Shown: positions 1 to 37,038 of the stretch, piece after piece
Layout of the letters: every line of letters begins with the position of its first letter
Numbering within the stretch: position 1 is the stretch's first letter
Source: a virus
Taxonomy: Duplodnaviria; Caudoviricetes
Virus record (IMG/VR): IMGVR_UViG_3300017780_001057
Span: 1-37,038 of that record
DNA length: 37,038 nt
Strand: one strand, 5' to 3'
Made by a program: the position numbers and the translations under genes
The notes under the pieces: generated by a model
Databases searched by the model: none
The model's input: the letters and a program-made list of their open reading frames with translations, nothing else
What the model was told of the DNA's origin: nothing

Positions 1-123
1 CTTGGGCGGTTTAGGCTATCAAAACCCATTTTATAGGCGCCGCGATCGCGCGCCATTTTATTTATGCCAGATAGGTTTACGTTAACGTAAAGCTTGGGCG
101 GTTTAGGCTATCCTCAAACAACA
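1..123. repeat. 123-bp exact direct repeat of 36916-37038 (probably circular-assembly overlap)
   Basis: Both copies run cttgggcggtttaggctatc...tcctcaaacaaca and are identical. Confidence 0.95.
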
Positions 124-243
124 ATCCTCAAAGTCATGACAACCGGGGGAAAGGAAACGCGGCAAAGACAAGGGGGGCTTTTCTTTTTTGGGCGGTTTAG
201 GCGGTTTAGGCTATCAGTTTGAAGTCGCCAGAATTTATGTCTT

Positions 244-262
244 ATTGCGAACGATTCTTATC
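244..262. promoter_or_regulatory. Fur-box-like imperfect inverted repeat
   Basis: ATTGCGAACGATTCTTATC resembles the 9-1-9 alphaproteobacterial Fur-type motif (about ATTGCGAAT-N-ATTCGCAAT); the right half is degenerate. Confidence 0.35.
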
Positions 263-512
263 TAACACTTTTTTTTAGATTTTAGTCATATCCAATAGCC
301 TAAACCGCCTAACCGGTTGTCAAGCCCGCGCAAAACCGCCCCTAAATTTAGGCTATCCTCAAATGTTTCATAGCCTAATCGCGCGCCTAAACCGCCCAAT
401 AAATGACTATCGCGTCAACCGCGCGATCGCCCGGCAAAACCGCGCAACAAATATTGCAGCACAAATAGTCATTTTTGGGCTATTTTGACTTTGAGGATAG
501 CCTAACATTTTT

Positions 513-521
513 TTATCCACA
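513..521 (+). promoter_or_regulatory. Perfect DnaA box TTATCCACA
   Basis: Exact consensus, ending 7 nt upstream of the predicted -35. Confidence 0.6.
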
Positions 522-528
522 AAAGGGC

Positions 529-554
529 TTGACGTTATCCTCAAAGGCTATAAT
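529..554 (+). promoter_or_regulatory. Early sigma70-type promoter
   Basis: TTGACG (529-534) and GCTATAAT (547-554), Caulobacter-like layout, upstream of GGAG RBS and first gene. Confidence 0.6.
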
Positions 555-591
555 TAGAGGATAGTTTCAACGCCAATTGGGAGCAAAACAA

Positions 592-1446
592 ATGGCATAC
601 TTTCCGCGTCTTTTCTCAACCGACAACGCTAAAGCCGCAAAGGCTAGCGGCTATGGCTATCTAAACGCCGTTCATTATATGGCGCCGCACAAGCTAGGCG
701 GCGTCGGCAATTTGTGCTCTCACGCTAGTCCTGCGTGCATTGCATTGTGCTTAGGGCAATATAGCGGTCAAGCCGCCATGGTATCAGATTTAGAAACCGA
801 TACTAACCCGACGCGCGAAAGCCGCAAGCTAAAGGCGCAATTGTTTATGCGTGCACGCGGCGATTATATGAACCGCCTTGCGCGCGATATCGTCAAGCTT
901 GACGCACAAGCGACGCGCGAAAGCCTAAAGCTTTGTGTACGGTTGAACGGTTCAACCGATATCGTTTGGGAACGCATTAGCTTTGCGATCGACGCCAAAA
1001 CCGCAAAAGCCTTGCGCTTGCCAGATATGGCCGGGCGCGTTGTGACATTGCCGCAATTGTTTCCTGCTATTCAATTTGTTGAGTATACCAAAAATCCGAC
1101 GCGGCTTGGCAAGGCGCCGCGCAATCTGGATTTGACGCTATCCTATAGCGGAAACAACGCGCAAGCTTGCGTTGACGCGCTGCTAGCAGGCCATAACGTC
1201 GCAATGGTATTTCATGGCGGCTTGCCAGAAACCTTTGCAGGCTTTCCGGTTATCGACGGTGACAAGCATGACTTGCGCCATTTAGACGCCAAAGGCGGCT
1301 ATATTGTCGGGCTAACGCCTAAGGGGCGCAAAGCAAAGAAAGACACAAGCGGTTTTGTTGTCACGCATAGCCTGCCGCTTGGAGCCGGGCTTGAAGCCGA
1401 TATGCGCATTATGCGCCACGCCGCGTCAACCGCGATCGCGGCATAA
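592..1446 (+). CDS. Gp88-like phage protein with Cys cluster (radical-SAM-like fold suspected)
   Basis: NLCSHASPACIALCL, VRLNGSTDI, QFVEYTK, IDGDKHDLRHLD, GLTPKG motifs; ATG 592 follows GGAG. Confidence 0.75.
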   Translation: MAYFPRLFSTDNAKAAKASGYGYLNAVHYMAPHKLGGVGNLCSHASPACIALCLGQYSGQAAMVSDLETDTNPTRESRKLKAQLFMRARGDYMNRLARDIVKLDAQATRESLKLCVRLNGSTDIVWERISFAIDAKTAKALRLPDMAGRVVTLPQLFPAIQFVEYTKNPTRLGKAPRNLDLTLSYSGNNAQACVDALLAGHNVAMVFHGGLPETFAGFPVIDGDKHDLRHLDAKGGYIVGLTPKGRKAKKDTSGFVVTHSLPLGAGLEADMRIMRHAASTAIAA

Positions 1447-1458
1447 GGGGGCGCAACA

Positions 1459-1641
1459 ATGACATATACGGAAACCTTTCGCGCCTATGTCCGCTTTGCT
1501 GATGATCAACCGGCGCAATCATGGGATGGCTTGACGTGGTCAAAAGCGCATTGGCGCTATCATTGGATAAAACGGCAATTCTACGCCGGGCGCTATCGCA
1601 ACGTCAAAACCTTTGGCTTTCAGTCGGAAAAGCACGCCTAG
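1459..1641 (+). CDS. Hypothetical early protein (60 aa, aromatic/basic)
   Basis: ORF with AAGGGGG RBS in tight operon. Confidence 0.75.
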   Translation: MTYTETFRAYVRFADDQPAQSWDGLTWSKAHWRYHWIKRQFYAGRYRNVKTFGFQSEKHA

Positions 1642-1692
1642 CGCCCGATCGCCGCGCGTCTAACCGGGCGCGCGGCTATCATGGCGCTAGGC
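1636..1692 (+). other. Long GC-rich hairpin without U-tract (possible RNase III site)
   Basis: GCCTAGCGCC/GGCGCTAGGC outer stem, GAT/ATC, GCCGCGCGTC/GGCGCGCGGC inner stem. Confidence 0.65.
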
Positions 1693-1716
1693 CATAACCG
1701 GAAAGGATCCGATGCA

Positions 1717-1821
1717 ATGCTATTAGATTTGTCACCGTACCTATCAATTCAAGCTTTCGCTTGGATATGGCTTGCCGGGCTTTGCGCCTTGGCATTTATT
1801 CTGGACCGTAAAGGAAACTAA
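1717..1821 (+). CDS. Small membrane protein, 34 aa (not in ORF track)
   Basis: MLLDLSPYLSIQAFAWIWLAGLCALAFILDRKGN; AAAGGA RBS; one TM segment plus basic tail. Confidence 0.7.
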   Translation: MLLDLSPYLSIQAFAWIWLAGLCALAFILDRKGN

Positions 1822-1824
1822 ACT

Positions 1825-2130
1825 ATGGCACGCGAGATATCTATTGTGCACGCCGATGGAACAACCGCGCGCGTGCAAGGCGCCGTCGCAATTCTAACGC
1901 TAGGCGATCGCAAGCTTAGGGCTTTCATTCATGGCGATACACTAACGCACTATGCCAGCGGTCGCAGGATATGTGATTTAAGACACTACGCTATCCTAAA
2001 CTATCGCTCAAACCGCCGACGCGATCGCCGCGCCGACGCGTGCCTGGCATTGCAGGATTTAGCGCAACGCATAGGCGCCGATAAAGCTTGGCAAGTCATT
2101 GAAGCCGCGCCTGTCATCAATCACAAATGA
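1825..2130 (+). CDS. Hypothetical early protein (101 aa)
   Basis: AAAGGA RBS; LTHYASG motif. Confidence 0.8.
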   Translation: MAREISIVHADGTTARVQGAVAILTLGDRKLRAFIHGDTLTHYASGRRICDLRHYAILNYRSNRRRDRRADACLALQDLAQRIGADKAWQVIEAAPVINHK

Positions 2131-2147
2131 GGAAAGGATAACCGATA

Positions 2148-2336
2148 ATGACAATGAAACTAGAGGATAGCTTTAAATGGCTAGCCGAAAGCGAAAGCGA
2201 TATCGAAAGCATATTGCGCGCTGGAATGATTGAACAGCCCGAACAAGCCGTGGTTGACGTTATGCTTTCGCTTTATCGGCGCGGCTGGAACGACTGCTTT
2301 AAGCTTGCCCGGTTGCATGGCGTAGAAAGGCTTTAA
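2148..2336 (+). CDS. Hypothetical early protein (62 aa)
   Basis: GGAAAGGA RBS; YRRGWND motif typical of small phage proteins. Confidence 0.75.
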   Translation: MTMKLEDSFKWLAESESDIESILRAGMIEQPEQAVVDVMLSLYRRGWNDCFKLARLHGVERL

Positions 2337-2339
2337 GCT

Positions 2340-2561
2340 ATGACAACGCGCAATTATTTTCCGACGCTATCCGACGCCCTAGACGCGGAAAGCTTGAACG
2401 ATATTTGGCCGCTAGGCGTCAATATCAATTATGGCCAGACGATAGGCCTAGCGGTCAATGGCCGGTGGATTAGCGTCTATCGGGATGAAACCGGGCGATA
2501 TGAACGCCCGGTGCACTATGCAACCCAAATGCCCGATACGGGGCCAATATACCTAAGCTAA
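2340..2561 (+). CDS. Hypothetical early protein (73 aa)
   Basis: YFPTLSDAL and ISVYRDETGRYERPVHY motifs; tight spacing. Confidence 0.8.
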   Translation: MTTRNYFPTLSDALDAESLNDIWPLGVNINYGQTIGLAVNGRWISVYRDETGRYERPVHYATQMPDTGPIYLS

Positions 2562-2579
2562 AGGAAAGGATCCGATAAA

Positions 2580-2756
2580 ATGGACTTCACGGATTTAGAG
2601 CACGCAATGGCGCGCAAGGGCTATGTCTATCTGGCCAAAACAAAAGGCCCGACGCCGTTTCGAAAAACAGTCACGCATTTAACCGGCTGTGCACGCAAGG
2701 ATTTAGTTTTCGATATCCCCGCGTACAACGCCCACCTCAAACCCGTAGGAGCATAA
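2580..2756 (+). CDS. Hypothetical early protein, 58 aa (not in ORF track)
   Basis: MDFTDLEHAMARKGYVYLAK...HLKPVGA; GGAAAGGA RBS; fills the gap exactly. Confidence 0.7.
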   Translation: MDFTDLEHAMARKGYVYLAKTKGPTPFRKTVTHLTGCARKDLVFDIPAYNAHLKPVGA

Positions 2757-2760
2757 AACA

Positions 2761-2988
2761 ATGACTGATAGAACCTATTACCGCGCACTGCCGACCGTCC
2801 TGCTGATCGAACAGGCCCGCCATAGCGGCGACGAATTGACAATCGCCTTGGGCGAACGATTAGAAGAGTACGATTGCGACGCAGAAACTATCGCCGATCT
2901 GCTAGAGGACAACAAAAACCTAGACCGACGCATTGACGCCCTACGGGCTGAATTGAACGGCTTATACGCACAATTGGAAATGAATTGA
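2761..2988 (+). CDS. Hypothetical coiled-coil protein (75 aa)
   Basis: AGGAG RBS; heptad pattern in C-terminal half. Confidence 0.8.
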   Translation: MTDRTYYRALPTVLLIEQARHSGDELTIALGERLEEYDCDAETIADLLEDNKNLDRRIDALRAELNGLYAQLEMN

Positions 2989-3047
2989 TGGGGGCGGCAT
3001 TGGCCGCCCTCGCATTGGCCCTGTTGGCCCTATTGATGGAGGATTGA
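2988..3047 (+). CDS. 19-aa hydrophobic micropeptide
   Basis: MGAALAALALALLALLMED; TGATG coupling to upstream gene; stop 3 nt before next ATG. Confidence 0.55.
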   Translation: MGAALAALALALLALLMED

Positions 3048-3050
3048 ACC

Positions 3051-3245
3051 ATGTCTTTAGAAATTGCTGCAATCGTCATGCTGACAGCCGCCGTTGCGGC
3101 TCTGCTAGCCGCCTTGGGCGATGCACAGCGCACAGCCGCGCGATGGAGGCGCGAACACGACCTGTTGGACGCATACTTCACGCAATACCGCAAGAATAGC
3201 ATTCGACGCGACCGCAAGACGGGCCGCTATATCAAAGAGGATTGA
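3051..3245 (+). CDS. Membrane-anchored protein with C-terminal RDxKTGRY motif
   Basis: N-terminal TM segment, GGAGG RBS. Confidence 0.8.
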   Translation: MSLEIAAIVMLTAAVAALLAALGDAQRTAARWRREHDLLDAYFTQYRKNSIRRDRKTGRYIKED

Positions 3246-3248
3246 ACC

Positions 3249-3473
3249 ATGACTGTATCATTCAACGCAAGCCGCCAGCGCCGTGGCGACGAATTAGCCA
3301 TCCTAAAACAGGCCGCTAAGGCACTCAGGGACCACGAGAAGGCCCGTCAGGCACTCAAGGCCCAAGACGAGCGCATCAAGGCCCTGTGCCACGAATATGA
3401 CGTTGCGGCGGGCGTCTGGGGCTTCCAGCCGCACCATCTGCGCAATGCTTGCGAAGCTAGGGGGCTGCTATGA
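3249..3473 (+). CDS. Hypothetical protein (74 aa, helical)
   Basis: GAGGA RBS; ATGA overlap with next gene. Confidence 0.8.
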   Translation: MTVSFNASRQRRGDELAILKQAAKALRDHEKARQALKAQDERIKALCHEYDVAAGVWGFQPHHLRNACEARGLL

Positions 3474-3874
3474 CTGACATCGGCGATTGGGGCGCGGCTA
3501 TGCGCTTAGCTAGACGCGCGTCACTGTTGGCCGGTGAAGAACAACGCCGACTAGGGCGCGTGACAGAGCAGGAAGACAGCAGCATGATGCTTTATACCGA
3601 CAACCCGACCACGGCGGCGCTGTTCGCGCTCACCTCAGACATGGCGGCGATATGCAAGACCAGCGCCATTGAAGGTGTGTGCATCGTCACGGGGGCGGAT
3701 TTTCCGCCAGCAGCGCATGAGGCCGAGCGAGACGACCCTGAACTGCCGCGCGTTGCGGCGATGTGGTTCACTGCGCCCGGCAACAAATGCCCCCGTTGCC
3801 GCCTGTTCAGACAGACAGACGGCGAAGTCTGTAAACCCTGTGAAAAGACGCTGACGAGTATGGCGTTGAATTGA
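3470..3874 (+). CDS. Stand-alone isoleucyl-tRNA-synthetase C-terminal-like domain with FPG/IleRS-type zinc finger
   Basis: W..AMRLARR..L.AGEEQRR.G, DMAAICKTS and APGNKCPRCR...VCKPC parallel the last ~130 aa of bacterial IleRS1. Confidence 0.65.
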   Translation: MTDIGDWGAAMRLARRASLLAGEEQRRLGRVTEQEDSSMMLYTDNPTTAALFALTSDMAAICKTSAIEGVCIVTGADFPPAAHEAERDDPELPRVAAMWFTAPGNKCPRCRLFRQTDGEVCKPCEKTLTSMALN

Positions 3875-3885
3875 TGGAGAAAGAC

Positions 3886-4248
3886 ATGACACCTGTTGAG
3901 CATAACCCCAACTGCGCGATCGTGCGCAGCGGTGACATACGCGCATGGTGCGATTGCGGGGCTGAGATACCCGCGATGAATGAAATCCGGGCGAACGTGT
4001 CCGAAACCATCGGCGCTGGCAAAGAGCGGGAGCGTATGCGAACGCAAATTGCAAACCGCATCGCGGCCCTGCGCTATCGTGAAACAGTCTGTTGGAACAT
4101 GGCGGGCGTGTTCATGTCCGCCAAGGACGCGCACGGACTGCATGACATGGGTGTTGAAATCCAAGGCATCCAATGGGCGATCAGAGAATTGGAAGGACTG
4201 ACTGATGAAAGCGACCGAACGCCAAGTGACACGCGAAATGCTTGCTAA
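3886..4248 (+). CDS. Hypothetical protein with HxxxC...CxC motif
   Basis: ATG 3886 after GGAG; HNPNC...WCDCG. Confidence 0.7.
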   Translation: MTPVEHNPNCAIVRSGDIRAWCDCGAEIPAMNEIRANVSETIGAGKERERMRTQIANRIAALRYRETVCWNMAGVFMSAKDAHGLHDMGVEIQGIQWAIRELEGLTDESDRTPSDTRNAC

Positions 4249-4504
4249 TTTAAAGAAGCCGTTTGCCCTTGTCTGCGAATACCGCGGCGGACATGACGCG
4301 CGTAAGTTTATGCTGTTTGACGGGTTTAATACGCAGCATGAAGCCGAAAGCGAAGGCAAACGGATCGAAGCCTCTAAACCCTTCGCCGATGGTAACGGCG
4401 GGAAACGCGGCTATACTGACCTGAAATGGCGCGTAGAAGTGCTGCACGACACAGAAGAAGATATGACACCTGTCCAACACAACGCAGATCGTTGGGAGGA
4501 CTGA
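4205..4504 (+). CDS. Hypothetical protein (99 aa)
   Basis: GAAGGA RBS; operon context. Confidence 0.7.
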   Translation: MKATERQVTREMLANLKKPFALVCEYRGGHDARKFMLFDGFNTQHEAESEGKRIEASKPFADGNGGKRGYTDLKWRVEVLHDTEEDMTPVQHNADRWED

Positions 4505-4507
4505 CCA

Positions 4508-4639
4508 ATGAAACCAACTAAACCAGCATGGCATGGCGGGAATAAAATCCCTGACACCTATCTAAAGCGGTTTTGGAAATCCGTGGAGGATGAAAGCATC
4601 CCTCACGCCCTGCGCCTGTTCATGGAGAACCTGAAATGA
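4508..4639 (+). CDS. Hypothetical protein, 43 aa (not in ORF track)
   Basis: MKPTKPAWHGGNKIPDTYLKRFWKSVEDESIPHALRLFMENLK; GGAGG RBS; ATGA overlap with next gene. Confidence 0.7.
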   Translation: MKPTKPAWHGGNKIPDTYLKRFWKSVEDESIPHALRLFMENLK

Positions 4640-4881
4640 CGCCAGACCCACAGGCAGACGCAACCATGCTGCGCATCGCACAGAGGCACTATGTCACTGT
4701 CGAGCGTATGCGTGGCCCAGAGCGTAACAAATACATCCAAGCGGCCCGGAGAGCCGCTGCCGACGCCCTACAGAAGCAGGGCTACAACACAACGCAGATC
4801 GGGCGCATCATGGAACGCGACCCGACCACTGTCCTCGCCATGCTGGGACGCATCGGAATAAGGAGCCAAACGAATGACTGA
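4636..4881 (+). CDS. Stand-alone DnaA domain IV-like (Bac_DnaA_C) HTH protein
   Basis: IAQRHYVTVERMRGPERNK..QAARR...QIGRIMERDPTTVL matches the DnaA signature IG..F..RDHTTV. Confidence 0.8.
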   Translation: MTPDPQADATMLRIAQRHYVTVERMRGPERNKYIQAARRAAADALQKQGYNTTQIGRIMERDPTTVLAMLGRIGIRSQTND

Positions 4882-5149
4882 CCAACAAACACCGCCCGAT
4901 TGGGTGCTGATCGAAGCTGCGAAGCGGAGCGGATGGCCGCAATCAACACCGCTTTATGCTGAATATCAAGAGGACAAAGCTTACCGCGCCCTGTGCGACA
5001 TGATCTTGAAGCACGAGCAACCACCCGTAAATCGCAAGCTGCTGTGTGTCGCGGAAGCGATGTGTGAGTTTGGATGGGGTGAAGATTGGATTGGCAGAGG
5101 CGCTTGCTATCGCGCCATCGAACTTTGGGAAGAGGGGTTTGGAAAATGA
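4874..5149 (+). CDS. Hypothetical protein (91 aa)
   Basis: AAGGAG RBS; overlaps neighbours. Confidence 0.8.
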   Translation: MTDQQTPPDWVLIEAAKRSGWPQSTPLYAEYQEDKAYRALCDMILKHEQPPVNRKLLCVAEAMCEFGWGEDWIGRGACYRAIELWEEGFGK

Positions 5150-5367
5150 CTAAGATCATCACCGCCGCTGAGATGGCGGAACACTACGAGCCGCTGATCG
5201 ACCTGTACGGCGCACTTCGGAAGATCGAAGCCCAAGCGGCTGAGATCGAGCAACTGCGGCGCGATCATGCGGCGATGGTAAAGGAAGCCAACATTGCCAA
5301 GGCGCGGCTTAAAGGCGTTCAGAAGCAGTGGTATGCAGACCGCGCAGCATTGGGAGATGAGAAATGA
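5146..5367 (+). CDS. Hypothetical coiled-coil protein
   Basis: ATGA overlap at 5146; GAGGGG RBS. Confidence 0.75.
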   Translation: MTKIITAAEMAEHYEPLIDLYGALRKIEAQAAEIEQLRRDHAAMVKEANIAKARLKGVQKQWYADRAALGDEK

Positions 5368-5573
5368 ACCTAGAACTGGTAACAAACCTATTGCAGCGCA
5401 ACGTCCCTGACTTCGTAAACGATCAGGTGCAATTCTGGGTGGACATGGCGCAGGAAGCCATCCGCCGGGATGAGCGGGCGAAGATCGTGGCGTGGCTGCG
5501 GGAACGCGCCTGTGTGTGGGCCACGGATACTGAAACCGCCGACGACATCGAAGCAGGAGCGCATTTGAAATGA
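5364..5573 (+). CDS. Hypothetical protein (ERAKIVAWLR...ADDIE motif)
   Basis: Motif common in small proteobacterial phage proteins; ATGA overlaps. Confidence 0.8.
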   Translation: MNLELVTNLLQRNVPDFVNDQVQFWVDMAQEAIRRDERAKIVAWLRERACVWATDTETADDIEAGAHLK

Positions 5574-5767
5574 CATTCGGCAGACCATCCACCTATCGGC
5601 TGCTCGACTTGGAAGTCGGCGAGGCGCGGGACTTTGAAGCCCCGACAACCGCCGACGTTACCCGCATCGCCCGCAATGCCAGCCAGACAGGCATCCGGCA
5701 CGACCGATACTTTCGGTGCAAGACGAACAAGCAAACGCGCATCACCACAGTGACGCGCATTAGATAA
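5570..5767 (+). CDS. Small basic putative DNA-binding protein
   Basis: GRPSTY.L.DLEVGE..F pattern; last gene before terminator. Confidence 0.7.
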   Translation: MTFGRPSTYRLLDLEVGEARDFEAPTTADVTRIARNASQTGIRHDRYFRCKTNKQTRITTVTRIR

Positions 5768-5807
5768 AGAAAAACCCCCTGACAGTAGTGAGCCTGTCAG
5801 GGGGTTT
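5766..5807. terminator. Bidirectional intrinsic terminator between convergent operons
   Basis: AAACCCCCTGACAG-8 nt loop-CTGTCAGGGGGTTT, with A-tract on the left (U-tract for - strand). Confidence 0.9.
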
Positions 5808-5827
5808 AGTGCAGTCGGAGCAAACGA

Positions 5828-8170
5828 CTAGCGGATGTTTACCACCTTTTGACCGACCGATGCAACATTTTCTATCATGCGGCGCAATTCGGACTTTGAA
5901 TATTTCTTCGCAATCTCAGGATCGGCGTAAATGTGCCGCTTAGTCGGATAGTCAGCCGACCCAACACGCCCGCAGTCAACCCAACCACCTTCTTTGAACG
6001 CATGAAGCAGAGCCGCTTGCGGAACCTTTGTGCCCGGCGGCACATGGTTCATCACGATCTGGTCGCACAGGCGGTGGAAAGGCCCGCCGACAACGCCGCT
6101 GCTGAACGGCCCAACCTTGTTGCGCATAAGATCGACAAGGAAGCTTTCCGCAACGCTCAAGCCATGCTCGACCATGTTTAGCTTCCATTCGGTCACTGGC
6201 GGTGCGACAGCCGGGTTGAACGCCGAAACGTCACGCTGCCAGAGCCAAGCGGCGATTTTGGCAAAGCCGCCGTTCTTATACCAATCCCACAGCGCATCCG
6301 CCGTGTCAGCGTCCATCTTGGGTGCATGGCTCCAGACGCAGAACCAGCGGCGATCTTGTGTCGGGATCGAAATCGGCATGGGGTCGTTCGTGAACGCGAT
6401 CACCTGCAAACGGTTAAGCATTTCATACGGATGCAGACCCTTGCGGTTGATCGTCAGCGTCTCAGGCGGGGCAGCGATGATCGGCTTGAGCCTGTTCGAC
6501 AGTGCCCGGCGTTCCTTCGCCTCTGGCTCTTTCAATTCGTTCAGGATGACAACTTCAGCCTCAAGGCCATAACCCCATTGGCTGTCCAGCCCCTTGTTCT
6601 CAATGATCGAGCGATTATGCTGGTGCGGACCGCCAATGGCCCACAGGAACGGCGCCCACATACTGTCTTTGCCTGACCCTTCATCGCCGCCATGCAGGAC
6701 AGCGTGATTGATCTTCACATTCGGATGTTGGACTTTGTAAGCCATCACATTCCAAATGTGCTCAAGTTCGACCGCTTCGGGAACCAACGCGCGGCAGTGA
6801 TCGACCCAAACAGAAATGTCACGGTCAACGATCTTATCGCTGCCAGACATATCGGGGCGCATATCGACCCAGCGGTTACCATAAACAAGCCCGTCACGCG
6901 CCACCAGCACGCTTTCGCCCGGCGCATATGTCATGCCTATAACAGCAGGCGCGCCGCTTTCTTGCCTGCGCTCGTCGAAATAGACGGACGCCTGCACACG
7001 CTTGGTACGCAAATGGACCGACCGACAGTCAACGTGACGGAACAGCGCGTTAAAGACGTTGCGCGGCGTCTCACGGCGCGTCACCATGTCGAAATAACTG
7101 TCGTCCGACTGAACATAGGCGTAGCGGGCGAACCACTCGTTCTTTTCCAGCCGACCAGCTTCCTTGCGCTCGACTTCCTTAACGATAGCAGACGCCTCGT
7201 CTGGATAGGCTTCGGTTGGTGCGATCTTCTCGGCCATCTGCTTCATGCGCTCGGCGATCAGTTCATCACGCAGACCCGGCAGCACCTTGGGGCCATCATT
7301 CTCTGCGACCCAACCCAAGAACGTGCGGCTGTCGATGTCTTGGCAGTGGCCGTGATAGCAGCAGAACGAACGATCCAGCGGCTTGTAACGGCCCTCGATG
7401 TTGCCGTCGGTATGCTCTTCATGGTTGGGACAGACGATGCCGCACCAGCCCTCGTTATTGACGTTGGTCAGAACCAAGTTCTTTTCCGACAACCATTGCA
7501 GTACAGTGTCGCCGCCCGTGTCGCGGATGCTGACCGCCTTGAAGCTGGCGCTGTCGGCTTCGGCTGGCACAACGTCCAGCGCAGCGCAGATGTCAGGCAG
7601 CGTGTATTCGCGCTCTGGGTTGAACGACACCAACCGCGCCGGGAAGTTGTCGCGGCCCTGCTTCAGATTGATGCTGCCGGGGATGCGACAGTTGCGCACC
7701 GCATTGGTCGCGCCGGGGTCGGTGTATCCTGCCGCTGCAATGGCTTTGATGGCAGCCGTAAACTCATGTTTGGTTGGCTGTGCGCTGAACGCATAGCCCC
7801 ATTGGAACGATCCAGCGGATGTCTCCAACACCCATGTCGGTTCAATCGGCGGGACTTTCGACTTCGTGCCGATGTCGTCCAGCATCATGAACAGGACGTA
7901 TTCGCAGTTCTCGCCCTTGGCGGACGGCTTGCCGTCTGTGAAGCGGTCAACGATGAACGATCCGGTGTTGACGTACCACGCCTCGCCATCCTTGATCTTG
8001 GCCTTCTCAGGCAAGAATGACGGCCATGTGGCCTTGGGTGCGCCGTCGCCGTGGTAGACGATCTGGCCGTCTGCCAGCGTAGGCTTCTGACGCAACATCA
8101 GGGCTGTCTCGCCCTCTGCGTCCACAAGCCCTGTTACGAACTCAATAAATTTAGTGCGATCCTCACTCAT
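5828..8170 (-). CDS. Primase-helicase (RepB-type primase, Zn finger, DUF5906/SF3-like NTPase)
   Basis: MLDDIG, ETSAGSFQ, RIPGSIN, CPNHEEH..CYHGHC, Walker A GDEGSGKD, VILNE, DRRW; ATG 8170 after GGAG. Confidence 0.9.
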   Translation of the reverse strand: MSEDRTKFIEFVTGLVDAEGETALMLRQKPTLADGQIVYHGDGAPKATWPSFLPEKAKIKDGEAWYVNTGSFIVDRFTDGKPSAKGENCEYVLFMMLDDIGTKSKVPPIEPTWVLETSAGSFQWGYAFSAQPTKHEFTAAIKAIAAAGYTDPGATNAVRNCRIPGSINLKQGRDNFPARLVSFNPEREYTLPDICAALDVVPAEADSASFKAVSIRDTGGDTVLQWLSEKNLVLTNVNNEGWCGIVCPNHEEHTDGNIEGRYKPLDRSFCCYHGHCQDIDSRTFLGWVAENDGPKVLPGLRDELIAERMKQMAEKIAPTEAYPDEASAIVKEVERKEAGRLEKNEWFARYAYVQSDDSYFDMVTRRETPRNVFNALFRHVDCRSVHLRTKRVQASVYFDERRQESGAPAVIGMTYAPGESVLVARDGLVYGNRWVDMRPDMSGSDKIVDRDISVWVDHCRALVPEAVELEHIWNVMAYKVQHPNVKINHAVLHGGDEGSGKDSMWAPFLWAIGGPHQHNRSIIENKGLDSQWGYGLEAEVVILNELKEPEAKERRALSNRLKPIIAAPPETLTINRKGLHPYEMLNRLQVIAFTNDPMPISIPTQDRRWFCVWSHAPKMDADTADALWDWYKNGGFAKIAAWLWQRDVSAFNPAVAPPVTEWKLNMVEHGLSVAESFLVDLMRNKVGPFSSGVVGGPFHRLCDQIVMNHVPPGTKVPQAALLHAFKEGGWVDCGRVGSADYPTKRHIYADPEIAKKYSKSELRRMIENVASVGQKVVNIR

Positions 8171-8505
8171 CGCTTTGCTCCTATAGTTATTTGAAACCAC
8201 GAATTATCTACATTAACCCAATCGCCATATCCACAGAACGGGTTCCACGGATCGTCCGCACGAAAGGTAAATTCGACCCCTAAAAGACCTTCTCGCATAT
8301 GATCTGGTAAAGGTTCCGTGGCTGGACTTATCCTTCGACGCAATGCGTGAAGAACCTGTTTGTCACAGCCAACTACAATTTGACGCGCCCGACTTCCAGA
8401 AAAACCATGTTTTGCGCCAACATTCGCTAAAGTGACACCGCCAGCGCGGTATTCGCGCCATATCGCCCAGTTACGTTTGTGTTTAGGTTCAGGACTATTC
8501 CCCAT
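8167..8505 (-). CDS. HTH protein (sigma70 region 4-like)
   Basis: RN..IW..Y..G.TLANVGAKHGFSGSRARQIV. Confidence 0.75.
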   Translation of the reverse strand: MGNSPEPKHKRNWAIWREYRAGGVTLANVGAKHGFSGSRARQIVVGCDKQVLHALRRRISPATEPLPDHMREGLLGVEFTFRADDPWNPFCGYGDWVNVDNSWFQITIGAKR

Positions 8506-8513
8506 ATTGAACC

Positions 8514-10475
8514 TCACTTGCCATAACGGGTCATAGTTTCGACTTCGGCGTTCAGGGGCAAGCCCTGCGCCCAAGCCGGGGCGGTTGTCATCACGCGCAG
8601 CAATGCAGCGGCAGCGGCTTCAGGGTCGGCAGTCTCCAAGACAATTTCGTCATGCACATGAAGAACCACATCCAACCCCTCTTCCTCAAGCCGCGCCAGC
8701 GAATGGCGCAACAGGTCGTTGGCTATCGCTTGCGTAATGTTTTCACAGGCCAGACCCTTCCAGAGACGGGCGCGCGGCCATTCCGTTGCATCGGCGGCAG
8801 GCTTCCAAGACGCCTTTGCATAGGTGACGTTGCCCTCTTCATCGAAGCGGGCGAAAGGGTAACATAGCACACGACCGCTCGGCAGGGCATACCAAAGATG
8901 CAGTTTATCAAATAAATATGTGACGCGACCGGCGGTAAATTCCATGCCGGGATGACGCATCGCGCCCATGTAGCATTCCTCAAGCCGCGCCCAATAGGGC
9001 ACAGACCACGGGTTGGCCCTGCGCCATGCGTCAACCATCTTGCGGCTCTCACTCTCGGTCAGGACGACGTTATAGATGCGCCCCATCGACGCGAACGCAC
9101 CGACACCGCCAGCAAAGCCACAGGCCAGTTCCTGCACCTTCCCGATCTGGCGCTGGTCTTTATCGACTTCGGCGTAGGGAACACGGAAGGTCGCGGCGGC
9201 GTTGTGCTTGTAGACATCCTCACCCTTGGCGAAGATGTCCAGTTTCATAGCGCCGCTGTTGCTGTTCGACGCCCACGGCGTCACCCGCGCCTCAATCGCA
9301 GCCCAATCGGCGACGATCAGATGCTTGCCCGGCTCTGCCATCAGCGATGGCCGCAGCATCCCCTTCAATACGTCTGTGACGCGCTTGCCGTGCTTGGGCA
9401 CGATCTTGTGACCGCGCACCATAGCCTCACGGGTCAGTGCAGGGTCGGCGGCGCAGCGACGGGGAAAGTTGTGGACCTGAAGTCCGAATGACGAAGCGCG
9501 GCCAGTAGCACTCCCTCCAGAAAATACGAACGCGCCTCTAACTCGGCTGTCTTCCTCGTCAGCAAGGTCAGCAGCCCTTGCGAATTTAGCAACGGACGAT
9601 GCCCACAGATCGTCCGCGCACTGGATAACCTCTGCCACTTCATGCGGGACTTCATCGGGGTTCTCCTCAGCTAATGCCAACAGGTTGGCACGGACGTTCT
9701 TGTCAATGGATTGCTTCTCGACGCCATCCTTGTGGATCGTCGCTAGGCGGATCGCTTCCGGGCCGACCCGCGCAAGAACCCACTCCCGCATCTTCGGCCC
9801 CCTGACGGACGTAATTTCACCGTCAGTAACTTCACGCACAATTTCTTGTATCTCAACAGCTTCCGCTTCAGCATAACGGATCGCCGCCAGAGCCACAGGT
9901 TTATCAAGCAAGACACCACGGTCGTTGATACGCTCATTAACGTGATAGTCTCGCAGTTCATCTGACGACAACTCCCGCTGGGCTTCGCTGATCGCCCGCA
10001 TAGCACGAACGTCCTGTTCGCAATAGGCAATCATCTCAGCCATCAGCGCGGCGTCTTCACGGAACGTGCCGTCGTTCTGCGGGATGGACAGCGCACGGAT
10101 CAGTTGTGACCCGCGATGGTCTTTCTTCATGCTGGCCCCAGCGAACCGCCCGACATCCTCAAGACTGCCCGGCGCGCAGTTGGCGCGGGCTTGGGCTGCG
10201 GTGCAGTAGAACTGCTCCAACGCGAACGGAACTTGCAGGACATACCAGAAGATCAGACGCTCGAACGCTGCGTTGTGCGCCCTGATCTGGCCGGTGTGGT
10301 TGCGGACGGCGTCAGGGAAAGGCTCACCGGGGAGCCACGTCCGAACGTCGTCATCGTCGAAGGCGTAGGACATACACAGCACCTCGGTGCTCATGTCCTG
10401 CGCGTAATTGTAAACGCCTTTGCTGCGCAGATCGCAGCGGCTGCGTGTCTCGAAATCAAGCCAAAGAATAGTCAC
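8514..10475 (-). CDS. polA: Family A DNA polymerase with 3'-5' exonuclease
   Basis: LDFET (ExoI), AHNAAFE, YCEQDV; motif A DWAAIEAR, motif B RQIGKVQELACGF, motif C HVHDE. Confidence 0.95.
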   Translation of the reverse strand: MTILWLDFETRSRCDLRSKGVYNYAQDMSTEVLCMSYAFDDDDVRTWLPGEPFPDAVRNHTGQIRAHNAAFERLIFWYVLQVPFALEQFYCTAAQARANCAPGSLEDVGRFAGASMKKDHRGSQLIRALSIPQNDGTFREDAALMAEMIAYCEQDVRAMRAISEAQRELSSDELRDYHVNERINDRGVLLDKPVALAAIRYAEAEAVEIQEIVREVTDGEITSVRGPKMREWVLARVGPEAIRLATIHKDGVEKQSIDKNVRANLLALAEENPDEVPHEVAEVIQCADDLWASSVAKFARAADLADEEDSRVRGAFVFSGGSATGRASSFGLQVHNFPRRCAADPALTREAMVRGHKIVPKHGKRVTDVLKGMLRPSLMAEPGKHLIVADWAAIEARVTPWASNSNSGAMKLDIFAKGEDVYKHNAAATFRVPYAEVDKDQRQIGKVQELACGFAGGVGAFASMGRIYNVVLTESESRKMVDAWRRANPWSVPYWARLEECYMGAMRHPGMEFTAGRVTYLFDKLHLWYALPSGRVLCYPFARFDEEGNVTYAKASWKPAADATEWPRARLWKGLACENITQAIANDLLRHSLARLEEEGLDVVLHVHDEIVLETADPEAAAAALLRVMTTAPAWAQGLPLNAEVETMTRYGK

Positions 10476-10500
10476 GGACGCCTCACTTCATCCGCTACTC

Positions 10501-10528
10501 GCCGGGACGGCGGTGCTACCGCCCCGGC
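10501..10528 (-). other. Hairpin in polymerase leader
   Basis: GCCGGGGCGGT-AGC-ACCGCCGTCCCGGC on - strand, no U-tract. Confidence 0.5.
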
Positions 10529-10540
10529 TTTCGCGCCCCC

Positions 10541-11203
10541 TTACGCTACCGCGCGACGACGACGAACGGGCGCTGCCTGTTCCGCCTCTTCGTCATGCTC
10601 GTCAGCATCAGCAGCAGCGTCGGAACTGACGCCATCAAGCGACTTCCAATCAACGATGTCGAACACAGGCGTGTAGATGCGCCCGTAGGACTTGTGCTGG
10701 TAGTGCTCTTTCTTGAGTTCGACCATCGGAACGGCCATATCTGGGTTCTTGTCTGCCTGATCGGCAATGGCAAGAGCCAGACCCTGCACCGCACGCTTAC
10801 CGCCGACAGATGTCACCGTGTAGCGCGCCTGCATTCCTTCGTCTTCGCCGTTGGTGCAAGCCAGCGACATCCCGATCTGCATTTCCCAACCGCGCTTTGC
10901 GCCATCGGGAGCAGGACCGACATCAGGCAGCGGTTCAGTAACCGGAACCATCTTTTCAGCCAAGACCGTGCCGTCACCCCAAGCGATGAAGCCGTGGACA
11001 AACGAGAACGGATTGACGGCCCAGATGCTGCCTTCTTCGACTTCGGTCTGATCCGCGCCAAATACCCAGTGACCGGCCTTGTCCATCTTGAGGATGACAG
11101 TGCCAGATGGGGCCACATCAGCGACGATCTTGCGGAGAGAAGCGGCAAACGACTGCACGGACGGCAGACCAGCGGCGGCAAATTTAGATACTTCATTCGA
11201 CAT
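10541..11203 (-). CDS. Putative ssDNA-binding protein
   Basis: Between exonuclease and polymerase; aromatic beta-rich core (YQHKSYGRIYTPVF), acidic then RRRR tail. Confidence 0.7.
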   Translation of the reverse strand: MSNEVSKFAAAGLPSVQSFAASLRKIVADVAPSGTVILKMDKAGHWVFGADQTEVEEGSIWAVNPFSFVHGFIAWGDGTVLAEKMVPVTEPLPDVGPAPDGAKRGWEMQIGMSLACTNGEDEGMQARYTVTSVGGKRAVQGLALAIADQADKNPDMAVPMVELKKEHYQHKSYGRIYTPVFDIVDWKSLDGVSSDAAADADEHDEEAEQAAPVRRRRAVA

Positions 11204-11219
11204 TATTTTAGTCCTTACT

Positions 11220-12338
11220 TTACTGGAGTTTAGCCATAGCTTTTTTGAGCGTCTGGCCGATGGAGACAACACTTGGACGCGGATCGCTTTCCGGGGCCAA
11301 TGTGCTGCCGCTTGACACGGCGACCACAAGATCGTCGGGCAAGTTCTGTTTGGTCTTCTTCAAGACCTTTTCCGCCGCGGCGGGCGAAATCAATTTCTCT
11401 TCAAATGGTTCTACGCCCATCTGCGTCATGAACGCAACAGCCTTGTCGGTGTCCGTCCACTGGCGTGTGGCGCGCTTGTTGACCAGCTTCCATCCGGGGA
11501 TGGCTTTGCCTTCTTCCATCAGACCGTGCGCCAACTGTTGCAGGTCTTTCAGGAACGCTTCGATCATCGGCAGTTGATCCAGATAATGCCCGATCTGATC
11601 GACCGGCATCAGTTCGATCTTGGCCTTCAGCGCACGATCCACAGCGCCGGTCATCACAGGGCAGACAGGCTTGGCGGCACACCAGCGGCAATGCTCACCC
11701 GCTGCCAGCGGAGCGTCAGGCTTGAGCGCGACCTTTACGGCAGCGACCAACTGATCTTCGAACGCCTTAACGCGATCCAGCGTCGTCAGCCAGCGTTTGA
11801 TGCTTGGCGGCTGGACGATGACGAGTTCGACTTCGCTTGCGTTCTCAAACGCCCATGCCGTCTGCGGCGTTCGTTTAGCAGCCGCAGCATAGAAGAGAAG
11901 CTGCGCGTTTTCTTCCGCCTCGACCGGAACGCCATCACCAAACTTCCAATCCAACACAATAGCACGATCACCAATGCGGCCCAGAAGGTCAGTAGAACCG
12001 AACACGTCAGGCAACAGATCGCCAAAGCCCACCCGGCTTTCGACTGCATATTCCATCTCCAACTTAGGATCGACTTCCATCAGCGCCGCCAGCGCGACGT
12101 TTAGCTTGCGGTCGATCAGATCTTGCGTCAGCACGATGTCGTTGTGCGTGCGGCCCAGATAGTCTGTGACCGTGCCTTTGCCGTCAAGAATATCGGCAAT
12201 AGTGTCGTGCAGCAGCGTGCCTTCGTCTGCGTATTTGCTGCTGGGTTGCGGTGGCATCTTGTCCACCAGCGCCACACTGCCGGGGCAGTTGATGACGCGC
12301 TTGGCGGTCGATCCGCCAACGATCCTCGAATGTTGCAT
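11220..12338 (-). CDS. Cas4-like PD-(D/E)xK exonuclease (DUF2800 family)
   Basis: HS..GGS..R..CPGS, EGT..H, FGSTD, LDWKFG, QLLFYA, HCRWC..K..CP. Confidence 0.9.
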   Translation of the reverse strand: MQHSRIVGGSTAKRVINCPGSVALVDKMPPQPSSKYADEGTLLHDTIADILDGKGTVTDYLGRTHNDIVLTQDLIDRKLNVALAALMEVDPKLEMEYAVESRVGFGDLLPDVFGSTDLLGRIGDRAIVLDWKFGDGVPVEAEENAQLLFYAAAAKRTPQTAWAFENASEVELVIVQPPSIKRWLTTLDRVKAFEDQLVAAVKVALKPDAPLAAGEHCRWCAAKPVCPVMTGAVDRALKAKIELMPVDQIGHYLDQLPMIEAFLKDLQQLAHGLMEEGKAIPGWKLVNKRATRQWTDTDKAVAFMTQMGVEPFEEKLISPAAAEKVLKKTKQNLPDDLVVAVSSGSTLAPESDPRPSVVSIGQTLKKAMAKLQ

Positions 12339-12368
12339 ATCCTACCTCACTGAACTGTTTGGACGGCC

Positions 12369-12429
12369 AGCATACACGCAGCAAAATTTGATGCAAGGGT
12401 TGAAATGCAAAAAATTTTTTCGTAAGGGT
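12369..12429. promoter_or_regulatory. Divergent promoter pair
   Basis: Leftward TTGCAT-N16-TATGCT (12396-12369); rightward TTGAAA-N17-TAAGGG (12400-12428); AT-rich gap between divergent operons. Confidence 0.55.
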
Positions 12430-12434
12430 CGGGC

Positions 12435-12710
12435 ATGACAGAGAAAGAAATCGAGGCGTATTTCGTGAAGCGCGTGAAGCAGATGGGCGGCTACGCCTAT
12501 AAGTTCCGCAGCGTCACGCAGCGCGGCGTCGCCGACCGCATCGCCTGTATGCCGAACGGTCAGGCTTGGTTCGTGGAACTGAAGAAGCCCGGCGGTCGGC
12601 TGTCGGCGTTGCAGGAAATCTTCGCCGAAGAGATGACGCACACGCGCCAGCACTATGCGTGCTTGTGGTCTAAGGAAGAAGTGGATATGTGGTGCAGCCG
12701 CTTCAGCTAA
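12435..12710 (+). CDS. VRR-NUC domain nuclease
   Basis: EKEIE, RGVADRI, FVELKKPGG.LS.LQ. Confidence 0.92.
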   Translation: MTEKEIEAYFVKRVKQMGGYAYKFRSVTQRGVADRIACMPNGQAWFVELKKPGGRLSALQEIFAEEMTHTRQHYACLWSKEEVDMWCSRFS

Positions 12711-14008
12711 GGCCATACCAGCAGGACGCCGCGACGTTTCTGTTCGAGCGTGACCGCGCCATGATCTTGGCGCCGGTCGGCGCTGGCAAGACCGCGATCA
12801 CGCTGACAGCGATGGCTGAGATGATCCGCGACGGCCACGCCCGGCGCTGGATCGTGCTGGCCCCCAAGCGCGTCTGCACCGACGTGTGGCCTGTCGAGGC
12901 ACCGAAGTGGGCGCCCGGCTTGAAGGTCGCCGTTGGCGTCGGCACACCAAAACAACGACAGGCGGCGTTTGACAGCGACGCAGATGTGGTCGTCACCAAC
13001 TATGACAACCTGCCGACCGTCGCGCACAACTGCGACCGCTTCGATGGGATCGTGTTCGACGAACTGACGCGGCTGAAGAACCCGTCAGGCAAACGCTTCA
13101 AGGCTCTGGAAAAGGTCATCACCAAGCTGAACATCCGCTGGGGCTTGACCGGATCGTTCACGTCCAATGGCCTTGAGGATGTCTTCGGGCAGTGCAAGAT
13201 CATCGACCAAGGGCTGCTGGGCCGGTCGAAGGGCGCGTTTCTGCAACAGTATTTCGTCTGCATCAACCGCGACTTCGGTCAGTGGACGCCTGCGCCGCTG
13301 GCGCTGGAACAGGTCATGCAGCGCATTCGCCCCGCGACTTACGTCCTTGAGCCGGGCGAATATAAGGACAAGCTGCCCCCGTGCCATGTGGTCGAGGTGC
13401 GCTGCGCTCTGGCCGACCGGATGCCCTACCAGAAGATGAAGGTCGAGTATGTCGTGCGCTTCGGCGACGACCGCGTCATTGCGCAAAACGCAGCGGCGGT
13501 CACGACCAAGCTACAGCAGATGGCGTCAGGGTTCGTCTACAACCGCGAGAGCGCCGAGCCGTCGATCTGGTTCAGCAGCCATAAGTTCGACCGGCTGGAA
13601 GAGTTGCTGGCCGAAAACCAGCGGGCGAACACGATCATCTGCTACACCTACCAAGAAGAACTGTCCGAGTTGAAGCGCCGCTTCCCGCACGCCCAGACGA
13701 TTGACGACGCCAACGTCATCGAACGCTGGAACAAGGGCGAAATCGAGTTGCTGCTCGTCCACCCGAAGTCGGCTGGGCACGGGCTTAATCTCCAACACGG
13801 CGGCTGCCACATGGTGTTCCTGTCGCTGCCGTGGTCGCTGGAGTTATACGAACAAACCGTTGGGCGTCTGCACCGCAGTGGGCAGGCGAACGACGTTTGG
13901 GTTTACGTCATGCTGACGGAAAAGACTATTGACGAACGCATCTGGGCCGCGCTGCACGACAAGCGCGCGGTGTCGGATACTGCTATTGAGGAATTGAAGA
14001 ATGGCTAA
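12689..14008 (+). CDS. SNF2-like helicase
   Basis: LRPYQ, GAGKT, FDELT, GLTGS, SAGHGLNLQ, GRLHRSGQ. Confidence 0.93.
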   Translation: MVQPLQLRPYQQDAATFLFERDRAMILAPVGAGKTAITLTAMAEMIRDGHARRWIVLAPKRVCTDVWPVEAPKWAPGLKVAVGVGTPKQRQAAFDSDADVVVTNYDNLPTVAHNCDRFDGIVFDELTRLKNPSGKRFKALEKVITKLNIRWGLTGSFTSNGLEDVFGQCKIIDQGLLGRSKGAFLQQYFVCINRDFGQWTPAPLALEQVMQRIRPATYVLEPGEYKDKLPPCHVVEVRCALADRMPYQKMKVEYVVRFGDDRVIAQNAAAVTTKLQQMASGFVYNRESAEPSIWFSSHKFDRLEELLAENQRANTIICYTYQEELSELKRRFPHAQTIDDANVIERWNKGEIELLLVHPKSAGHGLNLQHGGCHMVFLSLPWSLELYEQTVGRLHRSGQANDVWVYVMLTEKTIDERIWAALHDKRAVSDTAIEELKNG

Positions 14009-14189
14009 ACTAACATGGCATCAGGTGTGCTCCAAGCTGACGCACATGACTGAAGAGCAGATCACCGAACTGCTACAGGAAGAGATCACACAGCATAAGC
14101 GCCCGGCTATCGTCCGGCGCCTGCACCAGCGTTTCTCAACGCTGCGCGCGGCCAGAGAGCGCGCCGCTATCTTGAAAGGAATAATGTAA
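14001..14189 (+). CDS. Hypothetical protein (62 aa)
   Basis: GAGG RBS; RLHQRF..LRA.RER motif. Confidence 0.8.
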   Translation: MAKLTWHQVCSKLTHMTEEQITELLQEEITQHKRPAIVRRLHQRFSTLRAARERAAILKGIM

Positions 14190-14398
14190 TGACCGACATG
14201 GTAAATCACCCGCCGCACTATAAGACGGGCGGCATTGAGGCCATCGACTATATTCAAGCCAAGCTGACACCGGAAGAGTTCGCCGGGTTCTGCAAGGGCA
14301 ACGCCCTAAAGTACATCAGCCGCGCTGGTCATAAAGGCAGCGCGGCTGAGGATACGTTGAAAGCCATCTGGTATTTGCAGAGGCTGATTAGCCGCTGA
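14189..14398 (+). CDS. DUF3310 protein (T7 gp1.7-like nucleotide kinase family)
   Basis: DMVNHPPHY..GGIEAID, GNALKY..R..K..ED..KA.WYL. Confidence 0.92.
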   Translation: MTDMVNHPPHYKTGGIEAIDYIQAKLTPEEFAGFCKGNALKYISRAGHKGSAAEDTLKAIWYLQRLISR

Positions 14399-14555
14399 TG
14401 TAATTGGCGACGGCGGTGGCAAGACCTGCGGCTGCGGTGAGGATGCCAGCGATTTTGGCCTTCTTGCCCAGCACAGGCTTGACGCCGTCCATCGGCAGGA
14501 TTTTGCTGACCGCCTTCTTGGCGACGACCTTTGCAAGAATGTTCTTCAGGTTCAT
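14388..14555 (-). CDS. 55-aa cationic amphipathic lysis-cassette protein (not in ORF track)
   Basis: MNLKNILAKVVAKKAVSKILPMDGVKPVLGKKAKIAGILTAAAGLATAVANYISG; AAGGAG RBS. Confidence 0.75.
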   Translation of the reverse strand: MNLKNILAKVVAKKAVSKILPMDGVKPVLGKKAKIAGILTAAAGLATAVANYISG

Positions 14556-14565
14556 GATGTTCTCC

Positions 14566-15183
14566 TTAGAGCCAAGAAGCGTATTTCTTGGTTTTCAGTT
14601 TACGGTCATCGAGGCCGTGCGGTTTTTTGCTGCCATTGATCCGAGAACTTAACTCAAGGATGGCTGCATCGTTGATGCCCTTGTCGCAGATCGACCAGAG
14701 CTTGTTCTTGTCGAAGAACCACAGGGCGCTTTCAAAGGCCAGTTCTGTGGCGACCAGATCGGGGTTCGCCATCACATCGGGACGACCGATGTAATCGGCA
14801 AAGGCTTTGAAATTAAATTCGCCAGTCAATTGCAAGGCCCCTCGGCCTCTGTGCAGCCAGCCATCCCCAGACGCCTCGTCTCCGTTACCCATGCGGTTGG
14901 CATAGACCCGATTGGCGATCTTCTGCGGCTGGCGCTCATAGGCCTTGGCCAGTGCATCGGTTGGGAAATATTTTGGGAAGATCGCCCTAAGCCCCTTCCA
15001 GCCGTAATTCAGGTTTTCGCTGAACGCCTTGAAGTTGCCGCTTTCGTGCGCCGTTTGAGCAAAGAAATGCGCAGCCCGGTTGGGCGATAGTTTGTAATAG
15101 GCTGCCGCCGCCTTGAGCGTGCCGGGGCCGAACGCACCATCTGCCGTCACTCCGATTTTCTTTTGCAGATTAATCAGGCTCAT
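14566..15183 (-). CDS. Endolysin, glycoside hydrolase family 19, with short PG-binding N-terminus
   Basis: LQKKIGVTADGAFGPGT, AQTAHESG, ENLNY, RGRGALQLTG. Confidence 0.93.
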   Translation of the reverse strand: MSLINLQKKIGVTADGAFGPGTLKAAAAYYKLSPNRAAHFFAQTAHESGNFKAFSENLNYGWKGLRAIFPKYFPTDALAKAYERQPQKIANRVYANRMGNGDEASGDGWLHRGRGALQLTGEFNFKAFADYIGRPDVMANPDLVATELAFESALWFFDKNKLWSICDKGINDAAILELSSRINGSKKPHGLDDRKLKTKKYASWL

Positions 15184-15344
15184 TTGTCCTGTCCCTTGTT
15201 CCAGAGTTCGAAGAGCGTCTTGATCTTCTCCTCAGCGACGCCCAGCCGCACATCCATCTTAGCAAGGATGATTGTCAGGGTGATGAAGGCGAGGACGATG
15301 GGCCAAAGCTGGCCGATCATCTCCACGGTCGAGAGATTGCCCAT
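15180..15344 (-). CDS. Small single-TM holin-like protein, 54 aa (not in ORF track)
   Basis: MGNLSTVEMIGQLWPIVLAFITLTIILAKMDVRLGVAEEKIKTLFELWNKGQDK; GGGAG RBS; ATGA overlap with endolysin. Confidence 0.75.
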   Translation of the reverse strand: MGNLSTVEMIGQLWPIVLAFITLTIILAKMDVRLGVAEEKIKTLFELWNKGQDK

Positions 15345-15346
15345 CT

Positions 15347-15799
15347 TTACGCTCCCGGATTACGCCAGTCGGGGAAGTCGTCTTCATCGACGACGCCATC
15401 GCCGTTGATGTCGTAGCGCAGGTCGTTGCGGTACTTCTCCCACGGGGCCATGTCGTCGTCATCGTCGTTGTCTTCCACAATCGACACTTCCTGAGAGACA
15501 ACGAGCGTTGGCTGTTCAATCTGAGAGACAACGGGTTCAGGTTCTTCAACCGCGTTTATTTCAAGCGGCTGCACTTCGCCCTTCATGCCCATCAACGTGG
15601 CGTAGGAGCCAGCCACCGCGCTGACGACGGATGTCATGACGTAACCAAGCAGGCCAAAGACCTTCTCGTTGTCCACCAGTTCGTTGGACACGAACAGTCC
15701 CGCAACCATTGCAGCGGTGATTGCCAGAATGACAGCGGCCATCGTGTAGGATGCGATCATAAGCGCCTTGATGCGCGCCGTGATGAGTTGGTCTTCCAT
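15347..15799 (-). CDS. Two-TM membrane protein with acidic tail and EF-hand-like loop
   Basis: Two hydrophobic segments; DINGDGVVDEDD. Confidence 0.8.
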   Translation of the reverse strand: MEDQLITARIKALMIASYTMAAVILAITAAMVAGLFVSNELVDNEKVFGLLGYVMTSVVSAVAGSYATLMGMKGEVQPLEINAVEEPEPVVSQIEQPTLVVSQEVSIVEDNDDDDDMAPWEKYRNDLRYDINGDGVVDEDDFPDWRNPGA

Positions 15800-15975
15800 T
15801 ATTCCACCCCCACTAAGGCCAACAGAATGCCGATCAGCAGCATGATGATCGTGCCCGCGACAGTCATACCCATGCTTTCCAAACGCTTCAACCGCGCACA
15901 GATGCTCTCGTACCGCAGGGTGCAGACTTCCTCATGCGTGTTGAGACGGGCTTCGGTCTGGTCAATGGTGTTCAT
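15799..15975 (-). CDS. XhlA/holin-like coiled-coil plus C-terminal TM protein
   Basis: RLNTHEEVC.LRY..I..RLKRLE followed by TM segment. Confidence 0.75.
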   Translation of the reverse strand: MNTIDQTEARLNTHEEVCTLRYESICARLKRLESMGMTVAGTIIMLLIGILLALVGVE

Positions 15976-15976
15976 G

Positions 15977-18070
15977 TCATTGCGCTCTAAAAGGTGGCTG
16001 GTTAGGCTTACGACCATATTTCTTTTCCCATGCACGGGCTTCGATGGGGTTTAGACCGTAGTTGGGGTACGCATATTCATATCCATTTTCATCTGTCGTA
16101 TAGCTAACGCCGGTAAGCGGTGCACCTTCTTCGTTAAATTCAGGAAACTGACTTTTGTTCATCGCGTTCCGGTTTTCGGATTGCGTCATGATGTTCTGGA
16201 ACTGACCGCCAACCTTGGCAGGCGTTGACGTAAGCACATCGCCCGCAGCCTTCGTAACGGCAGCAGCGCCTCGACCTGTCATGCCAGCAAGTTCTTGCCG
16301 GACCATCGCCTTCTCAAGCGCAGCCGCCGCAGCTTGCGGGTCAAGCATTTCAGTTGCGATCTCAATGGCAATCTTGCGGTCGATCTTGCCTTCAAGACGA
16401 CGAATGATGTCGTTTGCAACTGCGGTCACGCGGTTCAGAAGATTAGGCGCACGCACACCGGTGCTCGACGCAAGCTGCCTAAGACGCGGCGACGTAGCCG
16501 CACCCTTTTGGGCTTGAAGTTTAGTGGTTGCTTGACGCGCCAAATCATCGCGGATCGCGTCGATGACCTTTACCTGATGCGGCTCAAGCAGATCGGTAAG
16601 CTGCTGGTAGCGGCTTTCGCCGGTTACTGCGCGTTTGATTGTTGTCGGGGCTTCTTTGACCGCTGCACCAAAAACATTCGCGCGTTGCGGCCCGGCGTCA
16701 TCCAAAGCGGATGTCAGTTTGCCTTCAAGAAACTGCCCGACTTCGGTCTGGTTAATCCGACGGCTTTGTTTTGCAAAAGTTTCGCGCGCGCTCTTATAGC
16801 CCGGCTCTTTGCTTTCAATCCAATTCACCAATTGATTGCGCGTGCGGCCCATAAGCCGCGCTTCGTTAGCGCCGATGCCAAACGTCGCGGGGTCTTTTAT
16901 GATGTCGTCCATAGCCGTTTTAAGGTTATGAAGGCTTTGCACAGTGTACTGCGCAGGGCTACCCGGCGTTGCCATACCAGCCATAGAGCCGGGGCGAATG
17001 TCAGGCCCAATCTGGAACGGCACGCCTTGTTCAGCCGAAATTTCAGCCGCCCGCCGCATCGCCTTATCCATAGACGGACGTTGCGTCAGCGCGCGAAATG
17101 CGTCATCGACTTCAACGACGTTCTTTTCAATAGCACCGTACTTTTGCTGGCCTGTCAGTTTGCGGCCTTTTTGTAGCGCCGACAAATCTTCCGGCGTGCC
17201 ACCTACGGTGCGGACGCCAGCTAAACGCGCTGCGTCTTGTTCTGCTGCCCGCGTAAAGTATTCAGACGGCAATGCCTTTTTAGCTTCTTCGCCCATCGCC
17301 GCAAACTTAGTCAAGTTCAGCGGCGACGCAGCTTCGGCTGCCGTCGGCATACTGCCGGGGACCATCACGTTTTGCGGGCTGCGTAGCTGCTGTATCAGTT
17401 CATTGCCGCGCCCTTCGGCAGCATCAATGTACGCCGCCGACTTAGGCGACATGATGTTGGCGATAGCCAGCGGCGCTTTTTCGGTGATCTTTGTGATGCC
17501 ACGCCCGACCGGACGCAACGCATTCACCGGGTTCGTAAGTTCTGCGCCGCGTGACAGACGTGCTGCTGTGCCGGTCATGCCTGCGCGGCCCGCTACACCA
17601 GCGCCACCAGACAAGATCGTCGAAAAATCCGCCGCAAAACCAACAGGGTCAGTCGCAATCGTGTTTTTAATTTTATCGACCGACCCATAGCGGTCGGCGT
17701 ACATACCACCAAACTGATTGGCGGTGTCCGCTGCGCGTTGGGCGGCTTCAGGATTGTCGATACTGGCAATGAAATCCATTACCGGCTGAGGCAATACGGC
17801 GCCCGCGCCTTTTTGTAGCGTACCAGCCGCGAGATCAAGCAGGCCCATCGACGTTTGCACAGGGTTTGTGACGGCCTCGAAAAGCCCCTTACCGAACTGA
17901 ATGGCGCTAGCCGGGATGTTTGAAACGGCTTCTACGCCGGTCTCTAACAGCGTCCGCCTCGGCACTGGCGCCGTAGTCGGCGTAAGCACTTGACCAAGCC
18001 CCGCATACGGATCGCGGCTCGGCTTTTCAGGTACGACAACGCCTAGACCAGCATAAGGATCAGCAGCCAT
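15977..18070 (-). CDS. Large DNA ejection / internal virion protein
   Basis: Ala/Gly-rich helical; DPYAGLG twice at N-terminus; last of three, position of P22 gp16. Confidence 0.7.
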   Translation of the reverse strand: MAADPYAGLGVVVPEKPSRDPYAGLGQVLTPTTAPVPRRTLLETGVEAVSNIPASAIQFGKGLFEAVTNPVQTSMGLLDLAAGTLQKGAGAVLPQPVMDFIASIDNPEAAQRAADTANQFGGMYADRYGSVDKIKNTIATDPVGFAADFSTILSGGAGVAGRAGMTGTAARLSRGAELTNPVNALRPVGRGITKITEKAPLAIANIMSPKSAAYIDAAEGRGNELIQQLRSPQNVMVPGSMPTAAEAASPLNLTKFAAMGEEAKKALPSEYFTRAAEQDAARLAGVRTVGGTPEDLSALQKGRKLTGQQKYGAIEKNVVEVDDAFRALTQRPSMDKAMRRAAEISAEQGVPFQIGPDIRPGSMAGMATPGSPAQYTVQSLHNLKTAMDDIIKDPATFGIGANEARLMGRTRNQLVNWIESKEPGYKSARETFAKQSRRINQTEVGQFLEGKLTSALDDAGPQRANVFGAAVKEAPTTIKRAVTGESRYQQLTDLLEPHQVKVIDAIRDDLARQATTKLQAQKGAATSPRLRQLASSTGVRAPNLLNRVTAVANDIIRRLEGKIDRKIAIEIATEMLDPQAAAAALEKAMVRQELAGMTGRGAAAVTKAAGDVLTSTPAKVGGQFQNIMTQSENRNAMNKSQFPEFNEEGAPLTGVSYTTDENGYEYAYPNYGLNPIEARAWEKKYGRKPNQPPFRAQ

Positions 18071-19731
18071 TAGTTCTTCCTCATGAGCCGACCGTCTGTG
18101 GTGCGAAATGTGGTCCCTTTAGGGGCTTTGCGCACTTGATCCGGTGTGAGTACAGGATATTTCTGACCAGCCTTCGGCGCCCCTTGTGACGCAGTGCCAC
18201 CGGCTTCAGGAAGTTGGAACCGACCGGGGTAGCGGGCAAAGTCTTCAACATACTGGTTTTCATATGCGTCGCGTGTGATCGACGCCGCGCGGCGTGCTTG
18301 ACCTTCGATAATGTCAAGCTGGTTGTCTAAATCGCCCGGTTCCATGCCAGTCACATCCAAACTGGCGATCATGTCGCTAACGATGCGCCACTCTTGCACA
18401 GCCATCTGGCCGATGGCGCCGGTCAAGGTCGCAGCGGCCTTACCCATTTCAGTGACTTTACCCTGAAGATTTTTTAGTTTTGTGTCGGCGGAACGCGACG
18501 AAGGCAAGATTGAGTATGTATAGCCGCTCAAACCTGTGATGGCTTCTTTTTGATCCTGCGACAAATTGCGAACGTCATTAACCGCGCGCGAAACACCATC
18601 CATCATTTCGATAGTGCTGCGCGCAGACTTGTAGTCCTTGGCGATGTTATCGCGCAATTTCATTTCTTGCGGCGCCGTCAAGGGTTTTGGCCCTGCGTCG
18701 CGCTGTGCGTCGATGCGTGCTTTTTCTTTTAGATAAACTTCTTGTGGCGTCTCACGCGGCTGCGGGCCTACAGGCGGTGCGGGGACACGGGCGCGGAACG
18801 GCGTCGGCGCTTCGACGTAGCCTTCATATGGGCCGCCAACACCGCGATCACCTGATACAAGACCCGGCTGGTCAGGGGTGCCAGCGCCGCCAAACGCAGC
18901 TTGGGCTTCGTTGCGAATGCCAGCCATGCGCTGCGGATCAAAACGCGGCATAGCCTGACGGATCGACGCCGCTATCTGTGGGTTCTGAAGGTCAATCGCT
19001 TTAAGCACCGATTGGTATTCGGCGTCGTTGCTTACGTTCGACAACACTGACGCAACGCCAGCCACATCATTTCCGCCAGCGCCCATCGGTGCAGGTTCCA
19101 TCGGGCCACCAACGCCGCCGTCCTGCACATAAGTTTTAGATTTAACGAGCGATGGTGCTCGGCCACCGCCATAAGTAAGAACGCCGACTTCACCTTTTTC
19201 GCCGATGATTTCTTTCGACCGGATTTCCTCAATATCAAATTTTATGCGCTCTGCCGATTTAAGCGCAGAAAGATTTGTGTTTGTGCGCCAAGACGCAAAT
19301 TGCGCGGGATCGGAAGGCATCTTACTGAGCGCGCTATCGACGTTCGCGGCAAACTCTGGGTATGCTTGCTTCAGCATTCCGCCGATGGCGGTCGCCTCTT
19401 CAGGGGTATTAGCTTTGCTCAACTGTTCGTATGAAGCACCAAGAAAATTGATAGCGTATTCGGCGTTTTTAGCTTTTGTCTCAAACGCGCTCTTACGCAA
19501 CGCCGCCGCACCTTCAGGGTCAAGACCCGAAAGTTGGTTAAACCCTTCCGGCGTTGTGATGTCTACGCCGCTTTGGGCCAGACGACGGAACTCATCGGCG
19601 CGCTGAAAGGCATTTTGCTTTTCCTGCGCGATAGCCGTGTTAGCCATTATATTGGCGTAGCGCGCGTTAATCGCACCCATATCCGGCAATTGAGGGCCAC
19701 GGGCTTGAAGAGCAATCATCTGGTTAGCCAT
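18070..19731 (-). CDS. DNA ejection / internal virion protein
   Basis: Position of P22 gp20; C-terminal APKGTTFRTTDGRLMRK module. Confidence 0.7.
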   Translation of the reverse strand: MANQMIALQARGPQLPDMGAINARYANIMANTAIAQEKQNAFQRADEFRRLAQSGVDITTPEGFNQLSGLDPEGAAALRKSAFETKAKNAEYAINFLGASYEQLSKANTPEEATAIGGMLKQAYPEFAANVDSALSKMPSDPAQFASWRTNTNLSALKSAERIKFDIEEIRSKEIIGEKGEVGVLTYGGGRAPSLVKSKTYVQDGGVGGPMEPAPMGAGGNDVAGVASVLSNVSNDAEYQSVLKAIDLQNPQIAASIRQAMPRFDPQRMAGIRNEAQAAFGGAGTPDQPGLVSGDRGVGGPYEGYVEAPTPFRARVPAPPVGPQPRETPQEVYLKEKARIDAQRDAGPKPLTAPQEMKLRDNIAKDYKSARSTIEMMDGVSRAVNDVRNLSQDQKEAITGLSGYTYSILPSSRSADTKLKNLQGKVTEMGKAAATLTGAIGQMAVQEWRIVSDMIASLDVTGMEPGDLDNQLDIIEGQARRAASITRDAYENQYVEDFARYPGRFQLPEAGGTASQGAPKAGQKYPVLTPDQVRKAPKGTTFRTTDGRLMRKN

Positions 19732-19742
19732 TATCTTTACCT

Positions 19743-20879
19743 TTAATAGCCGGAAGCATATGGGTTGATGTAGCCTCGGTTTATTATCCCGCCGCCGCCG
19801 CCGAATGATCCGCCAGTAGCCGGAGTGGTGCTAGCTGCGCCGCGATTGTAATATCCAATCATAGCATTGTTTAGCGGCTGGTTAACGTAATAATTTGTTA
19901 AAGAACCTAAGCCCTGATTGATTGCATTTCCTGTGGCAACATAACCAGACGCGCGTGCAGCGCCAGCGTTTGTAACTGCTGCGGCCTCATTCGCGCCCGC
20001 ATTCCCCGCCGCGTTTGTGACCATGTTAGTGGCGTTTTGTCCCGCGCCCATCAACGAGAAAAGCGGGTTAAGCTGGTTAGAACGGTTCACTTGATAGCGG
20101 TTAAAGGCATTAGTATATTCGGTGCTCGCCAAGTCCTGACCAAAGCGTTGGATGCCTTTCAGTGTACCGCCGGACAGCAGACCGCCGCGCGCCGCTGCCG
20201 ACCGTTCCAGCGCCTTCATGCCTTCAGACTGACGGAATGCGTAGCCGGGGTCGGCTTCAAAATCCTTCATGCTGAAGTCGCGCGCGTATTTACCGTAGTC
20301 GCTTTCCGGCGGTGCTGCTGCGGGGGCTGCTGCTGCGGGTGCGGCCATCATATTAACGTCCGCAGGCAACGGGTTTTCCGCCATGTAGGCATTTACGTCA
20401 GTGATAAAGTTGCCCTGTGCGTCCCGATAGACGCCGGTCCGTTGACCATCAATCAGGAAGTCAGGATCGTAATTGCCTTCCGCATCCATCAAGTACGACG
20501 TGTCGCCGTATTGCCGACCCATGATATTGGGGATTTTAATTTCGGTCAGGCCATAATCTTCTGGTGTTCGTGCGGTCGGCGCAAACGCATTTACGTTAGG
20601 TTGATTAGTCGGCGCAAACGTATTTACGTTGGGTTGCCGAACCGGTTCAGGACGCGGGCCAAGGCCAAGCAGTTCCAAAACACGGTTCTGCGCGGTAAGG
20701 CCACCTTGCCGAAAAGGTTCGTTAAGTTCTTTCTGTTCTTCAAACGTACTTTCGGCAATGTTTTTCGCTTCTTCTGCCGCTTTTCCTTGCGCTTTAGCGG
20801 CTTTGCTGGACGCGATTACGGTGGTGCCTGCCCCGATGGCGGCGGCACCTAGGATTGCCGCTGCGGTTGTGATAGCCAT
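19743..20879 (-). CDS. DNA ejection (pilot) protein, P22 gp7-like
   Basis: Ala/Gly N-terminus; DPGYAFR...G..A...SAAARGGLLSG. Confidence 0.8.
   Translation of the reverse strand: MAITTAAAILGAAAIGAGTTVIASSKAAKAQGKAAEEAKNIAESTFEEQKELNEPFRQGGLTAQNRVLELLGLGPRPEPVRQPNVNTFAPTNQPNVNAFAPTARTPEDYGLTEIKIPNIMGRQYGDTSYLMDAEGNYDPDFLIDGQRTGVYRDAQGNFITDVNAYMAENPLPADVNMMAAPAAAAPAAAPPESDYGKYARDFSMKDFEADPGYAFRQSEGMKALERSAAARGGLLSGGTLKGIQRFGQDLASTEYTNAFNRYQVNRSNQLNPLFSLMGAGQNATNMVTNAAGNAGANEAAAVTNAGAARASGYVATGNAINQGLGSLTNYYVNQPLNNAMIGYYNRGAASTTPATGGSFGGGGGIINRGYINPYASGY
20575..20636. repeat. 33-bp-period tandem duplication in pilot gene
   Basis: Encodes QPNVNTFAPT-N-QPNVNAFAPT. Confidence 0.85.
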
Positions 20880-21343
20880 TACAATAAACCTTTCACATAC
20901 GTTCGTTCAACAGGAGCATAACCGCCGCGCTTGTACACCTTTTCCATCGTATCGACGCGCGCATCAGCTAACGCGATCATAAACATGGCTTCAGCCCCTA
21001 TGGCTTTAGCCCATTTTTCGATGGTTTGGAACAGCAATTTTGATGCTGGCCCACCGCGCGCATCCGGCGTCAAATACCACCACAGTTCCTGCGCCACCAA
21101 CTTGCTTGGGTTAAAGTACATTGGGTACGCCAAAGCGCCTGTAATGCCGATTATCTCGCCCGCTTCTTCGGCAACTAAGATCAACATATTGGGGTTGCCT
21201 AACGCTGCCAAAACAAACGCCGCTGTACCTTCGCGGTCAAACGGAACGATATGACTGATCGGCGTTTTAGCGACAAACGCTGCCGCCAAGTCCATATAGG
21301 CTGGGATGTCTTCTGCCGTGGGAATGCGGACAGAGACAGACAT
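20879..21343 (-). CDS. GNAT-family acetyltransferase
   Basis: AQELWWYLTPDARGG, KVYKRGGY; usual position upstream of ejection genes. Confidence 0.85.
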   Translation of the reverse strand: MSVSVRIPTAEDIPAYMDLAAAFVAKTPISHIVPFDREGTAAFVLAALGNPNMLILVAEEAGEIIGITGALAYPMYFNPSKLVAQELWWYLTPDARGGPASKLLFQTIEKWAKAIGAEAMFMIALADARVDTMEKVYKRGGYAPVERTYVKGLL

Positions 21344-21678
21344 TAGCTGACCAGACGGCCTGACGCGCGGATGTTGATGGCGGTCGCCGTTCCTGCAATC
21401 GTCGAGATGAACCCGCTGACCGGAAGGACGTGACCGACCAGTTCAGGGAAGGTGTACGTCTCAGAAGCCTGAAGCGTTTTGGTCTTGACAATCAAGTTCT
21501 GGTTGCCAGCGGTGTCGGTCGGCGTGACGAGGTTGACGCTGATCGTCGCTGCCGAGGCGCTGTAGTTGGTGGCCGTGAACTTGTCGATGATCGTCTGCAC
21601 GCCCGTGGACGTGTACTGCGTCGTCTGCGAGTTCTCAGCGACCTTCGCCGGGATGATATTACTGATCGAGACTGCCAT
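21343..21678 (-). CDS. Small beta-rich virion protein
   Basis: IIDKFTATN, ETYTFPELVG, INIRASG; structural context. Confidence 0.75.
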   Translation of the reverse strand: MAVSISNIIPAKVAENSQTTQYTSTGVQTIIDKFTATNYSASAATISVNLVTPTDTAGNQNLIVKTKTLQASETYTFPELVGHVLPVSGFISTIAGTATAINIRASGRLVS

Positions 21679-21691
21679 GATAATCTCCGAG

Positions 21692-23596
21692 TTACGCCGT
21701 GATGCCGGTCACAAAGATGCCCGCGCCGCTGGTGCCAGACGCGCCTGCCGTTGTGTAATAGCCCGGCGATGTGATCTGGATTGAGTTGATCTGGACCTTG
21801 TTTGCCGCGCCGCCAGTAATTGCTGTTGGTTCAAACAATGTGGGGTCAATCGACGCTTTGTTCAAAGCGGTCCCAACCGAATAAAAGCCCTGCGCGAAGG
21901 CGTTGCTTTTGCCGTCAATGCTGCAAGCTACAGTGATGCGTTCTGCCGTGTTAACCAAGACGGCGGCAGACCCAGCATTACCTGTATTGGGGTTGTTAAT
22001 CGTCGCCTCAATCTGGCAGTTGACTGCGCCGCCGTCGATTTCAACTGGCTTGTAAAAATCTTCGATGATGACCGAACTATCGACCTTCACGTTTGACTGC
22101 TGGCTGATGTAGATGCCTTTGTTGCTTGTGCCAGTGCTGCTTAAAATTTGAACGCCGCCGTCAATTGAAACGGAACCGGCATTGGCACTCCCTGTAATCC
22201 AAATACCTTTACTACCTATGCCGGTATCGTTAATTTGAATGTAGCCGCCGGTAATGGTCACCATTCCGGTGTCGTTCAAAGCGTTAATTAAAATGCCTGT
22301 CCCATTACATTGGTCGATAACGACATTGCGCAGGTGCAAATCAAGTTTGCCGTAAGTGCCTGACGCGCCAGCGCCGGTCACCCAAATACCATTAGGCACT
22401 GCCGATGTTTCAAGATCATCGACAAAGAGATCAGCAAAATCTCCGTTTGCAAAAAGCCCGGTTGGATCAACCAGCGCCGGGGCGCCGCCCATCGAAACAT
22501 TGCATCGGTTAAGATACAGCGACGGATTGCCACCAGCCAGAATAGCTGGGGCACCTTGCGCCCAAAAACCACGAAAGAAGTCGTTTGTTCCGCCAAAAAC
22601 AGCGGATCGAAACGCGACGCAATCATCGACTTTGGTGTAGACAGCGCCATAAAAATAGAAGCCGATGATTGGCTCCCATGCTGCGCAATTCTTAATTTGG
22701 CAATTAACGAGATACTGCACCAGCCAGTTTTTGACGGCGCTGCTTTCGTTACCTGACGACGGAGGTGTCGGGGTGACACCGTATTGAGCCGAAAGATTTT
22801 CGACCGTGATATTACGGTAATATAGGCTTGTGCTGGCGGGCGCGCTGTCAGGCCCAACTTGAATGATATTGGCAGCCGCGTTCACGGAAATGATCCGAGT
22901 GCCCGTACCTGTGTCATATCCATTTGACAGGACGCAACCGCGGATGGTGCGATACTGCACGTTAAATTTAAGCGTCGCGTTGACCCAATAGTCTGCAAGA
23001 CTAAAATTAACAACGGGGCAGAGCGCAAGGCACGCATGAATTGCGGTTACGTTTGTGGCTGCGGCTGCGCTAGTGTTCGTAACGGCACCGAACCATTCAG
23101 GATAGCCGTTAATTCCGTCCCACTCACGCTCCCAATAGAAGTTGGCGGTGTTGGACGGGACGTAAATACCCTGTTGCGGGTCGCTAGGTGCAGTACCTGC
23201 ACGGCAAATAAATGTACCTTCGCGGCCTGTGTCCGTGACGAACACAACGCTGCCCGCCGACGGCGATACAGACGGCAGATTGGCAATTGTGGTGGTGACG
23301 AACAACGCGATGCCGGGGACGTTGTCCATCGTCCAGATCGTGACGTTGCTGGAGTTTGCCAGAACAAACTTATATGTATCCGTCGAGTTCAGCCACACCT
23401 GCGACGGCGGGCGCCCGGCGGAGTTAAGAACAATCGGATTGGTGTTGGCTGTGCCACCGCTGGACGACGTGTAGGTCGTAGCGGGCGTGGTCGTGCCAGC
23501 CGCGTAGGTGTACAAAAGACCGCCCGACAGGGGGTCGCCATTGCTGTCGAAGAACTGCCATCCGGCCCCGGCCAACGGCGAAAGATTAACGGTCAT
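21692..23596 (-). CDS. Tailspike / depolymerase (virion-binding N-terminus plus beta-helix)
   Basis: QFFDSNGDPLSGG.LYTY.AGTTTP..TY, PEWFGA, G/N/I-rich beta-helix-like repeats. Confidence 0.8.
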   Translation of the reverse strand: MTVNLSPLAGAGWQFFDSNGDPLSGGLLYTYAAGTTTPATTYTSSSGGTANTNPIVLNSAGRPPSQVWLNSTDTYKFVLANSSNVTIWTMDNVPGIALFVTTTIANLPSVSPSAGSVVFVTDTGREGTFICRAGTAPSDPQQGIYVPSNTANFYWEREWDGINGYPEWFGAVTNTSAAAATNVTAIHACLALCPVVNFSLADYWVNATLKFNVQYRTIRGCVLSNGYDTGTGTRIISVNAAANIIQVGPDSAPASTSLYYRNITVENLSAQYGVTPTPPSSGNESSAVKNWLVQYLVNCQIKNCAAWEPIIGFYFYGAVYTKVDDCVAFRSAVFGGTNDFFRGFWAQGAPAILAGGNPSLYLNRCNVSMGGAPALVDPTGLFANGDFADLFVDDLETSAVPNGIWVTGAGASGTYGKLDLHLRNVVIDQCNGTGILINALNDTGMVTITGGYIQINDTGIGSKGIWITGSANAGSVSIDGGVQILSSTGTSNKGIYISQQSNVKVDSSVIIEDFYKPVEIDGGAVNCQIEATINNPNTGNAGSAAVLVNTAERITVACSIDGKSNAFAQGFYSVGTALNKASIDPTLFEPTAITGGAANKVQINSIQITSPGYYTTAGASGTSGAGIFVTGITA

Positions 23597-23663
23597 TGCT
23601 AGTCCTTTTGATGGAGGCCGTAATGCAAGGCGTGATATTACGGCATAATCTCATTTTTGTAAA

Positions 23664-25973
23664 TCACCCTTCCAACTGCGCTACGCGGGCTTCAAGTTCT
23701 TGCACCGCTTTAACCAAAGCCGCGATAATTGGGCGGTCGTTCAAGCCGATATACGTCGTGTCATTGCCGCCAGCGTCGGTGTTTTGTTCTTCAACATAGG
23801 CTTGCGGGATATGGTCTTTGACTTCCTGCGCGATGAAGCCAAGCTGTTTAGGGGCTTCGACGCCGTCCGTTTCCATGCGGAACAGCGTGGGCTTGAGCGC
23901 CTTAATAGCGTCAAGGCCGACCGAAGAAGGCTCTAAGTCTTTCTTCTTCGCTGCATCCGACAGCGCCGTATACGCACCCGTTGATGCGTTGATCGACGCG
24001 ATGTTCCCCGCCGCAGGGTTATAAAGATAGATCGTGCCGCCGGTTGTATACCAGCCATACCAATCAGCACCCGGCGATGGCGCAGCAGATCGGTTAGCCC
24101 AAAACAAACCTGCCGCAGAGCCAGTCGACATGATGTCGCCATTGGCTTCAAGCGTATGATTTAGCGACGCCCCAGATACAGTGTTCGTGTTGATCAGGAC
24201 TTGGTTATTGCTGCTAATGTTTAGCCCAGCCGTGCCAAGCCCAACGCCTTGCTGAATGTTAAATACGTTTGCAGCCGTGACGCCATACGAATACCACTGC
24301 TCCGTTCCTCCGCCATTTTTAGAGGCAACGATGTTTAAGGCATCGGTGCTGTTGCTGTTAACCGACATTTGCGACAATCGGCCATTACCGCCGTACACCT
24401 GACTAATATGCAATGACGCATCTGCCGCGCCGCCAATACTAACAACGCCACGGCTGTCTATATTTGCAACAGGGCTTGTCGTTCCGATACCAAGGCGGTT
24501 GTTGGTGTTGTCCCAAAAAAAGTTTGCATTCTTCTGTGAGTAAACGCCTGACGCGCCCGCGAACACGACAGACCCGGCGGTAAATGTCGTAGCCGTGCCA
24601 GTGCCGCCATTGCCAACCGGCAATGTGCCCGTGACTTGGCTCGTAAGGTTGACGCCCGACAGCGTGCCGCCCAGCGTCAGGGAGCCGCTGCTGGTCACGG
24701 TCCCGGTCAGCGTGATACCATTGACAGTACCTGTACCGCTGACGCTCGTCACGGTGCCGACGTACTGGTCGTTCGACGTTATCGTGAAGTTGGGGTACGT
24801 CCCTGTAACGACCGTCGTGCCCGCGCCGGTCAGGCTGACGATCTGATCCGGGGCGGTGTTGGTGATCGTAAACGACGGGTAAGTGCCGCTAATGGAAATG
24901 CCCGTGCCAGCCGTCAGGCTGACAATTTGATCCGGTGCGGTGTTTGTAATCGTGATGGCACCAGCACCGTTCGTGATGCTGATAGACGTTCCTGCGGTCA
25001 GCGTTGCTGCTTCCCAGCGAGACTGCGGTCCATCACCAATCAGGATTTGCCCATTGGATATAGGTGATGGCGCATAAACGTCCGTCAAGCCTTGCAGATA
25101 AGGCTCCGCCTGAATGCGAACCGACAGTGAACCAGAGCCGCCAGAGCCAGCGTTTGTCACTGCCGCCACAACAACCTTTGGTAGTGGAGCAATAGGTTCT
25201 ACCTTGGTCAGGCCACCAGTATAGGCAGGATTGTAATAGAGAATGTCGCCATCCACCCAAGTCTCGCCGACGGACGAACCTGTTGTGTTTATGCCGCGCA
25301 CAGTCCCAAAGCTGGTGATATAGCCAAAGCCATTGTTGGCGATGTCCATCGTCGCTACGCCCATGATATACTGGGGATTTGTGACGCCGGTGGAAGGCTT
25401 GCCCTTCAGCACACCAGACGCGCCGACAGCACCATCGAACATGACGCACTGGCCTTTAGTGATGGCAGCGGACGCTTTGATGCGGAAATACTGGTCCAAG
25501 CCAACGTGCTGCACAACGGCATCATATCCCATTCCGAGATAGAGCGTGCCGTCTTCACTATTCCATGACGTTACGCCGGGGGCTGAAACCACCGGCGGGG
25601 ATGGCAGCGTTGAGTATCCAATAAAGCGGACGTTATCTTGCTGTACGGACGCCATCGTACCCAACGGCGGCTGGGGGCTAACCCCAAAAGCCTGCGCCAG
25701 ATTATCTACTTTGAAATCTAAAGATGCTACCGCTGCCGGTGCGTCAGGCGCGTTTTGCACTTCTTGCGTCAGCGACGCCAACATGGCGTCATAGGTTGCC
25801 AACAGTGAGTTGGTGTCAGGCTGCGCGTCGGCAGCAGCAGACGTTGCCTGCGTTGATGTCAGCAGCGACAGGAAGAACCGATACCATTCGCGGCTGATGG
25901 CGCCTGTGCGCTCATCAATGACCGCAACGCGCGGCGGTGTAAGCTGTGTGGGATTAGGGGGTGCCGAAGCCAT
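23664..25973 (-). CDS. Tail fibre with C-terminal S74 intramolecular chaperone
   Basis: G/T-rich repeats, GTLPVGNGGTG, NNRLGIGT, SDAAKK, GFIAQEV, LVKAVQEL. Confidence 0.88.
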   Translation of the reverse strand: MASAPPNPTQLTPPRVAVIDERTGAISREWYRFFLSLLTSTQATSAAADAQPDTNSLLATYDAMLASLTQEVQNAPDAPAAVASLDFKVDNLAQAFGVSPQPPLGTMASVQQDNVRFIGYSTLPSPPVVSAPGVTSWNSEDGTLYLGMGYDAVVQHVGLDQYFRIKASAAITKGQCVMFDGAVGASGVLKGKPSTGVTNPQYIMGVATMDIANNGFGYITSFGTVRGINTTGSSVGETWVDGDILYYNPAYTGGLTKVEPIAPLPKVVVAAVTNAGSGGSGSLSVRIQAEPYLQGLTDVYAPSPISNGQILIGDGPQSRWEAATLTAGTSISITNGAGAITITNTAPDQIVSLTAGTGISISGTYPSFTITNTAPDQIVSLTGAGTTVVTGTYPNFTITSNDQYVGTVTSVSGTGTVNGITLTGTVTSSGSLTLGGTLSGVNLTSQVTGTLPVGNGGTGTATTFTAGSVVFAGASGVYSQKNANFFWDNTNNRLGIGTTSPVANIDSRGVVSIGGAADASLHISQVYGGNGRLSQMSVNSNSTDALNIVASKNGGGTEQWYSYGVTAANVFNIQQGVGLGTAGLNISSNNQVLINTNTVSGASLNHTLEANGDIMSTGSAAGLFWANRSAAPSPGADWYGWYTTGGTIYLYNPAAGNIASINASTGAYTALSDAAKKKDLEPSSVGLDAIKALKPTLFRMETDGVEAPKQLGFIAQEVKDHIPQAYVEEQNTDAGGNDTTYIGLNDRPIIAALVKAVQELEARVAQLEG
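24766..25003. repeat. ~84-bp (28-aa) repeats in tail fibre
   Basis: ITNTAPDQIVSLT twice; GTYP(S/N)FTIT twice. Confidence 0.8.
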
Positions 25974-27415
25974 TAGGCGCGTGTCCCAGACAGCAACAGT
26001 TCTGCGCCCATGATGTAAATGCGCACAGGATCAGTGCCGGACAACTCATAGACGCGGTCGCGGATTTTCATGGTCGCGCCAAGACGCCGCCAGATCGTGC
26101 GCTTACCGAATTGACCGATGCGTCCCATCGACTTCCAATGTTCGTTGGACCATGTGTGGCCGCCATCGTCGGACCAGCGCAGCATGACCTGCGGATCGCT
26201 GCCTTGGCCTGTGACTAGACCGACACCTGTTTCGCAATCCAACTGCATGGAATGCTGGATCGTGCGGGCCAGCGTGTTAGCGCCGGTCGGCAGCGCGCGC
26301 CAAGACCGCAACCACTTTTGGGGCTGACCGTTGTCGGCGTAAACTTCCAGATCAAACGTGTAGATGTTGCCGTTCTGGTAATCGCCGACGACGATGTTGC
26401 CGTCAAAATTGCACATGTTGTTAGCGCGGTGACGGGTGAACTGGCCGTTCTCAAACCCTGCGCGCTCATGCCATGCGCCAGTGGCGACATCGTATACCCA
26501 ACTTGTGTTGGCCGACGGGAAGTTGAGCACATAGAAGCTGTGCCCGTCCTGCTGGTAGGTGTAGCCTGTCGCGGCTTCCATGTTGCCGTACTCTTGCATC
26601 TGCCATTCAATGGCGTGCGTAGAGATGCGCTGGCCGATATACCCAGAAGCCCGATAGACGATGCCCTGACCGCGGGCGTCTTGGCCCAGCCAGTAAATTT
26701 GGTTGTCCATCTTGGCGACGGAATAGGGAGCCGCGCAGCCAAGTTCGTTAAACGCGCCTTGGATGCGGACCAGCGGAAAATCGGTAAGCCCTGCGTTGTA
26801 CCAGACTTCGGTCGTGTCTGTGCCAAACACCCACAGTTCGCGGTGGTCGGTTAGCACAGCCACAACGCCGTCGGGCGAACCTTCAGCACTGGCAAAGTCC
26901 AGCGGATCGACGCTGGTGCCGTCCAGCAACTGCGTGACCCAAATCTTTTGGCTGTTGGGTTCGTTGAACACGAAATAGCCGTCGAGGTACGACACCGTCG
27001 CCGCGCCGGGGAAGTCGGGATCGGTGATTTGCTGAAAAACGCCTGTGACTTCGTTATAGATGAAGCCGTCAGGATCAGCGGCAAAGAAAAGCTGCGTGCC
27101 GTTATCGGCAATCGAAACAGGGCCAGTGCCGCTGATGTTGCCGATAAACTGCGGTGCGTTGGTCAAGCCGGTCAGCTTATAGAGTTCGTTGCCCGACACG
27201 ACGTAAAAGTCTTCACCGTTGGTCTGATGCGACCAAAGCCCACGGATGGGGCCAGTGCCGATTGTCTGCTGGAATTGAAGCCCCGGCGCACGCTGAAGGA
27301 ACGCTGGTTCCTTGCCGCCTTCAGGGACGACTTCAGGAAACAGATTGACCATGCGGTTATCGGCGGCGTTGACGCTTCGGGCGACATACGCCGACCCAAG
27401 GATCGGCGTCTTCAT
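25973..27415 (-). CDS. Tail hub / DNA stabilisation protein, P22 gp10-like
   Basis: FASAEGSPD, GCAAPYS, WSDDGGHTW, WRRLG..RDRV. Confidence 0.9.
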   Translation of the reverse strand: MKTPILGSAYVARSVNAADNRMVNLFPEVVPEGGKEPAFLQRAPGLQFQQTIGTGPIRGLWSHQTNGEDFYVVSGNELYKLTGLTNAPQFIGNISGTGPVSIADNGTQLFFAADPDGFIYNEVTGVFQQITDPDFPGAATVSYLDGYFVFNEPNSQKIWVTQLLDGTSVDPLDFASAEGSPDGVVAVLTDHRELWVFGTDTTEVWYNAGLTDFPLVRIQGAFNELGCAAPYSVAKMDNQIYWLGQDARGQGIVYRASGYIGQRISTHAIEWQMQEYGNMEAATGYTYQQDGHSFYVLNFPSANTSWVYDVATGAWHERAGFENGQFTRHRANNMCNFDGNIVVGDYQNGNIYTFDLEVYADNGQPQKWLRSWRALPTGANTLARTIQHSMQLDCETGVGLVTGQGSDPQVMLRWSDDGGHTWSNEHWKSMGRIGQFGKRTIWRRLGATMKIRDRVYELSGTDPVRIYIMGAELLLSGTRA

Positions 27416-28125
27416 CAGTAATTACCCGCGTAGATGTTGTACCGCTGGCGAGACGCGACGATGCTGTATGGCATCGACATGATGTCGTCAGGGTTGTTGA
27501 TGCGCTTGAGGTTGCGCTTGGATGTCATGGCGATGCGCGATACCTGCGGGCTTGGCTCAACGCCAAACTCAGGTGCCATTTCACACGCCAGATTATAGCG
27601 GAACGCCCGCAGATAGCCGGGCGGGAAAGTCAAATCCGTCGCAAGATTGGCGGGCGTTGTAAGTTCTTCAACGGAAATAAAATGCCATTCCAGATCGCGG
27701 GTCGGGCGCGGATAGACAAACATTTCGGCGTTGGGGTACGTCATGTTGACGAAGATAACCTGCGGGAATGTAGACGTTACGGTCTTGACCGCGATGCCGT
27801 CATACTGCTGCTGGTTAATGAATTTGATGCCGTAGCTGACGCCCGTGCCGGGGTCTTTGAAATACGTCGCGTCGTCAAACAAAATAGGGCGGTTGCCGAC
27901 AAAGTCGCCAGACGGCCCAAGCGTGTGCGACAACTGACCGGCAGGCCATGTAAACACTTGATCTTGCGTGGAAAAAACCGACAGCCGCTCTGTGTTCCAG
28001 CTATCAATCATTTGGTTCATTGCGGTCAGCGCGTCTTGCGACGTTTCTGACGAAGGAACTTCGCCTTCGGCCAGAACGCCTAACAGCCGCAGCGAACCAT
28101 TGATGATGTCCCCGGCTGTCGTCAT
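27415..28125 (-). CDS. Head-to-tail adaptor, P22 gp4-like
   Basis: TAGDII..SLRLLGV, AMNQMIDSW, YNLA.E.APEFG. Confidence 0.8.
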   Translation of the reverse strand: MTTAGDIINGSLRLLGVLAEGEVPSSETSQDALTAMNQMIDSWNTERLSVFSTQDQVFTWPAGQLSHTLGPSGDFVGNRPILFDDATYFKDPGTGVSYGIKFINQQQYDGIAVKTVTSTFPQVIFVNMTYPNAEMFVYPRPTRDLEWHFISVEELTTPANLATDLTFPPGYLRAFRYNLACEMAPEFGVEPSPQVSRIAMTSKRNLKRINNPDDIMSMPYSIVASRQRYNIYAGNY

Positions 28126-28128
28126 CGG

Positions 28129-28326
28129 TTAACCTTCCTGCGCTACTCGACGGCGCCCGCTGGTTTGCGGCGCCAAAGTGTTAACAGCTTCTTCTTCATC
28201 TTCTTCAGAAGCTGGTTCGTCGGGATCATAGCGCATCCAGCCATACATTTCATCAGAAATCGCTTCGTCTTCCGAAATGGCGACTTTGGCCCCGTGCTTT
28301 TCGTGAACCATGTAAATGACAGCCAT
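28129..28326 (-). CDS. Hypothetical late protein (65 aa)
   Basis: AAGGA RBS; H.KHG.KVA..E.E...DE..GW. Confidence 0.8.
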   Translation of the reverse strand: MAVIYMVHEKHGAKVAISEDEAISDEMYGWMRYDPDEPASEEDEEEAVNTLAPQTSGRRRVAQEG

Positions 28327-28337
28327 AAAAAATCCTT

Positions 28338-28364
28338 AAAATGGACGGCCCGAAAGCCGTCCAT
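28338..28364 (-). terminator. Probable intrinsic terminator after head genes
   Basis: ATGGACGGC-TTTCGG-GCCGTCCAT followed by TTT on - strand. Confidence 0.65.
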
Positions 28365-28368
28365 CATA

Positions 28369-28653
28369 TTAGCTGATCGCCATAAACTGCCACTTAGTGC
28401 CGTCTGCGTAGAACAGCTTGCCACGGCCAGTTGCGTTGGTTGTGATACCAAGCGAACCGACAGGAGCCGAAGTGGTGGTTGAGTTAGCGGTGATCGCTGT
28501 GCTGAGAATGTAAACGCCTGCGTTCGCGTTAGACGCGACTGCACCGCTGGACGCCGTCGAAACAACGCTACCGGCGCTCATAGCACCAGTTACGGAAACG
28601 CTTTCAAACTCTGGGTCAGCGTAAGCAACGCCGACTGCTTTGGTGTTAGGCAT
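28369..28653 (-). CDS. Putative capsid decoration protein, paralogue 2
   Basis: Start MPNTK after GGAGG; C-terminal half shared with 28704-28955. Confidence 0.75.
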   Translation of the reverse strand: MPNTKAVGVAYADPEFESVSVTGAMSAGSVVSTASSGAVASNANAGVYILSTAITANSTTTSAPVGSLGITTNATGRGKLFYADGTKWQFMAIS

Positions 28654-28672
28654 AGTAACCTCCAAGAGAATT

Positions 28673-28696
28673 GGCCCCCGCCGTTAAGCGGGGGCC
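28673..28696 (-). other. GC hairpin between decoration paralogues
   Basis: GGCCCCCGC/GCGGGGGCC. Confidence 0.7.
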
Positions 28697-28703
28697 GTGT
28701 AGA

Positions 28704-28955
28704 TTACGAAACCGCGCCGTACTGCCACTTGGTGCCGTCCGAGTAGAACAGCTTGCCAAGGCCAGTGGCGTTGGTGGTCATGCCGAACGAACCCGCCGGT
28801 GCATCGGTTGTGGTCGAGTTAGCTGTGATCGCGGTTGTCAGGAAGTAAATCCCTGCGCCCGACGAAAAGGTCAGTGTCGAACCGCCGAGCAGCTTGGCTG
28901 CGTCAACGTTACCATCCGAAACCTGATAGGCGGAACCGCCGTTAGGAAGAGCCAT
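28704..28955 (-). CDS. Putative capsid decoration protein, paralogue 1
   Basis: MALPNGG..YQV.DGN start directly after coat gene. Confidence 0.8.
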   Translation of the reverse strand: MALPNGGSAYQVSDGNVDAAKLLGGSTLTFSSGAGIYFLTTAITANSTTTDAPAGSFGMTTNATGLGKLFYSDGTKWQYGAVS

Positions 28956-28977
28956 GATAATAGTCCTTTTATAAGTT

Positions 28978-29000
28978 GGCCCCGACTTAAAGCCGGGGCC
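28978..29000 (-). other. GC hairpin after coat gene
   Basis: GGCCCCG/CGGGGCC. Confidence 0.7.
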
Positions 29001-29009
29001 GGTACTAGA

Positions 29010-30218
29010 TTAACCCCAGAGACGGCAAGCCATCTGCGGACGGATCGTGCTGTAGCCGTACAGAACGTCAATACGGCAAGGCATACGGTCGTTGTTGATG
29101 TCGTACTGACGAACAACGCGCAAGCTGATGCCGTTGTGCACCTGACGCGAAGCCATATCCACGCCCTGCGGCATGAGAAGGTCGGCGGTTGCGAAGGTGA
29201 TGGCGTCCTTGTGGTAGACGAGGTTCTGCGCGTACTGCGAAGAAGCCGCACCGACAAACACGATAGCTTTGCTGTTGCCCGGAAGGGCGTTGACAGTGGC
29301 AAGTGCATGGCTGGCCGAGTAGATCGGAGCAACCGTGATGCTGCCAGCGCCAGAGCCGTTGAGCGTGACATCAGCCAGCGCAACGAACTGGAACAGCGAA
29401 CCTGTGCTTTCACGGGTCTGCGGGTTGACGGCATAGCAGTCAGCAACCGTGAACACGTCGCCAGCCTTGACAGTGGCGTTAGCGCCAGCGCCAGTGATGG
29501 CAACAGCCGTTGCGCCTTCCGACGTGATAGCAGCCGAAGTCGTGCCGCCGGTCGCTGTACGCGAACCAGTGGTGAACTGCTTGATCGACTGAGACATATT
29601 GATTTCGTCGAAACCAAGGACGCCCGTGCCCATCATGCCGTTCTTGAACTGCTTGCTGACAGTGTCGGTCGGATTGAACAGACCCTTCATGCCTTCAACC
29701 AGACCAGCGTTGGCAGCCGGGTTAACCGTTGCGTAGCGCGGCGACATGACAGCGGCGTTTTCGTTCAGCTTCTGCTGCGCCTGCAACAGAACCAGCGACG
29801 AAGCCGGGGTCGTGCCGGGCGTGCCGACAGAGTTACCGATGGTGGCAAAAGCGTTAGCAACGTCAGCGTCGATGCTGGACGCAAGCTGCGAAATACGCGG
29901 CTTGAGAACGCGCTCGGCAAAGTCGTCCAACTGCATCGTCAATTCGGCGGACGTGAAGTTCACGCCGATGTGCTTCTGGTTGGCAACGGTCAGCGTTGTG
30001 AACTGTTCGTTGTCATCCTGCACCTGAAGGGCAGCGCCGTCGGTGACGAGAGCACGGTCAGGCAGACGGATGCGGAGGGTGGAGCCGATCTTGGCACCTT
30101 CGACGGCAAAGCTGTCGTCGTACTGGCGGTTGACGTTGCGCGTGAGCACGAGGTTGTTCTCGAGAATTTCGAGAGCCTTCCGCGTGATCATGTCAATAGT
30201 AAGAATTGAGTTAGACAT
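29010..30218 (-). CDS. Major capsid protein (P22 coat family)
   Basis: MSNSILT...I, KIGSTLRIRLP, KAGDVFT, RIDVLYG. Confidence 0.95.
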   Translation of the reverse strand: MSNSILTIDMITRKALEILENNLVLTRNVNRQYDDSFAVEGAKIGSTLRIRLPDRALVTDGAALQVQDDNEQFTTLTVANQKHIGVNFTSAELTMQLDDFAERVLKPRISQLASSIDADVANAFATIGNSVGTPGTTPASSLVLLQAQQKLNENAAVMSPRYATVNPAANAGLVEGMKGLFNPTDTVSKQFKNGMMGTGVLGFDEINMSQSIKQFTTGSRTATGGTTSAAITSEGATAVAITGAGANATVKAGDVFTVADCYAVNPQTRESTGSLFQFVALADVTLNGSGAGSITVAPIYSASHALATVNALPGNSKAIVFVGAASSQYAQNLVYHKDAITFATADLLMPQGVDMASRQVHNGISLRVVRQYDINNDRMPCRIDVLYGYSTIRPQMACRLWG

Positions 30219-30233
30219 GGTTAAAATCCCAAA

Positions 30234-31028
30234 TTAGCGGTTACGTTGTGCCTCGTACTTCTTGATCTGCCGTAGCCTTTCCGCTTCGATCCATTCCGAC
30301 GTGGTCATCGACTTAGTCGAACGAGGGTCGGTGGTATCATACGACGGCGTGCCATTGGCACGGGGCGTGACAGGTGCAATCGGTGCCGGGGCGGTTGAAG
30401 TCTTTCTAACCGGCGGATTTGAGGACAGTGAAGCCTCAATCTTTCCGATTTCTTTTCCTTGCAAGATTGGATGCAGTCGGGAAATGCGTTCCGCTTCTTT
30501 GGGGTTGGAACCGAGCCAATAAAGGAGATCGGGACCAACATCAGAGGATTGGATGCCTTGCGCCATGTATTCCGTGACGGGAAGGTTGGGGTTGTACGCG
30601 ACTTGGTCGAAGTCATCGTATTTATCCCGCGCTGTCTCTTCACGTTCATGGTACTGCTCGACCAAAGCCTGCTGATACTGACGGGTTTCCCGCTGTTTCA
30701 GCAATTCTTCCGCTTTACGCTCTGCCAAGGCTTCGGCGTAATCTTCGTAAGTATCAAACTGCTCTGGGACGATGTCTGCAACAGGCGTTGCCTGTTTACG
30801 AGACTGCATCTCTTCGAGCCGTTGGGCCTGTTCGCGCTCCCATTTGCGCTGCTCTCTTGCGAGACGCTTGCCAACAATTGCATCAAGTTCTTCTTGTGTG
30901 AAGGACTTGGATGCTTCCTGTTCGACAGGCTGCTCTTCCGGCGTCGTGTTTTCTTCAGGCTGGATTGCTGCCGTGGCTTCCAGTTCTGGCGCGGGCACTT
31001 CCGCTTGGTTAGGGACTGTTTCGTCCAT
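30234..31028 (-). CDS. Scaffolding protein
   Basis: Acidic coiled coil, FTQEELDAIV.KRL, APAPI.P, M..SEW...R; upstream of coat. Confidence 0.88.
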   Translation of the reverse strand: MDETVPNQAEVPAPELEATAAIQPEENTTPEEQPVEQEASKSFTQEELDAIVGKRLAREQRKWEREQAQRLEEMQSRKQATPVADIVPEQFDTYEDYAEALAERKAEELLKQRETRQYQQALVEQYHEREETARDKYDDFDQVAYNPNLPVTEYMAQGIQSSDVGPDLLYWLGSNPKEAERISRLHPILQGKEIGKIEASLSSNPPVRKTSTAPAPIAPVTPRANGTPSYDTTDPRSTKSMTTSEWIEAERLRQIKKYEAQRNR

Positions 31029-31084
31029 GTTTAACTCCTAAGAGTTCCCGGTGAGCCTCGCCGGTACGGTTTTTCGAGCCTTAA

Positions 31085-31363
31085 TTACTCGTAAAAGATA
31101 GAAGCTACTGGGTTTGTGCCGCCGAGAACGACGTACAAACCTTTGCTAAAATATACGCCACCTTCATCGCCCGTCAAGGCGTAGAGGCCCGGCGACGCGG
31201 CAGTGAACTGCGCGATGATCACCGGATCGCTGGTGGATGCTGTGGCGCTATCGTAGATAGCGACCGTGGGGCTGGTCCCTGAAGACACAAAAATGCTCTT
31301 CAGCTTGCCTGCGCCAACCTTCACCTGTGCGGTTGCGCTAATCTTTGAATATAATGCAGCCAT
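31085..31363 (-). CDS. Small beta-rich protein, probably virion
   Basis: VK.G.GKL..IFVSS, F.KGLYV. Confidence 0.75.
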   Translation of the reverse strand: MAALYSKISATAQVKVGAGKLKSIFVSSGTSPTVAIYDSATASTSDPVIIAQFTAASPGLYALTGDEGGVYFSKGLYVVLGGTNPVASIFYE

Positions 31364-31373
31364 GATACGTCCT

Positions 31374-31739
31374 TTATGCCAAAAACTTCAGCTTATACAG
31401 CGTCGAGTAATACTGCCCGACAATCTCGTCGATGATATTCTGAAGCGGTGTGCATTCCTTATCGACGACATCATAGCGCACTTTTTCGATTTCGTCAGCC
31501 TGATCCTGCAAAAATTCTACGACATTGCTGGTTTTCTTGGCGGACATGAGCGCAATCGGGCCAATCAGGCCGTATTTGCCTTGGTAGGCTTCGGCAAATT
31601 TGTCGGATAATTTGACGATAGCTCTGTAAAATTCGTTGAGCGCAACGTGCTTGGCGTAGCTGCGCGTGTTCAGATGCACCGAATGCGTGACATCCCGCGC
31701 CAGAAAGAACATACCTACAAATTCAGCGCATTTCATCAC
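31374..31739 (-). CDS. Ferritin/Dps-like four-helix protein (DUF5856-like)
   Basis: H..HLNT.SYAKH.AL.EFY, D..AEAYQG, NIIDEI, YKLKFL. Confidence 0.8.
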   Translation of the reverse strand: MMKCAEFVGMFFLARDVTHSVHLNTRSYAKHVALNEFYRAIVKLSDKFAEAYQGKYGLIGPIALMSAKKTSNVVEFLQDQADEIEKVRYDVVDKECTPLQNIIDEIVGQYYSTLYKLKFLA

Positions 31740-33955
31740 ATCATTCCTTCGGGTGCTTCAGGGACCATTTCAGGCTGTTCAGGGGCCATTTGAGGGGCTT
31801 CCATGTCAGGCATCTCAGGCATCTCGCGCATCTCAGGTGCGCCGCCGATCAGATCGCCTGTGTCAAGGGCAGCCGCGATGGTGCCCATAACGATGTCCTG
31901 AATTTGCTCTGGCGTCATGCTGTTCTGGACAGCCGTAATACGCTTGGTTTCAGCGTCGTAGGCTTTGACCTGCGCTTCAAACTGGTCGATCACCAGCTTC
32001 TGCTGCTCGGCGCTATCTTGGATGTTCTCCATGATGTCGGTGACGCGGTTTAGTTCCTGCGTCATCGCTTCGATCTGCTGCTGTGCCTGCATCAGTTCAG
32101 GCGACTGATCGCCTTCCGACAGCACCTTGGGATCAAGGATTTTCTTGAACCGGTCAGCCATTTCCTGCGCGCCGGGCCAATCCATGTTCTTGATGAACAG
32201 ATCGCCTGCAACCGTCCAAAGCTGCGGGTTGGACTGCAAAATCTGGCTCATGGCGTCGAGGGCTTCCTGACGCTTGGTCATGTAGCCCGGCCCTGTCGTA
32301 ACCATCACGTCGTATGTGCCGACGTTGGGGTTGTAAACTTTTTCGATCAGGGCGCCCATTTGGTCGCGGATTTCCTTGACCGGCTCTTGCTGGCTGGGGT
32401 TAAACTTGACCATTTCGACTTCGCCATCAACGCCTATGATGCGGGCGATGCGCTGCGTGTCGTAAATCTTCGGGATCAGATCGACGATCTGGCGCGTGAT
32501 GTGACGGATCGCGCGGGCCAAATTGTCAACGTAATGGTACGTTCCGACATCACCCTGCTTTTCACGGGCGATAATGGCCTTTGCAGACCGCTCGTTGCCC
32601 TGTTGGCCCAGCGAGGCGTCATACTGCCCGGTGGTGCCCTTGATGTCGTCAGCGGCGCCCATTTTGGCTTGGATAAGCCCTGTCTGCGGTAACGGCGGCG
32701 GGGCGCGCTGAGGGAGAGGTAAGACACTACCTGCGCCGTCCGTTACATCAGGGTTAACTTCCAGATACGGCCAGTTGGTCGTGTTGGCGGTCTTCCACTG
32801 ATTTTCGTAGCCTTCGAACTGCCCGCCATAGCCGATAAACGGCGCTTTGGGGGCCAGAGCCAACATTTCAGCTTCTTGGCTCGTCCAATAGTTGTACATC
32901 CGTTGCGCGTCTTTGGCGTTGCGGACAAGGCCGGAGATGTAAATCTGACCGTCAACTTCCCATTCGTTACCGATCACGCGGACAACGGGTATCCATTTGC
33001 CGGGCCATTCGCGCTCGTCGAGCACGTCAAACCCGTTGGTTTTCATCCACATGACCTTCTTGCGGTCTACCTCGCGGGTGCGGATGGGCTTGCCAAACAT
33101 AGCCTGAAGCTGCTTGTCTTGCGGCGAGTTAGCGAACGCAGTCTGGTTGTCAGGGTACAGGTGCAGCGTTTCACGCTTGTGCGTGTAATAGAAATACTCC
33201 GCGATGCGGATCGTGTCTTCAGTCAGCCATGACGAGATGCCTTGGTCGCCCACGCCTTGCGCGTACAGCGTCGAGATCGGCGTCGCGTCAGGGAACATCC
33301 GCTCATATTCTTCTTTGAGGATGTCTTCAGAGATGAAGCACCACTCAGCGTCAGCACCGCATGGGTCTTGGATGGTCGGGTCCATGTAGACGCTGAATGC
33401 GTTGCGGATGCGTCCGATCTTGATGTCCTGATCGAACGTCTCTTCGTTGCAATAGTCGGTCAGCAGGCGGATGTAGCCTTCGCCGTAAGTGACTTGGTTG
33501 TCGCACGCTGTGTCGTAGGCAACGTCGGCGTCTGACATATACTCAATGTGCCGCACCACACCGTTGAAAATCTCAGCGACCTGCACGTCAGCGTTGTCGT
33601 CCGCGGGGATGACCTTGCCCGACGGGCGGTTCTGACGCTGCTCGTTCGTCACCTGACGGACGTGCTGCGGCAGCTTGTTGATGGTCAGGCAGGGGCGTGC
33701 GTTGATCGTCTGGCCCTGCACAGAGCCGCGCGTTTGCAGCACGTCGGCAGGCCATTGCCACTGGTTGTCAGGGCTGCCCGCCATGAAGCGGAGATCGTCC
33801 AGTTCATCTTCGCGGCTATCGGAGTATGCCGCCTGCGCCATTTGCAGACGCGACCGCATTTTCGCCATCTTGTCGTCATCACCTGACGACTTTGCCGGGT
33901 TAGACCCGACGTTGGCGACTTGACCAGCCTTGTTGATGCCTGTTGGATCGGCCAT
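31736..33955 (-). CDS. Portal protein (P22-like)
   Basis: QW, RPCLTINK, G.VR.AKDAQR.YN, G.YDV....GP.Y.TKRQE. Confidence 0.95.
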   Translation of the reverse strand: MADPTGINKAGQVANVGSNPAKSSGDDDKMAKMRSRLQMAQAAYSDSREDELDDLRFMAGSPDNQWQWPADVLQTRGSVQGQTINARPCLTINKLPQHVRQVTNEQRQNRPSGKVIPADDNADVQVAEIFNGVVRHIEYMSDADVAYDTACDNQVTYGEGYIRLLTDYCNEETFDQDIKIGRIRNAFSVYMDPTIQDPCGADAEWCFISEDILKEEYERMFPDATPISTLYAQGVGDQGISSWLTEDTIRIAEYFYYTHKRETLHLYPDNQTAFANSPQDKQLQAMFGKPIRTREVDRKKVMWMKTNGFDVLDEREWPGKWIPVVRVIGNEWEVDGQIYISGLVRNAKDAQRMYNYWTSQEAEMLALAPKAPFIGYGGQFEGYENQWKTANTTNWPYLEVNPDVTDGAGSVLPLPQRAPPPLPQTGLIQAKMGAADDIKGTTGQYDASLGQQGNERSAKAIIAREKQGDVGTYHYVDNLARAIRHITRQIVDLIPKIYDTQRIARIIGVDGEVEMVKFNPSQQEPVKEIRDQMGALIEKVYNPNVGTYDVMVTTGPGYMTKRQEALDAMSQILQSNPQLWTVAGDLFIKNMDWPGAQEMADRFKKILDPKVLSEGDQSPELMQAQQQIEAMTQELNRVTDIMENIQDSAEQQKLVIDQFEAQVKAYDAETKRITAVQNSMTPEQIQDIVMGTIAAALDTGDLIGGAPEMREMPEMPDMEAPQMAPEQPEMVPEAPEGMM

Positions 33956-33959
33956 GTTG

Positions 33960-34100
33960 TTACTTCTTGCCCTTCTTGGCAGCTTGGCGCTTGACGCTGT
34001 AGGCGATAGCTACAGCTTGTTTTTGCGGCTTACCAGCGTTGATTTCGGCCTTAATGTTCTTGCGAAACGCATTTTTGCTGGTCGATTTCACCAAAGGCAT
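33960..34100 (-). CDS. Lys-rich mini-protein, 46 aa (not in ORF track)
   Basis: MPLVKSTSKNAFRKNIKAEINAGKPQKQAVAIAYSVKRQAAKKGKK. Confidence 0.85.
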   Translation of the reverse strand: MPLVKSTSKNAFRKNIKAEINAGKPQKQAVAIAYSVKRQAAKKGKK

Positions 34101-34102
34101 CG

Positions 34103-34378
34103 TTATTTGCCCTTTTTAGCCGGTGTCATGCGCTCACGCACGGTTGTGCGAATGACGTTAGACCCGCGGCGTGCCATCAACACATCGTCCGCTTCAGGCG
34201 CACGGGCCAGCTTGCCGGGCGTGACGGGCGGTGCGATGCCGTACTTGGCGGGTTTCGGCGGTGCCGTCTTAGACAGCGGTTTTGCTGGCTTAGGCTTAGG
34301 CATAGGCTTGGCCGCACCGATCTTCATCGTGATGCTTTTGCCCCGCATGGGCTTAAATCCGCTCGGTTTCATAGCCAT
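34103..34378 (-). CDS. Lys/Pro-rich mini-protein (91 aa)
   Basis: KPMPKPKPAKP; ends AKKGK. Confidence 0.75.
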   Translation of the reverse strand: MAMKPSGFKPMRGKSITMKIGAAKPMPKPKPAKPLSKTAPPKPAKYGIAPPVTPGKLARAPEADDVLMARRGSNVIRTTVRERMTPAKKGK

Positions 34379-34528
34379 TTACTTGCCTTTCTTAGCTGTT
34401 TTGGCGCTATCGCGGAACGCTTTAGCGGTTGGCGCACCCTTGGTGCCCGGTTTGCGCATCTTTTCGCCTGATCCAGCCTTGATGCGGGCCTTTTTGGCGG
34501 CAATGTTGGCGTATAGACCCGGTTTCAT
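34379..34528 (-). CDS. Lys-rich mini-protein, 49 aa (not in ORF track)
   Basis: MKPGLYANIAAKKARIKAGSGEKMRKPGTKGAPTAKAFRDSAKTAKKGK. Confidence 0.85.
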   Translation of the reverse strand: MKPGLYANIAAKKARIKAGSGEKMRKPGTKGAPTAKAFRDSAKTAKKGK

Positions 34529-34791
34529 GAGCATTTCCACCTTTTTAAGCTGGCTTTGGCACGTTCGCCGTTTTTAGCCTTGGCAGCAACAGCCCCCATG
34601 CGCGCGCAAAACGACGCTTTGCGCCCTGCATCGGCCTTTGTCTTGGGGTTGGGTGCTGGCGCCTTGAGTTTAGACCCGGTTTCACGGTTGTACTTGGCCC
34701 GACCCTTGGCAGTCAGCCCCGCGCCCTTGGACACAGACAGCTTTTCGCCGCGTCCAACAGACAGTGAGACAGACTTCTTCTTGTCGGCCAT
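34525..34791 (-). CDS. Lys-rich mini-protein (GLTAKGR...RKASFCARM family)
   Basis: Motif of common small basic phage proteins; start MADKKK. Confidence 0.85.
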   Translation of the reverse strand: MADKKKSVSLSVGRGEKLSVSKGAGLTAKGRAKYNRETGSKLKAPAPNPKTKADAGRKASFCARMGAVAAKAKNGERAKASLKRWKCS

Positions 34792-34792
34792 A

Positions 34793-36319
34793 TTAGCTAC
34801 CCATCCAAGATGTGGCAATTCCACCCGAAGAATACGCTCCTACGCGCTTCTTGTCAACGCGTGCTTCTCTGCTTGCCAGCGGGAACGCGAACGTCACCGC
34901 GATGGCGTCGGCAGCGTCTGGTGAGGCCAGCCCGCGCGCCTTCATATCCTTCTTGCTTTCAAGGAAGATCGTCCCCTTGCTGTCAGGCTTGATGCGCGGC
35001 CCGATCAGGTCGCTTTTCAGGAACCTATCGTTGGGCAGGTGGGCATCCTTGAGCCAATCACGCATCGCGCCCCACATCTCAGCACGCTTGTTGCCGTACA
35101 TGAGTTGCTTCATGGCCTTATTGCCGAAGTTGACGCCCCTGATCTTGTACCGCTGCTCCTTGAGCCGGTCTACGACGCCTGCGCCTAAGCCGCCTTCGTC
35201 GATCACGGTAATGGCCGGGTTGTATTCTTCGATAGCTTCGATGACGTGCCCGACCACTTCCATCGTGTCAGCACCGCGCAGGCGGCGTATCTCGACGATG
35301 TCGCGGCCCTGCCGGATGGCGATGACGGTTGCATCACTGCCGAAGCGTGCAGGATCGACGCCGATTGCGATGGGTGCGGTATTGTCCTTGTGCTTGGGTC
35401 GCCGCATGGCGTCATCGACTAGGTTGACACCAATAAACTGATCATCCCCTTCGCTGGGGAACTGACCATAAACTTCAACATTCGCTTGGTAGCTGTCAGC
35501 CCCATACTCGTCGATGATGCGCTGATAGACGTTCTTGTCGGTTCCCTCGACCGTGCGGGCGTCGATGTTGCGCGTCTGCCAAAACGCCCGCTTCGAGTTG
35601 AATGTCTCGTAGAAATAGCCTGTGTTGCGACGCGGGTTGGAGAAGGCCAAATGGAAGCGATGCGGCGTATTCTCCGTGAAGAAGCCATCACTGACCGACC
35701 AGATGCTGTCTGGAATACCCGACGCTTCGTCGAATATGAGACACACCCCGTCGAAGTTGTGGACCCCGGCGTAAGCGTCAGGGTTCTCTTCCGACCACAG
35801 CCGCCCTTCGACTGACCAGTAGCGCGTGCCTTTCTTCAGGTCACGCTCGACGATCTCCGTCAGCCACTTGGCTGGCATGATGCGTGTGGCGGCGATCTCG
35901 AACCAGTGGCTGTTGAGCGACATCGCCAGCCACTTGGTAATCTCGGCCCATGTGACGCTGCGTAGCTGCGCTTCGGAGTTGGCCGACACGATGGTGGTTG
36001 ACCCGATGCGTGTGGACAGCATCCAGATCACGACCCATGAGACGAGTGCCGACTTGCCGATACCGCGCCCTGACGCCACCGCCATGCGGAATGTATCGAA
36101 GTCCATCTTGCCGTTGTTCTGTCGGATGTGGTCGCGCAGGTCGGCCAAGATGTCGCGCTGCCATTTGCGCGGCCCGTTGAAGTGTTCCAGCGGTGTGCCC
36201 TTCTCGCCCCACGGGAACGTCAGCAGCACGAACGCTAGCGGGTCATCCTTGATGCTCGGCGACCACAGCCTCGACATCAGTTCCATCTCGTCCTGCGCTG
36301 AGTAGATGGGCGTCTGCAT
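34793..36319 (-). CDS. terL: Terminase large subunit
   Basis: Walker A SGRGIGKS, Walker B LIFDEASG, SNP coupling motif, nuclease GVDPARFGSD and SPDAADA. Confidence 0.95.
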   Translation of the reverse strand: MQTPIYSAQDEMELMSRLWSPSIKDDPLAFVLLTFPWGEKGTPLEHFNGPRKWQRDILADLRDHIRQNNGKMDFDTFRMAVASGRGIGKSALVSWVVIWMLSTRIGSTTIVSANSEAQLRSVTWAEITKWLAMSLNSHWFEIAATRIMPAKWLTEIVERDLKKGTRYWSVEGRLWSEENPDAYAGVHNFDGVCLIFDEASGIPDSIWSVSDGFFTENTPHRFHLAFSNPRRNTGYFYETFNSKRAFWQTRNIDARTVEGTDKNVYQRIIDEYGADSYQANVEVYGQFPSEGDDQFIGVNLVDDAMRRPKHKDNTAPIAIGVDPARFGSDATVIAIRQGRDIVEIRRLRGADTMEVVGHVIEAIEEYNPAITVIDEGGLGAGVVDRLKEQRYKIRGVNFGNKAMKQLMYGNKRAEMWGAMRDWLKDAHLPNDRFLKSDLIGPRIKPDSKGTIFLESKKDMKARGLASPDAADAIAVTFAFPLASREARVDKKRVGAYSSGGIATSWMGS

Positions 36320-36743
36320 CTGATGTGTTATCCTCTAATTTGCTTATTTCCGTGTACAGCCCTTCGATCACGCGGGTCTGCGCGCGTTCGAGTGCGCCGA
36401 TCACGCTGATCTGCTGGTCAATAGATACGTCGATCTGCTGCTTGGCGACCCAGCCGTGCTGATGCTTGAGTATCTCAAGGGCTGCCTTGCTGTCGCCGTC
36501 GGCGGCTGCCGCGTGCAAGGTCTTAGCCGCGACGTACTCACCCTCAGCGCGGCCCTTCTGTTCAGCCATCTCCACCAGCGGGTCGAACTCATGCAATCGG
36601 CGATATTGCGCTGGGGTCAGGCCAGACGCCAAGGCGAGGCTGTCGCCCTTCAAGCCGAACTTAGCGGCTTCGTAGATTTTCTCTAACCGCGCCTCAGTCG
36701 CCGCTGGGCGCTCCGGTGTGAACGGCAGGGAGTAAAAGGTCAT
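36243..36743 (-). CDS. terS: Terminase small subunit (probable)
   Basis: Directly upstream of terL; HTH-like N-terminus, GDSKAA..IL...GW; start MTFYSLPF. Confidence 0.75.
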   Translation of the reverse strand: MTFYSLPFTPERPAATEARLEKIYEAAKFGLKGDSLALASGLTPAQYRRLHEFDPLVEMAEQKGRAEGEYVAAKTLHAAAADGDSKAALEILKHQHGWVAKQQIDVSIDQQISVIGALERAQTRVIEGLYTEISKLEDNTSDADAHLLSAGRDGTDVEAVVAEHQG

Positions 36744-36751
36744 GGTGCAGC

Positions 36752-36780
36752 ATAATAGTTGCATTCGGGCTTGGATGCAA
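36752..36780 (-). promoter_or_regulatory. Late-operon promoter candidate
   Basis: TTGCAT-N17-TATTAT on - strand with upstream T-tracts; ATG 8 nt downstream. Confidence 0.55.
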
Positions 36781-36915
36781 ATTTTTAAAAAATAAAAAAT
36801 TGTTTGCGTACCCAGCCCGTGACAGCCACCCGCGCGTCGGCCCCACCCCCCGGCCTCGCAAGCTGGCGGCAAAAAGCGTTCCACGATCGCGCAGGATTTG
36901 GGCGCGGTCATTTGT

Positions 36916-37038
36916 CTTGGGCGGTTTAGGCTATCAAAACCCATTTTATAGGCGCCGCGATCGCGCGCCATTTTATTTATGCCAGATAGGTTTACGTTAA
37001 CGTAAAGCTTGGGCGGTTTAGGCTATCCTCAAACAACA
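36916..37038. repeat. Second copy of the 123-bp terminal repeat
   Basis: Identical to 1-123. Confidence 0.95.

Follow-up and report, generated by a model that had tools for sequence, protein, structure and literature searches.

A free-standing phage homologue of the isoleucyl-tRNA synthetase C-terminal module as a candidate anticodon-covering protein

Trbp111, PylSn and AlaX/YbaK are free-standing domains or paralogues derived from aminoacyl-tRNA synthetases. The zinc peptide of E. coli isoleucyl-tRNA synthetase (IleRS), when isolated from the enzyme, shows little specificity in its binding of tRNA. In S. aureus IleRS, G34 of the anticodon is read in the zinc finger by the backbone of R888 and by stacking on W890, and the base-specific contact to A35 is made by the helical ARD1 domain (PMC11685878; bioRxiv 10.64898/2026.02.03.703510). 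The residue that stacks on the wobble base varies in nature. According to the available text of PMC3575796, Arg865 lets M. mobile IleRS charge tRNA-Ile(UAU), and the W905R variant of E. coli IleRS shows a 10-fold gain on UAU, accepts CAU equally and does not lose LAU; the same source describes the Trp-to-Arg change as a natural switch tied to AUA decoding, and reports that B. subtilis IleRS has Arg at this site though TilS is present.

Bacterial defences against phages commonly end in an attack on tRNA. Amongst the effectors described, HepS cuts the anticodons of tRNA-Thr, Ile(GAU) and Ser (PMC13043305), a bacterial Schlafen cuts Lys(UUU), Met(CAU) and Ile(CAU) (PMC13056530), and OLD removes the arm of Thr(UGU) (PMC12445682). 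In the available text of a 2026 review (PMC13728456), the phage countermeasures given are tRNAs that are resistant or amplified, and RNA repair has been described as a countermeasure in jumbo phages (PMC7824862).

The gene and its genomic setting

The window, that is, the whole stretch of DNA analysed here, is a complete virus record of 37,038 bases with direct terminal repeats, and its genes include a P22-like head and tail, a family-A DNA polymerase, a primase, a helicase and a GH19 endolysin. No tRNA genes were detected in these 37 kb by ARAGORN. The relatives are uncultured, the closest annotated records being two freshwater phages with terminase identities of 75% and 68%. A freshwater metagenome run contains the entire stretch and may be where this DNA came from. 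The terminase relatives indicated no host, as their bins are spread over many unrelated taxa, and the endolysin sequence was uninformative in this respect.

The open reading frame of 134 amino acids at positions 3470 to 3874 on the plus strand, delimited as in a preliminary description of this DNA, has its own start and stop codons and unrelated small genes on both sides, and its ATG overlaps the stop codon of the upstream ORF (ATGA, 3470-3473). It is found in a block of small co-directional genes (363-5767, plus strand) that is presumed early and is hypervariable among relatives. This block is the context of the gene and not a part of the protein, and we infer early expression of the gene from its genomic position only.

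Other elements of this region were also noted. Immediately 5' of the block, positions 1-570 of the window hold a cluster of a 16-20-base motif, with direct copies at about 1, 93, 187-196 and 347 and inverted copies at about 295, 385 and 490, which is a candidate origin, packaging or promoter element. The block is headed by a GP88-family gene (577-1446, plus strand; PF17338, phrog_1617), seen in only one of the 29 viral loci that carry the IleRS-like gene. An 81-aa protein encoded at 4636-4881 (plus strand) has a helix-turn-helix resembling the DnaA C-terminus (PF08299, E 8.7e-6, below the cut-off), and may be another captured host module, the second in this block. A basic 65-aa protein of no known family (5570-5767, plus strand) is encoded in all 29 of the viral carrier loci, in many cases one or two genes away from the IleRS-like one, and many non-carriers have it too. 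Between the block and the converging primase gene lies a 14-bp hairpin (5772-5807), a candidate terminator, and further downstream a SNF2-like helicase gene (12689-14008) is on the plus strand, opposite to the preceding replication genes, in a layout shared by MW202483. Additionally, an early gene of locus L002 (5694-6263, plus strand) encodes a 189-aa protein with weak likeness to the central domain of the DNA polymerase III beta clamp, and genes of this type were seen in 6 of the 21 mapped carrier neighbourhoods.

Homology to the IleRS1 tail

Compared with IleRS as a single sequence, the 134-aa protein reached an E value of only 0.84, and for this reason a family profile was built, for which 37 of 58 candidates passed and 35 were aligned. 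Positions 5-134 of this 35-row profile align to residues 794-916 of the type-1 IleRS (IleRS1) of P. megaterium (E 1.8e-4), and a wider profile of 40 rows aligns to residues 796-915 of S. aureus IleRS at E 4e-6. Against PDB sequences, the 35-row profile gave eight matches at E ≤ 10, consisting of five IleRS, one designed repeat protein and two Nop10. Amongst longer proteins, 35 of 7992 scored candidates matched at E ≤ 1e-3; all 35 were full-length IleRS of 966-1003 aa, and those named to genus come from what we take to be Rhodobacteraceae-type bacteria. No fused or longer phage form was therefore seen, with the weight that a word-limited search can give to this result. Pfam, PHROGs, NCBIfam and PADLOC returned no significant family for the 134-aa protein, and PF06827, which represents the zinc-binding domain (ZBD), was weakly matched by 13 of the 35 members.

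The profile also matched 323 of 401 genomes in the class of genome G001 (binned as Caulobacter), about once each, in a tally that took in the unpublished genomes G236 and G043, and it matched, more weakly, 87 of 151 genomes in the class of G003. Most matches listed in the 401 genomes (145 of 150) were in frames of at least 921 aa. No high-scoring stand-alone copy was present among the matches listed in the 401 and 151 genomes, the best of which scored 67.6 and 46 bits, respectively, against 196.6 bits for the window.

The AlphaFold model of the protein (pLDDT 93.5) led to the same region of the enzyme, with IleRS1 ranked first in three structure searches. The top seven Foldseek matches, from a check proposed in the preliminary description, were all IleRS1, and amongst 48,161 representative chains IleRS1 was the best at Z 10.1, with the best non-synthetase at 5.2. 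Alignment of the model to tRNA-bound S. aureus IleRS (1qu2, residues 792-917) gave Z 12.1 and an rmsd of 2.8 over 119 aligned residues. In the ESM Atlas, the protein falls in a mostly viral cluster of 59 members that adjoins zf-FPG_IleRS fragments. Because both the full-length profile and the fold match IleRS1, the likeness is not just that of a CxxC..CxxC knuckle but takes in the whole protein, which rules out a generic zinc knuckle and bears out the IleRS1 ancestry first proposed from motifs. Those motifs are all present, with spacers that differ from the ones first given: nine rather than eight residues separate CPRCR from CKPC, and four separate RR from AGEE.

The 134-aa protein is thus a homologue of the IleRS1 tail, comprising the junction domain ARD2 and the ZBD, and is not an IleRS enzyme. 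The catalytic HUP/Rossmann domain with HIGH/KMSKS, whose lack had been pointed out before, is absent from it, as are the editing domain and the length of an IleRS (about 920-1000 aa), and no other IleRS part was found in the complete 37-kb record. Delimited from the predicted model and the alignment, the junction/ARD2-like alpha/beta domain covers residues 4-101 (3479-3772, plus strand). It keeps W7, R15 (S. aureus R805), E23 and R26, and has the family-specific motifs YTDDP, FPP and E..R...E.PRV.A. The treble-clef zinc finger with C107-C110 and C121-C124 follows at 3788-3841 on the same strand. ARD1 (PF08264) was not matched in any of the 35 family members, and the alignment to S. aureus IleRS starts at residues 792-796, after ARD1.

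Family, selection and the wobble-base site

A profile scan of 1.84 billion representatives yielded 142 matches at E ≤ 1e-3 and 20 at E ≤ 1e-10, with the weak matches classed as IleRS fragments by BLAST and tree. The main alignment consisted of 52 full-length stand-alone rows and 171 IleRS tails, near-copies and fragments being left out. A search for stand-alone homologues in phages, also suggested at the outset, was productive: a close clade comprises 29 IMG/VR loci that are 78-83% identical and in phage context, and in a further carrier, L039, the gene lies among SSB and HNH genes of another, unrelated phage type. For the deep members, for which no loci were found, stand-alone status is based on their own N-termini. 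No cultured phage homologue was found in 50,697 phage records, where eight weak partial matches had E values of at least 0.08, and none of 32 pattern matches in a GTDB contig scan was confirmed. The open literature, a coverage outside which subscription journals and preprint supplements fall, gave no description of a phage IleRS ARD2+ZBD family, and on that basis the stand-alone IleRS-tail family is taken to be undescribed.

In a 216-row tree, 45 stand-alone rows make up one side of a branch with an SH-aLRT of 95, and in a 53-row subset tree 19 stand-alone rows are on one side of a branch with a support of 99; in a third tree, nine outgroup rows attach inside the family with weak support. As a donor lineage, alpha-type IleRS scores best, and AU tests reject neither an alpha nor a gamma sister (p 0.90 and 0.87).

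The gene is under purifying selection, with a median dN/dS of 0.11 in 183 usable pairs from 20 unique coding sequences. This value, the internal position of the ORF and the completeness of the record with its terminal repeats rule out a contig-edge or decayed fragment of IleRS. The gene is also accessory and patchy. Amongst the best 80 terminase relatives, 43 span the small-gene block and four of these have the gene, and the nearest of them (94% terminase identity) is without it. When 14 chosen carriers and 37 non-carriers were placed on a terminase tree, the gene came or went seven times, six of these changes being forced by strong branches, which amounts to gain or loss on at least six occasions. 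Most neighbours of the gene turn over among carriers, and there is no tRNA gene or gene for a recognisable tRNA enzyme among these neighbours.

In the alignment to S. aureus IleRS made with the 40-row profile, R15, R26, R109 and R111 of the phage protein correspond to R805, R816, R888 and W890. Residue 111, encoded by CGC at 3800-3802 (plus strand), is therefore at the wobble-base-stacking site, that of E. coli W905 and M. mobile R865. The four Cys and R109 are present in all 52 family rows, R15 is kept in 50 of 52 (96%), A21 in 88% and E23 in 85%, and R26 and K106 are found as R or K in 48 (92%) and 47 of the 52 rows, respectively. At site 111 the family has Arg in 40 rows, Trp in 10, Tyr in one and Gln in one, so that 50 of 52 rows have R or W there while flanking positions vary; the equivalent in IleRS is Trp in 169 and Arg in two of 171 rows, and in alpha-type IleRS it is Trp in 62 of 62. 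On a tree built without this column, W and R switch three to five times, and all 12 loci whose codon was checked use CGC at this site, two substitutions away from TGG. That the site is limited to two characterised readers of base 34 argues that the pocket probably still binds the anticodon.

Other positions have departed from the enzyme. In the IG.SL.A motif of IleRS, the family keeps I in 69% and L in 54% of rows, and keeps G, S and A in 4%, 8% and 15%; in the (C/F)I.S motif the last S is kept in 83% and the I in 0%, being now K, G or R. About 20 positions are conserved in the family only, including YTDDP, FPP and E84/R87/R94, and some of the family-specific changes may make up for contacts that the absent rest of the enzyme would provide. 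The net charge of the family is acidic (median -3), like that of IleRS tails.

The preliminary description took tRNA-Ile as the specific target, and this part of it is not supported, since ARD1, the reader of A35, is absent and Trp is replaced by Arg at the wobble site in most members. Nor does the Arg fix the target, because bacteria that keep TilS can also have an IleRS with Arg; in genome G352 (L222), for example, an IleRS with Arg at the wobble-stacking site occurs alongside a kept tilS, and the part of it that was read has 26 Ile codons, none of them ATA. A broader reader, tolerant of a pyrimidine at position 34, is predicted instead. Inheritance of the Arg from an alphaproteobacterial host was considered and rejected: a pattern search of the 401 genomes found one R-type IleRS (17 matches against 12 in the control), which is distant (10.8 bits) and keeps TilS.

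Possible roles and comparison with known systems

The reading that we favour, at a probability of roughly 0.4, is that the protein is a captured, free-standing IleRS1 tail that binds anticodon arms and whose leading candidate role is to shield host tRNAs from defence effectors that cut or modify the anticodon. A phage would have captured the junction domain and zinc finger of a bacterial type-1 IleRS, and the retained wobble-base pocket would grip anticodon arms broadly rather than those of tRNA-Ile specifically. Binding to tRNA with a loose specificity centred on base 34, covering Ile isoacceptors and probably other tRNAs, is the part that we predict with good confidence. Given such binding, there is about an even chance that the protein, made early, shields the anticodon loop for short periods against nucleases, as a protein alternative to the phage tRNA genes that are absent here. 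The competitors of the cap at the loop would be nucleases such as those of the HepS, Schlafen, OLD or PARIS types. A protein shield would suit a phage that has no tRNA genes and carries an anticodon reader that is mobile yet strongly conserved, and the gene resembles counter-defence genes in its behaviour, with its presence in 4 of 43 relatives, its gains or losses on at least six occasions, its dN/dS of 0.11 and its occurrence in the unrelated phage context of L039.

Several considerations weigh against shielding. Affinity may be low without ARD1, the module is net acidic, the IleRS-conserved IG.SL.A loop is changed, and the carrier neighbourhoods mapped have no constant neighbour of tRNA, RNA-repair or enzyme type. 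A shield would also have to exchange fast and be abundant, because a bound anticodon is hidden from synthetases and ribosomes as well. Patchy early genes, moreover, serve many roles besides counter-defence, and the roughly 20 family-only positions could form a new protein-binding surface.

Those positions (YTDDP, FPP, E84/R87/R94), together with the mobile accessory behaviour of the gene, are also what one would expect if an IleRS-like surface titrated a defence sensor, a toxin or a host partner, or if the new motifs bound a host protein. A mimic should, however, keep the host Trp (62 of 62 alpha-type IleRS) and the IG.SL.A and I.S surface, and exactly these are changed; additionally, no sensor of the IleRS tail was met in the literature searches, none of which was aimed at that question. 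We consider such a decoy or protein binder unlikely.

Codon use bears on a further explanation, somewhat less unlikely than a decoy, in which the protein works in trans with the host IleRS or TilS as a translation helper or synthetase modifier resembling T4 Vs, either promoting charging or maturation of tRNA-Ile2, the minor isoacceptor that reads AUA, or improving tRNA supply under starvation. The link of the Trp-to-Arg switch to AUA decoding (PMC3575796) and the need for T4 vs in minimal medium (PMC13716836) speak for it, as does the ATA share of Ile codons in primase plus terminase, which is 20-38% in 28 of 29 viral carrier rows, many of them near-identical, and 2-15% in 22 more distant relatives. 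The window itself, however, has 5% ATA, near non-carriers do not differ from carriers in this share (p 0.94), and all six independent pairs are without an ATA difference. The same clades are also richer in CTA, TTA and GTA, which points to lineage or host bias. A link between the gene and AUA demand was accordingly rejected, as the raw contrast of 4/16 against 0/27 (p 0.015) is not independent and fails in all six pairs. No tRNA-Ile(UAU) gene was found in carriers.

As a separate observation on codon use, the primase and terminase genes of L001-L029 and L058-L091 show two neighbouring clades of these phages in which ATA makes up about 20-45% of Ile codons with GC3 near 0.68, against 1-15% ATA in their sister clades. 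CTA, TTA and GTA rise less than ATA in the ATA-rich clades, which possibly reflect a host with unusual AUA decoding.

The sequestering of tRNA-Ile raised in the preliminary description is disfavoured for the GAU isoacceptor, because 528 of the 571 Ile codons in 42 window genes (AUC and AUU) depend on it, at an ordinary Ile usage of 5.2%. An inhibitor might instead sequester a low-abundance tRNA, such as the Ile2 precursor (CAU or LAU) or Met, and so slow the translation of host or defence genes. The acceptance of C34 and U34 by W905R IleRS (PMC3575796) and the small use of AUA in the window (43 of 571 Ile codons) agree with this, but most carriers are AUA-rich, and sequestration would hit the phage itself, whose demand for tRNA-Ile(GAU) and Met is normal; we regard an inhibitor as quite unlikely. 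Least probable of all is a repurposed regulator that no longer acts on tRNA and instead recognises a tRNA-like hairpin in the RNA or DNA of the phage. The basic helix and zinc finger are indeed retained and the determinants of specificity loosened, but the gene is found in differing neighbourhoods and phage types with no partner common to them, and ARAGORN found no tRNA-like element in carriers.

Shielding therefore stays our preferred reading, and a wider and more doubtful extension of it would be that phages have repeatedly cut the anticodon-reading tails from host synthetases for use as tRNA caps, and that the Trp-to-Arg change retuned the present cap to the U34 and C34 tRNAs favoured by nucleases. 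Whatever its role, the family contains both Trp and Arg as natural variants of the one residue known to determine how the wobble base is read. It is also a synthetase tail that evolves under selection without its enzyme, which is relevant to the question of how phages or cells acquire and retune readers of the anticodon.

Amongst known systems, the closest is the IleRS1 C-terminal ARD2 and ZBD itself (PF06827; S. aureus 1QU2/1FFY residues 792-917, P. megaterium 8C9E residues 792-919), whose fold is alike over the whole length (Z 12.1 and 10.1). Both have the equivalents of W798, R805, E813, R816, an S, a K, the four Cys and R888, and the same C-terminal helix end. The phage protein differs in being free-standing, without a catalytic, editing or ARD1 domain, in having Arg for W890 in 40 of 52 rows, in its altered IG.SL.A and (C/F)I.S motifs and in the new YTDDP, FPP and E..R...PRV. 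It shares the Arg at the wobble-stacking site with M. mobile IleRS (Arg865) and E. coli W905R (PMC3575796), but these are whole enzymes, whereas the phage swap arose or toggled in a non-catalytic family. Free-standing synthetase-derived domains and paralogues, in the available text of PMC9437257, are likewise single synthetase modules, but cellular ones; a stand-alone IleRS ARD2+ZBD was found neither there nor among the matches listed in 552 bacterial genomes.

T4 Vs, the valyl-tRNA synthetase modifier, is likewise a small phage protein at the aminoacylation step and is non-essential (PMC13716836); Vs modifies a host enzyme, whereas the phage IleRS-like protein is itself a piece of a synthetase, and the two are likened by role and not by homology. 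Phage tRNAs directed against PARIS, Septu and OLD, and RNA repair, would share the proposed purpose of keeping translation running, but they replace or repair the tRNA, and a tRNA-covering protein is not among the countermeasures described in the available texts (PMC13728456, PMC12445682, PMC7824862). If shielding is the true role, protein caps would be a third countermeasure beside replacement tRNAs and tRNA repair, and a small protein that covers the anticodon would be a new type, open to small genomes without tRNA genes.
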